Virus genome (UHGV): UHGV-0243446
Length of the DNA stretch: 11,725 nucleotides
Direction: 5' to 3' (one strand)
Source: a virus
Shown: in pieces, positions 1-11,725 of the stretch
Layout of the letters: the number at the start of each line of letters is the position of its first letter
Position numbering within the stretch: position 1 is the stretch's first letter
Program-made: the position numbers and the translations under genes
The notes under the pieces: generated by a model
What the model was told of the DNA's origin: nothing
Databases searched by the model: none
What the model saw: the letters and a program-made list of their open reading frames with translations, nothing else

Positions 1-1032
<1,032 letters not shown>

Positions 1033-1033
1033 A

Positions 1034-1294
1034 TCAGCTTTCCTTGTACGGGTTAATTTTATTGTGCAGCTTCCTAAATGGACTCCATATCACATCGGTA
1101 TATAACTCAATAACTGGTTCAACCATTTTTCCAATTACCCAGACCAGGATTAACGGGGATATCGGTATCAGCAACACGATAAACAGAATGAGAAACAAGA
1201 GTTCTATAGCTCTGCTTCTTCGCGGATATTCCTTTCTGAACAATGTTGGCACATCACTCTCCTTTGCTCGCTGCTTTCGCCTGCTCTTTAGCAA
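1034..1294 (-). CDS. Small single-pass membrane protein (about 72-86 aa)
   Basis: Track ORF begins with TTG at 1294 and overlaps the upstream gene by 40 nt. A GTG about 1252, just after the upstream TGA and preceded by AAGGAGAG, is the more likely start. Basic N-terminus followed by one strongly hydrophobic helix (LLFLILFIVLLIPISPLILVWVIG). Confidence 0.45.
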   Translation of the reverse strand: MLKSRRKQRAKESDVPTLFRKEYPRRSRAIELLFLILFIVLLIPISPLILVWVIGKMVEPVIELYTDVIWSPFRKLHNKINPYKES

Positions 1295-1475
1295 GTCGCT
1301 CCGCTTCTCTGAAATTCCAATCCACTCGATGTGCTATATCAATTGCAGAACGCACTGTCCGTTCAATTAGCATGTCCAGATTATCAATTGTCATTGCCAT
1401 ATCTGGATTGCGAGATAAAATCTCCGCCCTCTGAATCTGCCAGTTGTTGCAGGTTTCAAGTAACGAGTTAGCCAT
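1254..1475 (-). CDS. Hypothetical protein (73 aa)
   Basis: ATG at 1475 with AAGGAAAG RBS, 1 nt after the stop of the upstream gene; operon-packed. Confidence 0.5.
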   Translation of the reverse strand: MANSLLETCNNWQIQRAEILSRNPDMAMTIDNLDMLIERTVRSAIDIAHRVDWNFREAERLAKEQAKAASKGE

Positions 1476-1476
1476 A

Positions 1477-1890
1477 TCACTTTCCTTTTCCCTGAAGCAT
1501 TGCGGCGCGGCAGGCGTTCCAGCCTCTCACCTCTGCAATAGCTGCAACAGCATCAACCGCGTACATGCTAAGAGGGTTAGGCATTGGTTTTTCTTCCGGT
1601 ACTACTGGAACGGGTGGAGTGGCGTAGACCTCAATAATTCCATTATCAATAGGCCATTCCCCATCCTTGATGTAGTCACTTGTGCCATCGACCTGCTGTT
1701 CTGCAATGTGGAAAGCACCTATTGGTTTTGCTTCCAGCGATGCCAGCGTAATTTCGGCCAGCTTGAGGTGAATAACCGCTGCATCAGAAGCGCCCGGGAC
1801 TCTTTCCACCGCAACGCGAAGAACCTCAATATTCTTCTTAGCCTGCTCAATCAACTGCTCTTTGGTGAACTCTTTGGTAATAGTGGTCAT
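1477..1890 (-). CDS. Hypothetical protein (137 aa), paralogous module to the 124-1032 product
   Basis: ATG at 1890 with TGAGG RBS. Starts MTTIT and contains YATPPVPV, like the 302-aa protein. Confidence 0.6.
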   Translation of the reverse strand: MTTITKEFTKEQLIEQAKKNIEVLRVAVERVPGASDAAVIHLKLAEITLASLEAKPIGAFHIAEQQVDGTSDYIKDGEWPIDNGIIEVYATPPVPVVPEEKPMPNPLSMYAVDAVAAIAEVRGWNACRAAMLQGKGK

Positions 1891-1900
1891 TTGTTATGCC

Positions 1901-2098
1901 TCAATACACAAAATCTGTTTTAAATTCATGGTTACATTCTGGACAGCATGTTTCGTAATCTTTTATTTCTTCACATGCCTGTTTTGCTCCAGAAAATTCC
2001 CAGAAATCAGCATCGCAAAGCAGATCGAAATTGTGGCCGCATTTGGGGCATTCGGTATCAAGTGACAGACTCCAGTAAGCAGGTGTGTTTTTGTCCAT
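1901..2098 (-). CDS. Small zinc-ribbon-like protein (65 aa)
   Basis: ATG about 2098 preceded by AAGGAGAG, immediately after the TGA of the upstream gene (the track's longer ORF to 2179 would overlap that gene). Two Cys pairs: CPKC and CCPEC. Confidence 0.5.
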   Translation of the reverse strand: MDKNTPAYWSLSLDTECPKCGHNFDLLCDADFWEFSGAKQACEEIKDYETCCPECNHEFKTDFVY

Positions 2099-2099
2099 C

Positions 2100-2747
2100 T
2101 CACTCTCCTTTGATGCGAATGCCAGCGGCGCGTGGCACATTAACTTCCACGATGCGCACAGTTGGTTTGTACATCTCAATTGCTGTCAGCCAGTCAGCTC
2201 CTGTCATGCGCTTTTCCGCATCGCCATTAGTCCACTGAACCGGTACACCAATAGCCTTCATCGCGATTTCTATTTCCCCGGCAATGGCGCTTTTTCCGCA
2301 ACCAGTAAAACCAGAAACAACGACAAGAACTTCACCTTTGGCTGGTTTTATTTCCCGTGCTTCCAGTTCTGCAATACGCTTACTCCCATCCGAGATAACA
2401 CCTTCGTAATACTCGCGTTGCTCGTTGAGTTTTGATTTTGCTTCCTCAAGCTCAACACGCAGCTTCCCTACCGTTAGCGCAATATCCTCGTTCTCCTGGT
2501 CGCGGCGTTTGATGTATTGCTGGTTTCTTTCCAGCTCATCCAGCAGCGCCCGAACTACATCAGCGGTTTTCTGGCACTGGTCAACAATGCTAACGTCACA
2601 ACCAGTATCGAAACCGTCCTCAGTTTCAAAGCGGAGCTCTACAGAGTCGCCGTCGATATCAGATGGTTCGAACCCGGCAATGTTTTCCAGAATGCCGATT
2701 ATGCTTTCTGCGCTATGACGTAATGCGCGTTTATCGATGTTGCTCAT
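2100..2747 (-). CDS. Coiled-coil accessory protein (215 aa), possibly Ea22-like, with C-terminal GxxxxGKS motif
   Basis: ATG at 2747 overlaps the upstream stop (ATGA). Central charged heptad-like region (ELEEAKSKLNEQREYYE...AELEAR). C-terminal GFTGCGKS matches the Walker A pattern. The Ea22-like assignment is from memory and weak. Confidence 0.55.
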   Translation of the reverse strand: MSNIDKRALRHSAESIIGILENIAGFEPSDIDGDSVELRFETEDGFDTGCDVSIVDQCQKTADVVRALLDELERNQQYIKRRDQENEDIALTVGKLRVELEEAKSKLNEQREYYEGVISDGSKRIAELEAREIKPAKGEVLVVVSGFTGCGKSAIAGEIEIAMKAIGVPVQWTNGDAEKRMTGADWLTAIEMYKPTVRIVEVNVPRAAGIRIKGE

Positions 2748-3262
2748 GACCGCACTCCTTTGCGAAGCTGGGAAGCAAAGTCAACTAACCACTCAGTCAT
2801 TTCAACCTTCCCTACCAGGTCTGAACCAGGGTGCATACAGCAATCACTCTGCGCCGCTTTGAAATCCTTATACTCATATTCTTGGGCCACCAGATTTTTT
2901 GCAGCTTCTATAGCAGCATCCACGCCCTGCGCTCGTACTTCAGCCAGGAAAGCATCGGTGGCTGGGGTGTCTGATTGCAGAAACTTTGCGCGATAGTCAT
3001 TCCACCCTCTTGCATACATGGGATTAACTTGCACTCCATCTTTTACGCAATATGCCTGCCCTCCACGGTTGATAACCTTGATTTCGTCCATAGCGCCAGA
3101 CTTCGGCCCCGCATTCTCCGCTGCCAGCGCCGCGCACTTGGCCTCAGCTTCAGCAAATTTACGCACCATATATTCAGCATTTGTTTCGTTAACCTTTAAA
3201 TCACATGAGATGCATTTACCTTTCAGAAATCCATCCATCTCAATTAGTGTCATTCGTTTCAT
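2744..3262 (-). CDS. Hypothetical protein (about 172 aa)
   Basis: Track ORF begins with GTG at 3280. An ATG about 3262 overlaps the upstream stop as ATGA, suggesting translational coupling. No recognisable domain. Confidence 0.5.
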
Positions 3263-3423
3263 TTCTTCCCACTCCGCCACATCGCATTCAGATATTTGTT
3301 TTGATTCACTGACGGAGAAGAATTTCTCTTAAGCAATTCCTCTCTCGATGGCATTGGCTTTACGCGTTGGCGAATAATCATTTCTTCCGGAAGAATGCCG
3401 GGATTGTATGCAAGTCCTCTCAT
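3259..3423 (-). CDS. Hypothetical small protein (about 54 aa)
   Basis: The track's 105-aa ORF (to 3576) overlaps the 3434-3730 gene by over 140 nt. An internal ATG about 3423 has a GAGGAA RBS 6 nt upstream and follows the upstream stop. Confidence 0.4.
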
Positions 3424-3433
3424 GGTAAATTCC

Positions 3434-3730
3434 TCAGTCATTACTGATAGCGCCATAGCGTGAGCGGTAATTACGCAGGCGCGGGTCGATATATTCAGGG
3501 AAGTGGGTATATGTGGCTTTGCGGAATGGTCGGATTGATGTCTGGTAAATTCGCTCGCGTTCTTCTTTCTCTGCAAGCCATATACAGTGGCGAAATTCCT
3601 TTTCCTCTTTCGTTTCCTGCGGTAGCGACATTATCCGATCGTAGTTTTTTCTGAATTTATCCAGCACCTCCGATACGGAATTGCCGGAACAGCGGCGCGC
3701 GTCATCCGCACCATACAAAGGCGCTGGCAT
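3434..3730 (-). CDS. Hypothetical basic protein (98 aa)
   Basis: ATG at 3730 with AGGAG RBS 6 nt upstream; directly follows the SSB stop. Confidence 0.55.
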
Positions 3731-3743
3731 GTTTTTCTCCTGA

Positions 3744-4250
3744 TTAAATTGCGTGAATAGCGTGACGAGGGAAGGGGAGAGTTACTGGTGCAAAGGGTAT
3801 ATCGTCGTCAAAATCCATCGGAGGTTCGTTGTGTTGTGCTGGTGATGATTGCTGCTGTGGCTTCTGTGATTGCCTGCTGGCTGCTTGTTGTTTGCTGTCG
3901 CCAATGCCGCCAAGCATTTGCATCACGCCATTAATTCCGACATGAACCTCGGTTGTGTAACGGTCTTGCCCTGACTGGTCTTTCCACTTTCTGGTTCTCA
4001 GCATTCCCTCGAAATAAATCTGATCACCTTTTTTCACATACCGCCCAACGACCTCAGCCAGTTTCCCGGATACAGCAACACGATGCCATTCAGTCAATTC
4101 CTTTTGCTCGCCAGTATTTTTATCTCGCCATTGTTCTGACGTGGCTATTGTCAGGTTAGCGAACGCTGTTCCTGATGGTGAGTATCGAACTTCCGGGTCT
4201 TGTCCTACCCGACCAAGGATAATCACCTTATTTACGCCTCTGCTTGCCAT
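3744..4250 (-). CDS. ssb: Single-stranded DNA-binding protein (SSB) with C-terminal extension
   Basis: N-terminus [13 protein letters not shown]...DPEVRY...TEWHRV...[11 protein letters not shown] closely resembles E. coli SSB, followed by a Gln/Ser-rich tail and [10 protein letters not shown]. The ORF then continues 15 codons ([15 protein letters not shown]) before the stop. Confidence 0.9.
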
Positions 4251-4958
4251 TTATGCCGCCTGTTTTAGTTCGTTAACTCTGATGTTCATTACCTGAACGC
4301 ATTTAGCCTGCGCCTCCTCGTTGCCAGCCATTAATTGCCAGTCACGCTGATAACGCTCGATGAGTTTTTTCTTGTCAGTTTCTGTTGACGCATAATCGCT
4401 GAAGTCTTTCAGGATTTGTTCGCAGTCAACCGATGGAGATTTCTGGTTGGTATTTTCTGGTGATGGTTTGTTATCTGATGCTGGGATTGCCCATCCCGGC
4501 AGCGATGGAGGAAGCCAGTAAAATCCTGTTCCATCCTTCAGTTTTGCCCTGTGCCACCCCTGCTTTTTATCGAGAGATGTTTGTGCGAAACCTTCCTCAA
4601 GGTTATACAGATACCGACCGATTCCCCATTGAACGGCAGCACGCTTCATTGCACCGGAACGACCACCTTTGACGGCTTCTACCTGCGTGTTTTCAGCAGC
4701 ATCCCATTTGGTTACCCATTCGGAATCAATCCTGATTGATATGCCGCATTCAACGCCTCCGTTGTTGGGAATATCGCGGTATTCATTGCGCCATCCTGCT
4801 TTGCCGCAAACATCGTCCAGGCGTTTCATGATTGCCCGGTTCGTGACATAAGCCAGCACCATAGCCCACACTTTGCCATCGCGTGTTTTACCGCTTTGCT
4901 GTATTCGCCATTCGATATCTTCAGGGCTGAATGGCTCATCGAATTTGTTCAAATCCAT
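4251..4958 (-). CDS. Rad52/Rad22-family single-strand annealing protein (phage recombinase)
   Basis: ATG at 4958 with GAGGTGA RBS. Core region (KWDAAENTQVEAVKGGRSGAMKRAAVQWGIGRYLY) resembles the conserved Rad52 annealing fold. Sits immediately upstream of ssb (TAAATG junction). Confidence 0.65.
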   Translation of the reverse strand: MDLNKFDEPFSPEDIEWRIQQSGKTRDGKVWAMVLAYVTNRAIMKRLDDVCGKAGWRNEYRDIPNNGGVECGISIRIDSEWVTKWDAAENTQVEAVKGGRSGAMKRAAVQWGIGRYLYNLEEGFAQTSLDKKQGWHRAKLKDGTGFYWLPPSLPGWAIPASDNKPSPENTNQKSPSVDCEQILKDFSDYASTETDKKKLIERYQRDWQLMAGNEEAQAKCVQVMNIRVNELKQAA

Positions 4959-5057
4959 AATTCACCTCAGAATGGACACGGCCCAAGGAAATAACGCTGA
5001 TTTAATACTTCGACTCGGGACAAATTAAGGCATACCCGCATTCCTTCGCGGTCACCA

Positions 5058-5216
5058 TTATGGCGACACCAGAGAGCTTTCTGCGTGTACATGCGTCTCT
5101 GTAACTTGCTCTCCTTCACTGTGGTTGCAAGTGACATGAATATCTCCTTCGTTACCGATTAATTCTTTCATCTGACGAATGAATTCTTCGTCTGACCAGT
5201 TATCTGTAAAACTCAT
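5058..5216 (-). CDS. Small protein in the kil position (about 52 aa)
   Basis: ATG about 5216 overlaps the stop of the cIII-like gene. It occupies the slot that kil holds in lambda; there is no sequence-level support for Kil identity. Confidence 0.35.
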   Translation of the reverse strand: MSFTDNWSDEEFIRQMKELIGNEGDIHVTCNHSEGEQVTETHVHAESSLVSP

Positions 5217-5383
5217 GGACGGCCTTGTTGTTTCAAAATATCCCAAAGCTTTTCGAGCAAACTTTTCATTCTTGGTTGTTTAAAGTCTGCTCCGGTTAAA
5301 ATATTTTTTCGTGAATGCTGTACCGATAAAATCGGGTTGAAAGGGCGAACCGATGCCGCCCCTGCAATAGCGAACTGTTGCAT
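5213..5383 (-). CDS. cIII: cIII-like protein (56 aa; FtsH-inhibitor family)
   Basis: Absent from the ORF track (under 60 aa). ATG about 5383 with AAGGAG RBS 6 nt upstream. Product MQQFAIAG...KSLLEKLWDILKQQGRP resembles lambda cIII (MQYAIAG...SLLERI...LIDILNQPG) as I recall it. Confidence 0.6.
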   Translation of the reverse strand: MQQFAIAGAASVRPFNPILSVQHSRKNILTGADFKQPRMKSLLEKLWDILKQQGRP

Positions 5384-5449
5384 AGGATGCTCCTTCTGTT
5401 TGATTGCATAACGAAAACGCCTCGAGTGAAGCGTTATTGGTATGCGGTA

Positions 5450-5470
5450 AAGCCGCCAACAGGCGGCTAT
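5450..5470 (-). terminator. Hairpin GCCGCC-AACA-GGCGGC downstream of the 5474-5707 gene
   Basis: Perfect 6-bp GC stem with 4-nt loop. The T-rich flank is better on the plus strand than the minus strand, so terminator function for the leftward operon is uncertain. Confidence 0.3.
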
Positions 5471-5473
5471 TTG

Positions 5474-5707
5474 CTATTGATTCTTTTCAAGAACATCAAT
5501 GATGTCGTCCGGGTTGTCTCCGTTGTCTTCACAAAATGCTTCGAATTCAGCCCATTTCGCGCTGATAAAATCAATTACTCTCATTAATTCGTATTCCATA
5601 TTTTTCTCCAGACCAAAAGAATGCCGCCCATATAGAGCGGCAAGACTATCAAGGAATGATTTCCAATAATCAGAACAAGTCGGCTCCTGTTTAGTTACGA
5701 GCGACAT
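5474..5707 (-). CDS. Hypothetical protein (77 aa; possible alternative start about 5599 giving 41 aa)
   Basis: ATG at 5707 with a weak RBS; an internal ATG about 5599 has a GGAG RBS. Followed on the minus strand by a GCCGCC/GGCGGC hairpin. Confidence 0.4.
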   Translation of the reverse strand: MSLVTKQEPTCSDYWKSFLDSLAALYGRHSFGLEKNMEYELMRVIDFISAKWAEFEAFCEDNGDNPDDIIDVLEKNQ

Positions 5708-5744
5708 TGCTCACATAGCAGACTCGCAAATCTGCTATAGGTGC

Positions 5745-5906
5745 TTATTCGCATCGCATGACAACATCAAATTTTTCGAGATTACTTTGTCGCAACAATC
5801 CCTCTTCTACGCGGTCAGCTTTTCTATAATTATCAAATTCGAAATGTTTAATTACTTCTTTCGTTTCTCGCTCTATAACTTCAACGATGTATTTCTTATT
5901 CATCAT
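5745..5906 (-). CDS. Hypothetical small protein (about 53 aa)
   Basis: Absent from the ORF track. ATGATG start overlaps the stop of the 98-aa gene; GGGGAAG RBS-like sequence upstream. Product MMNKKYIVEVIERETKEVIKHFEF... Coordinates +/- 2 nt. Confidence 0.35.
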   Translation of the reverse strand: MMNKKYIVEVIERETKEVIKHFEFDNYRKADRVEEGLLRQSNLEKFDVVMRCE

Positions 5907-6199
5907 TCTTCCCCAAGAGCTTTTCTGATTGCTGCAAGACCATTATTAACAGCTCCATACCATTCTGGATATGTTGTCGTTGTTCTATTTTTGGTTTGCT
6001 TAAGTAATAACTGAAGTGCTTCGAGAAGGTCAGGTGCTGCCGCTATTAGATTGGCATCTTCAATGCATTGAACTTCCTCACAGATTGCAATATACGAACG
6101 CCAGCCTGCGCCATTTTCAAGTGAGTCTGCCTGGATTATTTTAATCTCGTCGCCATCCATCATTATTTCCCACTTGCCTTCAGTACCTTTAAATTCCAT
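5903..6199 (-). CDS. Hypothetical protein (98 aa), in the ea10-like position
   Basis: ATG at 6199; sits between the ral-like and cIII-like genes. No recognised domain. Confidence 0.55.
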   Translation of the reverse strand: MEFKGTEGKWEIMMDGDEIKIIQADSLENGAGWRSYIAICEEVQCIEDANLIAAAPDLLEALQLLLKQTKNRTTTTYPEWYGAVNNGLAAIRKALGEE

Positions 6200-6238
6200 G
6201 TTATCCTCTGTTGTTTATGCCAAAAATAAAGGCCACCA

Positions 6239-6439
6239 TCAGGCAGCCTTGTTATTCTGTTTACCAAGTTCTCTGGCAATCATTGCCGTCGTTCGTATTG
6301 CCCATTTATCGACATATTTCCCATCTTCCATTACAGGAAACATTTCTTCAGGCTTAACCATGCATTCCGATTGCAGCTTGCATCCATTGCATCGCTTGAA
6401 TTGTCCACACCATTGATTTTTATCAATAGTCGTAGTCAT
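6239..6439 (-). CDS. ral: Ral-like restriction-alleviation protein (66 aa)
   Basis: 66 aa, the same size as lambda Ral. Its start is overlapped by 17 nt by a 28-aa ORF, which matches the lambda orf28/ral arrangement as I recall it. Product MTTTIDKNQWCGQFKRCNGCKLQSEC... Confidence 0.55.
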   Translation of the reverse strand: MTTTIDKNQWCGQFKRCNGCKLQSECMVKPEEMFPVMEDGKYVDKWAIRTTAMIARELGKQNNKAA

Positions 6440-6509
6440 ACGGATAGTCCTGGTATTGTTCCATCACATCCTGAGGATGCTCTTCGAACTCTTCAAATTC
6501 TTCTTCCAT
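6423..6509 (-). CDS. orf28-like acidic micro-protein (28 aa)
   Basis: Absent from the ORF track. ATG about 6509 with GAGGTGA RBS that overlaps the N stop. Product MEEEFEEFEEHPQDVMEQYQDYPYDYDY; stop overlaps the ral-like start. Confidence 0.4.
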   Translation of the reverse strand: MEEEFEEFEEHPQDVMEQYQDYPYDYDY

Positions 6510-6517
6510 ATATCACC

Positions 6518-6817
6518 TCAAATAAGTGGTTTGCTGCCTAATTTCATTTTCTGGCGACCAACACAAGTCACACCCATTTCACTGCGTGGCTTGCTGTAGT
6601 AAATACGGTTCTGTTTACGCTCGACTTCTTCTGCCTTCTTGCAGCGAAGGCTTCCGAGTGATGCTGCTTTGTCTGCTCTGACGCAACCAGAGAGCTTTAG
6701 CGCAATTTTTCGCGCCAGTCGCTGTTCTTGCATTGCCTGTTCACGTTGAGCCTGTCTGCGTGCTCTGCGGCGATTTCTGGTGTTATCGTCAGCCAGATAT
6801 GTAATGACTACTGCCAT
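6518..6817 (-). CDS. N: N-family transcription antitermination protein
   Basis: ATG at 6817 with GGAGG RBS 5 nt upstream. N-terminal arginine-rich motif (TRNRRRARRQAQREQ). C-terminal region (RKQNRIYYSKPRSEMGVTCVGRQKMKLGSKPLI) resembles lambda N. nutL lies upstream in the leader. Confidence 0.85.
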   Translation of the reverse strand: MAVVITYLADDNTRNRRRARRQAQREQAMQEQRLARKIALKLSGCVRADKAASLGSLRCKKAEEVERKQNRIYYSKPRSEMGVTCVGRQKMKLGSKPLI

Positions 6818-6843
6818 GTTGACCTCCGATGATTGACTTTGGC

Positions 6844-6902
6844 GGTGACGCGCCGGGTGCTTATCTTCCGGTTGCTGTCGTGCAGCTGCACTTCACGTCA
6901 CC
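6844..6902 (-). other. Structured N leader: long inverted repeat (GGTGACG...CGTCACC) enclosing the 12-bp palindrome GTGCAGCTGCAC
   Basis: Seen directly in the sequence between nutL and the N RBS. By analogy with the RNase III-processed hairpin in the lambda N leader. Confidence 0.4.
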
Positions 6903-6923
6903 CCAAAGCCAACTACTCTTTGG

Positions 6924-6966
6924 TTCCCGCATTTCGGCGGGACAATCCCATCAATGTTAAAGAGCC
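6924..6966 (-). promoter_or_regulatory. nutL: boxA (GCTCTTTAACA) plus boxB hairpin (TCCCGCCGAAATGCGGGA)
   Basis: On the minus strand the boxB 19-mer is identical to the one downstream of cro (nutR). The boxA-like CGCTCTT core precedes it. Located about 40 nt downstream of the predicted PL start. Confidence 0.75.
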
Positions 6967-7004
6967 TGCCAATCTGTTCCGTTTGGCTTCCAGCGTCCTG
7001 CTGA

Positions 7005-7100
7005 TGGCTAAAGAATACTGTAGGTATTTTATTGTGTAAATACCCAAGGTATTTATTTTTGGTGAAATAATGATAAGCAAATGAATACAAAGGATATTTA
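7005..7100 (-). promoter_or_regulatory. PL promoter with OL operators
   Basis: Minus-strand -35 TTTACA (7040-7035), 17-bp spacer, -10 TATTCT (7017-7012). 17-bp dyad sites GAATACTGTAGGTATTT (7013-7029), AAATACCCAAGGTATTT (7038-7054) and a weaker GAATACAAAGGATATTT (7083-7099). Same half-site family as the OR sites. Confidence 0.6.
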
Positions 7101-7185
7101 TTTTTTTCGGTGTCTGCTTGTTCAGTGCTTTTTATGCGGGATATGTGAAGTGGATCCCGATAGCTATTGCTGCCGGGATTATGGG

Positions 7186-7575
7186 TTAGTCAGCGAAGGT
7201 TAAGACGAGAATTACCTTAATGATGTCTGCTACAACAGACACGGCCATAGATAAACCAAAGACAATCCAAGCCATAGAGATGTCTTCACTACCATCGTAT
7301 AGAGTTCCGTAATCACTGGTGTAAGGCGTAAATGTCGCGCCTTGATACAACAGGTATAAGCTTGAACCATAGAGGATAAATGCAGATATCCCTTGTATTG
7401 CTATGATCACCAGAATCATGAAACGAGCTGATCTATGCGCCCAAGCCTGGCTTATTTTTTCTGATAGAGATTTCGCAATAAAAGCATGCGCTAAGCCGTA
7501 AATTGTCGAGATTTCCAACATCCCCAAAAAGCTTGCTATAGCGGTTCCAACCATAATCGCCCCTTGCGTGATCAA
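7186..7575 (-). CDS. Small polytopic membrane protein (3 predicted TM helices) in the rex/immunity-region position
   Basis: Track ORF begins with TTG overlapping the cI stop. An ATG about 7554 with AAGGGG RBS is likely the real start (about 122 aa). Three hydrophobic segments of about 22-25 residues. Downstream of cI on the same strand, as rexAB is in lambda. Confidence 0.6.
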   Translation of the reverse strand: MITQGAIMVGTAIASFLGMLEISTIYGLAHAFIAKSLSEKISQAWAHRSARFMILVIIAIQGISAFILYGSSLYLLYQGATFTPYTSDYGTLYDGSEDISMAWIVFGLSMAVSVVADIIKVILVLTFAD

Positions 7576-8288
7576 ACCAGCCTTAGTTTTGTCTCAATTG
7601 CAACGCCTATAATCTTGCAGTTTCCATTGATTGGCACGAGAGGCCATGCAGGATTAAGTCCCTTGAGGTATTTATTTCCGCCGTCGATTATCAGCTTCTT
7701 GAATGTTGCTTCGTTAGAGTCAGAAAGTTTTGCTATGACCAAGCTGCCGTTGATCGCCTCCCTTCCGGTATCGAAAAGAACGAATGTTCCCTCTGGAATG
7801 CTTAACCCAACCGGTGCCGTCATTGAATCACCTTCCACTTTAAGCCAGAACGCATTACCTTGAATATGCGCGTCAGACTCAAGCCAAACATCTATGTCTT
7901 TAATGGTGTATGGTTCGCATGCTTCACACCACGAGCCAGCCTGGATACTGCTTAACACCGGATACCTCTTTCCTGCTCTGTATTCCCCTGCATACCTTAC
8001 GTTGGCATCGCTCTTAAGGCTTTCTGCCTGTTCTGCAACCTTGGCAGCAATTGACTGGCTAAAATCAGCAATTGAGACTTGCAACAGTCGTGCAAAACCA
8101 GATGCAACCTCAACGTTTAGCGCGTTTCTGCCATTAAGATAATGCCCTACCGCTCCTTGGGTGATACCCAGTTCATCAGCGATTGAGTATTGGGTTATTC
8201 CCAATTCTTTCTTTTTTGACTCATACAAAGCCTTAAGCCGCTTAGCGTCTTCGAGCTGTTCTGTCGTCAGTGATTTTTTATTTTCCAT
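7572..8288 (-). CDS. cI: cI-type phage repressor (HTH N-domain plus S24 LexA-like autoprotease C-domain)
   Basis: N-terminus MENKKSLTTEQLEDAKRLKALYESKKKELGITQYSIADELG resembles lambda cI. Ala-Gly cleavage site in IQAGSW. Catalytic Ser in GDSM and Lys in FKKL. Start codon abuts the operator region. Confidence 0.92.
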   Translation of the reverse strand: MENKKSLTTEQLEDAKRLKALYESKKKELGITQYSIADELGITQGAVGHYLNGRNALNVEVASGFARLLQVSIADFSQSIAAKVAEQAESLKSDANVRYAGEYRAGKRYPVLSSIQAGSWCEACEPYTIKDIDVWLESDAHIQGNAFWLKVEGDSMTAPVGLSIPEGTFVLFDTGREAINGSLVIAKLSDSNEATFKKLIIDGGNKYLKGLNPAWPLVPINGNCKIIGVAIETKLRLV

Positions 8289-8394
8289 AGCTTAATTCTA
8301 ATAGCTAAGGTACTTAAACTAAAAATACCCTGAGTATTGATTGCTTTGAATACCTGTAGTATTCTTTGTTCATGGTTAATAACGGAGAGTGCAT
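8289..8394. promoter_or_regulatory. OR operator region with divergent PRM and PR promoters
   Basis: Dyad sites AATACCCTGAGTATT (8324-8338) and GAATACCTGTAGTATTC (8348-8364); possible weak third site about 8299-8316. PR: -35 TTGATT (8337-8342), 17-bp spacer, -10 TATTCT (8360-8365). PRM on the minus strand: -10 TAGAAT (8300-8295), weak -35 TTTAGT (8323-8318), start at or near the cI AUG (leaderless). Confidence 0.65.
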
Positions 8395-8589
8395 ATGATT
8401 CGAATGACACTTGCCGATTACGCCAAAATCCATGGACAGGCTAAAGCAGCCAGTGACTTTGGTGTAATCCAGTGCGCTATCAGCAAGGCCATTCTGGCAG
8501 GCCGTAACATTATGGTTACGGTAAAGCCTGATGGCAGTGTGATTGGAGAGGAAGTTCGTCCTTTCCCAAGCAACAAGAAAAACAAATAG
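8395..8589 (+). CDS. cro: Cro repressor
   Basis: Product [64 protein letters not shown] resembles lambda Cro. GGAGAG RBS at 8384-8389. The track start at 8389 is a GTG; ATG at 8395 is preferred. Confidence 0.88.
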
Positions 8590-8595
8590 TAACAC

Positions 8596-8640
8596 CGCTC
8601 TTTAACAGTCATGGTCCTCATTCCCGCCGAAATGCGGGAA
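8596..8640 (+). promoter_or_regulatory. nutR: boxA (CGCTCTTTAACA, 8596-8607) plus boxB hairpin (8621-8640)
   Basis: boxA matches the lambda boxA core CGCTCTT. boxB TTCCCGC-CGAAAT-GCGGGAA is a perfect 7-bp stem and is identical to the nutL boxB. Confidence 0.75.
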
Positions 8641-8697
8641 TACAACGCGCATCAGTTGGTGCGTATAACTTCTTATTTATTAAGGAAATACTTACAT

Positions 8698-8976
8698 ATG
8701 CAACTTACAAGTACTCGCAAGAAAGCGAATGCAATTACAAGCAACATCCTGAATCGAATTGCTGTACGTGGTCAGCGAAAGGTTGCTGATGCATTAGGGA
8801 TTAATGAATCGCAAATTTCGCGATGGAAAGACAGCTTTATCCCAAAGATGGCCATGCTTCTGGCTGTGCTGGAGTGGGGTGTTGAAGACGAGGAATTAGC
8901 GGAGCTGGCAAAGAAAGTAGCCATGGTGCTGACAAAAGAAAAGCCTCAAGACTGCTGCAACAGTTTTGAGGCCTGA
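8698..8976 (+). CDS. cII: cII transcriptional activator
   Basis: ATG at 8698 with AAGGAA RBS. Product ...ESQISRWKDSFIPKMAMLLAVLEWGV... resembles lambda cII (KSQISRWKRDWIPKFSMLLAVLEWGV). The track start at 8611 lies inside nutR and has no RBS. Confidence 0.85.
   Translation: MQLTSTRKKANAITSNILNRIAVRGQRKVADALGINESQISRWKDSFIPKMAMLLAVLEWGVEDEELAELAKKVAMVLTKEKPQDCCNSFEA
8700..8745 (-). promoter_or_regulatory. PRE-like cII-dependent promoter (TTGC-N6-TTGC on the minus strand at 8731-8744)
   Basis: Plus strand reads GCAA-TTACAA-GCAA inside the 5' end of cII, the position of PRE in lambda. The -10 element is not confidently located. Confidence 0.5.
8930..8972 (-). terminator. Intrinsic terminator on the minus strand (oop-RNA-like antisense terminator inside the cII 3' end)
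   Basis: 12-bp stem GCCTCAAGACTG/CAGTTTTGAGGC with a 6-nt loop (8943-8972). On the minus strand it is followed by a U-rich tract (complement of ACAAAAGAAAA, 8932-8942). Confidence 0.5.
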
Positions 8977-9010
8977 TGTAGAAAGACTGGATCAATCCAC
9001 AGGAGTAATT

Positions 9011-9172
9011 ATGACAAAACGTCGTAAGAAATACCAGGAAAAAGAAGAGATTCGACACCCTGATTCACCTGAGGGATTAGTGGTAGCCGCAGCAAATAAC
9101 AGGGCGTTCGCAGAGCGCCTTGTTGGTGTTTACAGACTAGCCAAAGCAGGAGTGAAGCATGGGCGTCGTTAA
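9011..9172 (+). CDS. Hypothetical small basic protein (53 aa) between cII and the replication initiator
   Basis: ATG about 9011 with AGGAG RBS about 6 nt upstream; its stop overlaps the start of the downstream O-like ORF. The track's longer version begins with TTG at 8966 inside cII. Confidence 0.35.
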   Translation: MTKRRKKYQEKEEIRHPDSPEGLVVAAANNRAFAERLVGVYRLAKAGVKHGRR

Positions 9173-10049
9173 GTTAGCTGATTACAGGCATAACCCTGTA
9201 CAACATCAGGAGGCATCCAGTATGGGGTATGTCTCTATACACCGCCAGTTTATGGACAGCAGGCTCTATAAGGACTCTCAGGCAGTACATCTTTGGCTTC
9301 ACTTAATCCTCAAGGCTAATCACGAATCTACTGTCGTCAATACGGATATCGGTCCGATAACTGTTGATCGCGGTCAGATGATAACTGGACGCCCGTCGCT
9401 GGTCAGAGAAACATTCATCCCCGACAACAAAGTTCGGAGCTTATTACGGACTTTTGAGTCGAAAGGGATGCTTAATATTTGCTCGATGGGGAAGAAATTT
9501 AGCCTGTTTACAATCGTTAAATATGACGATTTTCAGGCAAAAAATTGTCCAACGGTTGTCCAACGGTTGTCCAACGCAAACACCAGTAATGGCGCGGCTC
9601 TCAGCGGAGATTGTCCAACGGTTGTCCAACGGTTGTCCATAAACAATAATATAAATAATATCTCTAATACTGACGTATTAGAGAGTGCCACAGCAGACAA
9701 AAAGTCTGACAAGAAAAAACCTTCCGTCAGCTGTCAGGATGTTGTCGATGCTTACCACGAAATCCTTCCTGAAGCGCCAAGAATCCGCGCACTGAATGAC
9801 AAGCGTAAAAACCAGATCCGAACGTTCTGGCGCAAAGCCGGAGTGATAACCCGCCAGCTTGACGGGCATGGGTTCACGATGCAGGACTGGAGAAATTATT
9901 TGAGCTACGTAGGCGAAAATTGCCGATGGATGTTCGAAGAACGCCCAAACCATCAACGCGGAACCGTCTGGCACAAAAAGGGATTTGATTTCCTGCTTAA
10001 CGACAATACCTACCTGAAAGTTCGTGAGGGTGAACACGATGACCGATAA
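9159..10049 (+). CDS. Replication initiator (lambda O-like / replisome organiser) containing the origin iterons
   Basis: Sits in the O position and is translationally coupled to the helicase. Iterons and an AT-rich tract lie inside the coding sequence, as ori-lambda lies inside O. An alternative start at ATG 9222 has a strong AGGAGG RBS. Confidence 0.7.
   Translation: MGVVKLADYRHNPVQHQEASSMGYVSIHRQFMDSRLYKDSQAVHLWLHLILKANHESTVVNTDIGPITVDRGQMITGRPSLVRETFIPDNKVRSLLRTFESKGMLNICSMGKKFSLFTIVKYDDFQAKNCPTVVQRLSNANTSNGAALSGDCPTVVQRLSINNNINNISNTDVLESATADKKSDKKKPSVSCQDVVDAYHEILPEAPRIRALNDKRKNQIRTFWRKAGVITRQLDGHGFTMQDWRNYLSYVGENCRWMFEERPNHQRGTVWHKKGFDFLLNDNTYLKVREGEHDDR
9545..9643. repeat. Phage replication origin iterons: six copies of an 11-bp repeat TTGTCCAACGG in two triplets
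   Basis: Copies at 9545-9577 and 9611-9643 with 11-bp register. Followed by an AT-rich tract (9641-9665) and a 9-bp inverted repeat CTCTAATAC-TGAC-GTATTAGAG (about 9660-9685). Confidence 0.75.
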
Positions 10050-11475
10050 TTTTTATGCGCCGCCCCATAGCATCGAGGCAGAGCAGGCGGTTATTGGTGG
10101 ATTGCTTCTGGATGATGACAGCAGTGAGCGCGTCCGGAAAGTTCTGGCGATGCTGAAGCCTGATTCATTTTACAGCCGACCACACAAAATCCTTTTCGAA
10201 GAAATAACCAGAATGCACCGGGAGCAAAAGCCAGTAGATGGGCTGACGCTTTTCGATGAACTGGAGCGCAAATCGTTAACGGCGTCTGTTGGCGGTTTTG
10301 CTTATATCGCTGAGATCGCAAAGAACACGCCAAGCGCAGCAAACATCGTTGCCTATGCAATGCAGGTTCGTGAAACCGCAATGGAACGCTACGCCATCAA
10401 CCGCATGACTGAAGCGACGGAATTGCTCTATTCCCGCAACGGAATGACTGCAACGCAGAAGTACGAAGCTATTCAGGCGATTTTCACGCAACTGATAGAT
10501 CATGCAAAAACCGGATCGCGTCGCGGCCTTCGCTCATTTGGTGAGGTCATGGAAGACTGGGTTAGTGACCTTGAGAAGCGATTTGACCCATCAGGCGAAC
10601 AACGGGGAATGAGCACAGGGATCCCATCGCTGGACAGGATGCTGTCACCGAAAGGTCTGGTGAAAGGCTCTCTGTTTGTCATTGGCGCCCGCCCTAAGAT
10701 GGGGAAAACGACGCTATACAGCCAGATGGCAATCAATTGCGCAGTGCATGAGAAAAAGCCCGCTTTGATGTTCAGCCTTGAAATGCCAGGTGATCAGATA
10801 CTGGAAAAACTGGTAGGGCAGAAGTCTGGTGTTAACCCGAATATTTTTTACCTTCCGGCGACAAATGACGCTGATGACGGCTATCAGGGTGATTACGATG
10901 GTGACTTCAACAGGGCGATCGAAACAGCCAATCGCTTGAGTGAAATCGACCTGCTTTACATCGACGACACGCCGGGATTATCTCTGGCTCAAATCGTCAG
11001 CGAAAGCCGTCGAATCAAGCGAGAAAAAGGATGTGTTGGCATGATTCTGGTCGATTACCTGACACTAATGACCGCTGAGAAGGCCGATCGCAACGACCTT
11101 GCTTACGGCATGATCACCAAAGGACTGAAGAACCTTGCCAAAGAGCTTGATTGCGTTGTTGTGCTTCTGACACAGCTTAACCGCGCACTGGAAAGCCGAA
11201 CCAATAAACGCCCATTACCAAGTGACTCACGAGATACAGGGCAGATTGAACAGGATTGCGATTATTGGGTCGGGATCCATCGTGAAGGCGCTTTTGATGA
11301 CAGTGTTCCACCTGGTGAAACTGAACTAATCCTTCGTCTCAATCGTCATGGCAATACCGGCACGGTGTATTGCATTCAGGCAAATGGCGCTATTTATGAC
11401 ACAGACCAACAGTCTGCTGAAATGCGCCGCCGTGAACGCGAGGAACCGCAGTCCAAGAAGAAAGGAGGATTCTGA
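10039..11475 (+). CDS. DnaB-family replicative DNA helicase
   Basis: N-terminal PHSIEAEQAVIGGLL motif typical of DnaB. Walker A GARPKMGKTT; Walker B-like ILVDYLTLM. ATG 10039 with GAGGGTGA RBS overlaps the O-like stop. The track start at 10024 is a GTG. Confidence 0.9.
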   Translation: MTDNFYAPPHSIEAEQAVIGGLLLDDDSSERVRKVLAMLKPDSFYSRPHKILFEEITRMHREQKPVDGLTLFDELERKSLTASVGGFAYIAEIAKNTPSAANIVAYAMQVRETAMERYAINRMTEATELLYSRNGMTATQKYEAIQAIFTQLIDHAKTGSRRGLRSFGEVMEDWVSDLEKRFDPSGEQRGMSTGIPSLDRMLSPKGLVKGSLFVIGARPKMGKTTLYSQMAINCAVHEKKPALMFSLEMPGDQILEKLVGQKSGVNPNIFYLPATNDADDGYQGDYDGDFNRAIETANRLSEIDLLYIDDTPGLSLAQIVSESRRIKREKGCVGMILVDYLTLMTAEKADRNDLAYGMITKGLKNLAKELDCVVVLLTQLNRALESRTNKRPLPSDSRDTGQIEQDCDYWVGIHREGAFDDSVPPGETELILRLNRHGNTGTVYCIQANGAIYDTDQQSAEMRRREREEPQSKKKGGF

Positions 11476-11555
11476 TGACCATCTACATCACTGAGCTAAT
11501 AACAGGCCTGCTGGTAATCGCAGGCCTTTTTATTTGGGGGAGAGGGAAGTCATGA
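11475..11555 (+). CDS. Possible hydrophobic micro-ORF (26 aa)
   Basis: ATG overlaps the helicase stop (TGATG) with AAGGAGGA upstream. Product MTIYITELITGLLVIAGLFIWGRGKS; its stop overlaps the ninB start. Could be non-coding. Confidence 0.2.
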   Translation: MTIYITELITGLLVIAGLFIWGRGKS

Positions 11556-11725
11556 AAAAACTAACCTTTGAAATTCGATCTCCGGCACATCAGCAAAACG
11601 CTATTCACGCAGTACAGCAAATCCTTCCAGACCCAACCAAACCAATCGTAGTAACCATTCAGGAACGCAACCGCAGCTTAGACCAAAACAGGAAGCTATG
11701 GGCCTGCTTAGGTGACGTCTCTCGT
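11552..11725 (+). CDS. ninB: NinB (Orf-family recombination protein), 5' partial, runs off the window
   Basis: Product MKKLTFEIRSPAHQQNAIHAVQQILPDPTKPIVVTIQERNRSLDQNRKLWACLGDVSR matches my recollection of the lambda NinB N-terminus. GGGAAG RBS upstream. Confidence 0.8.
   Translation, partial: MKKLTFEIRSPAHQQNAIHAVQQILPDPTKPIVVTIQERNRSLDQNRKLWACLGDVSR

Follow-up and report, generated by a model that had tools for sequence, protein, structure and literature searches.

In bacteriophage lambda the antisense RNA oop, whose known target is cII, is encoded at the junction between cII and the gene for the replication initiator O. Hayes et al. (2012; PMC3349717) pointed out that lambda ‘is naturally missing’ a small orf between oop and O, and described a 33-bp conserved region at this junction. 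Phages HK97 (gp53), Sf6 (gene 42) and IME10 (Orf53) do carry a small ORF at this place, after cII and oop. Phages P22 (orf48) and HK620 (hkaW) have in the same slot a 48-aa ORF coding for a charged protein (DUF2740, PF10872). Its start is the same boundary-sequence ATG; at its stop codon it runs 8 nt into the initiator gene, after which comes a DnaB-type helicase gene. The literature searched assigns no function to gp53, orf48 or DUF2740, which are mentioned as an unknown ORF or as carried in constructs. Leader-peptide coupling of a replication initiator is known from plasmids, namely R1 (tap-repA, with the CopA RNA) and ColIb-P9 (repY-repZ, with the Inc RNA).

The window analysed here is the whole 11 725-nt stretch of DNA from the UHGV virus genome UHGV-0243446; its relevant features are collected in Table 1. 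A preliminary description of the locus had reported a basic 53-aa ORF between cII and the initiator gene. The ORF, its AGGAG Shine-Dalgarno sequence, its ATG and its TAA were all found at the positions given in that description; the product is indeed rich in Lys and Arg, and the stop codon overlaps the O-like start by 14 nt. The description was also right in saying that in lambda cII is followed almost directly by O; the same ribosome site and ATG start O itself there, in agreement with Hayes et al. (2012; PMC3349717). Compared with lambda, the cII-oop-initiator junction is alike in the 33–35 bp that hold the pO -10 region, the oop start, the Shine-Dalgarno sequence and the ATG ACA AA. It differs in that the ATG of the lambda junction starts the 299-aa O protein, while lambda uses the P loader, has no helicase of its own and lacks the small ORF. 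With HK97, Sf6 and IME10 the locus shares the place of the ORF, the 14-nt overlap and the DnaB-type helicase.

Table 1. Features of the window around the small ORF
Feature	Coordinates	Strand	Description
lambda-Cro-type gene	8389-8589		upstream of the small ORF
cII-type activator gene	8698..8976	+	PF05269 Phage_CII, E=1.9e-44
oop-like antisense RNA (putative)	9000..8934	-	~67 nt; 5′ hairpin, terminator hairpin 8974..8941, U-tail; predicted fold -25.8 kcal/mol
Boundary sequence	8986..9020	.	conserved 35 bp, ACTGGATCAATCCACAGGAGTAATTATGACAAAAC; shared by lambda, P22, HK620, Sf6, VT2-Sakai and others
Shine-Dalgarno of the 53-aa ORF	9001..9005	+	AGGAG, 5 nt before the ATG; from the sequence
pO-type extended -10 for the oop-like RNA	9016..9008	-	TGTCATAAT (TGT-CATAAT), minus-strand reading; lambda has the same element
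53-aa ORF	9011..9172	+	ATG 9011-9013, TAA 9170-9172; from the sequence and the ORF list
mRNA hairpin (predicted)	9098..9124	+	codons N30-V38; 12-bp stem, 3-nt loop; core 9102-9120, GGGCGUUC-GCA-GAGCGCCU
Initiator Shine-Dalgarno	9148..9152	+	AGGAG, inside codons A46-G47-V48 of the small ORF
Replication initiator, O-like, Sf6 gp43 type	9159..10049	+	296 aa; phrog_345 ‘replication initiation O-like’, E=5.8e-85
Origin-type iterons	9546..9631	.	five copies of TGTCCAACG, inside the initiator gene; pattern positions
DnaB-family replicative helicase	10024..11475	+	third gene of the module; Pfam DnaB 5e-31, DnaB_C 3.3e-60

The product of the ORF (MTKRRKKYQEKEEIRHPDSPEGLVVAAANNRAFAERLVGVYRLAKAGVKHGRR; 6.1 kDa, pI 10.7) contains 14 Lys and Arg residues as opposed to six Asp and Glu residues. 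In tblastn searches it was 100% identical to HK97 Gp53 and to Sf6 gp42 (gene 42), and 97 phage records were found to encode it. It matched the phrog_1331 profile over its full length (residues 1–53 on profile positions 1–53, E=1.4e-37), a group labelled ‘unknown function’ in PHROG; in the closest phages it is annotated as ‘Orf53’ (IME10) or as a hypothetical protein (mEpX2). The ORF is thus a member of the HK97 gp53/Sf6 gp42/IME10 Orf53 family, from which it differs in nothing. It is not new, its annotation going back to the HK97 and Sf6 genomes, and we regard its status as a real gene of the gp53 family as close to certain. A HMMER profile search of 1.84 billion representatives recovered 24 small proteins of this family, which form 24 clusters at 50% identity, and no larger relatives. 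The 53-aa ORF matched no Pfam family at E≤0.01 and gave no hits in NCBIfam; under Pfam, P22 orf48, used as a positive control, was recognized as DUF2740 with E=2e-28. A sequence-profile search of the PDB with the 53-aa protein returned a chance hit alone (E=8.4), and a Foldseek search of the PDB with its model returned none. The ORF itself is the rediscovery of an annotated hypothetical gene, ordinary as the result of a scan; what is new is the hairpin inside it, the selected Shine-Dalgarno sequence of the initiator, the context of a three-gene module and the non-homologous analogue orf48.

The substitution pattern among related loci indicates that the small ORF is a genuine protein-coding gene under purifying selection. 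A frame of 52–55 codons was intact in all of 18 diverse loci ranging from Escherichia to Serratia, Rahnella and Brenneria (57–100% protein identity). Across these loci the Nei-Gojobori pN/pS was 0.32 overall and 0.24 for the central codons, the pairwise median dN/dS was 0.13–0.17, and variable columns were found at 52 of 52 third codon positions as opposed to 28 of 52 second positions. Among 80 viral contigs encoding an identical protein, differences were confined to six sites, all of them third codon positions. The wider collection comprised 258 related loci (112 unique DNA sequences and 73 protein variants); the frame was open in every one of them, and indels came in whole codons. The preliminary description had proposed conservation and codon-substitution analysis as a check, and the coding pattern was confirmed by it (258/258 frames open, dN/dS 0.13–0.17). 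The frameshifts or stops in homologues that it had named as a possible refutation were looked for: no closed frame occurred among the 258 loci, and in a single one, a metagenomic contig (L253), a 1-nt deletion fused the small ORF in frame to the initiator.

The gene belongs to a fixed arrangement. Directly after the initiator lay a gene for a DnaB-type helicase in 214 of the 218 viral loci with enough flanking sequence, in all 17 genome loci, in HK97 and in Stx phage 1717. Three of the four exceptions were artefacts (an inserted gene or a frameshift), the fourth being locus L042. The annotations of Sf6, HK629, HK97 and Stx 1717 agree in placing the ORF directly upstream of the initiator and in overlap with it, and Sf6 annotates a putative rep_origin at the place equivalent to the iterons of the window. 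The initiators downstream of the small ORF fell into at least three classes, all beginning with MGVVK(L)AD (258 loci), and in the window the first 10 initiator codons (MGVVKLADYR, 9159-9188) move together with the small ORF as a unit. Mosaic joints flank the ORF at ~8968-8986 and at 9189, the latter being a break in 40 of 83 loci; downstream of one identical small-ORF allele, the initiator was of the Sf6-gp43 type in 42 loci and of the lambda-O type in 41. On the left side cII was the usual neighbour, although in at least four of the 18 diverse loci its place was taken by KilAC/ANT, YdaT or clamp-like genes. The small ORF is thus the first gene of a module formed by small ORF, initiator and DnaB-type helicase, whatever the initiator class. 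The association with DnaB-type modules may reflect shared ancestry rather than function. All 80 loci with a lambda P gene lacked both the small ORF and orf48, and in the 60 of them that included the boundary sequence its ATG opened an O gene of 299–312 aa; this comparison set was nearly clonal (≥98% identity), so the contrast is suggestive rather than proven. The preliminary description had called the ORF an extra one, inserted between cII and the initiator. This is true relative to lambda, but otherwise the ORF is the normal first gene of modules with a DnaB-type helicase; insertion is the wrong picture, lambda being the module type that lacks the ORF.

The explanation that best accounts for these observations, to which we would give a probability of about one half, is that the ORF, a gp53-family gene, heads a three-gene replication module and acts there both as an accessory factor and as a coupling leader. 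From the comparisons available, a replication-module accessory protein that is also a leader cistron appears the most likely role; the part that assigns the 53-aa protein itself to replication is held more tentatively. Ribosomes that terminate on the small ORF do so 11 nt beyond the initiator AUG; in addition to independent initiation, they would contribute to how much initiator is made, and the hairpin could modulate either this coupling or mRNA stability. With basic tails on a short amphipathic helix, possibly as a dimeric coiled coil, the 6-kDa product would assist the initiator and helicase machinery at the origin as an accessory factor rather than regulate lysogeny. That a single allele works with initiators of at least three classes argues against a specific contact with the DNA-binding domain of the initiator.

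A moderately confident AlphaFold2 model of the protein, built from 35 sequences, predicted two helices (residues 21–29 and 31–49) with a mean pLDDT of 67.7 and a peak of 85 over residues 31–40. Residues 1–20 probably form a basic, disordered N-terminus. The conserved residues L23, A27, N30, A34, L37, Y41 and A44 are spaced 4-3-4-3-4-3, a heptad-like hydrophobic stripe that would suit a short coiled coil or a packed helical hairpin.

A protein of 53 aa with a predicted amphipathic helix also resembles the small effectors of phages. The product might accordingly act apart from the mechanics of replication, as a CIII-like protease inhibitor that stabilizes CII or the unstable initiator, or as a host-takeover or anti-defence protein carried along in the early-right operon. 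Its usual location beside cII, and the movement of the cassette between phages as a unit with ~99% identity, as for many accessory genes, would suit such a role. The 53-aa ORF, however, matches no Pfam family (E≤0.01), that of lambda CIII included; it is always linked to the initiator, and overlaps it, while its linkage to cII is not absolute; and it is absent from lambda-type O-P modules even though those phages face the same hosts. On balance we consider an effector of this kind rather unlikely.

The linkage to the initiator includes the overlap of the two genes, in which the last 14 nt of the small ORF cover the initiator start. This overlap with the long downstream gene measured 14 nt in 254 of the 258 loci and 17 nt in two; the remaining two were a truncated locus and an initiator with an internal stop. 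Such conservation fits translational coupling. The initiator has, in addition, a Shine-Dalgarno sequence of its own, which lies within the small ORF and which, judging from codon choice, is maintained by selection on synonymous positions: all 112 unique sequences used GGA or GGG for Gly47, never GGC or GGT, whereas Gly39 was encoded by GGC or GGT in 95 of 112. The codon choice at Gly47 implies that the initiator retains its own ribosome site. Single-sequence folds had suggested a helix hiding the initiator Shine-Dalgarno sequence and AUG. This candidate was rejected, as across the 112 sequences 71.4% of its cells were paired compared with 72.0% in shuffled alignments, with no excess covariation. 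With a Shine-Dalgarno sequence of its own and the occluding helix unsupported, the initiator may be able to dispense with coupling.

The ORF could still be a leader whose translation brings ribosomes to the initiator start, its peptide having no role. The stop/start overlap kept in 254 of 258 loci would be expected of such a leader, and two further features agree with it: the non-homologous P22 orf48 family is built alike, with 8 nt of overlap (ATGAGTAA), and the oop antisense RNA ends 1 nt from the Shine-Dalgarno sequence of the presumed leader. It does not explain, however, the purifying selection on amino acids (dN/dS 0.13–0.17), which extends outside the hairpin and the overlap, nor the initiator's own Shine-Dalgarno sequence kept by synonymous selection; the helix that would hide that sequence is moreover devoid of covariation (71.4% paired as opposed to 72.0% in shuffles). 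A leader of this kind is therefore very unlikely. The preliminary description had suggested a real regulator or a coupling peptide. That the ORF is a real gene under selection at the protein level was borne out, but a pure coupling-peptide role was not, in view of the amino-acid conservation, the Shine-Dalgarno sequence of the initiator and the lack of covariation in the occluding helix. The plasmid leaders tap of R1 and repY of ColIb-P9 are alike in having a short ORF that overlaps the initiator start, an upstream antisense RNA and a conserved hairpin in the leader. The present locus differs from them in that the peptide is conserved, the initiator Shine-Dalgarno sequence is accessible and selected, and no occluding helix is supported. 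A pseudoknot like that of ColIb-P9 is impossible here, the hairpin loop having only 3 nt.

The preferred reading, an accessory protein that is also a leader cistron, leaves room for a regulatory element in the message, and the predicted hairpin inside the ORF is a candidate for this. It is located 38 nt ahead of the ATG of the initiator, with a minimum free energy of -16.6 kcal/mol (z=-5.0). RNAalifold, run on the 112 unique sequences, returned it as the only consensus structure. Its cells were paired in 87.6% of cases, compared with 33–49% in controls in which the partner strand was slid. The covariation score was 0.31 (≤0.11 in the slid controls, 0.21 in shuffles), and none of 500 shuffles reached the observed value. 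Most of the stem pairs are fixed by the conserved motif [A/P/S]-F-A-E-R. At the pair formed by the first base of codon 32 and the third base of Arg36, the 112 sequences had GC (41), GU (25), CG (24), UG (18) or UA (2), with two unpaired. Where residue 32 was Ala (G..), Arg36 was encoded by the pairing codons CGC or CGT in 66 of 67 sequences; where it was Pro or Ser (C.. or T..), the codon was CGG, AGG or CGA in 44 of 45. With the hairpin columns left out of tree building, parsimony required five and four class changes in the two columns and six joint steps, which implies at least three co-occurring changes at the covarying pair. Codon choice was also compared with a synonymous-codon null drawn from the gene's own usage, over 47 cluster representatives; the observed mean was -9.6 kcal/mol as opposed to -3.7 ± 0.33 kcal/mol in the null, and none of 300 nulls was as stable. 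These comparisons indicate that compensatory and synonymous changes have preserved the hairpin.

The hairpin was also considered as an intrinsic terminator, which was rejected because no U-tract followed the stem in any clade of the alignment, and as a palindrome in double-stranded DNA or a protein site, which was rejected because G-U pairs were frequent and accepted at the covarying pair. The frequent G-U pairs point to the plus-strand RNA rather than to DNA as the form in which the element is selected. The element is an example of a selected RNA structure within a tiny coding gene, and bears on how synonymous sites are read in such genes.

It might be asked whether the RNA is the conserved element and the conservation of the protein its by-product. 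The most invariant residues (F33, A34, E35 and R36) are indeed encoded by the hairpin, in which codon choice favours pairing far beyond what the amino acids require. The hairpin, however, takes up only 27 of the 162 nt of the ORF, and residues outside it (K7, Q9, E12, E13, P20, G22, L23, V24, A27, G39, R42 and A44) were 90–100% conserved with third positions varying freely, which makes selection on the RNA alone highly improbable.

The start of the ORF lies in a boundary sequence that contains the 5′ end of oop, the pO -10 region, the Shine-Dalgarno sequence and the start codon of whichever gene comes next. Many phages match the window over exactly 8986-9020 at 97–100% identity (100% for VT2-Sakai); with lambda, three of 33 positions differ. 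The Sf6 annotation names this stretch the ‘bsq5 boundary sequence’, and it is also a mosaic recombination joint. The start of the oop-like RNA was placed at 9000 by homology with lambda, 1 nt from the Shine-Dalgarno sequence of the ORF. The RNA would be antisense to the final ~41 nt of cII and the intergenic region; it is identical at 61 of 63 positions to the P22 oop sRNA recovered experimentally by sequencing (PMC13397905). In the P22 record, promoter and terminator of oop are annotated at equivalent relative positions. In the window, a consensus scan for promoters and terminators called neither pO, owing to its weak -35 region, nor the oop terminator, the loop of which is longer than the scan allows; both were assigned by homology. 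The whole window, scanned against Rfam at E≤1, matched no family, which places both the oop-like RNA and the ORF hairpin outside the curated families.

The pO -10 region covers the start codon of the ORF and the next three bases, that is, only 6 nt of the ORF. No -35 region or other nucleotide-level constraint was seen in codons 4–13, and pS was 0.69 for codons 1–13, indicating that the synonymous sites at the 5′ end of the ORF are under no extra constraint; no conserved -35 or upstream element therefore explains the body of the ORF. The preliminary description had suggested that the region might serve as the antisense promoter of the oop-like RNA instead of as a gene. The promoter is present, with its extended -10 and the oop RNA, but ‘instead’ is mistaken, as the ORF and the promoter coexist. 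The idea that the stretch is just the promoter and 5′ flank of the antisense RNA, with an incidental open frame, can be set aside almost outright: it draws on the overlap of the pO -10 with the start codon and on the first 10 bases of the ORF being part of the boundary sequence, but is already contradicted by the substitution pattern, with codon periodicity of conservation across all 53 codons, 258 of 258 frames open with whole-codon indels only, and an intact ORF in the four of 18 loci that have no cII upstream.

The gene occurs in a setting of some consequence. Of 5426 complete E. coli genomes, 561 contained the 204-bp cassette 8986-9189, nearly all of them at ≥99% identity, so that the ORF is carried by about one in ten of these, Shiga-toxin prophages included, as well as by many Salmonella and Shigella phages. 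It sits at the junction of the lysis-lysogeny switch and the replication genes. Were it a required partner of the initiator and helicase, it would fill a gap in how P22- and HK97-type phages load their own helicase, and would offer a small, well-defined target for the control of prophage induction.

Comparison with P22 extends the argument to a second family. Homology between gp53 and orf48 was rejected (hhalign probability 0.67% over 11 columns), and from its position orf48 is a non-homologous occupant of the small-ORF slot. A GC-rich hairpin was predicted in the orf48 mRNA 39 nt before the ATG of gene 18, which codes for the initiator, as compared with 38 nt here; the orf48 set of 66 sequences was too similar for its hairpin to be assessed as above, many third positions outside the stem being invariant as well. 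A bolder version of the accessory-factor reading, which we regard as speculative and improbable at present, is that gp53-type proteins and, by convergence, orf48/DUF2740 proteins are a dedicated third component of DnaB-type modules, perhaps an adaptor that would help the initiator to load the phage helicase without a DnaC- or P-type loader, the hairpin being an undescribed cis-regulatory element that sets the dosage of the initiator. If true, this would explain why the lambda O-P module has neither. In VT2-Sakai, a 171-nt ‘gap’ between cII and O was found to hold an unannotated copy of the orf48 family.

The small ORF, a member of the HK97 gp53 / Sf6 gp42 family, contains a conserved mRNA hairpin (see table). 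The hairpin is backed by compensatory changes, by the use of rare Arg codons, and by a synonymous-codon null; no description of this hairpin was found in the literature searched. Further downstream in the small ORF, the codon for Gly47 was GGA or GGG in all 112 unique sequences, the usually preferred GGC and GGT appearing in none. This restriction keeps the GGAG/GGGG Shine-Dalgarno sequence of the overlapping initiator gene.

In P22 and HK620, the same slot is occupied by an ORF of the orf48/DUF2740 family, which is unrelated to the gp53-type small ORF. An 8-bp GC-rich hairpin, CAGCCUGG-UCGAUU-UCGGGCUG, was predicted within this ORF in both phages, and it encodes QPGRFRAE, the most conserved motif of the family. 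It lies 39 nt upstream of the gene 18 start, mirroring the 38 nt between the window hairpin and the initiator start downstream of it. The orf48-family sequences sampled vary little. An intact 48-aa ORF of the orf48 type was also identified in VT2-Sakai, where it overlaps the O start and sits in a 171-nt cII-O gap that carries no annotation.

The small ORF was absent from all 80 lambda-type O-P modules inspected (L427-L506, a nearly clonal sample), in which the boundary ATG opens O. The modules with a DnaB-type helicase (loci L003-L260 in this comparison) contain either a gp53-type or an orf48-type ORF. The left neighbour of the small ORF is not always cII: in four Enterobacterales prophages (L005, L008, L015 and L018) this gene codes for a protein with a KilAC/ANT domain, one of the YdaT type or one that weakly resembles a beta clamp.

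Coordinates of the features described
Feature	Record	Position	Strand	Location
Conserved mRNA hairpin	window	9098-9124	+	inside small ORF, codons 30-38
Gly47 codon	window	9149-9151	+	small ORF
Shared N-terminus MGVVKLADYR	window	9159-9189	+	initiator codons 1 to 8-10
Mosaic joint	window	9189		end of shared N-terminus
TGTCCAACG, five copies in two clusters	window	9546-9631		within initiator gene
Predicted orf48 hairpin	L020 (P22)	1647-1668		orf48/DUF2740 ORF
orf48-type ORF	VT2-Sakai (L424, NC_000902.1)	12357-12503		cII-O gap
Small ORF-initiator fusion	L253 (IMGVR_UViG_3300012248_000001)	1201-2190		
129-aa ORF	window	7186-7575	-	directly downstream of cI-type repressor gene
cI-type repressor gene	window	7572-8288	-	

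Three or more initiator classes among loci L003-L260 have the first 8-10 codons in common but are otherwise unrelated, and a mosaic joint lies at 9189. The N-terminus of lambda O, MTNTAKILNF, is a ClpX recognition signal of similar pattern, which makes MGVVKLADYR a candidate degron. At one locus, L253, the small ORF carries a 1-nt deletion close to its 3′ end and is thereby joined in frame to the initiator (a 329-aa product); this fusion is either natural or an assembly error.

The TGTCCAACG repeats of the window encode a repeated peptide, CPTVVQRLS, and occupy the same place as the putative origin annotated in Sf6. The promoter-like sites that a promoter scan called at these repeats are mis-calls. 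Elsewhere in the window, the 129-aa ORF is hydrophobic and membrane-protein-like, and its position is that of prophage-expressed exclusion genes.

Follow-up and report, generated by a model that had tools for sequence, protein, structure and literature searches.

For phage P22, the arrangement orf48-18-12-ninA-ninB is textbook knowledge, and PMC8022706 gives this arrangement for phage L as well. Genetic work by Hilliker, as cited in PMC8022706, found that, between phages L and P22, gene 18 is exchangeable only as a pair with gene 12, and the same article cites the biochemical study of P22 gp12 by Wickner (1984). It also describes an 11-bp repeat of phage L, identical to the one reported below, as the likely origin of replication, while a 33-nt conserved sequence of the oop region is quoted in PMC3349717. 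Here we compare with these systems a stretch of 11,725 nucleotides from the virus genome UHGV-0243446 (the window). All coordinates refer to the window, and the features located by them lie on its + strand, apart from the left boundary sequence, to which no strand is assigned.

The region very probably represents the early-right replication cassette of lambdoid phages of the HK022/HK620/Sf6/phage L type. Its DNA is 97-99% identical over the whole region to mEpX2, HK542, IME10, Sf6, HK620 and HK75, its gene order and annotation match the records of HK75, Sf6 and mEpX2, and the cassette was found in 40 phage records and in 141 of 5426 complete E. coli genomes. It consists of an origin-binding protein, a DnaB helicase of the phage's own and a conserved ninA/tR2 terminator joint. 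The ORFs are true genes and not chance reading frames, since they match Pfam, NCBIfam and PHROG families with E-values down to 1e-136; NCBIfam has no model for the 53-aa ORF, the initiator or ninA, and Rfam at gathering thresholds gave no match in the whole window. The initial annotation had read the region as mosaic relative to lambda, with lambda-like immunity and no ren gene, and this is borne out, as is the presence of every feature that it described, in the place it gave. The cI repressor is a homologue of lambda CI (43% identity, HK620-type immunity), and tblastn searches of the whole window with lambda O, P and Ren returned nothing better than E = 0.69, with no homologue of P or ren. 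The cassette is real, ordinary and already described. Because it is standard and widely shared among lambdoid phages, we claim no new biology, and the analysis mainly confirms annotation.

On the left, an alignment with lambda, P22 and Sf6 places the border of the cassette at the sequence ACTGGATCAATCCACAGGAGTAATTATGACAAA (8987..9019), which is conserved at the start of O in lambda, of orf48 in P22 and of gene 42 in Sf6, and which the Sf6 record labels 'bsq5 boundary sequence'. [quoted passage not shown] The first gene is a basic ORF of 53 aa (9011..9172; PHROG 1331, E 3e-37) of the HK97 gp53 / Sf6 gp42 type, annotated in HK75, Sf6 and mEpX2, which overlaps the initiator start by 14 nt. It showed no similarity to P22 orf48, which occupies the equivalent position. 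A link between this ORF and one initiator/helicase type was considered and rejected: the 53-aa ORF and orf48 assort independently of that type, and therefore no helicase-loading role is assigned to the ORF. Both are absent where lambda O/P are found. On the right, the cassette is followed by the 5' part of ninB/orf, a recombination mediator (11552..11725; Pfam NinB, E 3e-18), which runs off the window and whose first 58 codons encode a sequence identical to lambda NinB (58/58 aa, 100%).

The replication initiator, an origin-binding protein of 296 aa, is encoded at 9159..10049, with AGGAG 6 nt before its ATG. In order to model it we used AF2 with a 36-sequence alignment of diverse representatives, and obtained two confident domains joined by a disordered linker: a predicted winged-helix N-domain (aa 25-128, nt 9231-9542), the linker (aa 129-182, nt 9543-9704) and a helical C-domain (aa 190-293, nt 9726-10037). 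With a pTM of 0.44, the arrangement of the domains relative to each other is not meaningful. This model replaced an earlier run on a shallow alignment of 18 sequences, in which the N-domain was unfolded (mean pLDDT 52) and the fold search uninformative. The best BFVD fold matches of both the N- and the C-domain are phage replisome organisers, which the predicted fold resembles, and PHROG 'DnaD-like helicase loader' families match the N half of the protein (E 1e-23). The protein itself reaches no Pfam threshold, and a sequence search of the PDB gave no match at E <= 1. An exact match over 296 aa exists in Shigella flexneri (P0023), and comparison of two domain segments, aa 1-150 and aa 176-296, with the initiator of the Sf6 locus gave 100% identity in each.

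The origin, made up of iterons and AT-rich DNA, sits in the initiator gene between the parts encoding the two protein domains, and the predicted linker coincides with the iteron-coding DNA. A repeat search found the 11-bp iteron TGTCCAACGG six times in the gene, with spacings of 11, 11, 44, 11 and 11 (repeat family D1). Three tandem repeats, TTGTCCAACGG, form the first cluster (9545..9577), and three more the second (9611..9643), 66 bp after the first. The last repeat of the second cluster is partial. Next comes a presumed DNA-unwinding element (9640..9684), recognised from the composition profile and an inverted repeat: GC content is 17.5% in 9640-9679, and a palindrome with 10-bp arms (inverted repeat I3) spans 9661-9684. 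The order of iterons, AT-rich DNA and palindrome matches that of the lambda ori. The corresponding region of Sf6 is annotated as rep_origin. Homologous initiators come in lengths of 274, 296 and 318 aa, each step being exactly one unit of 22 aa (66 bp).

The second gene had been assigned to the DnaB helicase family, in place of a lambda P-type loader, with the reservation that DnaB motifs missing from an alignment would speak against it. The assignment holds and that objection fails, since all motifs are present and align with E. coli DnaB: Walker A (GARPKMGKT, 10684-10710), Walker B (ILVDYL, 11044-11061), H3 (LTQLNR, 11167-11184), H4 (RDTGQIEQD, 11230-11256) and the arginine-finger region (NRHG, 11338-11361). 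The 478-aa product (10039..11475) contains the N-terminal DnaB domain (PF00772; E 5e-31 and 107 bits, where the cutoff is 23; full profile covered) and the C-terminal RecA-type ATPase domain DnaB_C (PF03796, E 3e-60). It passes the NCBIfam model TIGR03600 phage_DnaB (580.4 bits, cutoff 498.65), does not reach the cutoffs set for cellular DnaB equivalogs, and matches PDB entry 6bbm with E 3e-83. The longest ORF begins at a GTG at 10024, a start that we rejected. The likely start is the ATG at 10039, which is preceded by GAGGGTG as RBS, is used in the records of HK75, Sf6 and mEpX2, and fits the alignment with DnaB from residue 8. The helicase gene overlaps the initiator stop (10047-10049), as the initial annotation had stated; the overlap is 11 nt from the ATG and would be 26 nt from the GTG.

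We then compared the two initiator domains with the type of helicase or loader encoded next to them, using the 73 IMG/VR loci that extend far enough upstream; a recognised helicase or loader is present in 58 of them. The C-domain type matched the partner in 57 of the 58 (lambda P, 25/25; window-type helicase, 15/15; P22 gp12-type helicase, 17/18), and no initiator was detected in the remaining locus. N-domains of two unrelated sequence families, on the other hand, occurred with one and the same helicase type. Judged by sequence, then, the C-domain is co-inherited with the helicase or loader and the N-domain assorts freely; the C-domain of the window initiator is of the type that tracks the helicase, not the lambda P-type loader. 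The comparison, with its co-inherited C-domain beside a freely exchanged DNA-binding domain, illustrates the classical two-domain model cleanly.

Downstream of the helicase, the right boundary of the cassette is formed by ninA, a hydrophobic ORF of 26 aa, MTIYITELITGLLVIAGLFIWGRGKS (11475..11555; PHROG 5907, E 1.6e-19). The ninA start codon and the stop codon of the helicase have one base in common (TGATG), and at the other end the ninA stop overlaps the ATG of ninB at 11552 (ATGA). Within it, a terminator scan and RNA folding identified the intrinsic terminator tR2 (11504..11536), a hairpin with a U tract behind it: an 8-bp GC-rich stem (AGGCCTGC/GCAGGCCT), an 8-nt loop and then TTTTTATTT. 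By alignment the tR2 sequence is invariant among lambda, P22, Sf6, HK75 and the window, and tR2 or a terminator is annotated in Sf6, P22 and HK75. The whole ninA DNA is nearly identical in P22 (ninA), Sf6 (gene 45, bsq6) and HK75, and in lambda, where it lies between ren and ninB, almost base for base; Sf6 annotates the sequence as a mosaic boundary (bsq6). Different cassettes are found upstream, and different genes downstream, of one shared tR2 core. The initial annotation had noticed a possible 26-aa micro-ORF filling the gap to ninB. The hydrophobic ORF is present and, rather than a gap filler particular to this phage, is the conserved ninA with the lambda tR2. On either side the cassette is flanked by a short sequence that lambdoid phages conserve, the oop-promoter region on the left and ninA with tR2 on the right, and both probably serve as joints at which recombination swaps different cassettes.

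Whether ninA is a gene deserves closer consideration. It is quite possible, if somewhat doubtful, that the 26-aa ORF encodes nothing and that the DNA is conserved only as tR2 and a recombination joint, its open frame being incidental. The conservation of the DNA is extreme and extends to synonymous sites of the hairpin, a one-base deletion variant (L020) simply lengthens the ORF, and the lambda RefSeq record does not annotate ninA. In our collection of loci, for which the scan required the exact tR2 hairpin core, six kept the hairpin and had no ninA start; the ORF was intact, at 24-31 aa, in all 107 loci with an ATG. At a distance of 6-8 nt from the ATG, five different upstream sequences all present a strong AGGAGG or GGAG, and in at least seven different 3' junctions the ninA stop lies on or adjoins the start of the next gene. 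Twelve substitutions in ninA codons 2-10 bear on both sides of the question: 7/12 are synonymous in the ORF frame against 26% expected (p = 0.017), the others being conservative, but 6/12 are synonymous in frame +1, so that the frames are not separated. Finally, in a reporter carrying the lambda sequence (PMC4824070), termination efficiency was about 0.9 and the NinA initiation site was active and 'not weak', with mutation of the RBS or AUG restoring upstream expression, which argues for translation. Beyond the reading of ninA as a gene, we think it improbable that the peptide, conserved and coupled in its translation, or the translation across tR2 as such, tunes nin/Q read-through or acts at the membrane, or else that the initiator C-domain opens the ring of the phage DnaB by itself, with no loader; if true, ninA would couple the expression of replication genes with the late switch of practically every lambdoid phage.

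The first cassette gene after the 53-aa ORF had been called an O-like initiator, and many records as well as PHROG 345 label it 'O'. This could mean that a true lambda O homologue stayed in place and that its partner alone changed, a DnaB helicase replacing the P-type loader. The initiator does occupy the position of O and carries its origin within its own gene as O does, PMC8022706 regards the phage L protein as a possible distant gpO homologue (15% identity), and hhalign, in an insignificant alignment, pairs topologically equivalent winged-helix regions (22-112 with 23-102). We nevertheless consider such descent unlikely. The Phage_rep_O domain (PF04492) was absent from the initiator even at E <= 10, whereas the same scan recovered it in lambda O (E 5.7e-36) and P22 gp18 (E 6.9e-38); BLASTP against lambda O gave no similarity (best E 4.6) and hhalign a probability of 2.8%. 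Moreover, 7 of the 36 N-domain relatives match Phage_rep_org_N (PF09681; best E 7e-6) instead, which the window protein itself does not, the C-domain is also unlike that of lambda O, and the 11-bp iterons are unrelated to those of lambda. As far as sequence comparison can tell, the protein is O-like by position and design only and is not a demonstrable homologue of lambda O, an origin inside the initiator's own gene being a common design and not proof of homology. Since the initiator too differs from lambda O, the whole cassette differs from that of lambda, not the helicase/loader gene alone. It also seems very improbable to us that the cassette belongs to a prophage remnant in decay, with a helicase or initiator that no longer functions. 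The best phage match spans only 62% of the window, and related sequence is common in E. coli chromosomes (some match in 2006/5426 genomes); however, all cassette ORFs are intact, with overlapping starts and stops, the helicase retains every DnaB catalytic motif, the iterons are perfect repeats, and initiator and helicase are 97-100% identical to proteins of the plaque-forming phages Sf6, HK620 and mEpX2.

For the HK022/HK620/Sf6/phage L-type cassette as we read it, the following course of events can be proposed. By analogy with lambda, transcription from pR would run through cro, cII, the 53-aa ORF, the initiator and the helicase, and would end at tR2 except where the polymerase bears the antiterminator of the phage. 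The N-terminal winged helix of the initiator would bind the six 11-bp iterons in its own gene, DNA that also encodes the disordered linker predicted between the two domains, and the AT-rich stretch beside them would then melt. The helical C-domain would recruit the phage DnaB-type hexamer to the melted origin, so that host DnaB and a lambda P-type loader would not be needed; we infer this recruitment from the co-inheritance of C-domain and helicase type, the phage L/P22 genetics and the biochemistry of P22 gp12. Host primase and polymerase would take over afterwards, as established for P22 and lambda. Iteron binding, the contact between C-domain and helicase, and independence from host DnaB/DnaC are suggested by analogy with P22 and lambda, and P22 gp12 suggests likewise a hexameric helicase of 5'-3' polarity that would replace host DnaB. 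For annotators, the label 'replication protein O' conveys position and design, not demonstrable homology to lambda O, and the 'micro-ORF' is the universal ninA/tR2 joint.

Among the known systems, phage replisome organisers (Phage_rep_org_N with a DnaD-like C-domain) resemble the initiator in their winged helix and helical domain, both predicted here, and provide its best fold matches, the DnaD-like PHROG families and the PF09681 matches of its relatives; they differ in that the window protein reaches no Pfam threshold. Characterised replisome organisers work with a separate loader protein, such as SPP1 G39P, and a gene for such a role is absent from the window. The lambda O-P-ren cassette takes up the same place in the early-right operon, has AT-rich DNA after the iterons within its initiator gene, encodes an initiator of two domains with the C-domain fitted to the partner protein, and possesses an identical left joint, ninA/tR2 joint and NinB N-terminus. 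In contrast to lambda, the window has an initiator with no detectable sequence similarity to O, a helicase in the place of the P loader, no ren, and six 11-bp iterons versus the four 18-bp sites annotated in the lambda record. The orf48-18-12-ninA layout of P22 is the same: a small ORF precedes an initiator gene that contains the origin, and a DnaB-type helicase, ninA/tR2 and ninB follow. Here ninA is almost identical, the helicases share 31% identity and the initiator C-domains are weakly related (BLASTP E 2e-4; hhalign E 1e-3 with 21% probability), but the gp18 N-domain belongs to Phage_rep_O and that of the window does not, the two have different iterons and unrelated small ORFs upstream, and the window helicase has more in common with E. 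coli DnaB (40% identity) than with gp12. Closest of all are HK022 (gp53-54-55), HK620 (O, P), Sf6 (gp42-43-44-45), mEpX2, HK75 and the Salmonella phages L and ST64T, which have the same genes in the same order, the 97-99% nucleotide identity applying to the coliphage and Shigella phage members. These cassettes share the ninA/tR2 joint of the window, and the phage L iteron is the same 11 bp. The differences are minor and lie in what follows ninA, which is directly ninB in the window, as in lambda and P22, and extra genes before ninB in Sf6 and HK75, and in the number of iteron clusters, of which the window has two (296 aa) and its relatives one or three (274 or 318 aa).

The replication module comprises an initiator gene at 9159-10049 (296 aa), a helicase gene ending at 11475, a 26-aa micro-ORF at 11475-11555 (MTIYITELITGLLVIAGLFIWGRGKS) and ninB, which starts at 11552, all placed by the ORF map and the sequence. 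The longest helicase frame opens at GTG 10024, but translation more likely begins at ATG 10039, since GAGGGTG lies upstream of it and the HK75, Sf6 and mEpX2 records use it; from this ATG the helicase overlaps the initiator stop by 11 nt. The helicase stop shares one base with the micro-ORF ATG (TGATG), the micro-ORF stop and the ninB ATG overlap as ATGA, and NinB residues 1-58 are identical to those of lambda NinB. Lambda O, P and Ren, searched against the whole window with tblastn, gave a best E-value of 0.69. The positions in the initial annotation are thus confirmed, and its core reading, that the phage has its own DnaB-type helicase, without P or ren, is right.

The DnaB-family assignment also held on alignment, which shows conservation of both Walker motifs (A and B), of H1a, H3 and H4, and of the arginine-finger region. 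The protein matches two Pfam domains, DnaB at E 5e-31 and DnaB_C at E 3e-60, and it scores 580 bits against NCBIfam TIGR03600 (phage_DnaB; cutoff 499 bits) while staying below the cutoffs of the NCBIfam cellular DnaB equivalogs. E. coli DnaB shares 40% identity with it across 440 residues and is also its top sequence hit in the PDB (6bbm, E 3e-83); identity to P22 gp12 is 31%, and sequence comparison found no similarity to lambda P.

The initiator had been called O-like, and homology to lambda O could not be demonstrated. A Pfam scan relaxed to E ≤ 10 still revealed no Phage_rep_O domain, whereas lambda O (~1e-36) and P22 gp18 (~1e-38) both matched it in that scan; BLASTP against lambda O gave no match and profile-profile alignment with the O family only 2.8% probability. 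Membership of the lambda O family fails on these tests, and the label "O-like" fits the protein's position and design. Its whole length matches PHROG 345 ("replication initiation O-like"), and PHROGs named "DnaD-like helicase loader" match the N half as well (E 1e-23). Resemblance to P22 gp18 is limited to the C-terminal ~110 residues (BLASTP, 25% identity, E 2e-4; hhalign, E 1e-3, 21% probability), with a common FD(F/Y)LL...VREG...DR ending. AlphaFold2 with a deeper alignment predicts a confident N-domain (residues 25-128, pLDDT >94), a disordered linker (129-182) and a confident, helical C-domain (190-293). The N-domain family is very large, with 8023 cluster representatives at E ≤ 1e-3; Pfam Phage_rep_org_N is matched by 7 of 36 sampled relatives.

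We then used the core of tR2, the lambda terminator inside ninA, as a probe, recovering 120 IMG/VR loci; at 73 of them the sequence upstream sufficed for typing both genes. The initiator C-domain type matched its partner in 25/25 loci with lambda P, in 15/15 with a helicase of the window's type and in 17/18 with a P22 gp12-type helicase, no initiator being detected at the remaining one. The N-domain assorts freely among these loci: the window-type helicase is accompanied by N-domains 99-100% or just 43% identical to the window's, and the P22-type helicase by Phage_rep_O N-domains or by distant relatives of the window's N-domain (23% identical). In the part of the phage L genome paper that treats Hilliker's genetics of phages L and P22, genes 18 and 12 are exchangeable only jointly (PMC8022706). 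Together with the comparative match, these genetics suggest that the C-domain recruits the helicase.

Precisely the DNA encoding the disordered linker is iteron-bearing and AT-rich. The 11-bp repeats (TTGTCCAACGG) form two clusters of three, at 9545-9577 and 9611-9643, followed by a stretch of 17.5% GC and a palindrome with 10-bp arms at 9661-9684, the same order of elements as in lambda ori. The unit of three iterons plus spacer (66 bp, 22 aa; 9545-9643 in the window) is polymorphic in copy number across the family: the homologues compared, of 274 (P0033), 296 (P0023) and 318 aa (P0001), differ by such units and have one, two and three clusters, so that origin strength and linker length covary. 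Relatives differ at one residue of the iteron-encoded peptide CPT(V/D/Y/N)VQRLS, suggesting that their iteron specificities differ too.

The micro-ORF, initially taken for a local gap filler, proved to be ninA, which with tR2 forms a conserved boundary element. Its 81 bp are near-identical in lambda, P22 (ninA), Sf6 and HK75; lambda has the stretch between ren and ninB, in Sf6 it is gene 45 and bears the annotations tR2 and "bsq6 boundary sequence", and HK75 labels it "terminator". An 8-bp GC-rich hairpin (11504-11527), followed by TTTTTATTT, was identified as lambda tR2. On its 5' side lie lambda O-P-ren, P22 18-12, the present cassette or others, and on its 3' side ninB or other genes; the core thus serves as a joint for recombination. 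Its left-hand counterpart (8987-9019), conserved in lambda, P22 and Sf6, supplies each cassette's first ATG and is equivalent to the conserved oop-promoter region (PMC3349717).

Translation of ninA is plausible. Each of the 107 loci with the ninA ATG keeps an intact frame of 24-31 aa, its Shine-Dalgarno sequence is present in five distinct upstream contexts, and at least seven distinct 3' junctions all place its end at the start of the following gene or adjacent to it. In codons 2-10, 7 of 12 distinct substitutions are synonymous, where 26% would be expected (p = 0.017), but a similar count in frame +1 (6/12) speaks against translation. A published reporter study described the NinA initiation site as "not weak" and measured a tR2 efficiency of ~0.9, lowered just ~10% by ninA translation (PMC4824070). 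Around the tR2 core of three IMG/VR loci (L010, L078, L105), an alternative left junction lacks the ninA start, and a 61-62-aa ORF (MELMRVKH...) crosses the hairpin in the ninA frame and ends in its GLLVIAGLFIWGRGK(S/CG) tail, so the hydrophobic segment encoded by the hairpin is reused as a C-terminus.

A 53-aa basic ORF (9011-9172; PHROG 1331, HK97 gp53/Sf6 gp42 type) runs 14 nt into the initiator gene. It shares one slot with the unrelated P22 orf48, both independent of initiator and helicase type, and neither occurs in the 24 lambda O/P loci typed for it. The mechanical cII ORF (8611-8976, 121 aa) probably starts at ATG 8698 (92 aa), because Pfam CII aligns from residue 30 onward and homologues are annotated at a length of 279 nt. 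On the minus strand, the 33-nt joint at 8987-9019 matches the described lambda oop promoter and 5' end, so an oop-like antisense RNA extending back into the cII 3' end is likely; Rfam contains no family that matches and gave no hit. A minus-strand 99-aa ORF (6518-6817) with an arginine-rich N-terminal motif (NRRRARRQAQREQ), at whose position mEpX2 has an annotated N-like (P22 gp24-like) antiterminator, fits an N-type system reading through tR2. The 129-aa hydrophobic ORF that directly follows cI on its strand (7186-7575, minus) is positioned like the hypothetical proteins HK620p19 and mEpX2 gp42 and may, in the rexAB/sieB slot, encode a membrane protein expressed by the prophage.

The window as a whole is mosaic. 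Its best record, mEpX2, covers 62% and begins to match at 2917; the leftmost ~2.9 kb (1-2900), with several minus-strand ORFs of 137-302 aa, is probably a separate mosaic piece of the early-left region. The cassette itself is common and previously described. By megablast against 50,697 phage records, 8900-11725 matched 424, of which 40 covered at least 80% of the query, and mEpX2, HK542, IME10, Sf6, mEp234, HK106 and HK75 were 97-99% identical. The full 9159-11555 stretch occurs in 141 of 5426 complete E. coli genomes, and at least part of it in 2006. A survey of lambdoid phages of Enterobacteriales (314 from a panel of 325 phages) notes loader, helicase and O-alone modules alike (PMC12315714). 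The HK75, Sf6 and mEpX2 records give the same series of cII, 53-aa ORF, "replication protein O", "DnaB-like replicative helicase" and terminator/NinA-like ORF, and P22 has the parallel layout orf48-18-12-ninA-ninB, with its origin within gene 18 and a tR2-like terminator within ninA. An explicit description of this cassette type is given in the phage L genome paper: six imprecise 11-bp repeats (TGTCCAACGGA) lie in gene 18, whose product shares 15% identity with lambda gpO and 25% with P22 gp18, and gene 12 encodes a DnaB-type helicase 29% identical to P22 gp12 (PMC8022706).

Follow-up and report, generated by a model that had tools for sequence, protein, structure and literature searches.

The initiator-like gene of the virus genome UHGV-0243446 contains a series of short direct repeats followed by A/T-rich DNA and an inverted repeat, which raises the question whether this stretch is an origin of replication and, if it is, what part each of these elements plays. 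A sequence-only reading had placed an origin there. Positions given below are those of the window, that is, the whole stretch of 11,725 nucleotides that was analysed, and the features are as follows.

9159 to 10049, plus strand: initiator gene of the Sf6 gp43 / phage L gp18 / HK022 O type (296 aa), containing the putative origin (identity to Sf6 gene 43; PHROG 345)
9225 to 9533, plus strand: N-terminal domain, residues 23-125, predicted winged-helix DNA-binding domain and presumed reader of the iterons (AlphaFold2, pLDDT 75-88)
9534 to 9716, plus strand: interdomain linker, residues 126-186, predicted to be disordered, with the whole putative origin inside it (pLDDT <50)
9545 to 9577, plus strand: iteron triplet 1, TTGTCCAACGG, TTGTCCAACGG and TTGTCCAACGC (repeat search)
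9578 to 9610, plus strand: inter-triplet spacer of 33 bp, equal to three 11-bp slots without an iteron (same length in 50 of 50 related loci)
9611 to 9643, plus strand: iteron triplet 2, TTGTCCAACGG, TTGTCCAACGG and TTGTCCATAAA, the last degenerate at its 3' end (repeat search)
9640 to 9669, no strand: AT-rich tract, presumed DNA unwinding element (duplex-stability minimum, z about 4)
9661 to 9684, no strand: perfect palindrome TCTCTAATAC-TGAC-GTATTAGAGA, at the place of the 28-bp palindrome of lambda ori (inverted-repeat search, covariation)
9717 to 10037, plus strand: C-terminal domain, residues 187-293, helical, presumed helicase-recruiting module (pLDDT 72-88)
10039 to 11475, plus strand: DnaB-like replicative helicase of the P22 gp12 / HK022 P type, whose start overlaps the end of the initiator gene (Pfam DnaB 5e-31, DnaB_C 3e-60; coordinates taken after Sf6 gene 44)

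Predicted domain organization of the initiator

The initiator protein is 99.7% identical to Sf6 gp43, 82.5% identical to gp18 of L/ST64T and 66% identical to HK022 O. It matches PHROG 345, 'replication initiation O-like', over residues 1-296 (E = 5.8e-85), and the PHROG search also gave matches to DnaD-like loaders. Sequence searches of Pfam, NCBIfam and PDB returned no usable match for it, only DUF7376 below its cut-off. The AlphaFold2 model has two domains joined by a linker. The Foldseek matches of the N-domain in PDB that were inspected, all of the best-scoring ones included, are winged-helix proteins, namely, the DNA-binding domain of CodY, ArsR/CadC, MarR, and the N-domain of plasmid RepA (4pql/4pt7), and these matches are weak (E 0.008-0.09).

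A homology to lambda O was at one point indicated by hhalign with 97% probability but was rejected, because the signal came from the lambda-like C-domain of an Erwinia chimera and fell to 0.1% when the chimera was removed. The Pfam family of lambda O, PF04492 (Phage_rep_O), gave no match at E <= 1 in eight members of the initiator family. Since the initiator has no detectable sequence homology to lambda O, the analogy to lambda that is drawn below is one of architecture and not a family assignment. The N- and C-domains are exchanged independently of each other (Mantel r = -0.06), and where the partner is lambda P a lambda-O-like domain takes the place of the C-domain. Natural domain swaps of this kind are found in Erwinia phage 59 and its relatives, in which the N-domain, the iterons and the palindrome are joined to a lambda-O-like C-domain that is followed by lambda P.

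Six 11-bp iterons in one register

Exact copies of TTGTCCAACGG start at 9545, 9556, 9611 and 9622, and two variant copies complete the set, TTGTCCAACGC at 9567 and the degenerate TTGTCCATAAA at 9633. The starts are spaced 11, 11, 44, 11 and 11 bp, and therefore the two triplets lie 66 bp apart and share one 11-bp register. This is what the sequence-only reading had described, and the repeats span 9545-9643. No further copies with 0-1 mismatch were found elsewhere in the 11.7-kb window. The distance of 66 bp corresponds to six helical turns only if a turn has 11.0 bp; with 10.5 bp in a turn, the triplets would be about 100 degrees out of phase. No dyad symmetry is conserved in the iterons across the iteron types of the family described below: the CAACGGTTG dyad that occurs at the iteron junctions of the type in the window is missing from the other types and thus is not a conserved feature. 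Sigma-70-like matches inside the iterons were considered as promoters and rejected, as they are weak (9 of 12 positions) and arise from the repeat sequence itself.

The earlier reading had also noted that the iterons are translated in frame into a repetitive peptide, and ORF 9159-10049 does read NCPTVVQRLSN ... CPTVVQRLSI. It could be argued from this that the repeats serve the protein as a duplicated linker peptide (CPTVVQRLSN twice) and have no role as DNA, the AT tract and the palindrome being by-products of an Asn/Ile-rich linker. The 66-bp offset, which is 22 codons and so duplicates the peptide, agrees with this explanation as does the in-frame translation, and in a linker that is predicted to be disordered low-complexity sequence would not be surprising. 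However, the three iterons of each triplet lie in three different codon phases because 11 bp is not a multiple of 3, and when the unit is read in three frames selection on the peptide cannot keep the DNA copies alike. Moreover, the linker is highly variable in amino acid sequence, its peptides diverging widely among relatives, whereas the 11-bp periodicity, the register and the symmetry of the palindrome are invariant, and nonsynonymous changes are tolerated where the palindrome is preserved (ISNTDVLES, NSLTNVRES, ISSTDVEES, NSISKDIEC, LLPNGSKYV). We regard an exclusively peptide-level role for the repeats as extremely improbable. Judged by copies that are alike despite three codon phases, selection on the iterons acts on the DNA and not on the peptide. 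Between the window and phage L, the change of T to A at iteron position 1 alters residues (V to D, L to M) and the core of the iteron is kept.

Winged-helix proteins of the PhoB/OmpR type bind head to tail on 11-bp direct repeats, such as pho boxes, along one face of the DNA. The PhoB/OmpR proteins differ from the phage initiator in that they are transcription factors acting on two repeats; there is no evidence of homology between them and the initiator, and the likeness would be one of binding geometry only.

A fixed layout with several iteron types

Architecture and covariation were examined in 50 related loci, the window and 49 others, which were collected by tblastn on phage records and by a scan of one genome per species. 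A first scan of IMG/VR had returned only loci with at least 99% identity, which are useless for covariation and were used for the immunity comparison described below. The layout is fixed in the 50 loci, from Escherichia to Xenorhabdus, Yersinia, Pantoea and Morganella: triplet 1 begins 26 nt past the codons for KYD[DE][YF]Q and triplet 2 at +92, and the AT tract and palindrome come next. The 66-bp unit is present in one, two or three copies among the related loci, so that natural variants with 3, 6 and 9 iterons exist. There are about seven iteron types, namely, TGTCCAACGG, TGCCAACAG (Klebsiella type), TTACCAGCA (HK022 type), TGTCCAGCC, TTACCAACAG, AATCCAAAGG and AGCCAACGA.

The distance between iterons is associated with the distance between N-domains (Mantel r = 0.60, p <= 0.0005) and not with that between C-domains (r = 0.02). 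In the 109 pairs of loci with similar N-domains and different C-domains the iterons differ at only 8% of positions, whereas in the 36 pairs with different N-domains and similar C-domains they differ at 42%. Physical linkage is a confounder of this association, as the repeats lie directly next to the coding sequence of the N-domain.

The AT-rich tract

The sequence-only reading had put about 40 bp of AT-rich sequence after the iterons. The tract is there but is somewhat shorter: A+T content is 90% in 9639-9669 and 80% in 9640-9684, which includes the palindrome. In a duplex stability scan the tract was the least stable 20-, 30- and 40-bp duplex of the whole window (z about 3.9-4.3). The N-domain and C-domain modules usually recombine at the AT tract, and HK022, HK620 and the Stx phages match the window only rightwards from about 9639. 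Relatives of the Erwinia type have a tract of just 9 nt.

Comparison with known and putative replication origins

The region is about 99% identical to Sf6, HK75, mEpX2, IME10 and others. With Sf6 gene 43 the identity of about 99% extends over the whole gene with no essential difference, and the putative rep_origin at 28385-28480 in the Sf6 record (AF547987) maps onto 9544-9639 of the window. Homologous rep_origin features are found in the records of HK620 and phage L. Gene 18 of phage L / ST64T (MW013503), about 84% identical to the window in DNA, shares with it the TGTCCAACGG iterons, the AT tract and the palindrome, and differs in having A for T at iteron position 1 and TAAC for TGAC in the centre of the palindrome. 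What HK022 and HK620 have in common with the window, at about 95%, is the AT tract, palindrome and C-terminal domain; the N-domain is different in both, and their iterons are TTACCAGCArA. In L gene 18 a set of six imprecise 11-bp repeats, TGTCCAACGGA, has been called 'likely the origin', and genetic work cited there showed that the replication regions of L and P22 exchange only as whole units (PMC8022706). The public annotations of Sf6, L and HK620/HK022 are all labelled putative, and the origin in them comprises the repeats but neither the AT tract nor the palindrome. The searchable literature contained genome-annotation statements only, and no direct experiment (binding, unwinding or replication assay) on this type of origin was found in it.

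The region resembles lambda ori in several respects. Both are embedded in the initiator gene where the N- and C-domains meet, and the order of the elements is the same: iterons, about 40 bp of A/T-rich DNA, and a palindrome with a 4-nt centre, which in lambda is GTCAGAGAATTC-TGGC-GAATCCTCTGAC. A further likeness would be the division of labour within a two-domain initiator, with recognition of the origin by the N-domain and recruitment of the helicase system by the C-domain, and the chimeras with a lambda-O-like C-domain and lambda P support it. On the other hand, lambda ori has four 18-19-bp iterons with an internal dyad whereas the window has six 11-bp direct repeats with no conserved dyad, and the partner in lambda is lambda P, the loader of host DnaB, whereas in the window it is a DnaB-like helicase of the phage itself. 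The likeness to genes 18 and 12 of P22 is in gene order, that is, an orf48-like small gene, the initiator and a DnaB-type helicase. The P22 origin lies inside the initiator gene as in L, but P22 gp18 is only 25% identical to L gp18, the four repeats in the P22 gene are about 20 bp long and differ in sequence, and the replication specificities of P22 and L are not interchangeable gene by gene (PMC8022706). The region is also unlike the plasmid iteron origins of the RepA / pi class, which have iterons of about 19-22 bp and adjacent DnaA boxes: the unit here is 11 bp and there are no DnaA boxes near it, the sole TTWTNCACA match in the window being at 4030.

We conclude that the region is very probably the theta-replication origin of the Sf6 / L / HK022-type lambdoid replication module, built like lambda ori and located inside the initiator gene at the boundary of the two domains. 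The evidence in favour of this conclusion, which upholds the earlier reading, is indirect: the lambda ori order of the elements, the position at a domain boundary together with the DnaB-like helicase, the co-variation of iterons and N-domain, the rep_origin annotations in Sf6, HK620 and L, and the published statement on L. A lambda-type origin is not in itself a discovery, since the records of Sf6, HK620 and L already label these repeats as putative origins.

A palindrome maintained by paired changes

The arms of the palindrome, TCTCTAATAC (9661-9670) and GTATTAGAGA (9675-9684), are 10 bp long and 100% complementary around the loop TGAC. Thus, the inverted repeat of the earlier reading, with its TGAC centre, is present and perfect, but its arms are 10 bp rather than 9. 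The energy of the DNA hairpin is -7.5 kcal/mol (z = -6.4). Nine arm pairs are 100% Watson-Crick in all 26 distinct sequences, with 69-77 double changes and zero one-sided changes, and the covariation is 0.713 as against 0.164 in shuffles. There are 14 different arm sequences, each of them perfectly Watson-Crick and reached by paired changes, and G-T intermediates never occur. Arms in relatives include TCTAC/GTAGA, CTTAC/GTAAG, ATATC/GATAT and CTACC/GGTAG, with the symmetry retained, and those of Klebsiella are TCTCTTCTAC/GTAGAAGAGA. The palindrome is retained with either partner, a DnaB-like helicase or a lambda-P-type loader. That it is kept intact by matched mutations in many relatives is the part that has not been described before, and this compensatory evolution is strong evidence that the palindrome is functional.

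Covariation by itself is also compatible with an RNA stem, and the palindrome and AT tract could act as RNA, either as a leftward (minus-strand) intrinsic terminator or as an mRNA hairpin, and not as a DNA element of the origin. A consensus scan calls a minus-strand terminator-like site here (stem 9684-9661, tail TATTATTTAT), automatic 'terminator' features stand at the corresponding place in the phage L record, and folded as RNA the hairpin comes to about -13 kcal/mol (z = -3.4 to -4.4). However, the single terminator-like site compares with 1.4 expected in shuffles, there are just 3 G-C pairs in the stem, and A and U are mixed in the tail, which has no U run. The AT tract is reduced to the 9 nt mentioned above in the Erwinia-type relatives, no leftward promoter or transcript is known downstream, and an Rfam search of the window matched no family. 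Furthermore, nine core pairs with no G-U and no one-sided change in 26 distinct sequences fit the symmetry of duplex or two-stranded DNA and would be unusual for an RNA stem. A role as RNA is, in our view, very unlikely.

Recognition of the palindrome by the C-domain was suggested by an association between palindrome type and C-domain type (r = 0.33). This candidate was rejected: the palindrome and the C-domain coding sequence adjoin, near-identical C-domains occur with different arms (Cronobacter and Klebsiella phi8.1), and unrelated C-domains occur with nearly the same arms (the window and Erwinia 59). As the arm sequence does not strictly follow one C-domain type, recognition of structure is favoured over recognition of sequence.

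The arms also resemble the operator half-sites of the immunity region, and the sequence-only reading had left it open whether this was coincidence or repressor contact at the origin. The resemblance is real. AATAC-N5-GTATT occurs at 7014, 7039, 8324 and 8349, flanking the cI/cro genes, and the palindrome contains AATAC-N4-GTATT at 9666-9679; the window thus has 5 matches to AATAC-N{4,5}-GTATT, where 0.01 are expected, the four outside the palindrome being the OL and OR operators. If the palindrome were an additional cI/Cro site, immunity would act directly at the origin. But the spacing is N4 as against N5 in all four perfect operators, which shifts the phasing of the half-sites by one base pair, and palindrome and immunity type occur independently. 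All 80 IMG/VR loci with an initiator at least 99% identical have the identical palindrome, and only 26 of them have this immunity type, the other 54 having other types; conversely, among 76 loci of this immunity type, 44 combine it with other replication modules that lack the site. The palindrome is found also in Sf6, which has 434-type operators, and in HK022, HK620 and L, and in distant relatives the arms lose AATAC/GTATT through compensatory substitutions. A 5-bp match in one of several registers and among dozens of immunity types is, by a rough estimate, not improbable. Repressor contact at the palindrome is therefore highly improbable, and coincidence is the better reading because the spacing differs and there is no co-inheritance with the immunity region.

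A proposed mechanism and its implications

Returning to the lambda-type origin, we infer the following sequence of events. The winged-helix N-domain of the initiator would bind the six 11-bp repeats in head-to-tail order along a single helical face, the two sets of three sharing one 11-bp lattice. The nucleoprotein complex would strain the adjoining AT-rich tract, the weakest duplex of the region, and the tract would open. The C-terminal domain would then recruit the phage's own DnaB-like helicase, the product of the next gene. At the far edge of the tract, the 10-bp palindrome would belong to the structure of the origin and be under selection as palindromic DNA, whether as a hairpin, a cruciform or a symmetric site, and transcription from pR through the initiator gene probably assists firing, as in lambda.

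It is possible, though we would stop short of calling it probable, that the palindrome is an obligatory structure-specific element of origin firing throughout the family. It would then be a DNA hairpin or cruciform whose centre, T-R-A-C, hardly varies, and perhaps the counterpart of the 28-bp palindrome in lambda ori. It could signal loading or priming to the phage DnaB-like helicase, or it could limit unwinding. The support for this is entirely comparative, namely, the 14 perfectly paired arm variants, the retention with either partner and the loose link between arm sequence and C-domain type.

The replication module is very common, with 385 relatives confirmed in one IMG/VR scan and 1605 protein clusters at E <= 1e-5, and it is present also in Stx-converting phages; in the searchable literature its origin appears only in annotation statements. 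The iterons form a series of about seven types on one rigid scaffold, each with its own N-domain, and this series is suited to studying how the specificity of a winged-helix initiator changes. The covariation of the palindrome makes the old question of what the palindrome does at lambda-type origins testable. If the palindrome is indeed an obligatory structural element, its perfect symmetry would be a candidate trigger of the palindrome-sensing host defences SbcCD and Lamassu/DdmABC.

Genomic setting of the initiator gene

The window comes from a mosaic lambdoid phage or prophage, of which it is the early region. It encodes a lambda-type Cro and CII, and after CII the gene order is the orf48/hkaW-like gene, the initiator and the DnaB-like helicase.

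7572-8288, minus strand: cI repressor, S24/HTH
9011-9172: small orf48/hkaW-like gene, PHROG 1331

The initiator matches PHROG 345, 'replication initiation O-like' (E = 6e-85). In its AlphaFold2 model the N-domain (residues 23-125) and the C-domain (187-293) are confident, and residues 126-186, that is nt 9534-9716, have pLDDT <50. The whole putative origin falls in this predicted disordered linker, where coding constraints would be weakest. The best structural matches of the N-domain were winged-helix DNA-binding domains, plasmid RepA N-domains among them, with weak E values of 0.008-0.09. In a related protein, P0039 (292 aa, single Logan contig), part of the iteron zone is read in another frame (…IVQRLSNGCPTQTPVMARLSAEIVQRLS…), which is either a linker tolerating a frame change or an assembly error. 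Elsewhere in the window, a 129-codon ORF (7186-7575, minus strand) lies directly downstream of cI with a 4-nt overlap with its end and could be a lysogen-expressed accessory gene. A 33-bp sequence at the oop promoter and 5' end is reported to be conserved in 23 lambdoid phages (PMC3349717), and window 8986-9018 matches it exactly (ACTGGATCaATCcACAGGAGTaATTATGaCAAA), overlapping the start of the orf48/hkaW-like gene.

The repeat zone and its selection as DNA

The elements of the putative origin all lie inside the ORF 9159-10049:

9545, 9556, 9611 and 9622: exact iterons, TTGTCCAACGG
9567: iteron, TTGTCCAACGC
9633: iteron, TTGTCCATAAA, 3'-degenerate
9639-9669: AT-rich stretch, 90% A+T (45 bp at 80% A+T with the palindrome counted in)
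9661-9684: inverted repeat, TCTCTAATAC-TGAC-GTATTAGAGA, 10-bp arms, fully complementary

The iterons are spaced by 11, 11, 44, 11 and 11 bp, and hence the two triplets, the 66-bp offset and the 11-bp register of the sequence-only reading are all borne out; the 11,725-bp window holds no further copy with <=1 mismatch. Smaller details of that reading needed correction. An AT-rich tract is present but its 90% A+T part is shorter than the roughly 40 bp claimed, and the inverted repeat has the TGAC centre but its arms are 10 bp and not 9. The repeats are translated in-frame as NCPTVVQRLSN and CPTVVQRLSI. By nearest-neighbour calculation the AT-rich stretch is the least stable 20-, 30- and 40-bp duplex of the 11,725 bp (z ~4).

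The 11-bp period is not divisible by 3, so each triplet's three copies fall in three different codon phases, and therefore their similarity cannot come from the protein. This three-frame reading excludes a purely protein-level repeat. Phage L has A where the window has T at iteron position 1; this substitution alters amino acids (V to D, L to M) but spares the TGTCCAACGG core. The repeat zone is selected as DNA, not as peptide.

The copy number of the 66-bp unit (three iterons and spacer) differs among near-identical genes (window 9545-9643; related loci L223 1886-2047 and L226 1887-1919). Initiator variants of 274, 296 and 318 aa, in steps of exactly 22 residues, carry 1, 2 and 3 copies, that is 3, 6 and 9 iterons, of which the window has the 6-iteron form. 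The 3-iteron form examined, in Shigella flexneri CP000266, has an IS4 element upstream and is apparently a decayed prophage remnant; the 9-iteron form is found in E. coli in intact-looking cI-cro-cII-O-helicase modules.

Relatives and prior annotation

The DNA of the initiator region is 99.0-99.6% identical to that of Sf6, HK75, mEpX2, HK106, mEp234, IME10, Huey and others. The Sf6 record, AF547987, has a rep_origin, 'putative; repeat region reminiscent of the phage lambda origin', which maps to window 9544-9639, and the HK620 and phage L records have rep_origin features at the homologous place. An origin inside the O-like gene agrees with these annotations, and with this near-identity the origin reading, still putative, is the standard one for this replication module. 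PMC8022706 places the likely origin of phage L at six imprecise 11-bp repeats in gene 18 and recounts earlier genetics in which the replication regions of L and P22 were exchangeable only as a whole. In the literature searched, we found no paper with a direct test of this origin type.

Among relatives taken from phage records and one genome per species, 50 loci share a rigid layout: KYD[DE][YF]Q codons, 26 nt further on 3 x 11-bp repeats, a 33-bp spacer, 3 repeats, the AT tract and a 9-11-bp perfect palindrome centred on TAAC, TGAC or TAAA. All iteron types have a CCA core in common.

Iteron cores among relatives
TGTCCAACGG: window, Sf6, L, Cronobacter, Xenorhabdus
TGCCAACAG: Klebsiella phi8.1, Raoultella, Yersinia, Erwinia
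TTACCAGCA: HK022, HK620
TGTCCAGCC: Klebsiella phage Chronis, Enterobacter
TTACCAACAG: Pantoea
AATCCAAAGG: Ewingella, Biostraticola
AGCCAACGA: an Enterobacterales MAG

Iteron distance correlates with N-domain distance (Mantel r = 0.60, p <= 0.0005) but not with C-domain distance (r = 0.02). Since N- and C-domain distances are themselves uncorrelated (r = -0.06), the two halves of the initiator are shuffled freely. HK022, HK620 and many Stx phages, VT2-Sakai among them, are ~95% identical to the window only from ~9639 rightwards; they share the AT tract, palindrome and C-domain but differ in the N-domain and iterons (TTACCAGCArA), and the N/C mosaic junction lies in the AT tract at ~9639. The association of iterons with the N-domain supports specific recognition but falls short of proof because linkage contributes to it. 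Two distant N-domain relatives, L138 (880-1010) and L141 (Prevotella sp. oral taxon 376), have about nine tandem 12-bp repeats, ACAAATGAGCAA, after KYDDYQ codons. The repeats encode (TNEQ)n; a palindrome was not found at these two loci, and the repeats may be another iteron layout at the same position.

The architecture and logic of initiator and origin are those of lambda, although by sequence the initiator falls outside the lambda O family: it has no match to PF04492, and hhalign of its profile against lambda O gave a probability of 0.1% after a natural chimera was removed. The lambda ori palindrome, with 12-bp arms and a 4-nt centre, is at the same relative position. In that chimera, from Erwinia phage vB_EhrS_59 (L092, 838-1788), the N-domain, 2 x 3 iterons and palindrome are joined to a lambda-O-like C-domain, and the next gene, read in this locus only, is a lambda-P-type loader and not a DnaB-like helicase. 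The chimera is in itself good evidence for the N-domain as the functional counterpart of the lambda O origin-binding domain. Similar ones with a lambda-O-like C-domain occur at the related loci L119, L131-L133 and L140.

Evolution of the palindrome

The nine inner pairs of the palindrome are Watson-Crick in all 26 distinct sequences, despite 14 different arm sequences. Changes are both-sided in 10 of 11 pairs, with 77 double-change cells and 0 one-sided, and thus G-T and G-U intermediates are absent. Covariation scores 0.713, compared with 0.164 in shuffles (0/500 reach 0.713), and slid partners score <=0.175. The peptide over the palindrome, in contrast, varies freely (ISNTDVLES, NSLTNVRES, ISSTDVEES, NSISKDIEC, LLPNGSKYV and others). 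The palindrome is therefore directly selected as a nucleic-acid element. It persists where the partner is a DnaB-like helicase and also where, as in Erwinia phage 59 and relatives, the partner is a lambda-P-type loader. A terminator-like call on the minus strand spans the palindrome and the T-rich complement of the AT tract, as if the two formed a minus-strand terminator. However, this one site is no more than is found in shuffles, its stem has three G-C pairs, its tail is mixed A/T, and covariation without wobble suits DNA better than terminator RNA. The wobble-free pattern points to DNA over RNA as the selected form.

The sequence-only reading noted that the palindrome arms resemble operator half-sites and offered coincidence or repressor contact as explanations. 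The resemblance is real, as the palindrome is AATAC-N4-GTATT and the perfect cI/cro operators, each pair with degenerate third sites nearby, are AATAC-N5-GTATT:

7014 and 7039: operators in 7014-7053, left of cI
8324 and 8349: operators in 8324-8363, between cI and cro

Contact by cI or Cro is not supported, whether approached from the palindrome or from the immunity side. The palindrome spacing is one base short. Among the 80 IMG/VR loci whose initiator is >=99% identical, every one has the identical palindrome, but only 26 have the window's operators and cro. Conversely, 76 loci combine an identical Cro with these operators. This origin is present in 32 of them; the replication modules of the remaining 44 differ, and no AATAC-N4/5-GTATT site lies downstream there. 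The same arms also occur in Sf6, which has 434-type operators, and in HK022, HK620 and L. Given the spacing and the independent occurrence of palindrome and immunity type, coincidence in this particular mosaic is the preferred explanation, though weak repressor binding may occur. The window's immunity type is found naturally with at least three different replication modules.

The putative origin was correctly recognized, but it was already annotated and the module is very common among lambdoid phages. The covariation of the palindrome goes beyond the public annotation, and its compensatory evolution, together with the iteron specificity series, is a useful yet incremental addition.
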